A DNA stretch of 64,000 bases from Clostridia bacterium. GTDB lineage: Bacteria > Bacillota > Clostridia > TANB77 > CAG-465. Position 1 is the stretch's first letter. Each line of letters starts with the position of its first letter. Made by a program: the position numbers and the translations under genes. Shown piece by piece: positions 1 to 64,000 of this stretch. The stretch covers positions 93,712 through 157,711 of the forward strand of contig JAZSJJ010000005.1 in assembly GCA_045534225.1 (NCBI GenBank). Reading direction: 5' to 3'. Below the pieces are notes generated by a model. That model did no database searches, was not told the DNA's origin, and was given only the letters and a program-made list of their open reading frames with translations.

Positions 1-996
1 AACTACATATTAAGCCTTAAAGAAAATAAAGAATATAAGGTAACGAGTTTGGATGCGGGTTCTTTAATGCATGAAGTATTAGAAGAATTTTCTAAATACG
101 TTCTTTCGAAAAGTATAGGATGGCAAGACATAGTTGTAAATGAAAAAATAAAAGAAAAATGCTTTAAGGAATTAGATAAGATAACAGAAAAAATATTTGA
201 AGAAAGTTATTCTAAATTTTTAACTAGTCCTAGATATGTCGCGCTAAAAAAGAAGATAAAAAATAGCATGAGAAAGACAATATATGCAATAGCGGATAGT
301 TTTAATCATAGTGAGTTTAGACCACTTGGATATGAAATAGCATTTGAAGATGATGCCTTGTTTGCACCTATTAAAGTAGAGCTAGATGATGGTAAAGCGC
401 TATATTTAAGAGGAAAAATAGACAGGGTAGATAGCGCAAATATAAATGGAATGACATATCTAAGAATCGTAGATTATAAATCGTCTAAAAAAGATGTTAC
501 ATTAAATGATGTAAAAGATGGAATTATGCTTCAACTTATGTCATATATGTGGGCAATGCTAGAAAACAAAGAAAAGATTAGTAAAGAGGGCAAAGTTTTA
601 CCAGCTGCAGTAAGTTACTTTACGGTTTCGAGACATCTTTTAAGTTTAGATACCTATGAGCATGATGATGCGAGAATAAGCAAAAAATTAAAAGAAGCAT
701 TAAAGCTAAGAGGAATATATATAAGAGATATAGAAATCCTAAAAAAATTAGATAACGAAGTAAACAACAATTCCGAATCATATTTAGCATTAACCTCAAA
801 AGCCATGACTAATGATACTAGAACATTACCAGAAGATGTATTTGTAGAAGAATGTAATAATATGCGTAATATATTAAAAGAAGTGTCTACAGATATGGTT
901 AAGGGCAATGTAAGTATATGTCCAAATAAAAAAGTAAGAGGTGTTTGCGATTATTGTAAATTTGGAACAGTATGTAGAAAAGATATATTGAATTAA
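1..996 (+). CDS. addB: ATP-dependent helicase/nuclease subunit B (AddB/RexB), C-terminal part; the 5' end lies outside the window
   Basis: The reading frame is open from base 1. The C-terminal nuclease region carries the AddB-type Fe-S Cys cluster (CPNKKVRGVCDYCKFGTVC, pattern C..C-x2-C-x5-C). Confidence 0.75.
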   Translation, partial: NYILSLKENKEYKVTSLDAGSLMHEVLEEFSKYVLSKSIGWQDIVVNEKIKEKCFKELDKITEKIFEESYSKFLTSPRYVALKKKIKNSMRKTIYAIADSFNHSEFRPLGYEIAFEDDALFAPIKVELDDGKALYLRGKIDRVDSANINGMTYLRIVDYKSSKKDVTLNDVKDGIMLQLMSYMWAMLENKEKISKEGKVLPAAVSYFTVSRHLLSLDTYEHDDARISKKLKEALKLRGIYIRDIEILKKLDNEVNNNSESYLALTSKAMTNDTRTLPEDVFVEECNNMRNILKEVSTDMVKGNVSICPNKKVRGVCDYCKFGTVCRKDILN

Positions 997-1044
997 ATTA
1001 AAATATATGATAATACATATGTATAATTAACAAAGGAGAATAAA

Positions 1045-2067
1045 ATGAAAAAGGGAATATCATTAATAGTATTAGTAATAACAATAATAGTTATGATAAT
1101 ATTAGCAGCAAGTGTAGTAATAACACTTAGCGATACTGGAATAATAAACAAAGCTAGTGAAGCAGTAGATTTAACGAATCAAAGTCAGGTACAAGATTTG
1201 GCTGCATTAATATGGGCTGATGCATATATGGCTAACAAAAGAGATGAAGCTTTAGCTACAGAAGTAATAACAAAATTAGGTGAACAAGGAATAGAAGAAA
1301 ACAAATGGAATATAGAAGTATCAAACACAGGAGTAACAGTTACTGTTAAAGACAGTGAAGTAGTTGCCGGCTTAGGTTCTTTAATTACTAAAGATAACTA
1401 TGGAGATACAGTGGATTATACTGTAACGGTAGATGGGGCTACATATACAGATTGGCAAATATATTATCATAATGAAGAGTATGTATATTTGATAACAAAA
1501 GATAAAATAAAAACAGGTTCACTACAAAAAGGTATAAAAGTAGCAACCTTAACAAGTGATGAACTAGCATTATATGAAAAATTTAGAGTAGGTAATGCTA
1601 CAAAATATACACTAGCAGATACAGTAAATGGCTATCAATCATATAATTCGCAAGCGGTAGCGGAACTAATAAAAGATTATGCGAATTTTGCTAATACAAC
1701 AGATTATGGAACAAATGTAGTAGGAGCAATAGGCGGTCCTACAATAGAGTTATTAGCAGCGGGTTGGAATGCAAAAGGGTATACACCAACGATTACTTTA
1801 ACAACAGATACATACGGATATAAAATAAATGGTAAGATTTATATAGATGTAACAGCAGATGAGCTTTATGTACCATCAAAATATTACTACTGGTTGGCAT
1901 CTCCGTCAGCTAGTGATTATCGTGGTTCTATGGATGTTGGTGGTGGCCATGTGTACAGCTATCGTCAATATACTGGCACATGTGCTTTCCGTCCAGTAGT
2001 TTGCCTAAAAGCAGATATCCCAGCAACAGCAGGAAATGGCGATTATGATTTTGAATTAGTAAAATAA
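1045..2067 (+). CDS. pilin-like N-terminal domain protein, paralog 1 (non-canonical prepilin-like leader and transmembrane segment)
   Basis: An AAGGAG RBS precedes the start. The N terminus MKKGISLIVLVITIIVMIILAAS aligns in register with the type IV pilin consensus KKGFTLVELLVVIAIIGILAA, but has Ile for Phe1 and Val for Glu5. The C terminus has a Cys..Cys pair (GTCAFRPVVC) that resembles a pilin D-region. Confidence 0.55.
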   Translation: MKKGISLIVLVITIIVMIILAASVVITLSDTGIINKASEAVDLTNQSQVQDLAALIWADAYMANKRDEALATEVITKLGEQGIEENKWNIEVSNTGVTVTVKDSEVVAGLGSLITKDNYGDTVDYTVTVDGATYTDWQIYYHNEEYVYLITKDKIKTGSLQKGIKVATLTSDELALYEKFRVGNATKYTLADTVNGYQSYNSQAVAELIKDYANFANTTDYGTNVVGAIGGPTIELLAAGWNAKGYTPTITLTTDTYGYKINGKIYIDVTADELYVPSKYYYWLASPSASDYRGSMDVGGGHVYSYRQYTGTCAFRPVVCLKADIPATAGNGDYDFELVK

Positions 2068-2076
2068 TAATAAATA

Positions 2077-2118
2077 AGATGTGAATATTAAATAAACATT
2101 CACATCTTTTCTTTGTTT
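2077..2118 (+). terminator. rho-independent terminator
   Basis: Hairpin agatgtgaat / attcacatct with an 11-nt loop, followed by a T-rich run. Confidence 0.6.
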
Positions 2119-2168
2119 TACATAATACTTAAAAAGCGTTAAGATACACGGTTTTTAGATTAAAACAC

Positions 2169-2196
2169 TTGAAAAAAAACAAAATTAAGGTATAAT
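2169..2196 (+). promoter_or_regulatory. sigma-A type promoter (TTGAAA-16-TATAAT)
   Basis: Near-consensus -35 and -10 hexamers about 45 nt upstream of the CDS at 2239. Confidence 0.5.
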
Positions 2197-2238
2197 ATGG
2201 GTATATATTATGAATGAATGTAGCAAGGAGGGATTTTT

Positions 2239-3531
2239 TTGTCAGATATTATTGTTAGCGAAGCTAAAAAAGTGAATATACTGGATAAAATAATTCAAAA
2301 CGTAGTAATAATGGTTAATATATCTAAGATGAACAGAGCAATCGATGAGCATCTTAATGTAATAAAGAATACAGAAAGGGACGACCAAAAGGCATACGAA
2401 GAAAATATCTTAAGAGAAATTGTCTATGTAAAATACCAATACGATATTATGCAAAGAACAATGTATGAATTAAGACTTTCTTATCCAAATGAGATAATAG
2501 ATAATATTAACTCAATAGATAGAATTGAAAGACTAGAACTTCAAAAAGAATTCTTAGAAATGGAATATGATAGAGTATCTAGAAGTAAATTCAAAAATAA
2601 AGAAGATGTAAAATATATGCTTTTAGTAATATCTTCAGTTATACAAAAAGTAAAACAAGATATTAAGGATGAAGGTAAGAATCAAAGATATAATCAAGTA
2701 ATTAAATGCGCTGAGGAAATTGATACAAAGATTTTAGAAGGTTCATATACAGAAACTTGTTATACTCAAATGTTTGATTACTTAAAAGCATATGTAAATT
2801 ATATAAACGATAATTATGATATATCTAAATTACCAAACGATGAAAAGGAATTGATTGAACTTGTAATTGAAGCTACACTAAAAGGTTTGGATTCGGATAT
2901 AGATAAGCTTACTTATGATTATTCATTAATAATAAATATATGCCAAAATGCATATAGATATTTCAAAATAGTAGACAAAGTATTTGGAAAAATTCAAAAA
3001 ATATATGATGATTCTTTCGAACTAGGATATATAGATATAACAGACTATATTAACTTCTATAAAGAAATCTATGATACAAAGATTAAAACTATGGTTAACG
3101 ATGTGCATAGAACAATAAAAATAGAAGATGAGTATTTGGAATATTCTAGACAACTTCATGAAGATGAAGGAATAATGGAATTTATGCTAAATCAAGCAAT
3201 TCTAACAACATCTTCAGAAAAGGTTAAAGCAAAAATAGAAGAAGAACTAGAGCGCTTTAAAGTAGAAGTTGAGGAAGAAGAGACAACTGAAACACTTGAA
3301 ACTGAAACAACAACTGATGAAGAAACTGAAAATGTTGAAGTTAAAGTAGAAGAAGTAGCAGTTCCAGTAACAACAGAAGAAACAGATGTAATTGTAAATG
3401 TTGATGGAACAACTGAAGAAGTGGTAAGTTCAGCAGTTGAAATAGTTGAAGAACATTTCGAACTAGATGGTATAGAAGATGTGTTTGAAGAAACTGAAAT
3501 AAAAACAGATACAGATGCAGAAGCTGTATAA
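2239..3531 (+). CDS. hypothetical protein with a strongly acidic Thr/Glu-rich C-terminal tail
   Basis: TTG start with an AAGGAGGG RBS. The 430-aa product shows no motif I recognise; its C-terminal ~110 aa are rich in E, T and V. Confidence 0.5.
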   Translation: MSDIIVSEAKKVNILDKIIQNVVIMVNISKMNRAIDEHLNVIKNTERDDQKAYEENILREIVYVKYQYDIMQRTMYELRLSYPNEIIDNINSIDRIERLELQKEFLEMEYDRVSRSKFKNKEDVKYMLLVISSVIQKVKQDIKDEGKNQRYNQVIKCAEEIDTKILEGSYTETCYTQMFDYLKAYVNYINDNYDISKLPNDEKELIELVIEATLKGLDSDIDKLTYDYSLIINICQNAYRYFKIVDKVFGKIQKIYDDSFELGYIDITDYINFYKEIYDTKIKTMVNDVHRTIKIEDEYLEYSRQLHEDEGIMEFMLNQAILTTSSEKVKAKIEEELERFKVEVEEEETTETLETETTTDEETENVEVKVEEVAVPVTTEETDVIVNVDGTTEEVVSSAVEIVEEHFELDGIEDVFEETEIKTDTDAEAV

Positions 3532-3610
3532 TATATAAAATAATGAAAATAATATGAGTACTTCAATTGCAGTATTGCATTTGAAGTACTTTTGCATAGG
3601 AGGGAAATAT

Positions 3611-6600
3611 ATGGGCTTTGTACATCTACATATGCATACAGAATACAGCCTTTTAGATGGCGCAAACAAAATAGGTGAATTAGTAGCTAAAACTAAAGAA
3701 CTTGGCATGGATGCTGTAGCAATAACAGACCATGGCAATATGTTTGGTGCAGTTGAGCTATATAAAGAATGTAAAAAACAAGGTATAAAAGCAATCATTG
3801 GATGCGAGATGTATGTTGCTCCTAGAAGTAGATTTGAAAAAGAAGGTAAAGTAGATGCAGAACCAAATCACTTAGTACTTCTAGCTATGAGTAATAAAGG
3901 ATACCAAAATTTAATTAAATTAGTATCTATAGCATATACAGAAGGTTTCTATTACAAACCAAGAATAGACCTTGAAGTATTAAAAGAATATTCAGAAGAT
4001 TTAATTGCTTTAAGTGGTTGTATGGCTGGTGCTGTCGCTAGAAAAATATCAGATGGAGATATAGATGGTGCTAAGGAAACAGCACTAAAATACAAAGAAA
4101 TATTTGGTGACAGATATTATCTAGAAATCCAAGATAATAAATATAGAGAGCAAATGGTAATTAACCAAAACTTAATAGCGTTTTCTAAAGAGTTAGACAT
4201 ACCACTAGTTGCTACAAATGACTGTCACTATCTAACCAAAGAAGATTATTATTTCCACGAAGTACTTCTTTGTGTACAAACTAAAAAGAAAATGACAGAT
4301 GAAGATAGGATGACATTTGAAACAAATGAGTTCTATGTAAAATCTCCAGAAGAAATGATGAATGCATTTAAGAATGTGCCAGAGGCAATAGAAAATACAA
4401 TTAGAATTGCTGAAAGATGTAACGTAGAGTTTGTCTTTGGACATACAATTCTTCCAAACTTCGATATCCCTGACGGCATTTCGCACTATGATTTCTTTAG
4501 AAACTTCTGCTATGAAGGTATGAAAAAAAGATACAGTGAAGATATGTATGAGAAGGTAGCTGAAAGATTAGAGTATGAACTTGGTGTAATAGAAAAGATG
4601 GGGTTTATAGACTACTTCTTAATAGTTTCAGATTTCATTAGATATGCTAAAGAACAAAATATACCAGTAGGACCAGGAAGGGGTTCTGGTGCTGGTTCTG
4701 TTGCAGCATATTGTAGTGGAATAACAGATATAGATCCGCTTAAATTTGACCTTATATTCGAACGTTTCTTAAATCCAGAAAGAATAAGTATGCCGGATTT
4801 TGATGTAGACTTTTGTTTTGAAAGAAGACCAGAGGTTATAGAATATGTTGCAAGAAAATATGGCCGTGATCATGTTGCGCAAATAATAACATTTGGAACA
4901 ATGAAAGCAAAACTTGCTATTCGTGATGTTGCAAGAGCAATGGATATTCCATATGCTAAAGCAGATGTTATAGCAAAGATGATACCAAATGATCCAAAGA
5001 TGACCATAGATAAAGCTATAGAAATGAATCAAGAATTAAAGCTTCTTTATGAAAATGATGAAGAAGCAAAACAAATAATAGATGTATCTAAAAAGGTAGA
5101 AGGTCTGCCAAGACATGCATCTACTCACGCAGCGGGTGTCGTTATTACCAAAGATCCAGTAGACACATATGTACCACTTTATTTAAATCAAGAACAAATA
5201 TCCACACAGTATACTATGACTACTTTAGAAGAACTAGGGCTTCTTAAAATGGACTTCTTAGGATTAAGAACATTAACAGTTATTGCAGATGCTAAGTATT
5301 TAGTAAAGAAAATACATGATGTAGATGTGGACTTTGGGGATACATACGATGATTCAGGAGTATACAAACTGCTAGGTGAAGGAAAAACTAATGGAGTATT
5401 CCAATTAGAGAGTGGTGGCTTTAAACAAATGATGAAGGAATTAAAGCCGACAAATATTGAAGATATAGCAGTTATGCTATCTTTGTATAGACCAGGACCA
5501 ATGGATCAAATACCAAGATATATTAAGGCGAAGAATAATCCAGATGACATAGAATATACACATCCTGCTCTTGAACCAATTCTTAAAATAACAAATGGCT
5601 GTATGGTATACCAAGAACAAGTTATGCAAATCTTTAGAGAATTAGCAGGATACAGTTTTGGTAGAGCTGACCTTGTACGCCGTGCAATGGGTAAGAAAAA
5701 GATAGATGTAATGAATAAAGAAAGAGAAATATTTATTAATGGTCTTGTAGAAGATGGTAAAAGGGTAATAGATGGTGCAGTAAATAGAGGTATTGATGAG
5801 GCTAGTGCAAACAAAATATTCGATGAAATGGCGGAGTTTGCAAAGTATGCGTTTAACAAATCTCATGCGGCTGCATATGCTGTGGTATCTTACCAAACGG
5901 CTTGGCTTAAAGTACACTACCCAGCGGAATTTATGGCTGCAACAATGAACAGTTTCTTAGGCAACTTAGATAAAGTACCAGAGTATATAGCTGAGTGTAA
6001 AACATTAGGAATAAATGTATTAAGACCAGATATAAATGAAGGCTATGCTCGTTTTGCAGTAATAAACGGAAATATTCGTTTTGCTTTAGCATCAATCAAA
6101 AATGTTGGTGAAGGAGCTATAGAACAAATTATTGAAGAAAGAAAAAGAAATGGTAAATATGAAAACTTTGTAGACTTTATAGAAAGAGTACAAGGTGAAA
6201 GAGTAAATAAAAAGTGTATTGAGTCCCTAATAAAAGCAGGAGCTTTTGATGAACTTGAAACAGAATATAATCGTTATGATTTACTAGCAAGTTATGAAAC
6301 AATAATGGATTCTGTGGCAGGAGAAAAGAGAAATGGTTGTGAAGGTCAAGTATGTATCTTTGAAGGTTTTGGTATAGAAGAAACAGGAATAACAAATAGA
6401 AAGATATTAAAGACAGGAACGGTTCCAACTAAGAGAGAACTTTTAGATATGGAAAGAGAAATGATGGGACTATATGTTTCTGGACATCCATTAGATGAGT
6501 TTATGGATATAATACAAAAGAAAGCGACACTTACATCAAAAGATTTGAATGTAGAAACGAATACAGAAGAAACAGAAAGTGATGTGGATGAAAGTGTAAA

Positions 6601-7099
6601 TCTAGAACAGTATGATGGCAAAGAAGCTATTATGTGTGGACTTATAACTAACTTAAAGAAAATATATACGAAGAGTAACAGACAAATGGCATTCTCAAAT
6701 TTTGAAGATCTATTTGGAGATATAGAAGCAGTATTCTTCCCAAATGTATATGAAAAGTATGCAAATACAATAAATTCAGATAAAGTTGTAGAAGTAAAAG
6801 GAAAGATAAGCTTAAAAGAAAATGAGAAGCCTAAAATTCTTGTAGACAGTATAAAAGAACTATCTAAAGAGGAAAAGGTGTATATTAAACTAACTGCATC
6901 ACAAACAGAATATGAAAAAGAAAAAACTAAGTTATTCGAAATATTAAAAGAATATCCAGGAGACATACCTGTATATACATATTTTGAACAGACTAAAGAG
7001 GTAAAAGGATTAGCAAGACAGTGGTGGGTAACACCAACTAATGACCTTATTACAAAGCTTACAAATACCTTTGGGTTGGGTAATGTAAAAATAGTGTAA
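3611..7099 (+). CDS. dnaE: DNA polymerase III alpha subunit
   Basis: PHP-domain start MGFVHLHMHTEYSLLDGA and a polIII alpha core of about 1160 aa. The start was moved to ATG 3611 because it has a GGAGGG RBS. Confidence 0.9.
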   Translation: MGFVHLHMHTEYSLLDGANKIGELVAKTKELGMDAVAITDHGNMFGAVELYKECKKQGIKAIIGCEMYVAPRSRFEKEGKVDAEPNHLVLLAMSNKGYQNLIKLVSIAYTEGFYYKPRIDLEVLKEYSEDLIALSGCMAGAVARKISDGDIDGAKETALKYKEIFGDRYYLEIQDNKYREQMVINQNLIAFSKELDIPLVATNDCHYLTKEDYYFHEVLLCVQTKKKMTDEDRMTFETNEFYVKSPEEMMNAFKNVPEAIENTIRIAERCNVEFVFGHTILPNFDIPDGISHYDFFRNFCYEGMKKRYSEDMYEKVAERLEYELGVIEKMGFIDYFLIVSDFIRYAKEQNIPVGPGRGSGAGSVAAYCSGITDIDPLKFDLIFERFLNPERISMPDFDVDFCFERRPEVIEYVARKYGRDHVAQIITFGTMKAKLAIRDVARAMDIPYAKADVIAKMIPNDPKMTIDKAIEMNQELKLLYENDEEAKQIIDVSKKVEGLPRHASTHAAGVVITKDPVDTYVPLYLNQEQISTQYTMTTLEELGLLKMDFLGLRTLTVIADAKYLVKKIHDVDVDFGDTYDDSGVYKLLGEGKTNGVFQLESGGFKQMMKELKPTNIEDIAVMLSLYRPGPMDQIPRYIKAKNNPDDIEYTHPALEPILKITNGCMVYQEQVMQIFRELAGYSFGRADLVRRAMGKKKIDVMNKEREIFINGLVEDGKRVIDGAVNRGIDEASANKIFDEMAEFAKYAFNKSHAAAYAVVSYQTAWLKVHYPAEFMAATMNSFLGNLDKVPEYIAECKTLGINVLRPDINEGYARFAVINGNIRFALASIKNVGEGAIEQIIEERKRNGKYENFVDFIERVQGERVNKKCIESLIKAGAFDELETEYNRYDLLASYETIMDSVAGEKRNGCEGQVCIFEGFGIEETGITNRKILKTGTVPTKRELLDMEREMMGLYVSGHPLDEFMDIIQKKATLTSKDLNVETNTEETESDVDESVNLEQYDGKEAIMCGLITNLKKIYTKSNRQMAFSNFEDLFGDIEAVFFPNVYEKYANTINSDKVVEVKGKISLKENEKPKILVDSIKELSKEEKVYIKLTASQTEYEKEKTKLFEILKEYPGDIPVYTYFEQTKEVKGLARQWWVTPTNDLITKLTNTFGLGNVKIV

Positions 7100-7180
7100 A
7101 ACGCTTGCGTATTAAAAATTATATGTGATAGAATAAACAAAAGTGACAATAGTCTAAAATAAATATTTTGGAGGTACGTT

Positions 7181-7585
7181 ATGAGTAATATTCGTGAAGG
7201 CAACGTCCGGGTGTATTACCTGGAAAGAGAAATCAGGGAAGCTCTTAATGTATTAAGAGCAAGACCACTTACAGAAAGAAGTGAGCGTCAGCTTGTCGAT
7301 GGGGCAAAGTTCCTTGAGATGATTAAGCATACTCCGTATAGCAGATATAAGACAGTTGCAAGTCTTAAAGAAAGAATTGTTAAGGAACGGAACAAGCTTA
7401 AGGCGGAACTTATTAAAATCGATACAGGCTCTACGGGACACCAGATTTCCATCTTTGAGATGTTGGATGAACGTTCGGAAGAAGAAAAGAAGAGACATGA
7501 ATCAAGAGTGGCAAAGCTCAAGGATGAAATTCACTGGCTTCACAAGTGCCTTGGTATTTGTAAAAACACGGATTATTTCAAGTAA
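7181..7585 (+). CDS. hypothetical protein with atypical composition
   Basis: GGAGG RBS. GC is about 42% and codon usage is rich in AAG and CTT, unlike the neighbouring genes. Confidence 0.5.
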   Translation: MSNIREGNVRVYYLEREIREALNVLRARPLTERSERQLVDGAKFLEMIKHTPYSRYKTVASLKERIVKERNKLKAELIKIDTGSTGHQISIFEMLDERSEEEKKRHESRVAKLKDEIHWLHKCLGICKNTDYFK

Positions 7586-7588
7586 GAA

Positions 7589-7620
7589 AGTAGAGGGAGA
7601 TTATCCCTCTACTTTTCTTT
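7589..7620 (+). terminator. rho-independent terminator
   Basis: GC-rich hairpin agtagaggga / tccctctact followed by a T-run. Confidence 0.7.
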
Positions 7621-7651
7621 TAGTTATTATTAAATATGGAGTAGAATATAC

Positions 7652-7680
7652 TTGTAAAAAGCAGGCTTTTGTAATATAAT
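7652..7680 (+). promoter_or_regulatory. sigma-A promoter (TTGTAA-17-TATAAT)
   Basis: Consensus-like hexamers upstream of the lipid kinase gene. Confidence 0.5.
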
Positions 7681-7705
7681 AGAAGCGTTAAATTGGAGAT
7701 TTAAT

Positions 7706-8587
7706 ATGAAAAAAATAAGACTAGTATATAACAAATCTGCAGGACAAAATAAGGGTAGTGAAATAATAAGCGAAGTAATTGGCAGATTAAGTGAAAATGG
7801 GTTTGAAGTAACAGCTTTTAGAGCATCAAGAGAAAACTCATGCGAAGAGTTTATAGCAAATACTCCAGAAGATACATACGGTATAGTTGTAGCTGGCGGA
7901 GATGGAACTATAAATAAAGTTGTAAACTTTATGAAAAAACATAATATAAATGTTCCACTTGGAGTTATTCCAGCTGGCACATCAAACGATTTTGCCCTCC
8001 ATCTTGGAGTGTACGGCGATGTAGATAAAGCGATAGAAAGAATAATAGAAGGAAATACAGAAGGCGTAGATATTGGTAAAGTAAATGATAGATACTTTGT
8101 AAATATCTTAGCAGCTGGAATGTTTTCAGGAACATCTCATAAAACAGATAAACGACTCAAAGAGATGCTCGGTCATGCTTCATATTTTATAACTGCAGCA
8201 AGAGAACCTTTCGAACAAAAACCATTTAAGATAAAAATTGAAACAGAAGATGGTATTGTTGAAGAAACGGTAGTTGTTGTTATGATATTTAACGGAAGCA
8301 GTGTAGGAAGAATAGACTTGTTTTCAGATAATTCAAGTATACAAGATGGAATGTTAGATATAGTAATGTTGAGAGCTGGTAAGATGGCAGAAACATTAAA
8401 GATATTAAGCGAATTTGAAGATGGAAAATTTGTAAACAACGATAATGTTGCATACATTAAAAAAAAGAAATTTAAGATTTCATTAGTAGAAGGAAAATGT
8501 ACTGCTACGGATGCAGATGGTGATGAAGGGCCAGAACTTCCATTTGATGTTGAATGTGTGGAAAAAGGTATAAATATGTTTATGTAA
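7706..8587 (+). CDS. diacylglycerol/lipid kinase family protein (YegS/DagK-like)
   Basis: GGDGT motif (VVAGGDGTINKVVN), which marks the DAGK catalytic domain. Confidence 0.75.
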   Translation: MKKIRLVYNKSAGQNKGSEIISEVIGRLSENGFEVTAFRASRENSCEEFIANTPEDTYGIVVAGGDGTINKVVNFMKKHNINVPLGVIPAGTSNDFALHLGVYGDVDKAIERIIEGNTEGVDIGKVNDRYFVNILAAGMFSGTSHKTDKRLKEMLGHASYFITAAREPFEQKPFKIKIETEDGIVEETVVVVMIFNGSSVGRIDLFSDNSSIQDGMLDIVMLRAGKMAETLKILSEFEDGKFVNNDNVAYIKKKKFKISLVEGKCTATDADGDEGPELPFDVECVEKGINMFM

Positions 8588-8623
8588 TAAACTTAAAATG
8601 TTAATAGAAAGAAGGATTATAAA

Positions 8624-11029
8624 ATGTACGATAAAAATATAGATAAAAAATGGCAAGATAAATGGTATGCCACAGACGCATTTAGCGCAAAAGATAATAG
8701 TGATAAAAAGAAATTCTATGGACTTGTAGAATTCCCATACCCATCAGGTATAGGTCTACATATAGGTCATGTTAAAGCATATATAGGACTAGAAGTTATA
8801 GCTAGAAAGAAAAGACTTGAAGGATATAATGTATTATTCCCAATTGGTTGGGATGCATTTGGTCTTCCAACAGAAAACTATGCTATAAAAACAGGAATAC
8901 ATCCAAGAGTTGTAACAGATAACAACATTGAAAGATTTACAGAACAATTAAAGAAAGTTGGTTTCTCTTTTGATTTTAACAGACAAATAGATACAACAGA
9001 TGAAAACTATTACAAATGGACTCAATGGATATTCTTAAAATTATTCGAAAAAGGATTAGCATACAAAGATATAACAGAAGTTAACTACTGTCCAAATTGT
9101 AAAGTAGTACTTTCTAACGAAGAATCACAAGGTGGAAAATGTGATAGATGTGATGGAGAAGTAATCCAAAAAGAAAAAGAAGTATGGATGTTAAAAATAA
9201 CAGACTATGCAGAAAAATTACTTGAAGGATTAGACGAAGTGGATTTCCCAGAGAGAGTTAGAGTACAACAAGAAAACTGGATTGGTAAATCTACAGGTGC
9301 AGAAGTAGACTTCAAATTAAAAGACTTAGACGACAAATTAACTGTATATACAACAAGACCAGATACAATGTTTGGCGTAACATTTATGGTTATAGCACCA
9401 GAACATCCAATGATTAAAAAATATGCAGATAGAATTGAAAATTTAAGTGAAATAGAAGCTTATGCTGTAAACGCTAAAAAGAAAACAGAGTTTGAAAGAG
9501 TACAACTTGCAAAGGATAAAACAGGTGTAGAAATTAAAGGCATAACTGTAATAAATCCTGCAAATGGTAAAGAAGTTCCAGTATGGGTATCAGACTATGT
9601 AATGATGGGATATGGTACAGGAGCAATAATGGCAGTACCCGCACATGATACTCGTGACTATGAATTCGCTAAGAAATTTGGAATAGATATAATCCAAGTA
9701 ATTGAAGGTGGAGATATTTCTAAAGAAGCTTATACAGATATAGCAAACGGAACAATGATGAACTCAGAATTCTTAAATGGTAAATCTGTAAAAGAAGCAA
9801 TTGCGTCAATGATTGAGTATGTGGAAACAAAAGGATTTGGACATGCTAAGACAAATTACTTTATGAAAGACTGGGCTTTTGCAAGACAAAGATATTGGGG
9901 AGAACCAGTACCTATTGTTAAGTGTGAAAAGTGTGGATTAGTTCCATTAAAAGAAAGTGATTTACCATTAACATTACCAAAACTTGAAAACTTCAAACCT
10001 GGTCAAGACGGTGAATCTCCACTTGTAGAAGCAACAGAATGGGTTAATACAACTTGTCCATGTTGTGGTGGACACGCTAAACGTGAAACAGATACAATGC
10101 CACAATGGGCAGGATCAAGCTGGTACTTCTTAAGATATATCGATCCTAAGAATGATTTATCTTTAGCAAGTATGGAAAACTTAAAATATTGGTTACCAGT
10201 AGACTGGTACAATGGTGGTATGGAACACGTAACACGTCACTTAATCTATTCAAGATTCTGGCATAGATTCTTATATGATATTGGTGTAGTTCCAACTCGC
10301 GAACCATATGCTAAGAGAACAACTCAAGGATTAATATTAGGTTCTGATGGCGAGAAAATGTCTAAATCTAGAGGAAACGTAATTAATCCAGATGATATAG
10401 TAAACGAATATGGTGCAGATACACTTAGAACATATATGTTGTTTATAGGTGAATATGATGCAGCTGCTCCTTGGAATGATAATGGAGTTAAAGGTGCTAA
10501 GAAATTCTTAGATAGAGTTATGAGATTAGATACATTGTTAGTAGACAAGTATGAAACTGTAGATGAAGAATATGAAAGAGAATTAAACAAGACAATTAAG
10601 AAAGTTACAGAAGATTACGAAGCTATGAAATACAATACAGCAATAGCTCAAATGATGACCTTTATAAATGTGGTATACAAGAAAGGTGTAATTTCTAAAG
10701 AGGATTTAGCTAAATTCTTAATAGTATTAAACCCAACAGCGCCACATGTAACAGAAGAATTATGGAATAGATGCATAGATTCTACATCTATGATAGTTGA
10801 TGCTTCTTGGCCTACATATGATGAATCTAAGATTAAAACAAATACAGTTGAAATTGCAGTTCAAGTATGTGGTAAGGTTAAATTTATATTAGCTCATGAA
10901 GTAGGTATAAGCGCAGAAGATTTAACAAAACAAGTTTTAGCAGATGAAAGATTAAAACCATTCATAGATGGTAAGGAAATTAAAAAGACTATAATTGTTC
11001 CAGGAAGGATTGCAAATATAGTTGTGTAA
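8624..11029 (+). CDS. leuS: leucine--tRNA ligase
   Basis: HIGH motif (HIGHVKAY) and KMSKS motif (EKMSKSRGN); class I aaRS length of 801 aa. Confidence 0.9.
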   Translation: MYDKNIDKKWQDKWYATDAFSAKDNSDKKKFYGLVEFPYPSGIGLHIGHVKAYIGLEVIARKKRLEGYNVLFPIGWDAFGLPTENYAIKTGIHPRVVTDNNIERFTEQLKKVGFSFDFNRQIDTTDENYYKWTQWIFLKLFEKGLAYKDITEVNYCPNCKVVLSNEESQGGKCDRCDGEVIQKEKEVWMLKITDYAEKLLEGLDEVDFPERVRVQQENWIGKSTGAEVDFKLKDLDDKLTVYTTRPDTMFGVTFMVIAPEHPMIKKYADRIENLSEIEAYAVNAKKKTEFERVQLAKDKTGVEIKGITVINPANGKEVPVWVSDYVMMGYGTGAIMAVPAHDTRDYEFAKKFGIDIIQVIEGGDISKEAYTDIANGTMMNSEFLNGKSVKEAIASMIEYVETKGFGHAKTNYFMKDWAFARQRYWGEPVPIVKCEKCGLVPLKESDLPLTLPKLENFKPGQDGESPLVEATEWVNTTCPCCGGHAKRETDTMPQWAGSSWYFLRYIDPKNDLSLASMENLKYWLPVDWYNGGMEHVTRHLIYSRFWHRFLYDIGVVPTREPYAKRTTQGLILGSDGEKMSKSRGNVINPDDIVNEYGADTLRTYMLFIGEYDAAAPWNDNGVKGAKKFLDRVMRLDTLLVDKYETVDEEYERELNKTIKKVTEDYEAMKYNTAIAQMMTFINVVYKKGVISKEDLAKFLIVLNPTAPHVTEELWNRCIDSTSMIVDASWPTYDESKIKTNTVEIAVQVCGKVKFILAHEVGISAEDLTKQVLADERLKPFIDGKEIKKTIIVPGRIANIVV

Positions 11030-11079
11030 TGATAGAATGAAAATATAAAATGAACAGAAGATGAAAGAGAGGAAGTTAA

Positions 11080-12498
11080 ATGGGGTTAGAAACATTAACC
11101 GTTATTCTACTGACTTTAAGTGGACTGGCTATATTCCTACTGGGAATGTCGGCACATAGATTTGCTGTAAAAGGCCAAATGAAAGAGCATGCTGATGTTA
11201 AACAAGCAGCATATATAGATGCTCTTACAGGTCTTGAAAATAGACACAAGTTTAATAAAGTAATATCCGAAATGGTAAAACATGAAGATAAAAAATTTGC
11301 ATTATGTTTCTTGGATTTAGATGATTTCAAACATATAAACGATAATATGGGACATGATGCAGGTGATGAACTTCTAATTGAACTTGGAAGAAGATTGGTA
11401 GATAGCCTTGGAGAACATGGTAGAGTGTTTAGACTTGGAGGAGATGAATATGCTTTAATAATAACTAAAGCAGACTCAAAACTTGAAGTAGAAACAGTTG
11501 TAAAAAGAGTAAAAAGAAATGTTACAATGCCAATAAACATAAGAGATACAAAAGTAAATCTTGAGTATAGCTTAGGTGTAGCGATGTTCCCAGACGACTC
11601 GAAAGATAGTGTACAATTAGTAAACTTTGCAGATTCTGCAATGTATTATATAAAAAAGAGTGGTAAGAGCGATTACTATTTCCATAACCCTGCACTTAGA
11701 GCTCAAACAGAAAACAAAAAGAGGATGGAAAAAGAACTTAAAGATGCTTACCAAAATAAAGAGTTTGGAGTAGATTTCCAACCAAGAATAAATCTTAAGA
11801 ATCCAAAAGAAATTTGGCTTGAAACATTCTTGTTTTGGAACCACCCTGCAGTAGGAAAATTAAAAGCAGAGTATTTCTTAAAGTTTGCAGATTCAATTGG
11901 GCTAATAATTGGAATAGACGAAATAATGATTGAGCAAACACTTGCAAAACTAAAAGAAATACGTGAAGCGGGACTTACTAATGTAAACATGGCAATAAAT
12001 ATTTCGCTAAGACATTTCCAAAGAAATGACTTTATAGAAAGACTTTGTGCAATGTTTGAAAATCACAAAGAAGAAGCAAAATGTATAATGCTTCAACTTA
12101 CAAGTAATATAAAAATAGAAAAGATAGAAAACTACAAAGTAATGTTTGAAAAACTAAGAAAATACGGAGTAAGAATTTCTGTATCAAACTTAGAAATAAA
12201 ACATGAAGTATTAGATATGTTCCATAGATTAAATGTTGATGAAGTAAAAGTAAGTGCAAGCTTCTTAGATTCAAATAGCATATTTAAGGAAAGTGTATTA
12301 AAAGATATAGTAACACTTTCTAAAGATCTTGGATATCAAGTAGTAATAACAAGAATAGAAGATGAAAATACACTTCAAAAAGTACTTAAATTAAAGGTAG
12401 ATATGGTACAAGGAAACTACCTTGCAAATGTAGTTGAAAGCGATAAATTAGTGCCATTCTTAAAAGAAGAAGTAATGAAAGTGTTAAGTAAAAAATAA
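11080..12498 (+). CDS. GGDEF-domain diguanylate cyclase with a C-terminal degenerate EAL-like domain and N-terminal transmembrane helices
   Basis: RLGGDEY motif (an intact GGDEF variant). The C-terminal region has the QPRINL core of an EAL domain but lacks the EAL and DDFGTG catalytic signatures. Confidence 0.7.
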   Translation: MGLETLTVILLTLSGLAIFLLGMSAHRFAVKGQMKEHADVKQAAYIDALTGLENRHKFNKVISEMVKHEDKKFALCFLDLDDFKHINDNMGHDAGDELLIELGRRLVDSLGEHGRVFRLGGDEYALIITKADSKLEVETVVKRVKRNVTMPINIRDTKVNLEYSLGVAMFPDDSKDSVQLVNFADSAMYYIKKSGKSDYYFHNPALRAQTENKKRMEKELKDAYQNKEFGVDFQPRINLKNPKEIWLETFLFWNHPAVGKLKAEYFLKFADSIGLIIGIDEIMIEQTLAKLKEIREAGLTNVNMAINISLRHFQRNDFIERLCAMFENHKEEAKCIMLQLTSNIKIEKIENYKVMFEKLRKYGVRISVSNLEIKHEVLDMFHRLNVDEVKVSASFLDSNSIFKESVLKDIVTLSKDLGYQVVITRIEDENTLQKVLKLKVDMVQGNYLANVVESDKLVPFLKEEVMKVLSKK

Positions 12499-12538
12499 CA
12501 TGTAAAAAATATTACAAAAAGTATTAAAAATATTAAAA

Positions 12539-12574
12539 AAGGTGTTGACAAAACACCTTTTTAATATTATAATA
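12539..12574 (+). promoter_or_regulatory. terminator hairpin overlapping a consensus sigma-A promoter (TTGACA-17-TATAAT) of the tRNA operon
   Basis: Hairpin aaggtgtt-gaca-aacacctt followed by T's. TTGACA at 12545-12550 sits in the loop, and TATAAT is at 12568-12573. Confidence 0.6.
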
Positions 12575-12592
12575 CTAGTTGTCAGCAAGAGT

Positions 12593-12668
12593 GGGCGCAT
12601 AGCTCAGTTGGGAGAGCATCTGCCTTACAAGCAGGGGGTCATAGGTTCGAGCCCTATTGTGCCCACCA
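12593..12668 (+). tRNA. tRNA-Val (anticodon TAC)
   Basis: Cloverleaf parsed by hand. 7-bp acceptor stem gggcgca / tgtgccc, anticodon loop cttacaa, encoded CCA end. Confidence 0.85.
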
Positions 12669-12676
12669 CTTTTTTT

Positions 12677-12753
12677 GGCCTGGTAGTTCAGTTGGTTAGA
12701 ACGCCGCCCTGTCACGGCGGAGGTCGTGGGTTCGAGTCCCATCCAGGTCGCCA
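12677..12753 (+). tRNA. tRNA-Asp (anticodon GTC)
   Basis: Acceptor stem ggcctgg / ccaggtc, anticodon loop ctgtcac, T-loop ttcgagt, CCA end. Confidence 0.85.
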
Positions 12754-12766
12754 TTTTTTTATATAC

Positions 12767-12842
12767 GGCCAGATAGCTCAGTTGGTAGAGCAGGGGACTG
12801 AAAATCCCCGTGTCGGCGGTTCGATCCCGTCTCTGGCCACCA
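12767..12842 (+). tRNA. tRNA-Phe (anticodon GAA)
   Basis: Acceptor stem ggccaga / tctggcc, anticodon stem-loop gggga-ctgaaaa-tcccc, CCA end. Confidence 0.85.
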
Positions 12843-12844
12843 AT

Positions 12845-12920
12845 GCGGGAATAGCTCAGTTGATAGAGCGTCGCGTTGCCAACGCGAAGGTCGCGGGTTT
12901 GAGCCCCGTTTCCCGCTCCA
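12845..12920 (+). tRNA. tRNA-Gly (anticodon GCC)
   Basis: Acceptor stem gcgggaa / ttcccgc, anticodon loop ttgccaa, CCA end. Confidence 0.85.
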
Positions 12921-12950
12921 CTAAGACATTACAAGATGTCTTTTTTTTAT
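12921..12950 (+). terminator. rho-independent terminator of the tRNA operon
   Basis: Hairpin aagacat-tacaag-atgtctt followed by eight T's. Confidence 0.75.
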
Positions 12951-13109
12951 GCCTAAATAAAATAGTGGATGTGGAAGTATATAGCAAGTAGTAACCACCA
13001 TACATAAATGTGTATGGTGGTTTTGTTATATAAATAAAGTTAAAAATATTGATAAAAAAGAGAATATGTAATAGTATAGATATATGGTAAAAGAAAAGGG
13101 GAGAAACAA

Positions 13110-14465
13110 ATGAAAAAAGGAATATCTTTAATAGTATTAGTAATAACTATAATAGTAATGATAATCTTAGCAGCAAGTGTAGTAATAACGATTAGCAATA
13201 CAGGGATAATAGATAAAGCAAATCAAGCAGTAGATTTATCTAACGAAAGACAAGTGCAAGATTTAGCTTCGATGATTTGGGCAGAGGTATATCTAGATGA
13301 ATCAAGAACGGATTCGATTGAAAAAGTAGTTAAAGATAAATTAGCAGATCAAGGTATAACTGATGAAAATTGGGATATAGTAGTATCTGGGACAGGAGTA
13401 TCTGTTACTACTAAGAAAGAGTCCGAGTGGCCAATTACTTGGAACATGGCGGAAATTACAAATAATATTTCAATAGATATTGGAGGCGGAATGCTATACA
13501 AAGTATCTGATGTAATGCTAACTGAAGGCCAGATGGCAGGAGCTGTAATATCTATGTCATCGGTTAGTATTATTTGCGCACCGTATTTTAATGAAGAGAA
13601 CATAAATGTTTATGCGGCTCTTGATGAAACATCTACATACCAATTAATACTGTTTGTTGTCGAAAAAGCTGGAGCTGTATGTCAACAATTTGGAGGAATC
13701 GTTTTCGAGGAATCGGGAATTTATGTGGCAGATGCGGGTGGAAATTTAGAAGGCCAAGATGTTAATTTATCATTAAATATCCAAAGTGGAATCTATGAAG
13801 AAACAATAACAGATTCATGGAGTGAAATCAAAACATATGTTGATAATGGGACTTATAAATCACATTATAAGTTGGGAGATACGAAAGGAATTAAATGCTT
13901 AGATGGTCGAACCATTTTAGTGGAAATTGTAGCATTTGATGCAGATGCTAAAGCCGATGGGACAAAGGCGTCAATTACATGGATGACAAAAAATATAGTA
14001 AACACTGGTTCGATGAATTCAACAGATACAGTTGTAGGTGGTTGGAAAGATAGTGAAATGCGTAATTGGCTACAGAATGATTTTTATGCTATTTTACCAA
14101 GTGAGGTAACAAGTTCTATTGTGTTAGTAGATAAGACATATTATGATTTTGATACTCGCTCTACATTATCTTGTTTGGATTCTCTATGGCTTCCATCTCG
14201 TCACGAAGTGTTTAGTGAAGAAACTGATACAGGTGCTTATCGTGAAGCTTCGGGAGTAGATTATAGTAGCTATTTTACAAGTAATAAAATAAGAATGAAA
14301 AAGTATAATGGATTACCACTACCTTGGTGGTTGCGTTCTAGTACAGGATTTTCGAATAGTGGAAAAGGGTTTAGTTTTGTTGAGGAAAGTGGCAAAATGT
14401 GTGGTTCAACTTCAGCTACAAGGGCGAACGATGTTTTGGGAATTGTTTTTGGATTTTGTATGTAA
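13110..14465 (+). CDS. pilin-like N-terminal domain protein, paralog 2
   Basis: AGGGGAG RBS. The N terminus MKKGISLIVLVITIIVMIILAASVVITISNTGIIDKANQAVDL is nearly identical to paralog 1. A C-terminal Cys pair is present. Confidence 0.55.
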   Translation: MKKGISLIVLVITIIVMIILAASVVITISNTGIIDKANQAVDLSNERQVQDLASMIWAEVYLDESRTDSIEKVVKDKLADQGITDENWDIVVSGTGVSVTTKKESEWPITWNMAEITNNISIDIGGGMLYKVSDVMLTEGQMAGAVISMSSVSIICAPYFNEENINVYAALDETSTYQLILFVVEKAGAVCQQFGGIVFEESGIYVADAGGNLEGQDVNLSLNIQSGIYEETITDSWSEIKTYVDNGTYKSHYKLGDTKGIKCLDGRTILVEIVAFDADAKADGTKASITWMTKNIVNTGSMNSTDTVVGGWKDSEMRNWLQNDFYAILPSEVTSSIVLVDKTYYDFDTRSTLSCLDSLWLPSRHEVFSEETDTGAYREASGVDYSSYFTSNKIRMKKYNGLPLPWWLRSSTGFSNSGKGFSFVEESGKMCGSTSATRANDVLGIVFGFCM

Positions 14466-14474
14466 TTAAAAAAA

Positions 14475-14510
14475 ATAACGGTATGAGCTTGTCATACCGT
14501 TATTTTTAGT
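14475..14510. terminator. bidirectional terminator
   Basis: Hairpin aacggtatga-gctt-gtcataccgtt with A-runs and T-runs on both sides, lying between convergent genes. Confidence 0.65.
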
Positions 14511-14529
14511 TTTGTATTTAATTATCTAA

Positions 14530-15162
14530 TTAAAATCTATAAATCACATTTCTAAGTAGCATTAGTATATAAATTACTACTCCGATTGCAACTAGTACAG
14601 ACATGCCCTTAAGCTTGAATTTAGGCACTTTAAACTTGTATATGAAAAAGAATGCAATTACAAGGAAAAGTACTGTAAAAAGTATACTAGCGAGCGTTTC
14701 AACACGAGATATAATTGGAAATAGTAATGGGAGAATTAAAGCTACAGATGTAACTGGTAATCCTTCATAACTTTTTCTAGCTTCTGTTGTTTGTTCTTGG
14801 CGTTCATCTTCCATAACATTAAAGTATGCTAGTCTAATTAAAGCTGCTAGTGAGAATATTCCGTAAGAAATTAACGCATACCATTCTTTTACGCCGGTTG
14901 TATATACTATTACCACTGGAAGTATTCCGTAGCAAACAAAATCTGCTAAAGAATCTAGTTGTATTCCAAATTTCTTTTCCTTATCTGTTCTATCTTTTTT
15001 TGTTCTTGCTACTAATCCATCAAACATATCGCAAAAGCCTGCAAACATTAATGTTCCTAGCGCAAATATTGGATGTCCTTCTATTGAAGCAAATATTCCA
15101 AGTAGGCCAGATATTAGCCCCATATATGTTAAAATTACAGTGTAATTATAATACCCTATCAC
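14530..15162 (-). CDS. pssA: CDP-alcohol phosphatidyltransferase family protein (likely CDP-diacylglycerol--serine O-phosphatidyltransferase)
   Basis: D-x2-DG-x2-AR ... G-x3-D-x3-D signature (CDMFDGLVAR...GIQLDSLADFV) in a polytopic membrane protein. Confidence 0.65.
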   Translation of the reverse strand: MIGYYNYTVILTYMGLISGLLGIFASIEGHPIFALGTLMFAGFCDMFDGLVARTKKDRTDKEKKFGIQLDSLADFVCYGILPVVIVYTTGVKEWYALISYGIFSLAALIRLAYFNVMEDERQEQTTEARKSYEGLPVTSVALILPLLFPIISRVETLASILFTVLFLVIAFFFIYKFKVPKFKLKGMSVLVAIGVVIYILMLLRNVIYRF

Positions 15163-15270
15163 TTAAGTTTCCTCCGTTTATGTAACAGTGCAATTGTACA
15201 CCTTAAGGTAGTAGATGTCAAGAAATATAATAAGTGAGAATATGTGAGAAAATTTAAGTTAACATAACTA

Positions 15271-15299
15271 TTGACAAAAGGTGGAAAATGAGTTATAAT
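15271..15299 (+). promoter_or_regulatory. consensus sigma-A promoter (TTGACA-17-TATAAT)
   Basis: Perfect -35 and -10 hexamers with a 17-nt spacer, about 55 nt upstream of the first Spo0A-C-like gene. Confidence 0.6.
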
Positions 15300-15353
15300 A
15301 TTAAATGTAGACGCGAGTTTACAGAATTTTATAATTAAAATGGAGGACGTGTG

Positions 15354-15818
15354 ATGTACATAATTGTCACAACCAACAAAGCACTGGCCGAGGAGGCAAA
15401 GAAAAGAGGAGCGAACGTTTTTGAGGACGTTCAGGTAGCAGAGCCCGTTACCCGGTTCGTAAACCAGACCTATGGCGAAGGTGAGATGAAGGTTATCAAC
15501 CTCATGACATCTCTTGCAATCAAGCCCAATCTCAAGGGTTATGATTACATCAAGTATATCATGACGAGCTGCGCAAATGATCCCAAGTATCATCACAGAA
15601 GCATGACCAAGGAAATCTATCCCACATGCGCACGAGAGTTCGATACTACTCCTTCGAGAGTTGAAAGAGCAATCAGACATGCGCTTGAGAGAAGTTTCCA
15701 GGATGTACCTGAGAGATACTTCCAGATCTTCAACAGAGATCTTACCGAGCAGCCGACCAATTCTGAGTTCATCAGCATGATGAGTCAGTATCTTCACAAG
15801 CCGGTAGCCGCTGTGTAA
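15354..15818 (+). CDS. receiver-less Spo0A C-terminal (DNA-binding) domain protein, paralog 1
   Basis: Residues ~60-154 align along their whole length with the Spo0A C-terminal domain (KGYDYIKYI ... YP..A.EFDTTPSRVERAIRHALE ... PTNSEFISMM, versus B. subtilis KGYLYLREAI ... TTASRVERAIRHAIE ... PTNSEFIAMV). There is no CheY-like receiver domain. GC is about 47% against about 30% around it. GGAGG RBS. Confidence 0.75.
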   Translation: MYIIVTTNKALAEEAKKRGANVFEDVQVAEPVTRFVNQTYGEGEMKVINLMTSLAIKPNLKGYDYIKYIMTSCANDPKYHHRSMTKEIYPTCAREFDTTPSRVERAIRHALERSFQDVPERYFQIFNRDLTEQPTNSEFISMMSQYLHKPVAAV

Positions 15819-15849
15819 ACAGCAAAAACAAACGCTAAACTACTACGCA

Positions 15850-15880
15850 AAAGGGCACCCAATCTTGGGTGCCTTTTAAT
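15850..15880 (+). terminator. rho-independent terminator
   Basis: Hairpin aaagggcaccca-atct-tgggtgccttt followed by T's. Confidence 0.75.
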
Positions 15881-15916
15881 GTACAAACTACAAGAAGATG
15901 AAACACTGGAGGAGAA

Positions 15917-16492
15917 ATGTACATAATTTTAACCAATAATGGTAATCTTGAAAACTATGTAGGAAAGCTTGGTACAACAGCTTTTATGATTCCAAATAGC
16001 ATAAGAAAAGAACGGTATAACAATGAAGGTTTGGTAACAAGCATAAATCGAGGTATCGCAATAATTGCATTGGTAGATGGTGCTAAGGTGTATGAAACTG
16101 TAACTATGCAAGGATTTTTTCCTAAATATGAAACGCGAGAAGACCTTGTAGATAAGCTTATTGACGAGCTTTTTGAAGCTTTATCAATGCGTAAAAACAT
16201 GAAGGGTTATGATTACCTTAAATATATGCTTAAGCAGTATGTTGAGGATGATAATAGCTACTTAAAGTTTGTTTGCAGTGAGGTTTATCCAGAGTGTGCG
16301 GATGTTTTTCATGTTAGCGCAAATACAGTAAGTAAAAATACCAAGGATCTTATCAAGTACAGCTATGAAAGAAATGCTATGAAGTATGAAGTGTTGTTTG
16401 CTCATACAGGTATCGCACCACTTACAGAAGCACCTAAACCTAGTGCATTTTTACCTGTTATAGGTGGAAAGATTCGTGCACTCATAATTTAA
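15917..16492 (+). CDS. Spo0A C-terminal-domain-like protein, paralog 2 (diverged recognition helix)
   Basis: KGYDYLKYMLKQ ... VYPECADVFHVSANTVSKNTKDLIKYS is in register with the Spo0A_C core. It shares the N-terminal motif MYIILTNN with paralog 1 and the C-terminal motif IGGKIR with paralog 3. GGAGGAG RBS. Confidence 0.6.
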   Translation: MYIILTNNGNLENYVGKLGTTAFMIPNSIRKERYNNEGLVTSINRGIAIIALVDGAKVYETVTMQGFFPKYETREDLVDKLIDELFEALSMRKNMKGYDYLKYMLKQYVEDDNSYLKFVCSEVYPECADVFHVSANTVSKNTKDLIKYSYERNAMKYEVLFAHTGIAPLTEAPKPSAFLPVIGGKIRALII

Positions 16493-16502
16493 CAGCATAA
16501 TT

Positions 16503-16536
16503 AAAAGGCAACGTTTATGTAACGTTGCCTTTTGCT
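16503..16536 (+). terminator. rho-independent terminator
   Basis: Hairpin aaaggcaacgtt-tatgt-aacgttgccttttg. Confidence 0.75.
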
Positions 16537-16540
16537 TTAT

Positions 16541-16569
16541 ATTGACAAATTCAGTAAAAAGAGTATAAT
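16541..16569 (+). promoter_or_regulatory. consensus sigma-A promoter (TTGACA-17-TATAAT)
   Basis: Perfect hexamers immediately after the preceding terminator and about 48 nt before the ATG at 16618. Confidence 0.6.
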
Positions 16570-16617
16570 ACTTATGCGTACTTTATATAACAAAATTTTA
16601 ATAAATTGGAGGGAAAG

Positions 16618-17211
16618 ATGAAATCGTACGTTATTGTTACACGGAATATGAATCTTATCAGATGTACTGTTCCGCCAGAAGAAATGTTGCCCGTAGATGA
16701 GGAATGCAGGAAAAAAATGAAGCTTGATGCTGATGTGATCATTTTAGATCACGATCAAGATTTTGCTTTTTTGGCATTTATGGAAGGCTCTAAGGTTTAC
16801 GAAGCTCGTACAAACAAGAAGCTTGTTCCGGAATACGAAACAGAAGAGGAGCTTGTAGAAAAGATGGTAGAGCTTCTTCTTAAGGTTCTGGAAATTGACC
16901 AGAACGAAAAGGGGTATGCATATCTTAAATATATGCTTAAGCTTCATGTGGAAGACCTTGATTACAATTCCGAAACTATGGGAGATGTGGTCTATCCGGA
17001 CTGTGCTAAACATTTCGGTGTAAGCCCGAGAACTGTATCCAAACATGCAAATCGTGTTCTTAGGGATAGCATTGCAAAGAACAAGTATAGACATATTGCT
17101 CTTTGGGACAGTATGGTTGTAGTGGAAGCGGTTGAAAAGCTGAACGTTGCTGGCTTCCTTGTTATTGCAGGCGAGAAAATCAGAACCGTTATTCGTAACA
17201 ATTTAAACTAA
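16618..17211 (+). CDS. Spo0A C-terminal-domain-like protein, paralog 3, with a degenerate receiver-like N-terminal region
   Basis: EKGYAYLKYMLKLHVEDL ... VYPDCAKHFGVSPRTVSKHANRVLRDS matches the Spo0A_C core. The N terminus (YVIVTRN ... DADVIILDHD) resembles a receiver domain that has lost its acidic pocket. GGAGGG RBS. The ATG at 16618 is preferred over the upstream TTG. Confidence 0.6.
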   Translation: MKSYVIVTRNMNLIRCTVPPEEMLPVDEECRKKMKLDADVIILDHDQDFAFLAFMEGSKVYEARTNKKLVPEYETEEELVEKMVELLLKVLEIDQNEKGYAYLKYMLKLHVEDLDYNSETMGDVVYPDCAKHFGVSPRTVSKHANRVLRDSIAKNKYRHIALWDSMVVVEAVEKLNVAGFLVIAGEKIRTVIRNNLN

Positions 17212-17214
17212 AAC

Positions 17215-17255
17215 AAAAACAGACAACATTTATATAATGTTGTCTGTTTATTTCT
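17215..17255. terminator. bidirectional terminator between the Spo0A-like array and pheT
   Basis: Hairpin aaacagacaacatt-tatat-aatgttgtctgttt. Confidence 0.7.
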
Positions 17256-17278
17256 ATTTAAATAATAAATTTGTTATA

Positions 17279-19702
17279 TTATTCTGCTCTAACAGTAATT
17301 CCAAATCTGTTATTTAAAGATTTAACAATAGAATCTACTTTGCTGTTAATTTGTTCAGAAGTAAGCATTCCATCATCATTAGAAAGTCTAAGTCTTAATA
17401 CTATAGATTTCTTTCCTTCAGGAATTTGGTTTCCTCTGTATTCTTCAATAAATTCTACTTCTTTAACTTTAGCTTTAATTGTAGAGTGGATGTTCTCCCA
17501 AGTTGTAGCTTCATCTACAAGTAAAGATAAGTCTTTTTCTACTAGAGGTAATACTGGTAAGTGTTCAAATTCATTTGTTCTAGAAGCAAATGGAACAAGT
17601 TTACCAAAGTCTAATTCAAATACAGCTACATTAGTACGTTTAATCTTGCTATCCATCATTGTTTGAACGGATACTAGACTTAATGTACCAACTTTTTCAT
17701 CACCGCGCATAATATCTAAGTATGCGTTAACATCTGCCCAAGAAGGTCTTTCTCCTTGTTTAAATGTTAATCCTTCCATATGTGTATATTCTGACATGTT
17801 TTCTATAGCACCTTTAGCTTCGTAGAAGATTGCTTTAGCATCTTTGCCAACTACAACACCTGTTAAGTATTTCTTGTGTACAGGTAATGTTTCGTTTTCT
17901 GAAGATGGGTGGTATTCACCTTTTTCAAATACTTGAGCCATTTCAAACATTTTGAAGTTTGTCATATATCTAAGGTTTTTAGAAATTGCTTCTAACATAC
18001 CAGGTACAAGTGAACTTCTTAAAATTGCACTTTCTGGAGAAGGTGGAGTAGCTAGTTTAATAGATTTTGATACATCTATTTTAGCTGCGTAAATATATTT
18101 ATCTTCTATCCAAGGATAAGTAAATATTTCATTAAATCCACATCTATATGCTAAATATTCTCTTAATCTTCTTTCAAGAAGTACATTGTTTTGATGAACT
18201 GCGTGTTCAAAGTTAACTGGTAATGGTTTAGCTTCAAAAGATTCAAAGCTTAATAGTCTTGCTATATCTCCCATAACGTCATCTTTAAGAGATACATCAC
18301 CAGTAGATCTCCATACAGGAACTGTTACATGGTATACGCTGCCATCAAAATCTATATCGTATCCAACTGCTGTTAAAACTTTAATAATAGTTTCGCTAGG
18401 TATTACTTTACCTAGTCTAACATCTAAGAATTCTTGTTCTACATCAATTTTTTCTCTTTCAGTTTTAACTGGGTAAACATCATTGTATGCTACAACTTTA
18501 GATTCAGGGAATAATTCCTTAAATAATATTAAAGCCATATCTCTACCTAAATCTACACGTTCAGTGTCTATGTTCTTTTCATATCTAATAGATGAATCTG
18601 TTTTTTCATCAAATCTTTTACCAGTTTTTCTAATTGTTTTAGCTGTGAAGTTTGCAACTTCAAGTAAAACACCAGTAGTTTCTGGAAGTATTGAATCTTT
18701 CTTACCACCACGGATACCAGCAAGAGCTAGTGCAGATTCTGTATCTGCTATTACTAAATCGTCTTCTGTTAGGTCTATGCAGTTATCGTCTAGAAGAAGT
18801 AATTGTTCACCAGCGTTTGCATTTCTTACAACTATTTTTTCTCCTTTAACATGTGTTATATCAAAAGCGTGAGTAGGTTGACCTACTGCAAGCATAACAT
18901 AGTTTGTTATATCTACGATTGCATTAATTGGTCTCATACCACCATTTATTAATGCTGTTTTCATCCACATAGGAGATTCTTTTTCATATACATTTGCTAT
19001 TTCTACACCAACATAACGTTGACATTTTGTGGGTTCTAATATTTCTACATTGTATTTAGGTAATGTGCTATCTATTTCCACTTTATCTAATTCTTTTAAT
19101 GGTACATCATATATACAAGATAATTCTCTTGCCATACCATAATGTCCCCAAAGGTCCGGTCTGTTTGTTAAAGATTTGTTATCTATTTCAATAACTGTAT
19201 CGTTCATCTCTATAACATCTGCTATGTTATCTCCTGGCTTGCAGTCAACACCTTTTAGGTCAACTATTGCGTGATCATTTTCAGGTGGAAATAGTTTGTC
19301 TAAGAAAACTTCTTCAGCGCCGCATATCATACCATAAGAGTATTCACCGCGCATTTTAGTTTCTTTAATTACAACAGGTTCACCTTCACCATGCCAAACA
19401 ACTTCAGCACCTGGCTTAGAAACTACAACCATTTCACCTTCGTATAGGTTTGAACCACCACATACGATTTGAACGGGTTCATTAAGACCAATATCTACTA
19501 TACATATTCTTAATGCATCTGCATTAGGATGTGCTTTTATTTCTAAGATTTTACCTACAACAATATCGTGAAATTTTTCTGCAGTATTTTCTACACCTTC
19601 AACTTCAACTGTTCTTAATGTTAAATCATAAGCTATCTGTTTTGGAGTTATTGTGTCAGGTAAATCTATATATTTTTTAATCCAATTTAAAGATAATTTC
19701 AT
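17279..19702 (-). CDS. pheT: phenylalanine--tRNA ligase beta subunit
   Basis: 807 aa. N-terminal tRNA-binding, B3/B4 and B5 domain order, and operon position directly downstream of pheS. Confidence 0.9.
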   Translation of the reverse strand: MKLSLNWIKKYIDLPDTITPKQIAYDLTLRTVEVEGVENTAEKFHDIVVGKILEIKAHPNADALRICIVDIGLNEPVQIVCGGSNLYEGEMVVVSKPGAEVVWHGEGEPVVIKETKMRGEYSYGMICGAEEVFLDKLFPPENDHAIVDLKGVDCKPGDNIADVIEMNDTVIEIDNKSLTNRPDLWGHYGMARELSCIYDVPLKELDKVEIDSTLPKYNVEILEPTKCQRYVGVEIANVYEKESPMWMKTALINGGMRPINAIVDITNYVMLAVGQPTHAFDITHVKGEKIVVRNANAGEQLLLLDDNCIDLTEDDLVIADTESALALAGIRGGKKDSILPETTGVLLEVANFTAKTIRKTGKRFDEKTDSSIRYEKNIDTERVDLGRDMALILFKELFPESKVVAYNDVYPVKTEREKIDVEQEFLDVRLGKVIPSETIIKVLTAVGYDIDFDGSVYHVTVPVWRSTGDVSLKDDVMGDIARLLSFESFEAKPLPVNFEHAVHQNNVLLERRLREYLAYRCGFNEIFTYPWIEDKYIYAAKIDVSKSIKLATPPSPESAILRSSLVPGMLEAISKNLRYMTNFKMFEMAQVFEKGEYHPSSENETLPVHKKYLTGVVVGKDAKAIFYEAKGAIENMSEYTHMEGLTFKQGERPSWADVNAYLDIMRGDEKVGTLSLVSVQTMMDSKIKRTNVAVFELDFGKLVPFASRTNEFEHLPVLPLVEKDLSLLVDEATTWENIHSTIKAKVKEVEFIEEYRGNQIPEGKKSIVLRLRLSNDDGMLTSEQINSKVDSIVKSLNNRFGITVRAE

Positions 19703-19715
19703 TGTAATCTCCTTT

Positions 19716-20759
19716 CTACTTGAACTCTCTTAAGAATCTTAAATCTCCGCTGTGGAATAGTCTTACATCATCTACACCATAACGCATCATTACAAGTCTA
19801 TCTAGTCCAATGTTGATATAGAAACCAGTCCATTCATTTGGATCAAGGTTTGCAGATTTAAGTACGTTTGGATGTATAACACCACCTGGCATAACTTCAA
19901 TCCAACCATTGTGGTTACATACTTTACAACCTTTACCACCACAAACTAGACATTCCATATCTATTTCGTATCCTGGTTCTGTGAATGGGAAGAAACCTTC
20001 ACGCATTCTAACATTAATTTTTTTACCGAATACTTTTTCTAGTATTGTTTGTATCATAACCATACCAGATGAGAAAGATATATTCTTATCTACTATTAAT
20101 GCTTCATATTGGAAGAAAGCTCTTTCGTGTCTAGCATCTGTAGATTCGTTTCTATATACTCTTCCTGGATATACAAATCTAGCTGGGGCACCATGTTTTA
20201 ATAAATATCTTACTGAACCACCAGTTAAATGTGGTCTTAAACATAATCTTTCAGTACCAGATTTTTCTTCTGTTCCTTCTATCCAATATGTATCCATAGA
20301 TTGACGAGCTGGATGGTCTGGTGCGAAGTTAAGGTTATCGAAAGCATACTTTTCGCTTGAAATATCATCTTCGCTATATACTTCAAAGCCTAGTGACGTA
20401 AACGCATCGTTTAAGTCATAGCACATTTGAGTAATAGGGTGTAGAGCACCACCGCTTACCTTAGTTCCAGGTAATGTTAAATCTAGTGGTTCGTCTAATA
20501 CACTTTTAGAAGCAATTAATGCTGCTTCTTTTTCGTTAAGTTTAGTTTCAAATGTAGTTTTTATCTCACTAATTTTCATACCAACTTGTTTACGTGCCTC
20601 AGCATCTAAACTACCCATAGATTTAGATACTTCAGAAAGTGGACTTTTCTTACCAGTTAATTCTCTACGAACATCTTGAAGTTCTTCTACTGTTTTTGTA
20701 GCTTCAATTTGTTCTAAACCAGCTTTAAGAATATTATCCATGTTTTGTAATATTTCCAT
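19716..20759 (-). CDS. pheS: phenylalanine--tRNA ligase alpha subunit
   Basis: 347 aa with a class II aaRS core (FPFTEPG ... GWIEVMPGG); adjacent to pheT. Confidence 0.9.
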   Translation of the reverse strand: MEILQNMDNILKAGLEQIEATKTVEELQDVRRELTGKKSPLSEVSKSMGSLDAEARKQVGMKISEIKTTFETKLNEKEAALIASKSVLDEPLDLTLPGTKVSGGALHPITQMCYDLNDAFTSLGFEVYSEDDISSEKYAFDNLNFAPDHPARQSMDTYWIEGTEEKSGTERLCLRPHLTGGSVRYLLKHGAPARFVYPGRVYRNESTDARHERAFFQYEALIVDKNISFSSGMVMIQTILEKVFGKKINVRMREGFFPFTEPGYEIDMECLVCGGKGCKVCNHNGWIEVMPGGVIHPNVLKSANLDPNEWTGFYINIGLDRLVMMRYGVDDVRLFHSGDLRFLREFK

Positions 20760-20769
20760 TAAATTTTCC

Positions 20770-21050
20770 TCCTTATTTAATACATAATAAAAAAGTCATC
20801 TCATCCTAGATTAGGACGAAATGACTTTGCTTCCGTGGTACCACCTAAATTCGTTACATTGTAACGCACTTAACAAGCTATAACGGGCCTTAGCCGACTC
20901 AATCTACTGTTAGTTCAAAAGAGCACCTCGAAAGTGAAATTTCGGTTTAAGTATATTAGCAGGCTTACAGCCGGTGACCCGCATTCTCTAGAATATATTC
21001 TCTTAAACTTACTTTGCTTTGTCTTAGGTTTTATATATTCAAAACTAGTT
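20770..21050 (-). ncRNA. T-box riboswitch leader (Phe specifier) upstream of pheS-pheT
   Basis: On the minus strand, the conserved T-box sequence aatttaGGTGGTACCacgg is followed by a terminator hairpin (aagtcatttcgtcctaatctaggatgagatgactttttt). A candidate specifier UUC-A lies in gaaatttcac. Confidence 0.7.
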
Positions 21051-21129
21051 ATTATTATATCACAAAAGAAAATAAATGCAAGTAGTATAAATAAAATACA
21101 GGCCTAGATATTTCTAGACCTGCATTCTG

Positions 21130-21507
21130 TTAGATAACGTGAACGATGTAACAACTGTTAAGGGTATAGATTTTATATCCTTTGTTGTTTATTTGCTCTA
21201 CGCTTCTAACGCGTGAAGTGAGTACGGTAGTACGAGAATATTTATTACCATCTGGTAACTGTTCGTAACAAAGAAACCGCTCGCCAATTTTAGGCGGCTT
21301 AGTTGCAATTACAAGTCCGACTTTAACATCATCAAACCAAATGGAGTTAAAATAGCCGTCTACTCCTTTTAATGTGTAATTGGTTTGGCATTCTCCTACG
21401 TCTTTAGATACCACTTCGTAAAATTCTCCTTCTTTAAGGAGCGTTGGGGAACTGCAAGATGTATATGTAGCAGTGCCGCCGTTGTACTTAACTAATCTAG
21501 TAGCCAT
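21130..21507 (-). CDS. hypothetical protein with atypical composition
   Basis: 125-aa ORF with about 40% GC and GC-ending codons, unlike its neighbours. No motif recognised. Confidence 0.45.
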   Translation of the reverse strand: MATRLVKYNGGTATYTSCSSPTLLKEGEFYEVVSKDVGECQTNYTLKGVDGYFNSIWFDDVKVGLVIATKPPKIGERFLCYEQLPDGNKYSRTTVLTSRVRSVEQINNKGYKIYTLNSCYIVHVI

Positions 21508-21641
21508 TTAAACCTCCTTTTAGCCAATTAGTACGATACAACCACATAGTTAGTAGTTAGTTTAATTTAATAACGCAAATATTATATCACAAATTTAGTA
21601 ATAAGTCTACATAAGAGACATAGTATGTATTAGGTGATTTT

Positions 21642-22193
21642 ATGAATTATGAATTAGCAAACAAATTAGATTTTGAAAAGGAATTTAAGATAAACAAACC
21701 ATATCCCGAAATAATGGTAACCAGTTTACCTTTTGAAGTAATAGCTAAAATTAAAAAACTTTATGCGGATAGAAGAAGTGAACTAACTAGCGTTATGCAA
21801 TACATTTACCAACATTTTATACTTGGTTCCGCAGAAGGCTTAGATAATATATCTCATGCGATGGAAGATATAGCTGTAAAAGAAATGGAACATTATGAAA
21901 TGCTAGCTAAGATATTAGTTGGTTGTGGGGTAGATCCAAAGAATTGTGTGTACATAGATAATAATATAGATATTTGTGACTATTGGAAAGCTAGCTATGT
22001 AAATTATACAAGAGATTTTATAGATATATTTGAAAAAGATATTATACTTGAACAAGCAGGAATAAATTCATATCTTGAATTAGTAGAAATGACAGATAAC
22101 GAAAATTTGAAAGAAATTATAGATAGAATAATTGAAGATGAAAAGTCTCATATTGCATATTTTAAGGCTGTGCTAGAACTAGTTAAAAAATAA
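21642..22193 (+). CDS. CotJC-like manganese-catalase-family (ferritin-like) spore coat protein
   Basis: Collinear with B. subtilis CotJC (ELTSVMQYIYQHF ... EMEHYEMLAKIL ... EDEKSHIAYFKAVLE, versus ELAAALRYLNQRY ... EEFAHLEMIATMV ... REREIVHSMRFREAVE). Confidence 0.6.
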   Translation: MNYELANKLDFEKEFKINKPYPEIMVTSLPFEVIAKIKKLYADRRSELTSVMQYIYQHFILGSAEGLDNISHAMEDIAVKEMEHYEMLAKILVGCGVDPKNCVYIDNNIDICDYWKASYVNYTRDFIDIFEKDIILEQAGINSYLELVEMTDNENLKEIIDRIIEDEKSHIAYFKAVLELVKK

Positions 22194-22264
22194 TGAAATC
22201 TTATATTGAAAAATCTCCAAATCTTTGATATAATAGCTCTGTCGTAGTATGGAGGGAGTATTAA

Positions 22265-22684
22265 ATGGAGAATGATAAGAAGTTCACTTCTGAAATGTTT
22301 GGATATGCTAAAAAGGAAGTTGAAGAATATATAAAGGAACTTAAGTCAGATTATGAAGGCAGATTACAAGTTGAGAAGGCAGAAGTAAACAGACTTTCTA
22401 ACGAAATAACTATCATAAGAAAGAAACTTGAAAGATATGATAGTGAATATCTACAAAAACAAGAAAAAGTTGCTAATGCTTTAATTACTGCAGAAGACCA
22501 ATCTAAAGCGATTGTTGAGAGCGCAAGACAAGAAGCTATTAGCGAGAAAAATAGAATTGAAGCTTTAATTGAAGCTGAAAAAGAAAAACTATTAGATATT
22601 AAAAAAGAAGTAATCGGATTAAAAGAAAGAACAATAAGTGTTCTTGAAAAATATAACACTGCAATGTCAGATCTTTTAGAATAA
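22265..22684 (+). CDS. DivIVA-domain protein
   Basis: N-terminal DivIVA signature F..GY..EVEEYI..L..DYE followed by a coiled coil. Confidence 0.6.
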   Translation: MENDKKFTSEMFGYAKKEVEEYIKELKSDYEGRLQVEKAEVNRLSNEITIIRKKLERYDSEYLQKQEKVANALITAEDQSKAIVESARQEAISEKNRIEALIEAEKEKLLDIKKEVIGLKERTISVLEKYNTAMSDLLE

Positions 22685-22737
22685 TTTAAGCATAAAATAA
22701 AACTAACCGTAATAACATAGAGTAAGGTGATGAGTCT

Positions 22738-23901
22738 ATGGATAACGCGGTTAGTTTTTTTAATGCCGTTTTAAGTAAAATAAAAGATATAAAAAATAAA
22801 ATATATAAATATTTGCATGTTAGTACATCTTTAACATTTGGTGCAAGTATGTTAACAATTTTAGGAATAGCATTATTAAGAACACCTAAGTTATATAACG
22901 GACTTTTTATGTTTGCGACAAACGTAAGAGAAAAAACAGATATAAACCTAGATATGACTGCGTTTCTTAAAGCTTATCCTGTGCTTAATGTGGACAATTA
23001 TGTATTAGCAGAGAAAGAAATAGAAGAAAAAGTGGATAAAGACGAAAACAAGGCTATTACCAAAGAAGAAATCGTTCAATCACAGGATACAAGCTTGTTT
23101 GATGCATCGGCAGTAGATGTAAATTCGGATAATATTGTATTAGAAGAATCTGACGCAGTAAAAAAGAGTGCAAAAACATATACAAGAATAGATATAGATG
23201 GGGTAACAATACTAGATTATTCTTCGAAGAAAATAAATTATGAAGAAATAATGGATATGGAACTTGATTTGAAAAAGTCAGACGATATGGTGTTGATGTA
23301 TTCAACACATACTTCGGAAACATATACAAACAGTGATACATATAAGTTTGGATATTCTGGAACGTATAGAACAAAAGATGCAAAATATAATATGTTATCT
23401 GTCGCACATATATTAAATAAAACATTAAATGAAAAAGGAATAGCAACCATATTCGATACAACACCTCATGATTATGTTTCGTATAACAATGCATATAAAA
23501 ACTCTATGAAAACATTAAATAAAAATCTTGAAGAATATTCGCATTTTGGCCTTGTAATAGATGTGCATAGAGACGCATCTGGTGACTTAACATTTGGACC
23601 AGAAACAAAAATAAATGGTAAAAATACAGCAAAGCTTATGATAGTAATAGGTGTAGGCTATCAAAGTCTAGAAAATAAATATTGGAAAGAAAATTTAAGT
23701 ACGGCTTTAAAAATAGCAAAGATTGGTGAAGCAATGTATCCAGGACTTTTTAGACATATCCTAGTTAGAGATTCTAGATATAACCAACATCTTGAAGATG
23801 GGAGTATATTAATAGAAGTAGGTGCAACAGGAAATACCTTAGAAGAAGCATATTATGCAGCTAGATGTTTAGGAAATATAATAGGTAAATTATATAAGTA
23901 A
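22738..23901 (+). CDS. spoIIP: stage II sporulation protein P
   Basis: SpoIIP-family core (SVAHILNKTLNEKGI ... GLVIDVHRDASGD) and an N-terminal transmembrane segment. Confidence 0.75.
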   Translation: MDNAVSFFNAVLSKIKDIKNKIYKYLHVSTSLTFGASMLTILGIALLRTPKLYNGLFMFATNVREKTDINLDMTAFLKAYPVLNVDNYVLAEKEIEEKVDKDENKAITKEEIVQSQDTSLFDASAVDVNSDNIVLEESDAVKKSAKTYTRIDIDGVTILDYSSKKINYEEIMDMELDLKKSDDMVLMYSTHTSETYTNSDTYKFGYSGTYRTKDAKYNMLSVAHILNKTLNEKGIATIFDTTPHDYVSYNNAYKNSMKTLNKNLEEYSHFGLVIDVHRDASGDLTFGPETKINGKNTAKLMIVIGVGYQSLENKYWKENLSTALKIAKIGEAMYPGLFRHILVRDSRYNQHLEDGSILIEVGATGNTLEEAYYAARCLGNIIGKLYK

Positions 23902-24088
23902 TATGCATAAATTGCCGTAATTTGTTTTTTTATCTCCATTTACTTGCAATTGAGAAGGATAAATTATATAATATGGTTAGGCAAAATGTAATTTGACAGA
24001 AATTGTATAAACAATGTCAAAATTAATATAGATAAAAGTTATATAGATTAGATATTGTACTTTGAAAATTTAATATGGAGGTAACAAA

Positions 24089-25636
24089 ATGACAGGTATA
24101 ATCATAGCAATTGTCGCTACACTTGTTGTTGCTGTACCTACATCTGTTTTAGTAACAAGTTCGCAAAAGAAAAAACAAGATGCTCGTGACTTAGAAAGTG
24201 CGGAAAACAGATCAAAGAAAATGATCGAAGATGCTAAACAAGAAGCTGAAAGAATCAAGAAAGATGCAATGATTGAGGCGAAAGATGAGGTAATCAAGCA
24301 AAAAGAAGAAGCAGACAAAGAGATTAAACAAAAGAAAGCCGAAATAGAAAAAGCAGAACAAAGAGTAAATCAAAGACAAGATTTAGTAGATAAAAGATTT
24401 GATTTAATCGAGGAAAAAGAAATAAGCTTTTCTATGAAGCAACAAGCATTAGAGAAGAAAGAAAAAGAACTAGAAAACTCATTCAAAAAAGAAGAAGAGG
24501 AATTAGTTAGAATCTCTAGACTTTCAGTAGAAGATGCTAAACGTGAGTTAATGGCTAGACTGGAAGATGACATGAAAACAGAAATGGCAAACTACATAGT
24601 AGACGCTCAAGCTAAAGCTAAATTTGAAGTAGATAAAAAAGCTAAACAAATGTTAGTTGGAGCAATTCAAAGATGCGCTGCTGACCATACTTCTGAAGCA
24701 ACTATATCAGTTGTAAATCTGCCAAGTGATGATATGAAAGGTAGAATTATAGGAAGAGAAGGTAGAAACATTAAATCTATTGAAACATTAACAGGAATAG
24801 ATATCATAATAGATGATACACCAGATGTTATAGTATTATCTAGCTTTGATCCAATCCGTAGAGAAGTAGCTCGTCTTGCAATTGAAAGATTAATTGCAGA
24901 TGGAAGAATACATCCAGGTAAGATTGAAGAAACAATAGAAAAAGCAAAAGTAGAAGTAGCAAATACAGTTAAGGAAGAAGGAGAAAGAGCTCTTTATGAA
25001 ACAGGAGTTATTAATCTTCATCCAGACCTAATTCAATTATTAGGTAAGTTAAGATATAGAACAAGTTATGGACAAAATGTTCTTAACCACTCTATTGAAG
25101 TAGCACATATAGCTGGACTTCTAGCATCAGAATTAGGATTAGATGTAGCTTTAGCAAAACGTGCCGGTCTTCTTCATGATATTGGTAAATCAGTAGACCA
25201 TGAAGCTGAAGGAACACACGTAGAACTAGGTGTAGAAATCCTTAAGAGATACAAAGAATCTGATGCGGTTATTAATGCAGTAGCAGCTCACCACGGCGAC
25301 TGTGAACCAACTACAATGGAAGCTGTATTAATTCAAGCAGCAGACGCAGTATCTGCATCAAGACCTGGTGCAAGACGTGAAACTGTAGATACATATATCA
25401 AGAGATTACAAAAACTTGAAGAAATTTGTGATGGATATAAAGGTGTAGATAAATCTTATGCTATCCAAGCAGGTAGAGAAGTAAGAATTATTGTTAAACC
25501 AGAACAAGTAGATGATTCTGCTGCAACAATTATGGCAAGAAATATTGCTAAACAAATTGAAGCAGAAATGAATTATCCAGGACAAATTAAAGTAAATGTA
25601 ATTCGTGAAACAAGAGCAGTTGAACTTGCAAAATAA
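24089..25636 (+). CDS. rny: ribonuclease Y
   Basis: N-terminal transmembrane helix, a coiled coil rich in Lys and Glu, a KH domain ([12 protein letters not shown]) and an HD domain (LLHDIGK). Confidence 0.9.
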
Positions 25637-25768
25637 AATGAATTAAATAACAAAACGCCATCAACGAAAGTTGAAGGCGTTTTTTAGTTGTAAATTTACA
25701 TAAAAAGTGGTATAATGTGAACGTTAGTATAAATTTCTTATCCAAGTAATTACGAAGGAGGTTTAGGC

Positions 25769-26365
25769 ATGTTTAGGAAGAAGGCATTTATATATAACTG
25801 GTGGGTTGGAACTAAGTCTGAACGGAATTGTTTTGTAGATATTTTCTCGAAAGAATGTGTTACAAAGGATTGCATTGTTGTAGGGCAAGTACATTCTCCT
25901 TTTTATGATATGGAAACAAGTAGAAATCCTGTCATAAAGGTAACTAAAAGAGGGATAATAACAGCAAGCGGACGTTTTTACCCGTATTCTACAGCACACC
26001 CGTTATACTTAATGTACCTTAACGAAATTCATAGCAGTGAAAGAGGGATAGTAGCATTTAATTGGTGCGAAAGTAGAAAAGTGGAGAAACAAATTACAGC
26101 AGATGTTTTATTTCCAAATGGTGAATACAAGGAAAATATTACGTTTGATTTTGAGCCACTAATTGAACAACATCCAAATTTCTTAGGGTTTTCTCAGACG
26201 CTTCAAAGTAGGGTGGTTTTTAACACCTTTGATGTAAGACCGTTTAAGCCAGAGTATAAAGGCTGGATATCTCCTACTGAGGTTCGTGATTCTGCAGACA
26301 AATTTGCAGATTACAGAAAGGAAATTGTAAGAAGAACAACGAATCTTTTTAAGGCGATTAAATGA
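25769..26365 (+). CDS. hypothetical protein
   Basis: GGAGG RBS, 198 aa, somewhat elevated GC, and its own terminator at 26369-26409. Confidence 0.5.
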   Translation: MFRKKAFIYNWWVGTKSERNCFVDIFSKECVTKDCIVVGQVHSPFYDMETSRNPVIKVTKRGIITASGRFYPYSTAHPLYLMYLNEIHSSERGIVAFNWCESRKVEKQITADVLFPNGEYKENITFDFEPLIEQHPNFLGFSQTLQSRVVFNTFDVRPFKPEYKGWISPTEVRDSADKFADYRKEIVRRTTNLFKAIK

Positions 26366-26368
26366 ACA

Positions 26369-26409
26369 AAAAGCACAACTTAAACTAATATTTAAGTTGT
26401 GCTTTTTGT
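26369..26409 (+). terminator. rho-independent terminator
   Basis: Hairpin aaaagcacaacttaaa-ctaatat-ttaagttgtgcttttt. Confidence 0.75.
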
Positions 26410-26538
26410 TATCTATTTTTACTTTGCAATCTGTTCTTACAATTTAATGTATTGTATTAAAGAGGACATTATTGTAATTTATAGATGTTTTGTAATATAA
26501 TGAAATGGTAAACAAATAACAAAAGAAAAGGTGAAAGA

Positions 26539-27834
26539 ATGATAGATATAAACGCATATTTTGACAACTCATATCGTGGAAGTAAAAATCCGGATTTAGG
26601 AAAGATAAAGGAATTCTTAAAGTTATATGATAGTCCTGAGACTAAACTTAAATGCATACATATTGCAGGAACTAACGGAAAAGGAAGTTGTACGGAAATG
26701 GTAAGTAACATCCTTGAAAAACAAGGTTATACAGTAGGTAAGTTCATAACGCCACATTTAATAAACTATAATGAAAGAATTAGTGTAAATAGCGTGCATA
26801 TAACGGACGAAGAACTAGAGCAAATGATACTAGAATTGCAGCCCAAAATGGATGAATTTGCTATAAACACAGGTGTAAAGCTATCATATTTTGAGATAAT
26901 AACAATAATTGCATTTATATATTATACAAGAAAAAATGTAGATTTTGCAGTTTTAGAAACGGGCTTAGGTGGAAGAGACGATGCAACTAATATAATAACA
27001 AATACACTTGTATCAATAATATCTTCTGTAGATTATGATCATATAAAATTATTAGGTGGTACGCTTACGGAAATAGCTACAAAGAAAGCAGGAATAATTA
27101 AACCTAATTCTCATACAGTAGTGTATAAAATGAAAGACGAAGTGATGTATGTAATAAATGAGAAGTGTAAAAAAGAAAACAATACATTACATATATTAGA
27201 TTCTAACAATATAAAAGGATATATATATAATGAAGATTATCAATATTTTGATTACACTACAATACCAAATGTAGCAGTAAATCTAAAAGGTAAGAAGCAA
27301 GTAGAAAATGCTTGTATGTGTATTGAAGCAATGAACATACTTAACAGTTTAGGATATAAAGTTTCAAATGAAGCTATATATGAAGGGTTAAGAACAGTAG
27401 TACATAAAGCAAGAATGGAAAAGATATCTGAGTTTCCAGATATATATTATGATGGTGCGCACAATGCTCCCGCAATGAGAATATTCCTAGATATGATGGA
27501 AATGTACTATAAAGAAGAGAAAAGAATATACATTGTATCAATATTAAAAAGAAAAGATTATGCGAAGATGTTAAAAATACTTTTAGAAGATAAAGATGCA
27601 ACAATAATATTAACATCTGGTGCTGACGATAAAAAATATGCTACTTCACAAACGTTATACGAAGAGGCATTAAAAAATAACAGAGGTCCAAATGTATTAA
27701 TGAAATCTTTAGATGAAGCATTAGAATATGCATTTACTAAAAAATTGGATTCAACATCTTTTGTAATAGGAAGCTTTTATGTATATGGAAAGGTTATAAA
27801 TAAGATTAAAGAATTAAAAGAAAAAATGTCGTAA
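26539..27834 (+). CDS. folC: bifunctional folylpolyglutamate synthase / dihydrofolate synthase
   Basis: Mur-ligase-type P-loop (IHIAGTNGKGS) and FolC length and architecture. Confidence 0.85.
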   Translation: MIDINAYFDNSYRGSKNPDLGKIKEFLKLYDSPETKLKCIHIAGTNGKGSCTEMVSNILEKQGYTVGKFITPHLINYNERISVNSVHITDEELEQMILELQPKMDEFAINTGVKLSYFEIITIIAFIYYTRKNVDFAVLETGLGGRDDATNIITNTLVSIISSVDYDHIKLLGGTLTEIATKKAGIIKPNSHTVVYKMKDEVMYVINEKCKKENNTLHILDSNNIKGYIYNEDYQYFDYTTIPNVAVNLKGKKQVENACMCIEAMNILNSLGYKVSNEAIYEGLRTVVHKARMEKISEFPDIYYDGAHNAPAMRIFLDMMEMYYKEEKRIYIVSILKRKDYAKMLKILLEDKDATIILTSGADDKKYATSQTLYEEALKNNRGPNVLMKSLDEALEYAFTKKLDSTSFVIGSFYVYGKVINKIKELKEKMS

Positions 27835-27981
27835 AATGTAAATGAATACTTTGCTAGAGTGGCAAGGTGTTCATTTGTTTTTTTAATAAACTAATTAATA
27901 CATGTTTACAGCAAAAATATAAATCGTTAAAATGTAAGTATAGTTATTCTTAGCAAACACATAATAGTTTTGGTGATGTTT

Positions 27982-28446
27982 ATGAGAATAAGATTATTAA
28001 AGAAAAATGAAATAAAAGAAGTAGCAAAACTTTTAATTGCGGCTTATGAAAGTGAAACAAAAGATAGAAGATGGAATGAGAAGTATGCAGAAAAGTATGT
28101 TTGGTTGTTATACAGAATGTGTAACAAATTGTGTTTTGTTGCCGTTGAGGAAGGTAAAATAGTAGGGGTTACATTAAATGTAATAATGCCAGAATTTAAC
28201 AAAGAAATAATAGAATCTAGGGTACTTGTAGTTCACCCAGAATATAGAAGAAAGAAAATAGGAACCAAATTAATTACTAGAGCATGTATAAAAGCTTTAA
28301 ATGACTATGGTGTAGAGGAAATAGAAAGCAGTATTTATACATTAACTAATTTCCCAATTACATGGTATGAGTGTCTGGGTTTTAGAACAAAGAAGTATTA
28401 TGAGGTTACAAGAGCAAATATAGCAAACATATTAAACAAAGTTTAA
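27982..28446 (+). CDS. GNAT family N-acetyltransferase
   Basis: Acetyl-CoA binding motif (VLVVHPEYRRKKIGTKLI). The start was placed at the ATG with a GGTGA RBS. Confidence 0.65.
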   Translation: MRIRLLKKNEIKEVAKLLIAAYESETKDRRWNEKYAEKYVWLLYRMCNKLCFVAVEEGKIVGVTLNVIMPEFNKEIIESRVLVVHPEYRRKKIGTKLITRACIKALNDYGVEEIESSIYTLTNFPITWYECLGFRTKKYYEVTRANIANILNKV

Positions 28447-28457
28447 TGTTTGCTATA

Positions 28458-29660
28458 TCATTCAATATCTGTATCATTTTTATTGTTATGGTGTATTAAG
28501 GAACCACGAGTAATAAGGTGAGAATTACCAAACTTGTTAAGTATATCATCTACGGTTTTATCTAGTTTTTGTTCCTTTTCGTTAAAAGTTTCAAATAGAT
28601 TTAATTGAGTTGTTTCATCTGGCTCTAAATTACTAAGGCTTATCCCTATAAGTCTTAGTGGTTCGCCTTTATACATTTTGTTAAATATATTTTTACAGTC
28701 CTTAAAAATTTCATTAGTTCCATTAGTAGCAAAATCTATAGTTTGAGCCATAGAATATACTTTGAAATTACTTGTTTTTAATGTAACTGTTATGGTATTT
28801 GCTTTCATAGATTCTTTTCTAAGCCTATTGCATGTATCTTGTACGATATCCAGTATAAAAGAATAAATATCTTCTAAATTAGTTAAATCAGTTACAGATG
28901 TTTTGCTGTGACCTACGGATTTAGGTGTTTCTTTTTTACTATGTCTTTCATCAATATCTTTTCCCCAAGCATAATTATACAAATCTTCACCTTGAGATTT
29001 TAGATGCGCCTTTAATATATTGATGTCTGTATGTGCAAGTTTATATACCGTGTCAATTCCTAAAGTTTTAAGTTTAGCTGCAGTTTTGCCACCTAATAAA
29101 AACATGTTTTCTATAGGCAGTGGCCAAAATTTTTCTTTAATTTCTGAAACATATAATGTATGTATTTTATTTGGTTTTTCAAAATCGCTTGCGACTTTTG
29201 CAAGATATTTAGTATCAGATATACCAATGTTTACGGTAAAGCCTAGTTCGTTAAAAATTCTATCTTTAATGTTATTTGCAACTTCCATGACACTACCTAA
29301 AAGGGGAATGTATGTAATAAAACATTCATCAATAGAATAGGGTTCAATTTCGTCAGAGAAATCCTCCAAAAGTTTTCTTAATTTAAGACTTTCCTTCTCG
29401 TAATAACTGTGATTAGGCGGAACACATACTAAATCTGGACATTTTTTTACAGCTGAAAAAATAGGTTCACCTGTTTTTACCCCCATATCTTTCGCTGGTT
29501 TAGATTTAGCTAGGATAATTCCAGTTCTGTTTTTAGGATCACCTGCTACTGCTGAAGGAATAGTTCTTAAATCAATAGTTTCCCCTTCTTTTAACCTTTT
29601 AACGGCTTCCCAAGAAAGAAAGGCATTGTTAACATCGATGTGAAAATATATTTTAGACAT
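28458..29660 (-). CDS. dinB: DNA polymerase IV (Y-family translesion polymerase)
   Basis: Y-family N terminus MSKIYFHIDVNNAFLSWEAV and about 400 aa. The start was chosen at the internal Met that matches DinB N termini. Confidence 0.75.
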   Translation of the reverse strand: MSKIYFHIDVNNAFLSWEAVKRLKEGETIDLRTIPSAVAGDPKNRTGIILAKSKPAKDMGVKTGEPIFSAVKKCPDLVCVPPNHSYYEKESLKLRKLLEDFSDEIEPYSIDECFITYIPLLGSVMEVANNIKDRIFNELGFTVNIGISDTKYLAKVASDFEKPNKIHTLYVSEIKEKFWPLPIENMFLLGGKTAAKLKTLGIDTVYKLAHTDINILKAHLKSQGEDLYNYAWGKDIDERHSKKETPKSVGHSKTSVTDLTNLEDIYSFILDIVQDTCNRLRKESMKANTITVTLKTSNFKVYSMAQTIDFATNGTNEIFKDCKNIFNKMYKGEPLRLIGISLSNLEPDETTQLNLFETFNEKEQKLDKTVDDILNKFGNSHLITRGSLIHHNNKNDTDIE

Positions 29661-29728
29661 TTTGTTCACCAAACATATTATACAAACATTCGTTCTTAAA
29701 GTCAAGAGGAATTTTCTGGAGGTGTATT

Positions 29729-29983
29729 ATGAAAGTATATGTGCTAGAACCATTAAATAATATTGAGCTTTGTAAATATTTAATAGAGAAAAAGGTATAT
29801 GTAAAAAATCTAACCTTAGCGGATGTAGTGATAGTAGACAAAGCTTTAAATATAAGAAAGTCACTAGATACTATAGACTTAGCACTAATGTATGGAAAGG
29901 AAATACTTTGTATAAAGAATGGTTTTGCTAAAGAATACTATGTAAGCAATCATCTAATTTATGATGGAGCAATCTATATTTGA
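29729..29983 (+). CDS. hypothetical small protein
   Basis: 84-aa ORF with a GGAGG RBS. Confidence 0.4.
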   Translation: MKVYVLEPLNNIELCKYLIEKKVYVKNLTLADVVIVDKALNIRKSLDTIDLALMYGKEILCIKNGFAKEYYVSNHLIYDGAIYI

Positions 29984-30059
29984 TAAAGAATAGAATGTGT
30001 GGTATACTTAATAAGTATTTAAGATAAAGACTAAAAATAATTTTTAGGAGGAACAACTA

Positions 30060-30257
30060 ATGAATTTATCTGAGAATGTAAGAGAAGTGATTTTATCTAT
30101 GAATGGAGAGTTTACTATCGAGGAACTTATTGCAAGGCTTGCAGCTGAAAATATTTTCGTAGAAGGTCAAAAAGAACAAGTACTTGATTTGGTAGATGGA
30201 TACTTAGAAACGGATATTATGCACCATATTCCGTTTACAGATAAATATTATGTGTAA
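30060..30257 (+). CDS. hypothetical small protein
   Basis: 65-aa ORF preceded by a strong AGGAGG RBS. Confidence 0.45.
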   Translation: MNLSENVREVILSMNGEFTIEELIARLAAENIFVEGQKEQVLDLVDGYLETDIMHHIPFTDKYYV

Positions 30258-30261
30258 ACTA

Positions 30262-30296
30262 CAAATAGCACCCTAATATAATTTAGGGTGCTATTG
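30262..30296. terminator. bidirectional terminator
   Basis: Hairpin aatagcaccctaa-tataat-ttagggtgctatt between convergent genes. Confidence 0.7.
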
Positions 30297-31778
30297 TTAT
30301 AATATTATACAGATTAATCCGCCACAACCTTCGTTAATTAATCTTTCTAATGTTTCTTGAAGTTTCATTCTAGCTTCATCTGGCATTTTGTATAGTTTAT
30401 TGTGAAGTCCTTCGTTAACTAATTCGTGTAGAGATTTGCCAAAGATATTAGATTTCCATATAGACTTAGGATCGTTTTCAAATTCTGCCAAAAGATATTT
30501 TACTAAATCTTCAGATTGTTTTTCGCTTCCAACTATAGGAGATACTTCTGTTTCAATATCTGCTTTTATCATATGAATAGATGGGGCAGAAGCTTTTAAT
30601 TTAACGCCATATTTAGTACCTTGTTTAACTATTTCTGGCTCTTCCAAAGTTAACTCATCTATATCTGGAGTTACTATTCCATAGCCTTTAATGTTAACTT
30701 CTTCTAATGCATCTTTTATCTTAGAATAATCTTTTTTTACCTTAGAGTAGTCATCAATAAGAGTAAATATATCACATTCTGAATGTATTTCGTTTCCTGT
30801 TTTTTCAGAGAGAACTTTAAAGAACCATTCGTCTTTAATATCCATTTTAATTGTTATACATCCATCAGACATATTAGCTTCGTCAACCGCGATATCTTTA
30901 AATATATCTGAATCTTTAATGAAGTCTTTAGTTAGTTTGGTTATTTCTCTAATTGAAGTATCCTTTAAGAAGTTATCTTTTACTAAAGATATTATTTTAT
31001 CTTTTAATGGATAAGTGATATCTAGCATATTAAACCAATTAGGGAGTTTGAAACTAATTTCACTTACAGGAAACTCCTCTAACACTCTAGAGAACATTTC
31101 TTTAATGTCTTTTTCTGTTAAATCTAAAGCGTTGCTAGCTACTACAGGAACATCATATTTTTCTTCTAACTCGCATCTTAGGGTTTCAGTTTTAGTTGAA
31201 GTTGGTTCTTTAGAGTTAAGCATTACAACAAATGGTTTGTTGCATTCTTTAAGTTCGCGTATTACTCTTTCTTCGGCAGCCACATAGTTTTCTCTTGGAA
31301 TATCTGTAATACTACCATCTGTTGTAACAACAAGACCAATAGTAGAATGATCACAAATTACTTTGTGTGTCCCGGTTTCAGCAGCTTTAGCAAATGGTAG
31401 CTCATCATCTGACCATGGAGTTCTTACCATTCTTGGCATATTGCCTTCAAGATGCCCCATTGCATCGTTTACCAAATATCCAACACAATCTACGAGCCTT
31501 GCTTTCATTTTAACGTTACCATTTAAGGTAATATCTACAGATTCGTTAGGAACAAATTTAGGTTCTGTAGTCATAATGGTTTTTCCAGCTGCGCTTTGTG
31601 GCAGTTCATCTATTGCACGTTCTTGTTTATGTGGATTATCTATACTTGGTATAACAAGTCTTTCCATGAAGTTCTTAATAAATGTAGATTTACCCGTTCT
31701 AACTGGCCCTACAACGCCAATATATATATCCCCGCCTGTTCTAGCAGATATATCCTTGTAAATATCTATGCTTTTCAT
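30297..31778 (-). CDS. spoIVA: stage IV sporulation protein A (spore coat morphogenetic ATPase)
   Basis: Collinear with B. subtilis SpoIVA from MKSIDIYKDISARTGGDIYIGVVGPVRTGKSTFIK (Walker A) to the C-terminal INEGCGGLICIIL. Confidence 0.9.
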   Translation of the reverse strand: MKSIDIYKDISARTGGDIYIGVVGPVRTGKSTFIKNFMERLVIPSIDNPHKQERAIDELPQSAAGKTIMTTEPKFVPNESVDITLNGNVKMKARLVDCVGYLVNDAMGHLEGNMPRMVRTPWSDDELPFAKAAETGTHKVICDHSTIGLVVTTDGSITDIPRENYVAAEERVIRELKECNKPFVVMLNSKEPTSTKTETLRCELEEKYDVPVVASNALDLTEKDIKEMFSRVLEEFPVSEISFKLPNWFNMLDITYPLKDKIISLVKDNFLKDTSIREITKLTKDFIKDSDIFKDIAVDEANMSDGCITIKMDIKDEWFFKVLSEKTGNEIHSECDIFTLIDDYSKVKKDYSKIKDALEEVNIKGYGIVTPDIDELTLEEPEIVKQGTKYGVKLKASAPSIHMIKADIETEVSPIVGSEKQSEDLVKYLLAEFENDPKSIWKSNIFGKSLHELVNEGLHNKLYKMPDEARMKLQETLERLINEGCGGLICIIL

Positions 31779-31936
31779 AATTTACCTCCAATATTTCTTA
31801 ATACAAATATACGAGCATCAAGAAAAAATATTACAATTTCTATGCGAAAAAATATAATGTATATTTTTTACTATACTTTTTCATAAAAATGTAGTAGAAT
31901 GTACTTAGGAAAAATTATTCTTAAGGCGGAGGTAAT

Positions 31937-33625
31937 ATGAATAAAATATGGAAGATAAAAGATATAGATAATAACAAGGTAAAAGAATATGTAGAAAAGT
32001 TTAAGATTTCTGAAGTAGCAGCAAAGATGTTACTTGCAAAAGACTTAACAGAAGATAAAATAGACGAATATTTAAATCCAAGTATAGATAAACTTCATGA
32101 TCCATACCTTCTAAATGATATGGACGTTCTTGTAGATAGAATAATCCTTGCTAAGACTAGAAACGAAAAAGTAGCCATATATGGAGATTATGATGTTGAC
32201 GGAATAACAAGCATAACTTTAATATATACATTCCTAAGAGATTTGGGATTAGACATGGTATATTATTTACCAGATAGAATAGAAGAAGGTTACGGGCTAA
32301 ACATAGAAGCATTAAAGAAATTAAAAGATGAAGGAGTTTCTTTAGTAATAACAGTGGACTGTGGTATTTCTGCAGTAAGTGAAGTAGAATACGCTAAAAG
32401 TATAGGGTTGGATGTATGTATAACAGATCACCACGAGTGTTCAGATACATTACCAAATGCAATTAGTATAGTAAATCCCAAAAGACCAGATTCAACATAC
32501 CCATTTAATTCTTTGGCTGGAGTAGGAGTAACATTTAAGGTGCTTTCTGCAATAGTTAAAAGATTAGGTTTAGATGAAAATGAATATCTAAAATATTTAG
32601 ATATAGCAGCAGTAGGAACAATAGCAGATATAGTTCCACTAGTTGGAGAAAATAGAATAATAACAGCTAACGGATTGGAATTATTAGCTAAAACAAAAAA
32701 TGAAGGATTAAAAGCTTTAATGAAGGTTGCTAGAATAGAAAAGGTAGATTCAGATAATGTATCTTTTGGAATAGCACCAAGAATAAATGCAAGTGGAAGA
32801 ATGGCAGATGCAACAGTTGCAGTTAAAATGCTTCTTGCAGAAAATGAAATGGAAGCATACAAATATGCTAAAGTTTTAGATTCACAAAACACAAAAAGAC
32901 AAGAAGTAGAAAAAGGAATATATAATGAAGCAATAGAACAAATAGAAAAGAATGGCTTAGATAAAAGAAAATCTATGGTTATAGCAGGAGAAAACTGGCA
33001 TCAAGGAGTAATTGGAATAGTTGCTTCTAAACTTACAGAAAAATACTTGAAACCGGTAATACTTTTAGCGTATGATGGAGCGACTGCTAAAGGTAGCGGA
33101 AGAATACCAGCGGGTATTTCGTTATACGATGCACTATCTGAATGTTCAGATTTATTGACAACATTTGGTGGTCACGAACTTGCGGCAGGACTTACATTAG
33201 AGACTAAAAATATAGAGGCGTTCAGAGAAAAGTTTGAACAAGTAATAACTTCTATGAAGGAAGAGGATTTTGTAAGAATTATAGATATAGATACGGAAAT
33301 AACTAAAAAGGATATTACATTAAACATATTAGAGGATATCAATCTTTTAGCACCATTTGGACAAAAGAATAAAAAACCTGTGTTTATGTATAAAAACCTA
33401 AAGGTAACAAGTGTTTCTACGCTAAAAGAAGATAAACATTTGAAATTTAGATTAAGTGATGGAGATTTCTATGTGGATGCTGTGTTCTTTGGAGCAGGAA
33501 ATAGAAGAGATGAAGTTACTCTTGGTGATAGGATAGATGTAGCAGTAAATGTTTCATTAAATGAATTCCAAGGAAGAAAATCTATACAATTTTTAATGGC
33601 AGATTTTAAGAAAAGTATGGTGTAA
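31937..33625 (+). CDS. recJ: single-stranded-DNA-specific exonuclease RecJ
   Basis: DHH and DHHA1 motifs (GDYDVDGITS, ITDHHE). Confidence 0.85.
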   Translation: MNKIWKIKDIDNNKVKEYVEKFKISEVAAKMLLAKDLTEDKIDEYLNPSIDKLHDPYLLNDMDVLVDRIILAKTRNEKVAIYGDYDVDGITSITLIYTFLRDLGLDMVYYLPDRIEEGYGLNIEALKKLKDEGVSLVITVDCGISAVSEVEYAKSIGLDVCITDHHECSDTLPNAISIVNPKRPDSTYPFNSLAGVGVTFKVLSAIVKRLGLDENEYLKYLDIAAVGTIADIVPLVGENRIITANGLELLAKTKNEGLKALMKVARIEKVDSDNVSFGIAPRINASGRMADATVAVKMLLAENEMEAYKYAKVLDSQNTKRQEVEKGIYNEAIEQIEKNGLDKRKSMVIAGENWHQGVIGIVASKLTEKYLKPVILLAYDGATAKGSGRIPAGISLYDALSECSDLLTTFGGHELAAGLTLETKNIEAFREKFEQVITSMKEEDFVRIIDIDTEITKKDITLNILEDINLLAPFGQKNKKPVFMYKNLKVTSVSTLKEDKHLKFRLSDGDFYVDAVFFGAGNRRDEVTLGDRIDVAVNVSLNEFQGRKSIQFLMADFKKSMV

Positions 33626-34308
33626 TGAAAATGTTGTTAAAGGAAACAGAAAAAATTGAAGTTTATCTTTACGAAATAGAGATAGAGAATACAGGACATA
33701 TTACAAATATGTATGTAATAAAAGATAAAGGTACAAATAAAATAGCTGTTATAGATCCAGCATTTGATGGTAAAAATATAAAAAATACTATTAAATCAAT
33801 AGGTGAACTTGAATGTGTAATTATAACTCATTCTCATGCAGATCATATAGCAGGTCTTGCAGAATTAGTAAATGACATAGATATAAATGTATATATTCAT
33901 TCATTAGATAAAGAGGGGCTTTGGAATACTACGTTTAATGAAGAACAAGTGGTTGGAACAAATGTAAAATTGGTAGATAAAGAGAGAGTATACGTAGTAG
34001 AAGAAAATGATGAAATAAAAATAGGAGATACAATATTTTTTGTAATGCATACTCCGGGACATACGCAAGGCTCAATGGTTATATATAGCGAAAGTGAAAA
34101 TGTGTTATTTGCAGGGGATACAATATTTAAGAATTCTTATGGTAGAACAGATTTAATTACAAGCAATAATAATGCGATGGGTATAAGTCTAGATAAGATT
34201 TTTAACAAGTTCAAAAATATATCTGTTTATCCAGGACATGGACCGTTTTTTGAACTAGAAGATTCTAAAAGAAGAATTAAAATGTTATATGCATTTAAGG
34301 GTTTCTAA
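33625..34308 (+). CDS. MBL-fold metallo-hydrolase
   Basis: HxHxDH motif (THSHADHIAG). Confidence 0.75.
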   Translation: MKMLLKETEKIEVYLYEIEIENTGHITNMYVIKDKGTNKIAVIDPAFDGKNIKNTIKSIGELECVIITHSHADHIAGLAELVNDIDINVYIHSLDKEGLWNTTFNEEQVVGTNVKLVDKERVYVVEENDEIKIGDTIFFVMHTPGHTQGSMVIYSESENVLFAGDTIFKNSYGRTDLITSNNNAMGISLDKIFNKFKNISVYPGHGPFFELEDSKRRIKMLYAFKGF

Positions 34309-34320
34309 AATAAATAATAA

Positions 34321-34362
34321 AGCAAAAATAGTAATGAGTTAATCATTACTATTTTTGTTTGT
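34321..34362. terminator. bidirectional terminator
   Basis: Hairpin aaaatagtaatga-gttaa-tcattactatttt. Confidence 0.7.
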
Positions 34363-34383
34363 GTAATATGTTTTTATAACAAA

Positions 34384-35805
34384 TTATATTTCTTTATCAT
34401 CAGATTTAACTTTAACTTCTACTTCTACTTCGCCTTGAACTGCCATTCCAGAATCATAACTTGCAACTTCGTCTAAGGTATTTACTGCATTTAATTTATC
34501 CATTGTAGCATTTACTCTAGGACTAAATGGAATTTCTTTTGTTCCAACGTGTGGGATTCTATCATCTGTTTCCATTTCTTTAATAGAGCCAATTGGATCT
34601 TTGTTATCCCAATATTCAGTGCCATAGTCTTCTTCTAGAAATTCCTTTTTATATCCTGAAGTATCTACTGAAGGAGCATCTGCTATAGATGGTAATGTTA
34701 AACCATATTTTGAAAGCACTTCTTCACAATTAACATCTTCAAGATTTAATTCTGCAACTAGTTGGTCAAATGTTTTCTTACCTAATTTCTTTCTCATAGA
34801 TGTCGCAACTTCTAATGCTGCTAATTTTTCTTGAGTAGGAGCTAAAGCTGGAACATCGTTTAATTGTTCTATTGTATATGGTGTATTAGTACGTAAACCG
34901 TGTTCGTAGTTTGCGGCAAGTCTTTCCATTTCATATCTACTCTTTTCAGAGAATGTTTTAGGATCAACGCCTTGTTGCACTTCAGTTGCCATTCTAGCAT
35001 CCATTGCAGCTAAACATTCATGATATAACGAAGCAGTTAAGTTTGTTATATTTCTATAATCTGTTTGAGTAAGTTGGCCTTTTCTATTAGGATTGTATTT
35101 AATAGAATGCATAGTATCTGTTATGAATGTAACACGTGCCATAAATGTATCGAAAGCTTTAGGATCTGCAAACTTTTTAGACATAACTTCTCTAAAATGT
35201 TCTGGACCTTTTTCTGCTGCTGAAAGGAATTCTTTTTCAGATACACCCAAAGCAGTGTGAACCATTGTACCTGCAAATATTAAATCGTTATATCCAACGT
35301 GTCTCATCATACATTTTGGATCTGAACCAGGCCCCATATCTGCAGATAGACGCATGTTCATAGTAAGTCTAGATGCTTTCATTTCAGTTAAGATTTCGTT
35401 AAAGCTTACACCTTTTAATCTACCGTTTTTACCAACTCTAATAAATGAATTTGGATCTTCGGCAAGTAAATCTTCGCCAACGTGTCCTAATTCATGGAAC
35501 ATTGCGCATAAATGAGCTACATAGCTTTCATTTCTCGCAGACATACCTGCATAGTTTAATGTTATCTTCTTTTCTTCTGGATTGTATGTAGCATTAAGAG
35601 AAGAGTCTGGACGATCATCTATCTCTATTGTATCTAAGTTTTGTAACATTGTATCTAGTTTTGCGCGAACTTCTTTATCAGTTAGACCAAATTCAGCTGC
35701 GCTTCTAGATAAATATTCGTTAAGTAACGGCCATGAAGACTCTGGATAACCATGAGCTTCAAAATCCGAATTAAAATTATATTTTTTATATTTTCTTGCT
35801 GCCAT
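34384..35805 (-). CDS. hypothetical protein with an HExxH zinc-metallopeptidase-like motif
   Basis: 473 aa. The only recognisable feature is a single HELGH motif in MFHELGHVGED. Confidence 0.45.
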   Translation of the reverse strand: MAARKYKKYNFNSDFEAHGYPESSWPLLNEYLSRSAAEFGLTDKEVRAKLDTMLQNLDTIEIDDRPDSSLNATYNPEEKKITLNYAGMSARNESYVAHLCAMFHELGHVGEDLLAEDPNSFIRVGKNGRLKGVSFNEILTEMKASRLTMNMRLSADMGPGSDPKCMMRHVGYNDLIFAGTMVHTALGVSEKEFLSAAEKGPEHFREVMSKKFADPKAFDTFMARVTFITDTMHSIKYNPNRKGQLTQTDYRNITNLTASLYHECLAAMDARMATEVQQGVDPKTFSEKSRYEMERLAANYEHGLRTNTPYTIEQLNDVPALAPTQEKLAALEVATSMRKKLGKKTFDQLVAELNLEDVNCEEVLSKYGLTLPSIADAPSVDTSGYKKEFLEEDYGTEYWDNKDPIGSIKEMETDDRIPHVGTKEIPFSPRVNATMDKLNAVNTLDEVASYDSGMAVQGEVEVEVKVKSDDKEI

Positions 35806-35814
35806 ATTAACCTC

Positions 35815-36033
35815 CTAAACAATATCTAGAGGTTTAGCTTCAAGCATATCTAAAATTGTATTTATTAAACCTTCATCCTTTATTAAAACTAATTTGAAAT
35901 TTTCTTTATCGTAAAGATAAATATTTTCTTCAATATCTAAATAATATATAGAACCATCAAATTCTATAGAGCCAAGTAATGGAACTCCATTTATTTCGTT
36001 TTTCCCCGCCATATATATCCCTCCATAATACAA
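35815..36033 (-). CDS. small acidic protein, possibly DUF1292-like
   Basis: 72 aa. The pattern LxxIEFDGSIYYLDIEENIYLYD resembles the DUF1292 family. Confidence 0.4.
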   Translation of the reverse strand: MYYGGIYMAGKNEINGVPLLGSIEFDGSIYYLDIEENIYLYDKENFKLVLIKDEGLINTILDMLEAKPLDIV

Positions 36034-36154
36034 AAATTATATTATATATAAATTTCGATGTCAAGGAATGAAAATATAGAGATTTATGAATTTGTAAAGT
36101 ATAGACAGAAACTGGCTTTTGTGGTATAATAATTATGTAGAGGTATGTTTGAAA

Positions 36155-36820
36155 ATGGTAACAAGTTTTAGCGAATTATTAGAAATAGAAAAGGGTAAAG
36201 AATACTTTAAGGAATTAACAGAATTTATAGACAATGAATACGCATCAAAAACAATTTTCCCAGCAAGAGAAAATGTTATGAATGCTATGAAATATACACC
36301 ATATAAAAATGTTAAAGTAGTAATAGTTGGACAAGATCCTTATCACGGAGTAGGAGAAGCGCATGGACTTTGTTTCTCAGTAAACCCAGGGATTAAGGTT
36401 CCACCATCATTACAAAATATATATAAAGAATTACATAGAGATTTAGGATTATACATCCCAAATAATGGATACTTACTTAAATGGGCTAAAGAAGGAGTAC
36501 TAATGTTAAACAGTGTTTTAACAGTTGTAAAAGATACTCCTGGAAGTCACAGAAAAAAAGGTTGGGAGACATTTACTGATGAAGTAATAAAAGCAGTTAA
36601 TGATAAACAAGAACCAGTAGTATTTCTTTTATGGGGTGCTTATGCAAAAGAAAAGAAAGTATTAATTACTAATCCTAAACATCTAGTATTAGAATCTTCA
36701 CATCCAAGTCCATTCTCAGTAAAAAGTGGTTTCGAAGGATGTGGACATTTTTCTAAGACAAATGAATTCCTAAAACAAAACGGAAGAGAAGAAATAGATT
36801 GGCAAATAGAAAATATATAA
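36155..36820 (+). CDS. ung: uracil-DNA glycosylase
   Basis: Family-1 UDG motif (VVIVGQDPYHGVGEAHGLCFSV). The start was placed at the ATG; an upstream extended -10 TGgTATAAT lies at 36120-36128. Confidence 0.85.
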   Translation: MVTSFSELLEIEKGKEYFKELTEFIDNEYASKTIFPARENVMNAMKYTPYKNVKVVIVGQDPYHGVGEAHGLCFSVNPGIKVPPSLQNIYKELHRDLGLYIPNNGYLLKWAKEGVLMLNSVLTVVKDTPGSHRKKGWETFTDEVIKAVNDKQEPVVFLLWGAYAKEKKVLITNPKHLVLESSHPSPFSVKSGFEGCGHFSKTNEFLKQNGREEIDWQIENI

Positions 36821-36830
36821 AGGAGAATAA

Positions 36831-37856
36831 ATGAAGACAAGCGATTTTAATTACAATTTACCAGAAGAACTAATAGCACAAGTACCACTTAAAGATAGAT
36901 CAAGCTCCAAATTACTTGTACTAGATAAACATAATGGAAATATTGAACACAGAAATTTTAAGGATATAATGGAGTACTTAAATCCAGGAGATACTTTAGT
37001 ACTAAACAATACAAAAGTAATGCCAGCAAGAATATATGGTACAAGGGAAGGTCATACGGGTAAAATAGAAGTACTTTTACTTAAGAATACTGAAGGAGAT
37101 ATTTGGGAATGTTTAGTTGGTCCTGCAAAAAAAGCAAAAATTGGAACAATTTTAGTGTTTGGGGATAGACTTAAAGGACAAGTTGTTGATATAATAGAAG
37201 AAGGTATAAGAAAAATAGAGTTTATATATGATGGAATATTTAATGAAATACTTGATGAAATAGGCATTATGCCACTTCCACCATATATAACAGCAACGCT
37301 AGAAGATAAAACAAGATATCAAACGGTGTATGCTAAATATACAGGTTCGGCAGCAGCACCAACAGCAGGTCTTCATTTTACAGAAGAACTACTAGACAAA
37401 ATAAAAGAAAAAGGTATTAATATAGCATATGTAACATTACACGTAGGACTTGGAACATTTAGACCGGTTAAAGTAGACGATGTAGAAACACATGTGATGC
37501 ATAGTGAATACTACGAAATAGAAAAAGACGCTTGTGATATAATAAATAATACTAAAAAGAATGGTAACAAAGTAGTTACAGTTGGAACAACATCATGTAG
37601 AGTTCTAGAATCAGCTTCAAAAGAAGATGGGACTTTAGTACCAACACATGATAATACACAAATATTTATATATCCAGGATATAAATTCAAGGTGGTAGAT
37701 AATTTAATAACAAATTTCCACTTACCAGAATCTACATTAATTATGTTAGTATCTGCATTAGCAGGTAAAGAAAATATTATGAACGCATATGAACAAGCCG
37801 TAAACGAAAGATATAGATTTTTCAGTTTCGGAGACGCAATGTTTATTAAAGAGTAG
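36831..37856 (+). CDS. queA: S-adenosylmethionine:tRNA ribosyltransferase-isomerase
   Basis: QueA N terminus [15 protein letters not shown] and a length of 341 aa. Confidence 0.85.
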
Positions 37857-37876
37857 TTTTGAGGAGGTAATAAACT

Positions 37877-39559
37877 ATGGCAAAAGAAACTATTGTAGAG
37901 GGATCTCAAGATTTCAAAGATGAATTTTTCGCACAATTAAAGAATTCTGTTATACCAACAGAACCAGAGGTGGGAGCTGGCAAAACAGACAGATTAGCAG
38001 ACCTTTTAGCAAGAAAGGAACAACTTGCAAGAGCTTTGGATGAAGAAACAGATACTATAAAGAAAATGACTTTAAGAAGTGAAATTTCTGAAGTTGAAGA
38101 AGAAATAGCTAAAATTCAAGGTAAAGACGGCTTGGATGAAAAAGAAACTGCAGAAGAAGATTTAGACGAAGATGCTAAAAAAGCAGATGAAGCTAAAGCT
38201 GAAGAGGCAGAAGAGCAAGATTTAGCGGCAAGAGAAGCTCAAGAAAGAGAAGAAGCAGAAAAGAAACAAAGAGAAGCTAGAAGTCTAGCTTTAAGAGAAC
38301 AATATCATGAAGCGTTAGTTGCTCTATACAACCATAAGGTAGTAAGTGCTGAAGAAGCAAAAGCTGCTCAACTTTCTATGACATCAAGAGAAGCTTTCGA
38401 TAAAGAACTACAATTAGAAGCAGAAATGTATAGACTAAGAGATGAATACTTATCTTTAGGAAATGAAGATCCATATACAGAACTTAGAACAGAATTAATG
38501 AAAAAAGAAAGAATGGCTGTAGATCCAATGGAATCTGTAATTAGAAGAGATGCAAAAGAATTTGCAGAACTTCAAAGAAAAGTAGCAGATATAGATGCAA
38601 GAATTGCAGATATAGATAGACAAATTGCAGATGACCAAATGTCTGAAGGTGTTGCAGAAAAATTAAGACAAGAAAGAACAGAGTTAGAAGCTAGAAAAAG
38701 TGCAACTGTAAAGAAAGCAACGGTGCTTAAAGAAAGATTAACTCCAATAGTAGCAGAAAAAGCAAGACGTTCAGAAGCAAGACTAGAATTAGATGCTAAA
38801 CTTGTAGAAACATTTAGTCCGGAAGACAGTAAAAATCATCAATACCAACAAAAACAAGCACAAACAATAACAACTAATACAGAACAAGGATTAAGACAAG
38901 AATATAGACATCTAAATGAAAGAATTGGACGCAGAGAAGAACGTATATTAGAACTTAAAGAACAATTATCTAGAACACCAATAGATGACTTCGAAGGAAG
39001 ATTAAATTTATTAACAGAATTAGATAGGGAAGCTACATTATTAGAAGCAGATAGAGAATCAAGAACTGATTTAAGAAGAAAAGACAGATTAACACCAGAA
39101 CAAAGAGCTAAAAAAGCTAAAGAACGTGAAGAAGAAATTGAAACAAGAGCTGAAGACTTCTATAAAGAAACAGATGAGGCTAGGGATTTAGTAAGAGCTC
39201 AAAACAAATTTATTGGACAAGACACAGTTGCAAATCCAGTACAAAATACAATTACAGAAACCACAGATAGAAATATTAAAACTGTAGCTGCAACACATGC
39301 TATAATATCAGGTGGACCAAACGATTCTTTATCTAAAAACTATTTAGAATATCAATCTACAAAGCAAATTCTTACAGTAATGAGAGATGATGAAGAAGTT
39401 GCACCATCTGTAATACCTGGTCTAGAAGATAAAGTTATAGACATTGAAGATGTTGAAGAAGCTCAAAAATACTTAGAACAAAACGATGAATTAGCAAGAG
39501 CTAATGAACAACTATTAGAACAACAAAAACAAGTAGAAGAAAGAACAGCAAATATATAA
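37877..39559 (+). CDS. hypothetical highly charged coiled-coil protein
   Basis: 560 aa, rich in E, K, R and A with long predicted coiled coils. It is inserted between queA and tgt. Confidence 0.5.
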   Translation: MAKETIVEGSQDFKDEFFAQLKNSVIPTEPEVGAGKTDRLADLLARKEQLARALDEETDTIKKMTLRSEISEVEEEIAKIQGKDGLDEKETAEEDLDEDAKKADEAKAEEAEEQDLAAREAQEREEAEKKQREARSLALREQYHEALVALYNHKVVSAEEAKAAQLSMTSREAFDKELQLEAEMYRLRDEYLSLGNEDPYTELRTELMKKERMAVDPMESVIRRDAKEFAELQRKVADIDARIADIDRQIADDQMSEGVAEKLRQERTELEARKSATVKKATVLKERLTPIVAEKARRSEARLELDAKLVETFSPEDSKNHQYQQKQAQTITTNTEQGLRQEYRHLNERIGRREERILELKEQLSRTPIDDFEGRLNLLTELDREATLLEADRESRTDLRRKDRLTPEQRAKKAKEREEEIETRAEDFYKETDEARDLVRAQNKFIGQDTVANPVQNTITETTDRNIKTVAATHAIISGGPNDSLSKNYLEYQSTKQILTVMRDDEEVAPSVIPGLEDKVIDIEDVEEAQKYLEQNDELARANEQLLEQQKQVEERTANI

Positions 39560-39570
39560 TAGAAAGGTAA

Positions 39571-40746
<1,176 letters not shown>

Positions 40747-40755
40747 GAGTAGTTT

Positions 40756-42315
40756 ATGAAAGCAAAAAAAGGCGAGAAGAACGTAATTAGTACAATAATT
40801 AAATGTATAGTAGCAGTTATAGTTCTATTGCTACAAATATTAGTTTTCTATTTCATGTATATGAGAGGTATAGCTTTCGCAAATACCTTTACAATAGGTT
40901 CTGTAATACTACAAGCAATATTAGTATTGCATATTCTTAATGGAAACGGAAAACTAATATACAAAGTTCCGTGGCTTACATTTATAATATTCTTTCCAGT
41001 GGCTGCAACAGTAGTATACATATTGTATGGTGAAAGAAGAATAAATAAAAGACTTAAAAAAGCTAGAGAAAAAACAATAGCAAACTCACATTATCTTTTA
41101 GATAAAGATGAGGATGTATTAGAAGAAATAAAAAAAGAAGTAGAAGATACGGATACAATTAAACAAGTGAAGCTTCTAAAGAAACTTACAGATTATCCAA
41201 TAAGAAAAAATGAAGGATTAGAGTATTATGATATAGGAGAAAGATGTTTTGATGCAATCCTAGATGATATGGAAAAAGCAGAAAAATATATCCTTATAGA
41301 GTACTTTATTCTAGCTAAGGGAAAACTTTGGGATAAAATATATAACGTATTAGAAAAGAAATTAAAAGAACAAGTTAAAGTAATAATAATTGCAGATGGT
41401 TGGGGTTCTGTCTTAAGATATCCAACCAAGCAAATGAAAGAATTAGAAGAATTAGGAGCAATAGTTAAAAAATATAACCCTATAAGATATGGTATAAATA
41501 ACTATATAAATTATAGAGATCATAGAAAAATAGTAGTTATAGATGGAACTATAGGATATACTGGCGGAGTTAATATAGCAGACGAATATGTAAATGAGCA
41601 ACAAAGATTTGGACATTGGAAGGATATTGGTATAAGAATAACAGGTAAACCAGTAGAGAATCTTGTAGTAGCTTTTCTTAAAATATTCGAACTTGTACAA
41701 AGAGAAACCCCAGATTATAAATGGTTCTTAGATAATAAGAAAGAACACGAAACAAAGGATAATAAAAAAGGTTATACTATGTTCTTTACTGATGGACCAG
41801 ATAATAAACAAAATCCGGGAGAAAATATACATATATCTATGCTTAATGCAGCAAAACAATATGCATACATATATACTCCTTATTTCATTGCAAGCCAAGA
41901 GTTACTAGGAGCAATATTAAATGCTGCTAATAGTGGAATTGATGTAAGAATAATAACACCATCACATCCAGACAAATGGTATGTACATATGACTACAAGA
42001 AGCTATTACGAAACACTTCTTGAAGCAGGCGTTAAGGTTTATGAATATTTACCAGGATTTCTACATGCAAAATCACTGTTAACAGACGATAATGCTGCTG
42101 TAATAGGAAGTATAAATTTAGATTACAGAAGTATGAATCTAAACTTTGAATGTGGCGTTTGGATGCATGATACAGGTATAGAAAAAAATATTAAAGAGGA
42201 TTTCATAAACACAATGAAACTAAGTAAAGAAATAACTTTAGAAGAAGTTAAAAAGAAAAATATATTCGTTAAAATGCTAGAAGCAATACTAAAGACATTT
42301 GCTCCTATGCTGTAA
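40756..42315 (+). CDS. cls: cardiolipin synthase
   Basis: N-terminal transmembrane helices and two PLD HKD motifs (HRKIVVIDG, HAKSLLTDD). Confidence 0.85.
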   Translation: MKAKKGEKNVISTIIKCIVAVIVLLLQILVFYFMYMRGIAFANTFTIGSVILQAILVLHILNGNGKLIYKVPWLTFIIFFPVAATVVYILYGERRINKRLKKAREKTIANSHYLLDKDEDVLEEIKKEVEDTDTIKQVKLLKKLTDYPIRKNEGLEYYDIGERCFDAILDDMEKAEKYILIEYFILAKGKLWDKIYNVLEKKLKEQVKVIIIADGWGSVLRYPTKQMKELEELGAIVKKYNPIRYGINNYINYRDHRKIVVIDGTIGYTGGVNIADEYVNEQQRFGHWKDIGIRITGKPVENLVVAFLKIFELVQRETPDYKWFLDNKKEHETKDNKKGYTMFFTDGPDNKQNPGENIHISMLNAAKQYAYIYTPYFIASQELLGAILNAANSGIDVRIITPSHPDKWYVHMTTRSYYETLLEAGVKVYEYLPGFLHAKSLLTDDNAAVIGSINLDYRSMNLNFECGVWMHDTGIEKNIKEDFINTMKLSKEITLEEVKKKNIFVKMLEAILKTFAPML

Positions 42316-42382
42316 TAACAAGTGAAATAATAAAGAAAAATAAAATAAATAACTTAATCATATAATCTACAGAGGTGGATTT

Positions 42383-43204
42383 ATGGTTAAGTTATATTTT
42401 TTAGGTTTAGATAAGAGAAGTATATATCTTAAAGAATTGTATGAGGAAGAAGAAAAGAAACAAGAAAAAGGTAAAGAAAGATATACAATTACAGATGTAT
42501 TAGAAGAAGCGGATGTAGTAATTTTACCAATACCACTTACAAAAGATAGAGTGCACATTTTAGGAGAAGGAATAGAAATACTTCCATTTATTAAAAAGTG
42601 CGTGGGTAAACTAGTAATAGGTGGTGCTTTAAGTGCATTTACAGACGAATTTAAGGCTTCAAATGTAGAGTGTATAGATTTAATGGAAGAAGATAGCATG
42701 GCACTCTTAAACGCCATTCCAACGGCTGAAGGAGCTATAGCAAAAGCAATGGAATATACAGATATTGTACTTCATAAAAGCAATACGTTAGTATTAGGTT
42801 TTGGTAGAGTGGGTAAGATACTTGCACATAAATTAAAAGGATTAGATGCAAATGTGTATTGTGAAGCTAGAAATAAAAAAGACCTTGCACATATCCATGC
42901 TTTAGGGTATAATGTAGTTAAATTACAAGATTTGGATAATGTACTAGGAAATATGGATATAATATTTAGTACAATACCAACAGAAATATTAAAAGAAGAC
43001 TATCTAAAACTACTTAAGAAAGGTGCGGTAATAATAGACCTTGCATCTAGCCCGGGGAGTGTAGATTATTTAGCTGCAAGAAAATATAATATAGATGCAC
43101 ATTTGGAATTAGGGTTACCATCTAAAGTGGCGCCAAAATCTGCAGCGGAATATCTAAAAAAAGAGATAGACGAAATATTAGAAGATAGATTTAATAAAAA
43201 CTAG
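42383..43204 (+). CDS. dpaA: dipicolinate synthase subunit A
   Basis: Collinear with SpoVFA (NAIPTAEGAIAKAMEYTDIVLHKSNTLVLGFGRVGK ... LASSPGSVDY). Confidence 0.7.
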   Translation: MVKLYFLGLDKRSIYLKELYEEEEKKQEKGKERYTITDVLEEADVVILPIPLTKDRVHILGEGIEILPFIKKCVGKLVIGGALSAFTDEFKASNVECIDLMEEDSMALLNAIPTAEGAIAKAMEYTDIVLHKSNTLVLGFGRVGKILAHKLKGLDANVYCEARNKKDLAHIHALGYNVVKLQDLDNVLGNMDIIFSTIPTEILKEDYLKLLKKGAVIIDLASSPGSVDYLAARKYNIDAHLELGLPSKVAPKSAAEYLKKEIDEILEDRFNKN

Positions 43205-43221
43205 TGAATTAGGGGGATAAC

Positions 43222-44052
43222 ATGACAATTATACAAGCGATAATACTTGGTATTGTGCAAGGAATAACAGAATTCTTTCCAATATCTAGTTCAGCACATT
43301 TAATAGCATACAGATTCTTTATGAACATAGAGTGGGATAAAGCACTGGAAACTGTAGTAGATACAGCATTGCACTTTGGAACACTTCTAGCAATAGGAAT
43401 ATACTTCTTTAAGGATTTTATAAAAATGTTTATGGAATGTTATAAGTTTAAAGGTAAAGATGGAAAGATGTCTTTTAACAACCTTAAACAAGAAGGTAAA
43501 ATATTTTGGTTTATTGTAATAGGCTCAGTACCAGCGGCAATAATAGGATTATTGTTTAAGAAATTAACAGAACCAATAAGAGAAAACATAATAGTAATTG
43601 GTATAGCCTTAGCAGTAATGGGAGTAATACTATATATAGTAGATAAAAAGTGTAAAAAAGAAGTTGATATGGAGAAATTAACATTAAAGCAAGCGGTATT
43701 AATTGGTTCAAGCCAAGTGTTAGCAGCATTAATACCAGGATTCTCTAGAAGTGGAACAACAATGACAGTAGCAAGAGCTACAAAGATGGAAAGAGAATCT
43801 GCAGCTAAGTTTTCATTCCTTCTAGGAGCACCAGCAATAGCAGGAGCAGCACTACTTGCGTTTATAGAAGATTTTAGTTTAGCAATGTTGAACTTCCCAT
43901 TTGTGCTAGCAGTCTTAGTATCATTTGTGGTGGGAATGATAGCAATAAAGACATTAATGGAAATAGTAAAGAAAATAGGATATGAAGTATTTGCAATATA
44001 CAGAGTATTACTTGGTGTAGCCTTAATAGCTACATATTTAATAAGACTTTAA
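43222..44052 (+). CDS. uppP: undecaprenyl-diphosphate phosphatase
   Basis: BacA/UppP family. Eight predicted transmembrane helices with the FSRSGTTM motif. Confidence 0.85.
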   Translation: MTIIQAIILGIVQGITEFFPISSSAHLIAYRFFMNIEWDKALETVVDTALHFGTLLAIGIYFFKDFIKMFMECYKFKGKDGKMSFNNLKQEGKIFWFIVIGSVPAAIIGLLFKKLTEPIRENIIVIGIALAVMGVILYIVDKKCKKEVDMEKLTLKQAVLIGSSQVLAALIPGFSRSGTTMTVARATKMERESAAKFSFLLGAPAIAGAALLAFIEDFSLAMLNFPFVLAVLVSFVVGMIAIKTLMEIVKKIGYEVFAIYRVLLGVALIATYLIRL

Positions 44053-44069
44053 TTAGGAGGTAACTAAAG

Positions 44070-44909
44070 ATGAGTATAGTAGATGTAAAACAAATAGTAG
44101 AAAACAAGAAAGTAAAATTAAAAAGAGAAATACTAGATTTAAGAGATAAAGGAATAGTTCCTAAACTTGCAGTTATACTTGCAAATGATTCTGATGCATC
44201 AAGAGTATATGTAGGAAGAAAAAGAAAACTTTGTCACGAATTAGGAATAGAAGAAACAGAGTATCTTTTTGATGAAAAAGTAACTACAGATAACATATTA
44301 AAAGTAATAACTAAATTAAACAATGATCCAGAAGTAGATGGAATACTTGTTCAATTACCATTATTCAAGCACCTAGATGAATCTAGAATAATAGATAGTA
44401 TAGTCCCAGAAAAAGATGTAGATGGTTTCTCTGCTATAAATGTTGGTAGACTATATCAAGGAAAAGATGAAATAGTTCCATGTACACCAAAAGGTGTTCT
44501 AACAATATTAAAAGAATTAGAACCAGAACTTAAAGGAAAGAATGCAGTTGTAGTTGGACGTTCTCAAATAGTTGGTAAGCCAATGGCAGCATTATTGTTA
44601 AACGAGAATATGACAGTAACAATATGTCACTCAGCTACAACTAATCTTCCAGAACACACAAGAACAGCAGATGTGCTAGTAGTAGCAACAGGAATACCTC
44701 ATTTAATTAAAGATAATATGGTTAAAGAGGGAGCGATAGTAATAGATGTTGGAATGACTAGAGTAAAAGAAAAACTAGTTGGAGATGTAGATACAGAAAA
44801 TGTAGACAAAGTAGCCAAATATGTAACACCTGTTCCTGGTGGAGTAGGACTTACTACAGTGTATAGCTTAGCAGAAAATGTAGTAGAAATAGCTAAAAAA
44901 AGAAAATAA
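44070..44909 (+). CDS. folD: bifunctional methylenetetrahydrofolate dehydrogenase / methenyl-THF cyclohydrolase
   Basis: FolD fold, length and motifs (GRSQIVGKPMA, PVPGGVGLTT). Confidence 0.85.
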   Translation: MSIVDVKQIVENKKVKLKREILDLRDKGIVPKLAVILANDSDASRVYVGRKRKLCHELGIEETEYLFDEKVTTDNILKVITKLNNDPEVDGILVQLPLFKHLDESRIIDSIVPEKDVDGFSAINVGRLYQGKDEIVPCTPKGVLTILKELEPELKGKNAVVVGRSQIVGKPMAALLLNENMTVTICHSATTNLPEHTRTADVLVVATGIPHLIKDNMVKEGAIVIDVGMTRVKEKLVGDVDTENVDKVAKYVTPVPGGVGLTTVYSLAENVVEIAKKRK

Positions 44910-44920
44910 AAATAAATAAC

Positions 44921-44962
44921 AAAACCTAAAGTATTGAAACACTTTAGGTTTTGTTATATTAT
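44921..44962 (+). promoter_or_regulatory. folD terminator hairpin overlapping a sigma-A promoter (TTGAAA-17-TATTAT) for the downstream pilin-like gene
   Basis: Hairpin aaaacctaaagt-attgaaac-actttaggtttt. The -35 TTGAAA (44934-44939) lies in the loop and the -10 TATTAT is at 44957-44962. Confidence 0.45.
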
Positions 44963-44990
44963 AAAAATATCGAAAAGAGAGGTAAGACAA

Positions 44991-45770
44991 ATGATAAGTA
45001 AGAAAGGAATAAGTTTAATAGTTTTAGTTATAACAATAATAGTAATGGTAATACTTGCAGGAGCTGTTATAATTACTCTTGAAAATACAAACTTAATAAA
45101 ACATTCTAAACATGCTACGAATAGTACAAATTATGCGCAAGAGATAACAAGATTAGAAATAATAAAGAATGGAATACTAACAGATAACTTAGGAAAAATA
45201 ACAGTAGCAGAATATATAACAGAACTAACAAACAAAGGAATAATAGAAGGAACTGTAACAGATAATGCAGACGGAAGTAAAACGTTTACAACAGATACTG
45301 GAGCTGAAGTTACTGTAACACAAAATGGAGCTAGAGATTTGTTAATAAAAATAGCTGGCTATGAACAAGGTAATAATAATTCTTCTAGTAGTGATAATGC
45401 AGGTGAAGTTGCTGGTGAAAATCAATTAAACGGAACTTGGATGTTTAATGAAGAAATATCATATCATAATTATCTTGGATATAAAGAAGTAAATTTTACA
45501 TCTAACGGCGTAAGCTATATAGGTATGAATTTATGGGATGAAACAACAACAACTCCAACAGGTGCTGCAGTTTATAATTATGGTATAGGTTACAATACGG
45601 AAGCGCCTAAGTCAGGGAATTATTGGGCGGTAATCGCGTTTTCGTATAACATATCAGATACGGGTGTATGGAAATCCAATGCATATAGAACGATAGATTT
45701 TGGTACTTCTATACAAGATGTAGACGCTGATTTCTATACTTGGTTTATAGCTAATGCAACGAAACAATAA
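44991..45770 (+). CDS. pilin-like N-terminal domain protein, paralog 3
   Basis: AGAGAGG RBS. N terminus MISKKGISLIVLVITIIVMVILAGAVIITLENTNLI; the C-terminal region is unrelated to the other paralogs. Confidence 0.55.
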   Translation: MISKKGISLIVLVITIIVMVILAGAVIITLENTNLIKHSKHATNSTNYAQEITRLEIIKNGILTDNLGKITVAEYITELTNKGIIEGTVTDNADGSKTFTTDTGAEVTVTQNGARDLLIKIAGYEQGNNNSSSSDNAGEVAGENQLNGTWMFNEEISYHNYLGYKEVNFTSNGVSYIGMNLWDETTTTPTGAAVYNYGIGYNTEAPKSGNYWAVIAFSYNISDTGVWKSNAYRTIDFGTSIQDVDADFYTWFIANATKQ

Positions 45771-45789
45771 TAAGTATGGTAAAACAAAA

Positions 45790-45825
45790 CCCCTAAGGTA
45801 AATCCTTAGGGGAATATTTTTATTC
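45790..45825. terminator. bidirectional terminator
   Basis: Hairpin cccctaagg-taaat-ccttagggg flanked by A and T runs. Confidence 0.7.
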
Positions 45826-48240
45826 ATTTTTGTTATCACCAGTATCAATTATAATATCAAAATCTGTAGGATTATTGAAATCGAATGATTGAACTGCTGG
45901 TTGATCATCTGTATCAATAATTGGTTCTACAAGGTTGTCATTTTCTTTTATTGCGTTAGATGAGAAACTATTTGTAGTAACTGAGTTTGCATCACTAAAT
46001 ATGTTGTCATCATCTTCATCTAAAATACTTGATGCTGCATTTGATGTAAGTGGTTTGTTTATCATAAACTTTTCAAAGTTGTACATATATGCTGGATGTT
46101 TTTGTTTGTATTTTTCTTCAAGGAAATCAACTTTACCTTCACCGAAAATACTATTTCCATTATCAAGTTTAGTCTTGTAGTAAATTGCTCCAAATTTATG
46201 CTCTGCAATTTTATGAACTTTGAATCTTTCTTTATCTTTAAGAGATACGGATTTCTTAGCCTTGAAGTTATCTGTTGGATCAAAGCTTGAAGACATATCT
46301 ACTTTCTTAGTCATACCGAAAGCTTTATTCCAGTATTCACTATCTTCAGGTACTGTATCACCAAATACGATTTGAGTTTTTGTATTGGCAAGTACAACTT
46401 GTCTATAATATTCAAAGCCTTTATTCTTTTCAAGTTGTGATAAGTTTTGTATTGCTATTGTAGCACCACATCTATATTTTCTAAATAGTGTGAACATTAC
46501 TTCTGTATCTTTGTTGATGTATTCAGGGAATTCATCAATGTATAAGAAGTGAGGTATACGAGAATCTTCTGAACCAGGTCTTCTTAGTACTGCGTCTTGG
46601 AATTGTAGTATGAAGAACATACCGAATGCCTTAGAAGCAATCATACCAAGTTCACCTTTTCTAGAACATGCTGTAATAACTTTACCTTCTCTTAAAGCAG
46701 CGTCAAAGTCTATAACATTTGTTCTACCACATAGAGCTCTCTTAATACCAGGATGTCTTAATAAGTTGTTTAATTGAGTTATAGCACCGTACAAGTATCT
46801 TTCGGTATCTTTTCTACCACTACCTCTTGTACCAGGTATTTCAAAACCATTTATATTTAATGTTGGTTTATAGAAGTTCTTCTCAAAGTATGCAATAAGT
46901 AGTTTATACTTTTCTGCAAGCTCTGGAATTTTCTTCATATCTTCTGTCATTTCTTCAACTTTATCAAAGTTGTATAGCATATCTAACACGTCTTCAAGTG
47001 ATGGTAATGCACCATTGTTAAGTCTTGGATACATTTCTTTAAGAAGTATAGATAGGTTTTGGAATGCGTCTGAAGTTAAGTTAGCAAAGAATGCTTCTTC
47101 TTTAGCGCCTTCACTTTGTTGCATAGATTTTAGAACGTCTGCTATTATTGATGCAACCTTAGCTGGATCTTCAATAGCAAATGGGTTCATACTTAATGTA
47201 TGTTCTGGATCTGCTGGGTCTATAGTTAATACATCGATGTCGAAGTTCTTAGCAACATTTGTAAAGTTTGTTACGTATGAGCCATCGTTTTCAACAACTG
47301 TAACACCAACACCACGATATACAACTTCACCAGTTTCGCTGTTATTATATAATATTACATCTTTTAACTCTGAGTAAAATTCTTTTTCTCTGCCTTTTTT
47401 AGGTTGTAAGTAATTTAAACTAAAATTTAGATTTATATATTCGTTAGAGAAAGGACCTTCTATATATGCAATACCTTTCTTTAATAATTCATAACCTAAT
47501 TTTTTAGAATACTCACGCAAGAAGTATTTCTTTTCAAGGTCTCTAGCACTCATTGGTAATAATACCATTGCTGTTTTACCAGTACCAGTAGCACCTTGTA
47601 CAAGTGTAGATTCCATTCTCTTCTTTTCAGGAACTACAATAGGTTTTAATGTTTCTACGTCTTTACATATAATATTTTCGCAAGTAAATATTCCGTTGTT
47701 AGATTTTGGTTTTTTAACACCTAAACCACCAAATGCTATAATACCTTTAGTAATATCGTCATCTCTTAATACTAGTAAAGCATAATCTACTAAAGAGAAT
47801 ATAGATATAAATGGTATACAGAAACAGAATGTTTTAATTGCTGGTCCAAATAATTCTGGATATTCAGTTATTAATAGATTATAGTTAGGTAGTTTTTCTA
47901 ACAACATCCAAACTACTTTATTGATGTTTGTTATAATTAATGAGTTTGTTATAGCACCCATTATACCAACGCCAATTATAAACCATTTAATTCTAGCGTC
48001 TTTGCCAGATATTAGTTTAGAGTTTACTCCGTATGAATACCATAATACAGGGCATACTAATGCGATAGCATATAGTATTGGATCTGGATAAATTGGTAAT
48101 CTACCAGCTGGTACTACAAATAATGTAAATACTTGTACTATTATAAATGCAACGACTATCATGGTAAAGAAACCAAATATCGATGCGATAAATTTGTTTT
48201 GATCTTTTATTTTAAGTTTACTAAGAATGTTATATAACAA
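45820..48240 (-). CDS. type IV secretion coupling protein-like ATPase (VirD4/TraG/TraD family), orphan
   Basis: Four to five N-terminal transmembrane helices; Walker A GATGTGKT; the characteristic C-terminal block FLYIDEFPEY ... IAIQNLSQLEKNKG ... NTKTQIVFGDTVPEDSEYWNKAFG (the LDEF / QSxxQL / TqIvfg pattern of T4CPs). No other T4SS genes are nearby. Confidence 0.65.
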   Translation of the reverse strand: MLYNILSKLKIKDQNKFIASIFGFFTMIVVAFIIVQVFTLFVVPAGRLPIYPDPILYAIALVCPVLWYSYGVNSKLISGKDARIKWFIIGVGIMGAITNSLIITNINKVVWMLLEKLPNYNLLITEYPELFGPAIKTFCFCIPFISIFSLVDYALLVLRDDDITKGIIAFGGLGVKKPKSNNGIFTCENIICKDVETLKPIVVPEKKRMESTLVQGATGTGKTAMVLLPMSARDLEKKYFLREYSKKLGYELLKKGIAYIEGPFSNEYINLNFSLNYLQPKKGREKEFYSELKDVILYNNSETGEVVYRGVGVTVVENDGSYVTNFTNVAKNFDIDVLTIDPADPEHTLSMNPFAIEDPAKVASIIADVLKSMQQSEGAKEEAFFANLTSDAFQNLSILLKEMYPRLNNGALPSLEDVLDMLYNFDKVEEMTEDMKKIPELAEKYKLLIAYFEKNFYKPTLNINGFEIPGTRGSGRKDTERYLYGAITQLNNLLRHPGIKRALCGRTNVIDFDAALREGKVITACSRKGELGMIASKAFGMFFILQFQDAVLRRPGSEDSRIPHFLYIDEFPEYINKDTEVMFTLFRKYRCGATIAIQNLSQLEKNKGFEYYRQVVLANTKTQIVFGDTVPEDSEYWNKAFGMTKKVDMSSSFDPTDNFKAKKSVSLKDKERFKVHKIAEHKFGAIYYKTKLDNGNSIFGEGKVDFLEEKYKQKHPAYMYNFEKFMINKPLTSNAASSILDEDDDNIFSDANSVTTNSFSSNAIKENDNLVEPIIDTDDQPAVQSFDFNNPTDFDIIIDTGDNKNE

Positions 48241-48359
48241 AAAATATCACCACTTTCATTTAAATCTTGTAAATAAACTTTTTCTGCTATATAATATACT
48301 ACAGATTGAGTAAAAATTCAAGTAAAAGTAGCGAATTATGGTAGAAATGAGGTAAATTT

Positions 48360-48893
48360 ATGAAGTGTATTATAGGACTAGGTAATATAGGCAAAGAATA
48401 TGAGTATACTAGACATAATATGGGATTTGTAATGCTAGACAAAATAGCTGAAAAAAATAATATAAAGATAGACAAGAAAATGAAGAAATATATCTATGGC
48501 GAAGGTAACATAAACGGTGAAAAAGTATGCTTGGTAAAACCAACTACATATATGAATCTTAGTGGCGAAGCTATAGTAGAGCTTATGAATTGGTACAAAA
48601 TAGATAAAGAAGATATTGCAGTTATATATGATGATATAGACATACCATTTGGAGACGTAAGATATAGATTAAATGGAAGCGCTGGCACTCATAATGGAAT
48701 GAGAAACATTATAGCTATGATTAAAACCGAAGATTTTGCAAGAATAAGAGTTGGTATAGAAAACAGAAATGGAGTACCAATACCACTTGTGGATTATGTT
48801 CTTCAAAGAATGAGTAAAGATGAAATTAAAACAATCGATGATACAATATATAATATAGTAGAAGAAAATGTAAACAAGTTCTTGACAAAATAA
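48360..48893 (+). CDS. pth: peptidyl-tRNA hydrolase
   Basis: MKCIIGLGNIGKEYEYTRHNMGF N terminus and a length of 177 aa. Confidence 0.9.
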   Translation: MKCIIGLGNIGKEYEYTRHNMGFVMLDKIAEKNNIKIDKKMKKYIYGEGNINGEKVCLVKPTTYMNLSGEAIVELMNWYKIDKEDIAVIYDDIDIPFGDVRYRLNGSAGTHNGMRNIIAMIKTEDFARIRVGIENRNGVPIPLVDYVLQRMSKDEIKTIDDTIYNIVEENVNKFLTK

Positions 48894-48997
48894 ACACTTC
48901 GTGTTAAAATATGAGGGTATTTAGTATGAGTTGGGTTAAAAGAGCTTTTAAGGCCACCTATATTCAGCTATAGCAAGCAAGAATTGGAGGAAAAGAA

Positions 48998-49363
48998 ATG
49001 TACGCAATAATTGAAGCATGTGGAAAACAATACAAAGTTTCTGAAGGAGACATTGTTTTCATGGAAAGACTTGATGCAGAAGAAGGAAAAACAGTTACTT
49101 TTGATCAAGTATTACTAGTTTCTGATGACGCAAAAACAGAGGTTGGTGCACCAACTGTTAAAAATGCTAAAGTAACAGCAACTGTTATAGGTCATGGAAA
49201 AGGTAAAAAAGTAAGAGTGTTCAAATACAAAGCTAAAAAGAATGAAAGAAAAGTAAGAGGACACAGATGGTGCTACACTAAAGTTCAAATTGAAAAAATT
49301 GCAACTAAGGCGCCAGCAAAAAAAGCTGAAGCTGCTGAAGCTAAAGAAACAGTAGAAGCTTAA
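48998..49363 (+). CDS. rplU: 50S ribosomal protein L21
   Basis: [18 protein letters not shown] start. Confidence 0.9.
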
Positions 49364-49402
49364 TTAATTTAGAATTGATGTAAAGAAGAGGAGTTGAGAT
49401 AA

Positions 49403-49660
49403 ATGGCACATAAAAAAGGTGGTGGATCTACTAAGAACGGTAGAGACAGTATAGGTAAAAGACTTGGTGCTAAAAGAGCAGATGGACAATTTGTTGAAGC
49501 AGGAAACATTTTAGTAAGACAAAGAGGAACTAAAATACATCCAGGAACAAATGTTGGAATCGGTAAAGACGATACATTATTTGCTAAAGAAAGCGGTATA
49601 CTAAAATTTGAAAGATTAGGTAGAGCTAAAACAAAAGCAAGTGTTTACAAAGAAAATTAA
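49403..49660 (+). CDS. rpmA: 50S ribosomal protein L27 (no N-terminal pro-peptide)
   Basis: [16 protein letters not shown] start. Confidence 0.9.
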
Positions 49661-49767
49661 TTATAAAAAGTGCCTTAAATATAGGGCACTTTTATTGTTT
49701 CTATTAGCTAAATAGTATATAATATAACTTAGAGTTATATATAATGAATATATATGAGGTGAAAGAA

Positions 49768-50793
49768 ATGAAAGAGAAAAAAAGAATATTAACAGGGGAT
49801 AGACCTACTGGTAAGCTACATATAGGACATTACTTTGGTTCATTACAAAACAGAGTAAAACTACAAGATGAATATGAGACATATATTCTTGTAGCAGATG
49901 TTCAAGCTTTAACAGATAATTTTAATAACCCTGCAAAAGTAAGAGAAAATATATTAGAAACAACAATAGATAACTTATCTGCTGGACTTGATCCAAATAA
50001 AGTTACGTTTGTAGTTCAATCAATGGTACCAGAAATAGCAGAACTAACAGTTTTCTATTCTAATTTAGTAACAGTATCTAGACTACAAAGAAATCCGACT
50101 ATTAAAACTGAAATTGCTCAAAAGAAAGAGATATTTGGTAATAGTGGAGAATCTGTAACTTATGGCTTTTTAGGTTATCCAGTATCGCAAGCAGCAGATA
50201 TTACAGCATTTAATGCAGATGTAATACCTGTGGGTGATGACCAATTACCTTTAATTGAACAAACTAGAGAAATAGTTAGAAAGTTTAATTCGCTTTATGG
50301 TGAAGGGGAAGATATTTTAACAGAACCAGAAGCAATACTAAGTAAAAACTCTAGAATTAAGGGCTTAGATGGTGGAGTTAAAATGGGTAAGAGTTTAGGT
50401 AACGCTATATATCTTGCAGATGATGACGAAACAATAAAGAGCAAGGTTATGGGGGCTGTAACAGATCCAGCTAAAATTAGAAAAGATGATCCTGCAAACC
50501 CAGATGTTTGTATGGTTGCATATTACCACAAATTATTTAGCGATGATTCATATGCTACAGTTTGTGAAGAATGTAAAGCGGGAGCTAGAGGATGCGTTAA
50601 TTGTAAACGTGAACTTATAGCTAACATTATTAAAAAGATGGAACCAATCCGTGAAAGAAGAAGATATTATGAAACTCATAAAGAAGAAGTTAAAGATATC
50701 TTAGAAAAAGGAACTAAAAAAGCACGCGAGATTACTAAAGAAACTTTAAGACAAGTAAAAAGTGCTATGAAGATAGATTATTTTGAAGAATAA
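49768..50793 (+). CDS. trpS: tryptophan--tRNA ligase
   Basis: HIGH motif (GKLHIGHYFG) and KMSKS motif (VKMGKSLGN). The start was moved to the ATG with a GAGGTG RBS. Confidence 0.85.
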   Translation: MKEKKRILTGDRPTGKLHIGHYFGSLQNRVKLQDEYETYILVADVQALTDNFNNPAKVRENILETTIDNLSAGLDPNKVTFVVQSMVPEIAELTVFYSNLVTVSRLQRNPTIKTEIAQKKEIFGNSGESVTYGFLGYPVSQAADITAFNADVIPVGDDQLPLIEQTREIVRKFNSLYGEGEDILTEPEAILSKNSRIKGLDGGVKMGKSLGNAIYLADDDETIKSKVMGAVTDPAKIRKDDPANPDVCMVAYYHKLFSDDSYATVCEECKAGARGCVNCKRELIANIIKKMEPIRERRRYYETHKEEVKDILEKGTKKAREITKETLRQVKSAMKIDYFEE

Positions 50794-50817
50794 TTAAATT
50801 AACATAGGAGGAAAAAT

Positions 50818-52254
50818 ATGATTGCAGAATGTGCACTTTTAGGTGCAGGTGCAGTTGTTGCATCTGATGCAGTGAAAATAGAATATTTAAAAAGCAAACA
50901 CCGTGAATTAACTGATGCAGAAAAACATGAATTCATGTCTGATGATTCTAGACGTTTTATTCATTTTACATCAGAAGCGAGTGCTAAAAGAATAATGCAA
51001 TCGGGTTTCTTAATTCCAACTAAAGGTGTGGTAAACAATCATTTTACTAGAAGTATGGATTCTAGAGGTAGAACTCGTGATTCGGAAATGGTATATATGT
51101 TTGATTCTGCAACTTTTAGTGTAGATGATTATATACGCAACTTGCCAATAAAACGTTCACCGTTTAACGGCTGTTATGAATATTATGCAATAAGTACCAA
51201 GCCAAATAAATATGATATACATGATTTTAGAAAAAGAGCTCAGGATGGAGCGATTACATATGAAGGTAGATTAGATATTGATGGTACAGATACAAGACTT
51301 GTTAAATATGCGTTAACATTGGACGAGCAGGGAGAATATACATTTACAGAAATGGCAATGGACGCAGAATATACACCAACACCAGAACTACTAGCGAAAC
51401 TAGAGAAAGACAAAACAACAGCCATAGGATATATAGCAAAAACATATATGTCTGAAGTAAGAAAATCTAAAGAATCTATGAGAAGATTTAGAGCAGAAAA
51501 AGATATATATAAAGAGCAAATAAGAAGAAAAAAAGAATTAGCTAAGGCTAATAGACAGTTTGCTCAAGAAGAAAAGGATAAATCATATATATATGAACAA
51601 GATGGTAGAACAATAGTAGTTAAGAATATAGAATATGAACAAGTAGGTGGAAAGAAACTTCAAAAAATAGCAATAATGGAAAGAGAAGATGAAAGTAAAA
51701 AATCTAAACCTAGTATGACATTTTGTTATATGGATGAATTAGATGTATCTAAACTTGAACCAGAAGTTGCTAGTAAATATTTTTTCACTAACCATGATGA
51801 GGCTAGAAATAGCAAAAGCAAAATGCCTAGATATATTGGTATGCCGCTTTTAAATCTTGAAACAGGTGAAGTAGTAAATGAATATGATACAACCATAGAT
51901 AAAGATTTTAGAGCACATATGGATAGAAAGTATAAAACAAGTGAAGCTTTGGAAGAAAGATACGAAAAAGTTAAAAAAAGTAGAGGGATAGTTGCTAAAG
52001 TAAAATCAATGTTTTTGAGAATATTTAAGAAGGAACAACCTTTGACATTATCTGAAGCCGAAGCAGATAGACAAAGATTAGCAGATATGGGATATTCAAG
52101 TGTTGAAGCTATGAATAATGACGATAGAGATGCAAAAATGTTTAAACTTCTAGAAGATGGAACATATCCACCGGAAGAAGTTGCAACATACGATTTAACA
52201 AACGAAAGACAAGATACATTAATGTGTGAACCAAGAGAAGTAGAGGAGAAATAA
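50818..52254 (+). CDS. hypothetical protein (478 aa), translationally coupled to obg
   Basis: Strong AGGAGG RBS. Its stop codon abuts the obg start (52254/52255). No recognisable motif. Confidence 0.5.
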   Translation: MIAECALLGAGAVVASDAVKIEYLKSKHRELTDAEKHEFMSDDSRRFIHFTSEASAKRIMQSGFLIPTKGVVNNHFTRSMDSRGRTRDSEMVYMFDSATFSVDDYIRNLPIKRSPFNGCYEYYAISTKPNKYDIHDFRKRAQDGAITYEGRLDIDGTDTRLVKYALTLDEQGEYTFTEMAMDAEYTPTPELLAKLEKDKTTAIGYIAKTYMSEVRKSKESMRRFRAEKDIYKEQIRRKKELAKANRQFAQEEKDKSYIYEQDGRTIVVKNIEYEQVGGKKLQKIAIMEREDESKKSKPSMTFCYMDELDVSKLEPEVASKYFFTNHDEARNSKSKMPRYIGMPLLNLETGEVVNEYDTTIDKDFRAHMDRKYKTSEALEERYEKVKKSRGIVAKVKSMFLRIFKKEQPLTLSEAEADRQRLADMGYSSVEAMNNDDRDAKMFKLLEDGTYPPEEVATYDLTNERQDTLMCEPREVEEK

Positions 52255-53541
52255 ATGTTTGTAGATTATACTAAAATAAAAGTAAAAGCAGGCGATGGTG
52301 GCAATGGAGCAATGACATTCCACAGAGAAAAATATGTAGATAGCGGCGGACCAGACGGTGGAGATGGCGGCCGTGGCGGAAGCATAATCTTCAGAGTACA
52401 TCCTGGTATGAATACATTAATAAACTTTAGTTATAATAAAAAAATATTTGCTAAAAATGGCGAAAATGGTGCAAAGAAAAATTGTGCAGGTAAAAGCGCA
52501 GAAGATGTTTATGTAGATGTACCAAAAGGAACAGTTGTAAGAGATTTAGAAAATGGTAAGATTATAGCAGACTTAAATAAAGATGATTCTGTAGCAGTAA
52601 TAGCTAAAGGTGGTCGTGGAGGTAAAGGTAACCAACATTTTGCAAACTCTGTAAGACAAGCTCCAAGATTTTCGGAACAAGGTGAACCAGGTGAAGAAAA
52701 AGAACTTGAACTTGAACTTAAACTAATAGCAGATGTAGGACTTGTAGGATTCCCTAATGTAGGCAAATCTACATTAATATCTATGGTATCATCAGCAAAA
52801 CCTAAGATTGCAAATTATCACTTTACAACATTAGAACCAAGTTTAGGTGTTGTAACCGCAAAAGATGGTTCGTCATTTGTAATGGCAGATATACCTGGAA
52901 TTATTGAAGGAGCAGCTGAAGGTGTAGGTCTTGGAATTAAATTCTTAAGACACATTGAAAGAAATAAAATATTACTTCATGTAATAGATATATCTGGAAG
53001 TGAAGACCGTGATCCTATAGATGACTACTATACAATAAATGTTGAACTCAGAAAGTTTAGTGAAAAACTAGCAGAGAAGAAACAAATAATTGTAGCGAAT
53101 AAGATAGATGTTATGACAGATGAATCTAAACTAGAAGAATTAAAAGAAGTAGCTGCTAAAGATGGCCGCGAAGTAGTAGCAATATCTGCTGCAACTAATA
53201 TAAATGTAAAAGAATTAGTTGAAATAGTAGCTAAAGCGTTAAAAGAACTTCCTGAAGAAGAAATGGAAGATACAGATGAAGAAGTATTTACAATTTCATT
53301 AGACAAGCGTAATAAAGGTGAAGAAGAATTTAAGATAGACATTATAGAATGTGAATATACAGTAACTGGACCATCGATAGATAAACTTATGAGAAGAGTT
53401 AATGTAGAAGATTTTGAATCTAGACAATACATGCAACGTTCACTAAAACTTATGGGAGTAATGGATGAATTAAGAAAAATGGGTATTGAAGCAGGGGATA
53501 CTGTGGATATCAAAGGCTTTAAGTTTAACTGGGAAGAATAA
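52255..53541 (+). CDS. obg: GTPase Obg
   Basis: Gly-rich Obg fold (MFVDYTKIKVKAGDGGNGAMTFHREKYV), G domain (GFPNVGKST) and a C-terminal TGS-like domain. Confidence 0.9.
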   Translation: MFVDYTKIKVKAGDGGNGAMTFHREKYVDSGGPDGGDGGRGGSIIFRVHPGMNTLINFSYNKKIFAKNGENGAKKNCAGKSAEDVYVDVPKGTVVRDLENGKIIADLNKDDSVAVIAKGGRGGKGNQHFANSVRQAPRFSEQGEPGEEKELELELKLIADVGLVGFPNVGKSTLISMVSSAKPKIANYHFTTLEPSLGVVTAKDGSSFVMADIPGIIEGAAEGVGLGIKFLRHIERNKILLHVIDISGSEDRDPIDDYYTINVELRKFSEKLAEKKQIIVANKIDVMTDESKLEELKEVAAKDGREVVAISAATNINVKELVEIVAKALKELPEEEMEDTDEEVFTISLDKRNKGEEEFKIDIIECEYTVTGPSIDKLMRRVNVEDFESRQYMQRSLKLMGVMDELRKMGIEAGDTVDIKGFKFNWEE

Positions 53542-53582
53542 AATGTACAAGAATATAATAGATTGTACAAGGAGGAGTTAAA

Positions 53583-53837
53583 ATGGAAATATTAGGACTT
53601 ATAGGTGGAGTAATTGCATTAATAATAATTGTAAGATTATTATTATGCCCAATAAAAGTGTTTTTTAAGTTATTAATAAATGCAGCAGTTGGTTTAGTAA
53701 TACTATTTATATTTAATCATTTTGGTTTGATGTTAGTAGGATTTACAATTCCAATAAACTTTATAACTGCAGCAATAGTTGGTATACTTGGAATACCAGG
53801 AATTTTAGGACTAATCGCATATTTTATGTTTTTTTAA
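53583..53837 (+). CDS. bofA: pro-sigma-K processing inhibitor BofA
   Basis: 84-aa membrane protein with the BofA signature INFITAAIVGILGIPGILGLI (B. subtilis BofA has INLVTTAISGFLGIPGIAALV). Confidence 0.7.
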   Translation: MEILGLIGGVIALIIIVRLLLCPIKVFFKLLINAAVGLVILFIFNHFGLMLVGFTIPINFITAAIVGILGIPGILGLIAYFMFF

Positions 53838-53889
53838 TTAAGTAAATAATTGAAATTTAATCCCGCTTATGGTAAAATTCTTACCATAG

Positions 53890-53963
53890 GCGGGATTAGT
53901 TTAGTGGTAGAATACAAGGCTTCCGATCTTTTGGCGTGGGTTCGATTCCCACATCTCGCTCCA
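53890..53963 (+). tRNA. tRNA-Gly (anticodon TCC), atypical
   Basis: Acceptor stem gcgggat / atctcgc, T-arm gtggg-ttcgatt-cccac, anticodon loop cttccga, CCA end. Unusual features are a C-U mismatch at the top of the anticodon stem and G at position 37. Confidence 0.6.
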
Positions 53964-54045
53964 TTTTAAAACAACTTGCGAACTATCGTAGGTTGTTATT
54001 TTTGTATATACAATGTTCTCTTGCTAGAAAGGGGGACATTTTTTA

Positions 54046-54173
54046 TGCTTGAATTTAAGATAATACAAGAATTAAAGCCAAATACTGAAATACTAGAAAT
54101 CATTAAAAACTACACTTACAAAACTAAAAATGGAAATATAAATGGGTTCGGAAGAATAAGACTCACATATTAA
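54046..54173 (+). CDS. hypothetical small protein (42 aa), possibly a gene remnant
   Basis: GGGGGA RBS followed by an ATG. It lies in AT-rich DNA next to the tRNA together with other short ORF fragments. Confidence 0.25.
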
Positions 54174-54588
54174 AAAGAACATAAACAAGCACTTTATACA
54201 ACACTTTTAATGACAAATGAGCTTACAAATCATCTTATTCTAGTAAGTAAAAATGCAGAAGATTTGCTAAATAATTTGATGGAAAGTTACAAAGAAACTG
54301 ACGAAAAATTATCTGAAAAAAAAGTAAAGCAATGAATCAAATTGAGTGGGTTAAACTAATGAATAATTACAAAAATATAGTAGAAGAAATTATATTAAAA
54401 GAATATATTTTTATATAAGAAAATGTAAAAAAAGAGGAAAAAATTATACAATAATTTATATTTTTAGCTAATGTGGGAGTAAAAAATTAAAATAGCCAGC
54501 ACTGAATTTGTACTCCCATACAAATTCATATGTGGGGAAAATCCCCAACCTCCCTTAAATTTTGAAAAATAATAATTAGAAAAAAATA

Positions 54589-54629
54589 CAATGAAGATTT
54601 CATTTTCTACATTGTATTTAATTTTATTA
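54589..54629 (-). terminator. rho-independent terminator of the minus-strand four-gene operon
   Basis: Inverted repeat aatacaatg ... cattgtatt with a 15-nt loop, followed on the minus strand by a T-run. Confidence 0.5.
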
Positions 54630-54633
54630 AATA

Positions 54634-55293
54634 TTAATAATTTGCATTCCACTCTGATAAAAATTCATTTACAAAATCTTTCATAAAATTGGTTCTTTTT
54701 TCAGCAAGTTCTTTGGCTGTTTTTGTATTCATATTATCACCAAGTTTAAATAGTTTATGATAGAAATGATGTATTGTAGATTCATCATCCCCATTAGATT
54801 CGGCATAATCGTTTTTTTCATTTAATGGAGCACTAGGATCGTACATAACAACATTGTGTGCACCACCATAAGAAAAAGTTCTCCCAATTCCAATAGCACC
54901 TATAGCATCTAAATTATCTGCATCTTGCAATATTAAAGTGTTTATATCATCAACATTATTTCCATTCCAATTATATTGTTCGTGATATTCAATACAATAA
55001 CATATCTTTTCAACTTGTTCATTAGTTAAATCTATTTTTGATAATATATTTCTAATAGTATCTAAAGAATCTTTTGGAGAAACAAAAGTACCTGTTTCAT
55101 TTTGCATTATTCTATGTACATCATGAAGAAAAGCAGCAACACCTATTACAATTCTATCTCCACCTTCTTTTGCTTGAAGATACAATGCAGTGTTCATTGT
55201 TCTTTCTAAATGACTAATATCGTGACCACTAGAATCTTTTTTAAATAATTCGATTACAAGAGGTCTTAAATCTTCTATATATTTTTCTAACAT
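54634..55293 (-). CDS. HD-domain phosphohydrolase
   Basis: H..HD..H..H..D pattern (SGHDISHLERT ... FLHDVHR ... QDADNLDAIG). Confidence 0.7.
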   Translation of the reverse strand: MLEKYIEDLRPLVIELFKKDSSGHDISHLERTMNTALYLQAKEGGDRIVIGVAAFLHDVHRIMQNETGTFVSPKDSLDTIRNILSKIDLTNEQVEKICYCIEYHEQYNWNGNNVDDINTLILQDADNLDAIGAIGIGRTFSYGGAHNVVMYDPSAPLNEKNDYAESNGDDESTIHHFYHKLFKLGDNMNTKTAKELAEKRTNFMKDFVNEFLSEWNANY

Positions 55294-55304
55294 ATTAATC
55301 CTCC

Positions 55305-56468
55305 TTAAAAATCTTTAAATATTTTCTCTAAGTTTTGTAAGGCTATTTTTAGTTTTTCTTTAGGTAAGGCTATATTGATTCTTTGAAATCCTTTACCAGA
55401 ACTACCAAACATTTTTCCGTTATCTAACCATAATTTTGCTTCTTTAATCATTAATTCTTCTATTTTATCATCTGATAAATTTAATTCATTAAAATCTAAC
55501 CAAAGAAGATATGTTCCCTCGGGATAAATTAATTTAATCTTTGGTAATCTTTCTTTTAAAAATATATCTACATAATTTATATTATCTAACAAATATTTTT
55601 TTAATTCATTTAACCAATTCTGACCTTTTTCATAAGCTGATTGGCAAGCAACTAACCCCATTATATTTATAAGGCTATAGCCTGTATTCCATAATTCTAA
55701 TTGGAATTTTTCACGAATTTCTTCATTTGGTATAAATATATTAGATACTTGTAATCCAGCTAAGTTAAATGTTTTTGTTGGAGCAGTACAAAGTATTACT
55801 TGATTTTGAATATCTGTACAATTTAATATACAAGTATGATTTCCTTTCCAAATAAAATCGCTATGTATCTCATCACAAACAATAAATACATTATATCTTT
55901 TGCAAATTTCAATAATTTTATTTAATTCATTTTTAGTCCAGACTTTACCAACTGGATTATGAGGAGAACACAACAAATATGCTTTAACATTATATTGTTT
56001 AATTTTATTTTCAAAATCTTCAAAATCTATTTCATAATGACCATTTGTTAGTACTAAATCACTACTTACAATTTTTCTTTTATTATCTTTTACGACTTCA
56101 GTAAATGGATAATAAACAGGATTATTTATTAATACACAATCATTTTCTTGAGTAAGTGTTTTTACTGCTGTTGCTAGAGCAAATACTATACCGGGAGTTA
56201 TTACAAGCCACTCTTGTTTTAACTCTACATTATGATTTTGTTTATACCAATTTTCAATCGCATTAAAATATGTCTCATCATTTTTAGAATATCCAAATAC
56301 TCCGTGGTCTATTTTTTTATGCATATCATTTAATATTTCTTCGCAACATTTAAAATCCATATCAGCGACCCACATAGGAAATACATCATCTGGCTTATTC
56401 TTATCAGATTTAAAATCGTATTTTAAACTATTAGTTTTGTTTCTATTTATTTCTTCGTCAAAATTCAT
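55305..56468 (-). CDS. patB: PLP-dependent C-S lyase (MalY/PatB family aminotransferase class I/II)
   Basis: The VFPMWVADMDF motif and a length of 387 aa are typical of MalY/PatB cystathionine beta-lyases. Confidence 0.7.
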   Translation of the reverse strand: MNFDEEINRNKTNSLKYDFKSDKNKPDDVFPMWVADMDFKCCEEILNDMHKKIDHGVFGYSKNDETYFNAIENWYKQNHNVELKQEWLVITPGIVFALATAVKTLTQENDCVLINNPVYYPFTEVVKDNKRKIVSSDLVLTNGHYEIDFEDFENKIKQYNVKAYLLCSPHNPVGKVWTKNELNKIIEICKRYNVFIVCDEIHSDFIWKGNHTCILNCTDIQNQVILCTAPTKTFNLAGLQVSNIFIPNEEIREKFQLELWNTGYSLINIMGLVACQSAYEKGQNWLNELKKYLLDNINYVDIFLKERLPKIKLIYPEGTYLLWLDFNELNLSDDKIEELMIKEAKLWLDNGKMFGSSGKGFQRINIALPKEKLKIALQNLEKIFKDF

Positions 56469-56480
56469 ATTTTACCTCCT

Positions 56481-57305
56481 TTAATTATTTTCTATTTCTT
56501 CTAAAATTTTATTCCAATCATCTCTATATAAAGCATTAGTTAATATATTTTCTAAATATATGTTATATATATTTTCATTATATGTGGGTTGAACCAAAGG
56601 CATATTAGCCATCAGAAATAATAGAACAGCTAAAGTTTTATCATCTGTTTTTTCAAAAAATATTCCTCTTGTATCATTGAAACTTATTTGACCTTTACAA
56701 GAATTTATAATTGTGTAATCTCCAGCAACAATAACATCAAATTGATGTATACGTTTTATTTTATTATCTTTATAAAAATTTAAAATAGTATCAATTAATT
56801 TTTCAATATCAGAATATGTTTTCTCTGCATATAGGATAGTAGGAATTTTATATGTATATTCATTTTTATCTTTTTCCCAAATGAGACCATTTCTAACTCT
56901 AGTCAATTCTTTTACACTTTTTATTTGTTTGAGTGCTCTTTCAATTTCATCCTTATCGCATAAAGCCCCTTTAATCTCCACTGCATAATCTACACCATCT
57001 GCAAAAATAACTGATGCCTTTTTATTTTTTATATCTATGGTATGTGGATGTGATGGATCAAGTATTATACAATCTATAGATGCACTTCTTTTATTATAAC
57101 TATCTATAATATTTCCTTTTGTAATTCTATAAGGAAAAGGAAAATATTTTTCAAAAAAGGAGTGAAATATTTCTTCTCGTCTATCTGCAATTTCTTGTGG
57201 AGTACCTTTTCCTTCAACAGAAGCTTTAGACAAACCTAATTTTAATTCTTGATATTCTAACTCTAACAATTTAATAAATTCATCATTCATTCTTAAGTTC
57301 TCCAT
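56481..57305 (-). CDS. hypothetical protein with a possible PD-(D/E)XK nuclease-like motif
   Basis: SIDCIILD ... (27 aa) ... VDYAVEIKG fits the hhhD ... hhhExK core. GC is about 25%. The ORF overlaps the upstream gene by 23 nt. Confidence 0.4.
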   Translation of the reverse strand: MENLRMNDEFIKLLELEYQELKLGLSKASVEGKGTPQEIADRREEIFHSFFEKYFPFPYRITKGNIIDSYNKRSASIDCIILDPSHPHTIDIKNKKASVIFADGVDYAVEIKGALCDKDEIERALKQIKSVKELTRVRNGLIWEKDKNEYTYKIPTILYAEKTYSDIEKLIDTILNFYKDNKIKRIHQFDVIVAGDYTIINSCKGQISFNDTRGIFFEKTDDKTLAVLLFLMANMPLVQPTYNENIYNIYLENILTNALYRDDWNKILEEIENN

Positions 57306-58011
57306 TCTTAGTTTTTTCTATACTTTCCATAATTTTGCATAAATGTATTCCTAAATACGTAAATGTAAAACAAAGATATGTATTAAATGAATCAGTCATT
57401 TTATTTGGAATATATTTTGATAATTTTATAAAATTGTTATATGATAGTTTTTCAAATACATTGAATATATTTGAACTTTCTTGACTTGGCATTAGAGTAA
57501 GTGATTCTCCAATTATCAAACTATTCTCATTACTAACAAAATCATCTTTATTTACACGATATTCATAATTCATTATTAAATCGGGAACAAATTCATAATT
57601 ATTGCCAATTTCTTTTTTTAAATGATTTACATCAAATTTTTCATTTCCTCGTTTTTTCCAAAGATTAAAGTATAACACATCTATATCATTTTTTGTTAAT
57701 TTCATAAAACCATCAATAATATTTTCGAAGTTGTCTTCTGACATATTTAATATATTTACTGCTATTTCAATAAAATAATCTGATTCTTCAGATAACGCTT
57801 TTACAATTAGATTTTTGATTTTATATCTATTGATAATCTTGTATTGAAATATATCAAATTCTTGTAATTTTTTATTTAAAATATCTATTTTTTCATTTAT
57901 AATTTCTATTTCATCAACACTTAAATAAGAATTTAAGTATCCATTCATTAGAGAGCCAATTGTACCATAAGAATTTATTTTTAAATTACTACAATTTTTT
58001 ATTTGTTGCAT
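57283..58011 (-). CDS. hypothetical protein (first gene of an AT-rich four-gene operon)
   Basis: 242 aa with no recognisable motif. GC is about 25%. Candidate extended -10 upstream (ttgtataat on the minus strand). Confidence 0.45.
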   Translation of the reverse strand: MQQIKNCSNLKINSYGTIGSLMNGYLNSYLSVDEIEIINEKIDILNKKLQEFDIFQYKIINRYKIKNLIVKALSEESDYFIEIAVNILNMSEDNFENIIDGFMKLTKNDIDVLYFNLWKKRGNEKFDVNHLKKEIGNNYEFVPDLIMNYEYRVNKDDFVSNENSLIIGESLTLMPSQESSNIFNVFEKLSYNNFIKLSKYIPNKMTDSFNTYLCFTFTYLGIHLCKIMESIEKTKNGELKNE

Positions 58012-58218
58012 TAAAGACCTCCTTAAAATAAGAGTTTAAATCAATATAATTATACAATAAAATATAAAAAATTCCCATACTTCCTTGAAAAAATATGGGA
58101 ATTACAATATAATGTTTTTAGAAAGAGAGCGTTGTAGTTCGTAAGCTGTAGCTTAATCGCTCCATCATTAATTAAGGAAAATAAAATTATAAAAATATAA
58201 TTGTTAAAAATGTTAATA

Positions 58219-58251
58219 AAACAAAGCACCCAACAGGGTGCTTTGTTGTTT
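58219..58251. terminator. bidirectional terminator
   Basis: Hairpin aaacaaagcaccc-aaca-gggtgctttgttt. Confidence 0.7.
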
Positions 58252-58253
58252 AA

Positions 58254-59261
58254 TCAATTATTTTGTTCATTTACATCATATTCATCAAAGATGTTTCCTA
58301 CAATTTCTTCTAGGATATCTTCTAATGTTACTATACCTACATATTTGTTGTTGTCTCTAACTATAGCCATATTTTCGTATGCTCCATTTAGTATAAGGAA
58401 TGCATCGTCTATTATAGTATCAGAATCTAGTATTTTTACTTTACGTAGATATCTGTATAGGCTAAATTCTTTATCTCTGCCCAGTATTAAGTCTTTAATG
58501 TTAATAATACCTAGAATCTTTTCACCTTCCATGACAGGAAATCTTGTAAATTTAGATTCTCTAATTTTAGAAATTATAGTTTCGTTGCTATCTGATGTAT
58601 CTATGTATACTACGTTATCTTTTTTAGTCATAATATCTTTAATTGTTATATCGTTAAATTCAAATACTCTAAGTAGTAGCTTCTTTTCTAATTCCTCTAG
58701 GTTTGAGTCTACAATTGTATCTTTTATCTCATCCTCATCTTCGTCTTTAGGAGGAGATATCTTTAACAATTTTTCTAAAGCGTTTGTAGACAACTTTAAT
58801 ATTAATATGAATGGTTTGAATATTAATATAACAAAGTTAATTATATTTACCATTTTGTAAGCTATTTTTTCTGGATTTGCTATACCTATTTTTTTAGGTA
58901 CTAGTTCGCCAAATACAAGTGTAAAATATGAAAGGATTATTGTTATAACTACGATTAATATGTTTATTTGCATAGCTTCAGAAATAAATGGAATATGAAT
59001 ATATTCTGCTATTTCGCTTGCAAAACTATCTGCTGCAAATGCGCTTGCTAAAAATCCAGATAAAGTTATTGCTACCTGTATGGCAGATAAGAACGTACTT
59101 GAGTCATTAAGTAGACTTACAATCCTTTTTGCTTTTTTGTTACCTTTCTTAACTTCTTTACTAAGTTTGTATTTATTTAAAGATAGAAACGCTATTTCAG
59201 TTGAAGAGAATATGCCGTTTACTATTATAAGAATAATTAGAATTAATATTTTAATTAACAT
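58254..59261 (-). CDS. HlyC/CorC (CNNM) family transporter with DUF21 and CBS domains
   Basis: N-terminal DUF21 four-helix transmembrane region, then tandem CBS domains and a CorC_HlyC-like C terminus. Confidence 0.7.
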   Translation of the reverse strand: MLIKILILIILIIVNGIFSSTEIAFLSLNKYKLSKEVKKGNKKAKRIVSLLNDSSTFLSAIQVAITLSGFLASAFAADSFASEIAEYIHIPFISEAMQINILIVVITIILSYFTLVFGELVPKKIGIANPEKIAYKMVNIINFVILIFKPFILILKLSTNALEKLLKISPPKDEDEDEIKDTIVDSNLEELEKKLLLRVFEFNDITIKDIMTKKDNVVYIDTSDSNETIISKIRESKFTRFPVMEGEKILGIINIKDLILGRDKEFSLYRYLRKVKILDSDTIIDDAFLILNGAYENMAIVRDNNKYVGIVTLEDILEEIVGNIFDEYDVNEQNN

Positions 59262-59346
59262 GTTAATCCTCCGTTAATGTGTAGTATATCATTAAGTAAA
59301 AAAATATACTATATCTAAATAATAAAAAGTGTAAAAAATGTATAAT

Positions 59347-59375
59347 TTGCAAAACTACCTGCATAGTGGTATAAT
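59347..59375 (+). promoter_or_regulatory. sigma-A promoter with an extended -10 (TTGCAA-17-tgGTATAAT)
   Basis: Consensus-like hexamers about 65 nt upstream of the ATG at 59439. Confidence 0.5.
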
Positions 59376-59438
59376 ATTAAAGCACGAAAAAATTAAGTCG
59401 AAATTTTTAATAAAATAAATTTAAGGAGATATATAATT

Positions 59439-59828
59439 ATGTTTTTTAAGAAGAAACGGAAAGGAGATGAACCAAAGAAACTATTTGTAAGGGTAGATGA
59501 CGTATATATTGCAACAAGCAATCTTAAAGCAAATTGCAATGACGGAAAAGGCTTTTACGAAAAAAAGGTAACACTATTTTACTTAGCGCTTAAGGTATCT
59601 TACGGGTACAAAGAATTGTTTACTGGTAGGGACCTGTGCCTTGATGAAGATGAAGAGTTTTTAGACATTCCATTTATACAAAAAGTAGAACCTTTAAGGG
59701 ATTACTTAGGCGATTATGAACAGGAAGAGATAAGCTATACAGCTCTTTTTGATATAATTGCAACGATAAATGCAATGGTAAAACTCGGTAGTTTAGAAAA
59801 TACAAAGAAAGGTAGAAAGAGGGCATGA
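59439..59828 (+). CDS. hypothetical protein
   Basis: AAGGAG RBS, 129 aa, codon usage rich in AAG and CTT. Confidence 0.5.
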   Translation: MFFKKKRKGDEPKKLFVRVDDVYIATSNLKANCNDGKGFYEKKVTLFYLALKVSYGYKELFTGRDLCLDEDEEFLDIPFIQKVEPLRDYLGDYEQEEISYTALFDIIATINAMVKLGSLENTKKGRKRA

Positions 59829-60172
59829 ATGTTGGACGATTGGACATTATTATAGTAAAAAGAGAACTCGAAGAAAAACGTAAAGAGTTCGATAGAATTT
59901 CTGTTAATATGTCGCTTGAAGAAAAGCTTGAATGGATAAGAAACTTCTTTAACGAATATGTTCCTGAACTAGAGAAACGGTATATGACAGAACAGGAACT
60001 TGAAGAGTGGATTTTCTTACCGGATGAGCTTAGAATTTGGTTTTATCATTACTTTCCTGAACATGGACTTAACATGGCAAAGTACACAGAACAGCTTATG
60101 CACGATTTTCATTGGGAAGGACATAAGAGATTCCAAACAGTGGATAGAAGATTTTTTAGCCATTACGATTAA
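59825..60172 (+). CDS. hypothetical protein
   Basis: ATGA start/stop overlap with the upstream gene, which indicates translational coupling. 115 aa. Confidence 0.5.
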   Translation: MNVGRLDIIIVKRELEEKRKEFDRISVNMSLEEKLEWIRNFFNEYVPELEKRYMTEQELEEWIFLPDELRIWFYHYFPEHGLNMAKYTEQLMHDFHWEGHKRFQTVDRRFFSHYD

Positions 60173-60206
60173 CAAAAAGAGCAACTTAAAAGTTGCTCTT
60201 TTTGCG
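60173..60206 (+). terminator. rho-independent terminator
   Basis: Hairpin aaaaagagcaactt-aaa-agttgctcttttt. Confidence 0.75.
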
Positions 60207-60340
60207 TATATAATAATATTATATAAATAATATAAAATTTCTGTAAAATTATGTGAATTTTTGCGGTTTAGGTATACAAAAACAAACCTTTGTGATATAT
60301 TTTAATATAGAATTTTATAGGTTAAAAAGAAGGAGAAAGT

Positions 60341-63300
60341 ATGTTAAAGTTAAAGGGTATAACAAAAACATATGTTACTGCAAACGATAAAGTAGAAGCA
60401 TTAAAAGGAATAGATATAGAATTTAGAAAAGCAGAATTTGTATCTATACTTGGACAAAGCGGTTGCGGCAAGACAACATTATTAAATATTATAGGTGGAT
60501 TAGACAGATATACTAAAGGAGATTTAATAATTAATGGTAAATCTACTAAAGAGTTTAAGGATAGAGATTGGGATAGTTACAGAAACCACAGCGTAGGTTT
60601 TGTATTTCAAAGCTATAATTTGATACCACACCAAACAGTCTTAGCAAACGTAGAACTTGCATTAACTATAGGTGGTATATCTAAAAAAGCAAGACGTGAA
60701 AGAGCGAAGGTTGCTTTAGAGTTAGTAGGGCTTGGAGATCAAATACACAAAAAACCAAACCAATTATCTGGCGGACAAATGCAAAGAGTTGCAATAGCAA
60801 GAGCACTTGTTAACAATCCAGAGATTATTCTAGCAGACGAACCAACTGGTGCGTTAGATACAAAGACAAGTGTGCAAATAATGGAGATACTAAAAGAAGT
60901 ATCTAAAGATAGACTAGTTATAATGGTTACGCACAACCCAGAACTTGCTGAAACGTATTCTACAAGAATAGTTAAAATACGCGATGGAGAGCTTTTAGAT
61001 GACTCTAAACCATTTGATAGTTCTGTGGAAAAAGAGGAAAAACAACAGGCAAAAGCAAACAAAAAGCTTTCAATGTCAATATTTACAGCACTTTCTTTAA
61101 GCTTAAATAATTTGCTTACTAAGAAGGGGCGTACAATACTTACATCATTTGCAGGTTCAATAGGTATAATAGGTATCGCAATGATACTTTCACTATCTAC
61201 TGGTTTCCAAAACTATATAGATAAGATACAAGAAGACACACTAACATCGTACCCGTTCCAAATAACATCAGAAACGGCAGATGGAGCATCAATGCTTTTA
61301 TCTATGACAGGTGCAATGTCAGAAAATAATGCTACCGGGGAAAATGTAAAGGAAACTCAAAATATCCGTGAGATGTTTACTAAGATCGGAACAAATGATT
61401 TGAAATCTTTCAAATACCATTTAGAAAAGAATAAATCTGAAGTAGATAAGATGGTATCATTTACAAGATACACATATGGTATAACACCAATAATATATAC
61501 TAAAGATGTTACTGGTGAAATAGCAAAATTAAATCCAAGTAATTTAATGAATAGTATTAGTGGAAATTCTTCAGCTGGAACAATAATGTCATCTGCGGGT
61601 ATAACAGTATTTAATGAACTTGTAGATAACCAGGAAATGATAGAAGAACAATATGAACTACTAAAAGGTGATTGGCCAAAAGCATATAACGAAGTAATAA
61701 TAATACTTCCAAAACCAAATCAAATATCTGATATGCTACTTTACGGACTAGGTTTAAGAGATTTAGACGAGCTTGAGGATATGATAGCAGATATCATTCA
61801 ACAAAAAGAAGTAACAAATGACTCTAAACCTTTAGAGTATACATATGATGATCTTATGAATTTAACATTTAAGTTAGTTGATGCAAGTTCGTTATATAAA
61901 TACAACAGTAAATATGGAATATATGAGAACAAAGAAAATGACAAAGAATTTATAGAAAACATATATAACAAAGCAGAGAGAGTTAAAGTAGTTGGTATAG
62001 TAACACCAAAATCTAGTGAAAGTATGAGTATGCTAGCAGGTGTAGGATATACTAAAGCGCTTACAGAACATGTAATTAAAACAGCGGCTAAATCTGAAAT
62101 AGTAAAGAAACAATTGGCAGATAACGATGTAAATGTATTTAGTGGTAAAAACTTTGATGATGATGAAGAAAAAATGGGATTAGATTTCGAGGATATGATA
62201 TCTATAGATAAGAATATGCTAGCGTCAGCGTTTGGTGGTAATGTTAGCGAGAAAACAATTACAGATATGACTACTGGATATATGACTGAAATATCTAATG
62301 CCATAACAGTAAATACGTTACAAGCAGAAGTAGCATTTACTACAACATTAGAAACATTGACTAAAGAAATGTTAACTAACTATATAAAAGAAAATGCAGT
62401 TATGGGAATGGCAACAATGAAATTAAGCGTAGTAGATGCAGAAGTAGATAAGTATTTAAATACTGCGTCTGCAAAAGCTCATTTAGCAAAGTTAGAAAAA
62501 GATTATGTTGTACCTGTTTCTGTATTTAAGGATACATATGCTCAAATGATAAAAGGTTTCTTAAAAGGATATATAATGACTACTGGTAATGCAGGTAATA
62601 ATGGAAACGTAGATATATATAACGAAGAACTGGCAGGTATGTTTATGGAACAAATGGTAGAACCATTAGTTCAAGCTTTTGTAGCGCAAGATGCAATAAA
62701 AGTAGCTGGTACTCAAATGGGAGCTGCTATGACAGAAGCTACAATGCAAAAAACAATATTAACTAAAGTTGGTGAGTTAACAGCAAAACTTGCAGAAACT
62801 ATGGCAGGAGCATTCAAAGTAGATGAAAAGAAAATAGCTGCAGCATTTAAATTTGATATGAGTGAAGATGAAATAAGAAGCATAATAGAAACAATGACTA
62901 ATACTTCTACAGTACAAAATGCAACAACAAATTTAATAATGTTAGGTTATCAAGATTTAAATTCACCGACAACAATGCAGTTCTATTTTGAAAACTTCGA
63001 AAACAAAGAAAAATTCATTTCATTTTTAGATGCATACAATGATAAGATGGAAAAAGAAGATGACGAAAAAGTTATAAAATACACAGATGTAACAGGTATA
63101 TTAATGTCATCAGTAAAAGTAATAGTAGATAGTGTAAGCTATGTATTAATCGCGTTTGTAAGTATATCACTTGTTGTATCATCAATAATGATAGGAATAA
63201 TTACATACATTTCTGTACTAGAACGTACTAAAGAAATAGGTGTGTTAAGAGCAATTGGTGCTTCTAAGAAAGATATTTCTAGAGTGTTCAATGCAGAAAC

Positions 63301-63538
63301 ATTTATAGTAGGATTACTAGCAGGTTTAATAGGTATAGGTGCAACACTTATATTATTAGTACCAACAAATGCAATAATTCATGCGGCAACAAACAATCCT
63401 AATATTATAGCAGTGCTTCCAACAGTAGGTGGAATTGTACTTGTAATATTAAGTGTAATTCTTACATTAATAGGCGGATTAATACCATCTAAGTTAGCAA
63501 GTAAGAAAGATCCAGTTATTGCACTTAGAACAGAATAA
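60341..63538 (+). CDS. ABC transporter ATP-binding protein / FtsX-family permease fusion (MacB-like)
   Basis: N-terminal ABC ATPase ([34 protein letters not shown]), a large extracytoplasmic region, and a C-terminal FtsX four-transmembrane domain. Confidence 0.8.
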
Positions 63539-63682
63539 TATAAAAAAGAAATCAAGAGAAATCTTGGTTTCTTTTTTTATTGTTTTTGTTTAATATTTTG
63601 TAAATTATTATTATAAGTGATAAAACTACTTGTGTAAAAGGCCAATATGTTATAGAATAAAGAAATAAAGAGGGGTAAACAA

Positions 63683-63829
<147 letters not shown>

Positions 63830-63876
63830 GCATGTGCTGCTTTGCTTTTTTGCATGCAAAAAGGAGGAATAAAGAA

Positions 63877-64000
63877 ATGCAAAAGAAACAAGGTATATCC
63901 TTAATAGTATTAGTTAGTAGAATAATAGTAAAGATAATATAAGCAGCAAGTATAGTAATAACATTATCTAACACCGGCGTAATAAACAGAGCAAGTCAAG
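63877..64000 (+). pseudogene. pilin-like N-terminal domain paralog 4, disrupted by an in-frame TAA (codon 22) and charged substitutions in the transmembrane segment; 3' end outside the window
   Basis: AAAGGAGG RBS. The product MQKKQGISLIVLVSRIIVKII*AASIVITLSNTGVINRASQ aligns position-for-position with paralogs 1-3, with Leu-to-stop (TTA to TAA) and the changes I to S, T to R and M to K. Confidence 0.5.

Follow-up and report, generated by a model that had tools for sequence, protein, structure and literature searches.

The window, that is, the whole 64,000-nt stretch of DNA that was analyzed, carries on its minus strand a tight, co-oriented string of four genes, in which gene A and gene B lead and genes for an aminotransferase and an HD hydrolase follow (Table 1). 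With the two leading genes having GC contents of only 21% (A) and 25% (B), the proposal of a sequence-only reading that they head an AT-rich operon held. Homology comparison among loci delimited a cassette of 1.69 kb that consists of a leader, A, and B, has a GC content of 23.6% vs. 31.9% for window positions 1–53000, and ends sharply at 58164/58165 on one side and at 56476/56468 on the other. Between these fixed ends, leader plus A–B showed approximately 80–85% nucleotide identity in at least four genomic contexts, and the gene that follows B differed among the other loci. The aminotransferase and the HD hydrolase, both beyond the end of cassette homology, were treated as neighbors and not as parts of the module; the HD hydrolase belongs to the ordinary YpgQ/YedJ type. 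A link between this HD hydrolase and a 342-aa gene found behind B elsewhere was rejected as well, the two being unrelated.

Table 1. Positions of the cassette, its functional sites, and the neighboring island features in the window.
Feature	Position	Strand	Remarks
tRNA-Gly(TCC)	53890..53963	+	3′ end faces the island; proximal island boundary
TnpV-like remnant	54183..54527	+	Includes a 41-aa ORF (54210-54335)
YpgQ/YedJ-like HD hydrolase	54634-55293	-	Downstream, same transcription string; outside the conserved cassette
Class I/II aminotransferase	55305-56468	-	Downstream of B; outside the conserved cassette
Gene B	56481..57290	-	269 aa from the conserved start; longest ORF to 57305, 274 aa
B Glu105-Ile-Lys107 codons GAG-ATT-AAA	56970..56978	-	ExK half; equivalent to NucC E104-A-K106
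B catalytic Asp73 codon GAT	57072..57074	-	Asp78 in the 274-aa ORF; equivalent to NucC Asp73
A/B overlap ATGAATGA	57283..57290	-	8 nt; A stop codon/B conserved start codon
Gene A	57283..58011	-	242-aa ORF; first gene of the cassette
Leader/promoter region	58012..58165	-	155 nt; conserved; travels with A–B; starts TGGAGCG
TATAAT	58049..58054	-	Perfect; invariant in 13/13 leaders; 38 nt upstream of the A ATG
Inverted repeat AATTCCCATA-N14-TATGGGAATT	58070-58103	-	Hairpin, then T-run; 3′ arm over the -35 position
TCGCTCCA	58157..58164	+	Repeats the 3′-terminal 8 nt of tRNA-Gly in direct orientation; at the outer cassette boundary

Gene Coupling and Island Context

A and B had been read as overlapping by 23 nt, which was taken as a sign of translational coupling. 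An overlap of that length needs an upstream ATG that is restricted to this lineage, while B in the relatives starts at the equivalent of Met6, giving 269 aa, and this ATG is preceded by GGAG 9 nt upstream; therefore, the overlap is 8 nt. The same 8-nt overlap was found in four other loci (L001–L004), and in two further loci (L010 and L013) A and B do not overlap but lie 1 nt apart. These results indicated that the tight coupling of A and B is conserved and the length of the overlap is not, so that the coupling proposed earlier was retained and the figure of 23 nt was replaced.

The cassette occupies the far end of a decayed, low-GC, 4.2-kb island adjoining tRNA-Gly, and tRNA-Gly also flanks cassette-bearing islands in nine other loci. 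The octamer TCGCTCCA occurs four times in the window vs. 0.5 times expected, and two of the four copies are located at the two island ends; moreover, the outer cassette boundary at this octamer was set independently by the homology comparison among loci. This octamer may represent an att-like end of the island. A tRNA remnant at the leader start was also considered and rejected, since the match is confined to the final 8 nt of tRNA-Gly and neither ARAGORN nor Rfam reported any tRNA there. The TnpV-like remnant, which recurs beside the cassette in many loci, appears to be what is left of a mobile element of the serine-recombinase/TnpV type, its similarity to TnpV being judged by eye and by blastn. 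As a whole, the accessory region has a mosaic structure, its modules meeting at intergenic junctions, and related loci carry a PemK/MazF toxin and BrnT/BrnA pairs among their mobile-element cargo. Low GC content, the adjoining tRNA-Gly, the TnpV remnant, and the sharp cassette boundaries together agree with the earlier suggestion that the two genes are island-borne.

Leader and Putative Promoter

Alignment of 13 leaders from different contexts revealed four invariant blocks, TTACGAAC, TCTCTTTCTA, GTATGG, and TATAAT, and at one locus (L017) the leader is present without A–B directly behind it. The TATAAT block is likely the -10 element of a putative promoter. No good -35 element accompanies it (TGGGAA), and it was not listed by a consensus promoter scan because of this weak -35.

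A 10-bp perfect inverted repeat upstream of A had been put forward as a candidate operator or attenuator. The repeat itself was confirmed: a single copy is present in the window, and none turned up in 100 shuffles. In the RNA, its stem is predicted to extend to 15 bp (-15.7 kcal/mol, z = -3.9). Among the other loci, the repeat is retained by the near-identical L009 alone, where one change is compatible with G-U pairing, and no significant hairpin was found in the leader types of L001, L010, and L028. Across the leader, a search for conserved RNA structure gave an RNAalifold energy of -3.9 kcal/mol with no covariation, and Rfam found nothing there. The repeat is lineage-specific, lies upstream of the invariant -10 element and covers the -35 position; therefore, it is not a conserved operator, and it is probably not an attenuator located within the mRNA. 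A role as conserved operator or attenuator was rejected.

Gene B Is Predicted to Share the Fold of NucC

Profile searches assigned B to Pfam DUF6602 (PF20247) with 70.2 bits (E = 1.5e-19, residues 36–134; gathering threshold, 27 bits), a domain present in all listed B homologues. In PADLOC, B matched the models NucC (2.6e-17, residues 35–227), PD_DExK (4.9e-18), and CBASS NucC effector (1.1e-16). When the PDB was searched with the B profile, NucC chains exclusively were retrieved, and a search with the B sequence also matched NucC. In sequence, B resembles NucC only across the nuclease core (residues 31–137), with no similarity detectable beyond residue 137.

The predicted structure of B (pLDDT 89, pTM 0.89) was compared with restriction-endonuclease-like folds, a check that the sequence-only reading had recommended, and it led to NucC at an E-value of about 1e-11. 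In detail, the top 14 Foldseek matches were all NucC (E = 6e-12 to 2e-9 over approximately 260 columns), while the best match after the NucC chains reached only E = 0.27. The full-length restriction-endonuclease-like fold of NucC (PDB 6P7O, 6P7P, 6Q1H, 6UXF, and 7ZGV) is common to the B model at TM-scores of 0.56–0.69, and the B model superposes wholly on NucC, the C-terminal half included; the two proteins are also of similar size, and both have a long N-terminal helix.

The active site motif of NucC is IDx30EAK, and its D73N mutation abolishes activity (bioRxiv 10.1101/694703). The segments SIDCIILD and VDYAVEIKG of B, from which a PD-(D/E)XK-like protein had been proposed, align to this catalytic ID…EAK, the B family having IDx31E(I/V)K (EIK in B) at positions equivalent to those of the NucC motif. 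The residues D73, E105, and K107 are invariant in an alignment of 33 B-family members, and the dN/dS values of B are 0.07–0.18. With the DUF6602 and NucC profile matches, the intact ID…ExK, and fold matches to NucC only, the earlier assignment gained support: B belongs to the PD-(D/E)XK superfamily and, by its predicted structure, is a full-length structural homologue of NucC. Judging from this fold and motif, B would be a metal-dependent DNA endonuclease.

Replacement of the cA3 Contacts in the B Family

The NucC family provides the DNA-degrading effector in CBASS of type III and in type III CRISPR systems, a restriction-type nuclease turned into a second-messenger-gated suicide effector. NucC is a homotrimer that hexamerises upon ligand binding, and its gate loop carries a His136/Tyr141 latch. 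The ligand, cyclic tri-AMP (cA3), is bound by Arg53, Tyr81, and Thr226, plus the backbone of Val227 (bioRxiv 10.1101/694703). In the B family, Arg53 is replaced by an invariant Pro53 and Tyr81 by an invariant His81, that is, two of the three side-chain contacts to cA3 are replaced, and the two substitutes sit within the conserved motifs FPFP and PSHP, respectively; the segment of Thr226 and Val227 did not align at the sequence level. The stretch that corresponds to the gate loop (approximately residues 129–150) varies in both length and sequence and has no conserved His/Tyr pair in the sequence alignment.

Unlike NucC, B is accompanied by no cyclase or CRISPR partner, and instead the orphan gene A lies upstream. 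No CD-NTase, Cas10, or CRISPR array was found within the 64-kb window, nor any of these in approximately 12 inspected contexts of the B family. Judged at the positions of R53 and Y81, B does not appear to be a canonical NucC. Because the catalytic site is kept, the cA3-binding residues are replaced, and a cyclase partner is lacking, B probably has an activator different from cA3.

Gene A Encodes an Orphan Protein

The upstream protein had been described as featureless, and the searches performed here bear this out. Neither the window protein nor any of the 30 aligned members matched a family or domain in Pfam, NCBIfam, PADLOC, or PHROGs; the PDB gave no match by sequence or by profile, and Foldseek gave none below E = 0.08 in the PDB or BFVD. 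No DNA-binding or antitoxin domain or fold was recognized by the profile and structure searches, no methyltransferase signature was found in A, and no matches were found in phages or plasmids. The predicted A structure (pLDDT 81, pTM 0.78) comprises an N-terminal helical domain (approximately residues 16–139) and a C-terminal alpha/beta domain (approximately residues 145–235). Recurring weak Foldseek matches to winged-helix and GAF-like proteins were observed, with probabilities below 0.45, and were given no weight.

With dN/dS values of 0.08–0.17, A is a real gene under purifying selection. An exhaustive search of 1.84 billion representative proteins with the A profile returned 28 matches, all belonging to the same small family and its fragments. 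This tiny family is confined to one uncultured Firmicutes group, while the B family spans phyla. Elsewhere, an A-family protein lies directly upstream of an ASCH-like protein with a 4-nt overlap, another is fused to an alpha/beta-hydrolase, and another is paired with a TPR protein; such a distribution is what a fixed module with exchangeable partners would show.

Distribution and Decay of the Cassette

Co-occurrence of the two genes elsewhere, another check that had been recommended, was found in at least 20 complete A+B pairs across at least four genomic contexts. With this co-occurrence and the predicted restriction-endonuclease-like fold of B, neither of the two outcomes named earlier as contradicting the proposal was obtained. 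In the clade that possesses both genes, A and B are always adjacent and in constant order, with the 8-nt overlap or the 1-nt gap, and every intact B found had A upstream. Further, the dN of A and that of B rise in parallel, and both genes are under purifying selection. At greater evolutionary distance, A was found without B and B without A, so the pairing is not obligate.

The B group, with proteins of approximately 270 residues, is widespread, retains 45–50% identity across phyla, and is the sister group to NucC. Distant B relatives occur at prophage ends and also in defence islands, where MmeI, FRG, Macro, AbiA-HEPN, and BrnTA lie next to them. A search of 50,697 sequenced phage genomes gave no B relatives; plasmids gave a single weak match, and IMG/VR gave two contigs.

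Among the metagenome loci, 21 of 39 were deletion alleles that miss part of B, nearly all of them the catalytic core. Such frequent decay is typical of costly accessory genes. Every allele that had lost part of A had lost the B catalytic core too, and two alleles (L041 and L044) have a damaged B and an intact A. The sole lesion restricted to A is a +1 slip in an A-run, which may be an assembly error.

Discussion

As the likeliest reading, we favor, tentatively and with somewhat less than even confidence, that the cassette encodes a mobile nuclease of the defence type together with a controller specific to its lineage. Their 8-nt overlap or 1-nt spacing suggests that A and B are translated together from one mRNA. 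A would then act as the controller of B in this lineage, either holding the nuclease off or triggering it upon infection, and activated B, by analogy, would cut invading or host DNA and so stop the spread of phage. As A has no recognizable domain, its role as controller is a guess, and the choice of defence over a toxin–antitoxin function is one that we infer. The practical value is modest, in that a variant is added to the defence nucleases; the locus also illustrates clearly how a small cassette can move among sites next to tRNA-Gly and decay quickly in gut populations.

Three other explanations, each unlikely, deserve consideration. The first is a toxin–antitoxin or addiction module that serves to stabilize the island and not to fend off phage, with B as a DNA-cutting toxin and A as an upstream, co-translated antitoxin that both binds and blocks its partner, possibly also repressing the promoter. 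A and B are ordered and closely coupled in the manner typical of type II pairs, which are likewise two small co-translated genes on mobile DNA that are often lost or decayed; the cassette travels among mobile cargo that in related loci includes the PemK/MazF toxin and the BrnT/BrnA pairs; and the lesions, with partial losses of A always accompanying loss of the B core and with B-damaged alleles that keep A, point in the same direction, as does the inverted repeat over the -35 position in this lineage. However, informative single-gene lesions are very few, and other cassette lineages do not share the inverted repeat. A, which matches B in size, shows no DNA-binding or antitoxin-like domain, and the partners of A elsewhere (ASCH-like protein, hydrolase, and TPR protein) are not toxins. 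Moreover, B-family nucleases stand alone, partnerless, in many genomes; therefore, B is not inherently lethal without an antitoxin.

It is similarly improbable that the two genes are independent neighbors, B being a self-contained single-gene nuclease and A an unrelated accessory gene of the mobile element that shares its transcript by chance. The pairing could be mere adjacency within one mosaic cassette, as each gene occurs without the other, the accessory region is joined from modules at intergenic junctions, and a tiny A family of one uncultured Firmicutes group is combined with a B family found across phyla; Damona, a DUF6602 system considered below, was also described among mostly single-gene systems. 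Against independence, A and B are always adjacent and in the same order in the shared clade, move together between fixed boundaries in at least four contexts, and diverge in parallel, and no intact B of this clade lacks A upstream.

According to a further reading, to which we give only a small chance, A-family proteins are an as yet undescribed sensor or regulator module for interchangeable effectors, namely the NucC-fold DNase, the ASCH-like protein, and the fused alpha/beta hydrolase, and B-family proteins are NucC descendants with a rebuilt pocket, in which the invariant FPFP and PSHP at the cA3-contact positions answer another small molecule or a protein such as A. If true, this would represent cyclase-independent gating of a NucC-type suicide nuclease. 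The B group keeps the fold and active site, does not have the cA3 contacts, and in no case was seen beside a cyclase; its best-conserved residues outside the catalytic site are located exactly where NucC binds its ligand, which makes the hypothesis concrete and testable. A is therein a candidate for a new regulatory module, and one lineage-specific answer to the control of stand-alone NucC-like nucleases.

Finally, it is very improbable that B is a canonical cA3-activated NucC that acts in trans with a CBASS cyclase or type III CRISPR system elsewhere in the genome, with A irrelevant to its control, because, although the whole predicted structure superposes down to the C-terminal half, the PADLOC NucC model spans residues 35–227, and a cyclase could sit beyond the 64 kb examined, an invariant Pro and an invariant His take the place of two of the three side chains that contact cA3, the length-variable gate-loop region has no conserved His/Tyr latch, the approximately 12 inspected family contexts contain no CD-NTase or Cas10, and sequence similarity is confined to the nuclease core.

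The cassette can also be compared with other known systems. Type II restriction endonucleases of the SgrAI/NgoMIV group have the PD-(D/E)XK core in common with B, and SgrAI is the closest fold relative of NucC outside the NucC family (bioRxiv 10.1101/694703); however, the structural match of SgrAI to the B model is weak and non-significant (E about 0.5), in contrast to the significant match of NucC. Unlike in type II restriction–modification systems, no methyltransferase gene occurs in the cassette or adjoining it, where the neighbors encode the aminotransferase and the HD hydrolase. A domain-centric defence discovery paper (PMC13069673) mentions neither NucC nor DUF6602.

Damona is reported to be a single-gene DUF6602 anti-phage system from the chromosomal integron of Vibrio cholerae (bioRxiv 10.1101/2024.07.02.601686). 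Both Damona and B carry DUF6602 and match the PADLOC models for Cas PD_DExK and small CBASS endonucleases, and both reside in small mobile cassettes without a signalling partner and have homologues that often occur in prophages. The two are likened here by domain and description, and they differ in that Damona is a single-gene cassette (bioRxiv 10.1101/2024.07.02.601686), while B is coupled to gene A. Their carriers differ as well, being an integron cassette for Damona and a tRNA-Gly/serine-recombinase island for B.

A discrete two-gene cassette on the minus strand

Gene A, encoding an orphan protein, heads a tight four-gene string that continues with gene B (the nuclease gene directly behind it), an aminotransferase gene and an HD hydrolase gene, with intergenic gaps of 12 nt behind B and 11 nt behind the aminotransferase gene.

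Coordinates of the locus features within the window
Feature	Position	Strand	Remark
HD-domain hydrolase	54634-55293	-	fourth in string
Class I/II aminotransferase	55305-56468	-	third in string
B, longest ORF	56481-57305	-	274 aa
B, conserved-start ATG	57290-57288	-	269-aa form
A	57283-58011	-	ORF, 242 aa
Shine-Dalgarno of A, AAGGAG(G/A)	58018-58024		
TATAAT	58054-58049		
Inverted repeat	58070-58103		
Pyrimidine block CTCTCTTTCT	58112-58121	-	in leader
CNNM/CBS membrane protein gene	58254-59261		upstream of A; own terminator hairpin
tRNA-Gly(TCC)	53890-53963	+	3′ end toward AT-rich stretch
Repeat of tRNA-Gly end, TCGCTCCA	58157-58164	+	last eight bases of the tRNA

Most B relatives were called at 269 aa with the start MN(D/E)EF, and in the window a GGAG lies 9 nt upstream of this conserved start, while no GGAG-type site precedes the ATG of the longer ORF. 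The supported A/B overlap is therefore 8 nt (ATGAATGA), as it also is in the relative loci L001–L004; in L010 and L013 the genes do not overlap and are separated by a 1-nt gap. The close coupling noted in the sequence-only reading is thus conserved, but the 23-nt overlap given there is not.

Blastn across all fetched loci delimited a shared block of ~1.69 kb (58164/58165 to 56476/56468; ~80–85% identity), which had identical end points in every locus and consisted of a 155-nt leader, A and B. Behind B, the aminotransferase gene follows in the window and in L009, L028 and L038, and an unrelated gene of 342 aa follows in L001–L004 and in numerous metagenome loci; L010 has a 122-aa gene and a methyltransferase gene at this place, and L013 a serine recombinase gene. 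The sequence 5′ of the leader varied too, and differs between the window and L009 in spite of their 97% identity. We counted no fewer than 20 complete A+B pairs, which confirms that the two genes co-occur elsewhere within this clade. These results demonstrate that A, B and the leader form a discrete, mobile and co-inherited cassette on an island adjoining tRNA-Gly.

The 342-aa gene (L001 8826–9854) and its homologues follow B in most gut loci and carry an H...HD-like motif (SLDHS...LFHDIATPAFKH). Its product had no Pfam or PDB sequence match, and it proved unrelated to the HD hydrolase of the window, with which kinship had been considered.

The island at tRNA-Gly

The AT-rich character of the region was borne out, with GC contents of 21.0% for A, 25.1% for B, 23.6% for the A–B cassette and 24.9% for 53961–58165, vs. 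31.9% for window positions 1–53000. The same-strand repeat of the last eight tRNA-Gly bases coincides exactly with the cassette boundary set independently by locus comparison, and may be att-like. The decamer TTRCGAACTA occurs in the window in two copies only, just inside both island ends and in inverted orientation; in relatives, it forms an arm of the terminator hairpin that follows tRNA-Gly. Further, a TnpV-like remnant, of a kind belonging to serine-recombinase elements, was recognized by eye and blastn between the tRNA and the HD gene, and in nine further loci the region with the cassette likewise has a flanking tRNA-Gly, at times as tandem copies. The earlier placement of the module on an island agrees with the tRNA-Gly, the low GC, the end repeats and the TnpV-like remnant, and we interpret the region as an integrative island, now decayed, that spans ~4.2 kb at tRNA-Gly and has the A–B cassette at its far end.

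Behind the tRNA-Gly of relatives stands a perfect terminator hairpin, ACTTACGAACT...AGTTCGTAAGT (compare window 53964–54010). One of its arms reappears in the cassette leader beside a reversed copy of the tRNA 3′ end, suggesting that the outer 45 nt of the leader came from the tRNA-Gly downstream region by recombination. L051 has tandem tRNA-Gly copies (5449–5625), L026 has a tmRNA gene adjoining tRNA-Gly (8020–8507), and in L035 and L037 tRNA-Gly copies bracket the cassette unit; the locus looks like a hot spot for island build-up.

Window positions 1–53000 encode housekeeping functions (TGT, QueA, DNA polymerase III alpha, PheST, LeuS, FolD and RNase Y) and sporulation proteins (SpoIVA, SpoIIP and Spo0A_C matches), so the host probably belongs to the spore-forming Firmicutes, even though related MAGs are labelled 'Mollicutes'. 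A GGDEF/EAL protein is also encoded there. The first ORF of the window (49–996) is a PDDEXK_1 nuclease fragment, AddB-like in our judgement. A perfect (AC)15.5 microsatellite lies at 63715–63745, downstream of a large ABC-transporter gene, and L009 carries a short CA-run upstream of the cassette.

The leader and its inverted repeat

The inverted repeat AATTCCCATA-N14-TATGGGAATT is single in the window, was found in 0/100 shuffles and was detected by a terminator scan. As RNA it would form a 15-bp stem (−15.7 kcal/mol, z = −3.9) with a T-run behind it, and in L009 one C-to-T change keeps the pairing as G–U (−13.4 kcal/mol). The leader types of L001, L010 and L028 share the sequence of the 3′ arm but not the 5′ arm and fold no better than shuffles, which marks the hairpin as a lineage-specific addition; RNAalifold on 13 leaders gave −3.9 kcal/mol with no covariation. 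The repeat, earlier proposed as an operator or attenuator, is thus real and unique in the window, but not a conserved part of the module. TATAAT is the sole invariant promoter-like element, and its −35 position is covered by the 3′ arm of the repeat. The hairpin may shield the cassette against read-through out of the CNNM gene, or act as a local operator.

Also invariant in the leader is a pyrimidine block, CTCTCTTTCT; in 13/13 leaders it is predicted to base-pair with the Shine-Dalgarno sequence of A, with no covariation. The block is upstream of the likely −10 element and therefore may lie outside the transcript.

Gene B encodes a predicted NucC-fold nuclease

B matched DUF6602 in Pfam above threshold (70 bits, E = 1.5e-19) and NERD weakly, and in PADLOC a Cas-associated PD_DExK model (4.9e-18), NucC (2.6e-17, over residues 35–227) and the CBASS NucC effector (1.1e-16). 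The sole meaningful PDB matches of the single sequence were NucC proteins (Vibrio, Serratia, Pseudomonas and E. coli), and these were again the only ones with a 33-member family profile (best 9.7e-9). A confident model built on the family alignment (pLDDT 89.4, pTM 0.89) retrieved NucC chains as its top 14 Foldseek matches (E = 5.8e-12 to 1.7e-9, probability 1.0; TM 0.56–0.69 over ~260 aligned columns), the first match thereafter having E = 0.27. The restriction-endonuclease-like fold expected for B was therefore recovered, more precisely as that of NucC.

The NucC active site is IDx30EAK, in which D73 and E104 hold Mg2+, and a D73N mutant is dead (bioRxiv 10.1101/694703). The motifs SIDCIILD and VDYAVEIKG, earlier taken as a PD-(D/E)XK-like core, are indeed present in B and give IDx31EIK, with D73, E105 and K107 (269-aa numbering) invariant in 33/33 aligned relatives. 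B thus combines the NucC fold with an intact catalytic triad, and would be expected to cut DNA.

Decay in natural populations

The metagenome loci recovered with B numbered 39, most of them of human-gut origin; in 16 the genes were intact as far as the contigs reach. One locus had a +1 slip in an A-run of A, another a slip in a T-run of B, and 21 carried deletion alleles, indicating frequent inactivation of the cassette. The deletions are of five or more distinct kinds: A 1–122 joined to B from residue 104, A 1–171 joined to B from residue 86, A about 1–186 joined to B from about residue 230, an internal deletion of B (about residues 124–230), and loss of all of A with B residues 1–134. Such fusion ORFs are frequent in the protein database (protein cluster P0070, 229 member sequences; P0073, 83 from NCBI).

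In-frame or nearly in-frame A::B deletion fusions occur in L042–L062 and L018–L020 and in P0068, P0070 and P0073–P0079. The junction deletion and the internal B deletion were found apart and together, which suggests recurrent deletion, or recombination between alleles.

All alleles that had lost part of A also lacked the catalytic Asp of B, while B-only damage with A intact was seen in L041 and L044. This asymmetry is what a toxin-antitoxin or addiction module with A as antitoxin predicts; however, the informative cases are few and two are homopolymer slips, maybe assembly errors, and we consider such a module unlikely.

Gene A is a conserved orphan with several partners

The product of A had been described as featureless, and neither the window protein nor any of the 30 aligned family members matched Pfam, NCBIfam, PADLOC or PHROGs; no PDB match was obtained by sequence or by profile. 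A reasonably confident model (pLDDT 81, pTM 0.78) has seven helices in its N-terminal part and a small C-terminal part of alpha/beta type, and Foldseek against PDB and BFVD returned nothing below E = 0.08. A word-indexed search gave 79 clusters, all unnamed and at ≥44% identity, and a profile run exhaustively against 1.84 billion representative proteins gave only 28 matches, three of them full-length clusters. A is carried by low-GC MAGs of uncultured Firmicutes, which bear the labels Mollicutes, Bacilli, Clostridia or Clostridium sp. CAG:343; a contig from one MAG (L009) is 97–98% identical to the window. The dN/dS values against relatives were about equal for A (0.08–0.17) and B (0.07–0.18), and those of A rule out a spurious ORF. 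A is thus a conserved orphan.

At greater distance, the A/B pairing dissolves. In a sister lineage, the gene behind A (60–67% identity) overlaps it by 4 nt and encodes a 184-aa protein (L014 7663–8217; L015 8714–9268) that had no Pfam match but matched PDB entries 5GUS/5GUQ (E = 8e-4), which we take to be a Zymomonas ASCH protein, a ribonuclease. L017 (8001–9260; P0047, 419 aa) encodes an in-frame fusion of A with an alpha/beta hydrolase (PF00561/PF06821); an APH-type kinase/phosphotransferase comes behind it, and two large serine recombinases flank it. A TPR protein follows a 44%-identical A relative, and A also occurs on its own. Such changes of partner would suit A and B as independent neighbours, a reading that we find improbable beside their conserved close coupling and co-inheritance in the cassette. 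We tentatively favour, at somewhat less than even confidence, a defence-type nuclease with a lineage-specific controller, in which A would control B and the cassette would act in conflict with phages or other mobile DNA.

L017 also holds a copy of the cassette leader 600 nt upstream of the fusion, ahead of a 136-aa ORF without known function. Other genes of conflict type, for a PemK/MazF toxin, a CHAT-domain protein and a KilA-N protein (L010 7133–7672; L016 6810–7910; L013 3218–4066) adjoin the cassette or A in relatives, the KilA-N gene abutting A directly.

Comparison with cA3-gated NucC and DUF6602 defence nucleases

NucC contacts cyclic tri-AMP (cA3) via R53, Y81, T226 and the V227 backbone, and its gate loop closes, latched by H136 and Y141 (bioRxiv 10.1101/694703). 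In HMMER alignments, NucC 'LPKRY' corresponds to 'FPFPY' and 'DRQYsPF' to 'NPSH-PY' in the B family, so that R53 is replaced by an invariant Pro and Y81 by an invariant His. Both fall within the best-conserved non-catalytic motifs of the family, which argues for a conserved but different functional site at these positions. The expected gate-loop stretch varies in length in the family alignment, and past residue 137 of B the family profile detected no similarity to NucC in the PDB. No CD-NTase, Cas10 or CRISPR array occurs within the 64-kb window, where the other genes are housekeeping and sporulation genes, or in the inspected contexts of B relatives. B lacks two cA3 contacts and a cyclase neighbour, and on these alignments appears not to be a canonical cA3-gated NucC; that it is one, activated by cA3 in trans, is very improbable, even with its NucC fold.

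B relatives at 44–56% identity were never with A in the contexts inspected, the nuclease standing alone: within a prophage, immediately after an MmeI-type enzyme in a defence island that also holds FRG, Macro and HD_4 genes, beside AbiA-HEPN, AAA_14 and BrnT/BrnA genes, in a Gramella genome, and at a viral contig end adjoining a serine recombinase.

The superfamily of B, its named but uncharacterized Pfam family and single-gene relatives reported in defence were known already. New are the coupling of such a nuclease to an orphan protein that pairs elsewhere with other enzymes, and the swap of NucC ligand-contact positions for invariant residues across a phylum-spanning subfamily. Damona, a single-gene DUF6602 system of a Vibrio cholerae integron, was reported as an anti-phage cassette, and in PADLOC its protein hits the Cas PD_DExK model and models of small CBASS endonucleases (bioRxiv 10.1101/2024.07.02.601686). 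These reported matches resemble the PD_DExK and NucC matches of B. For DUF6602 nucleases that serve in defence without a cyclase, Damona provides a direct precedent in the literature.
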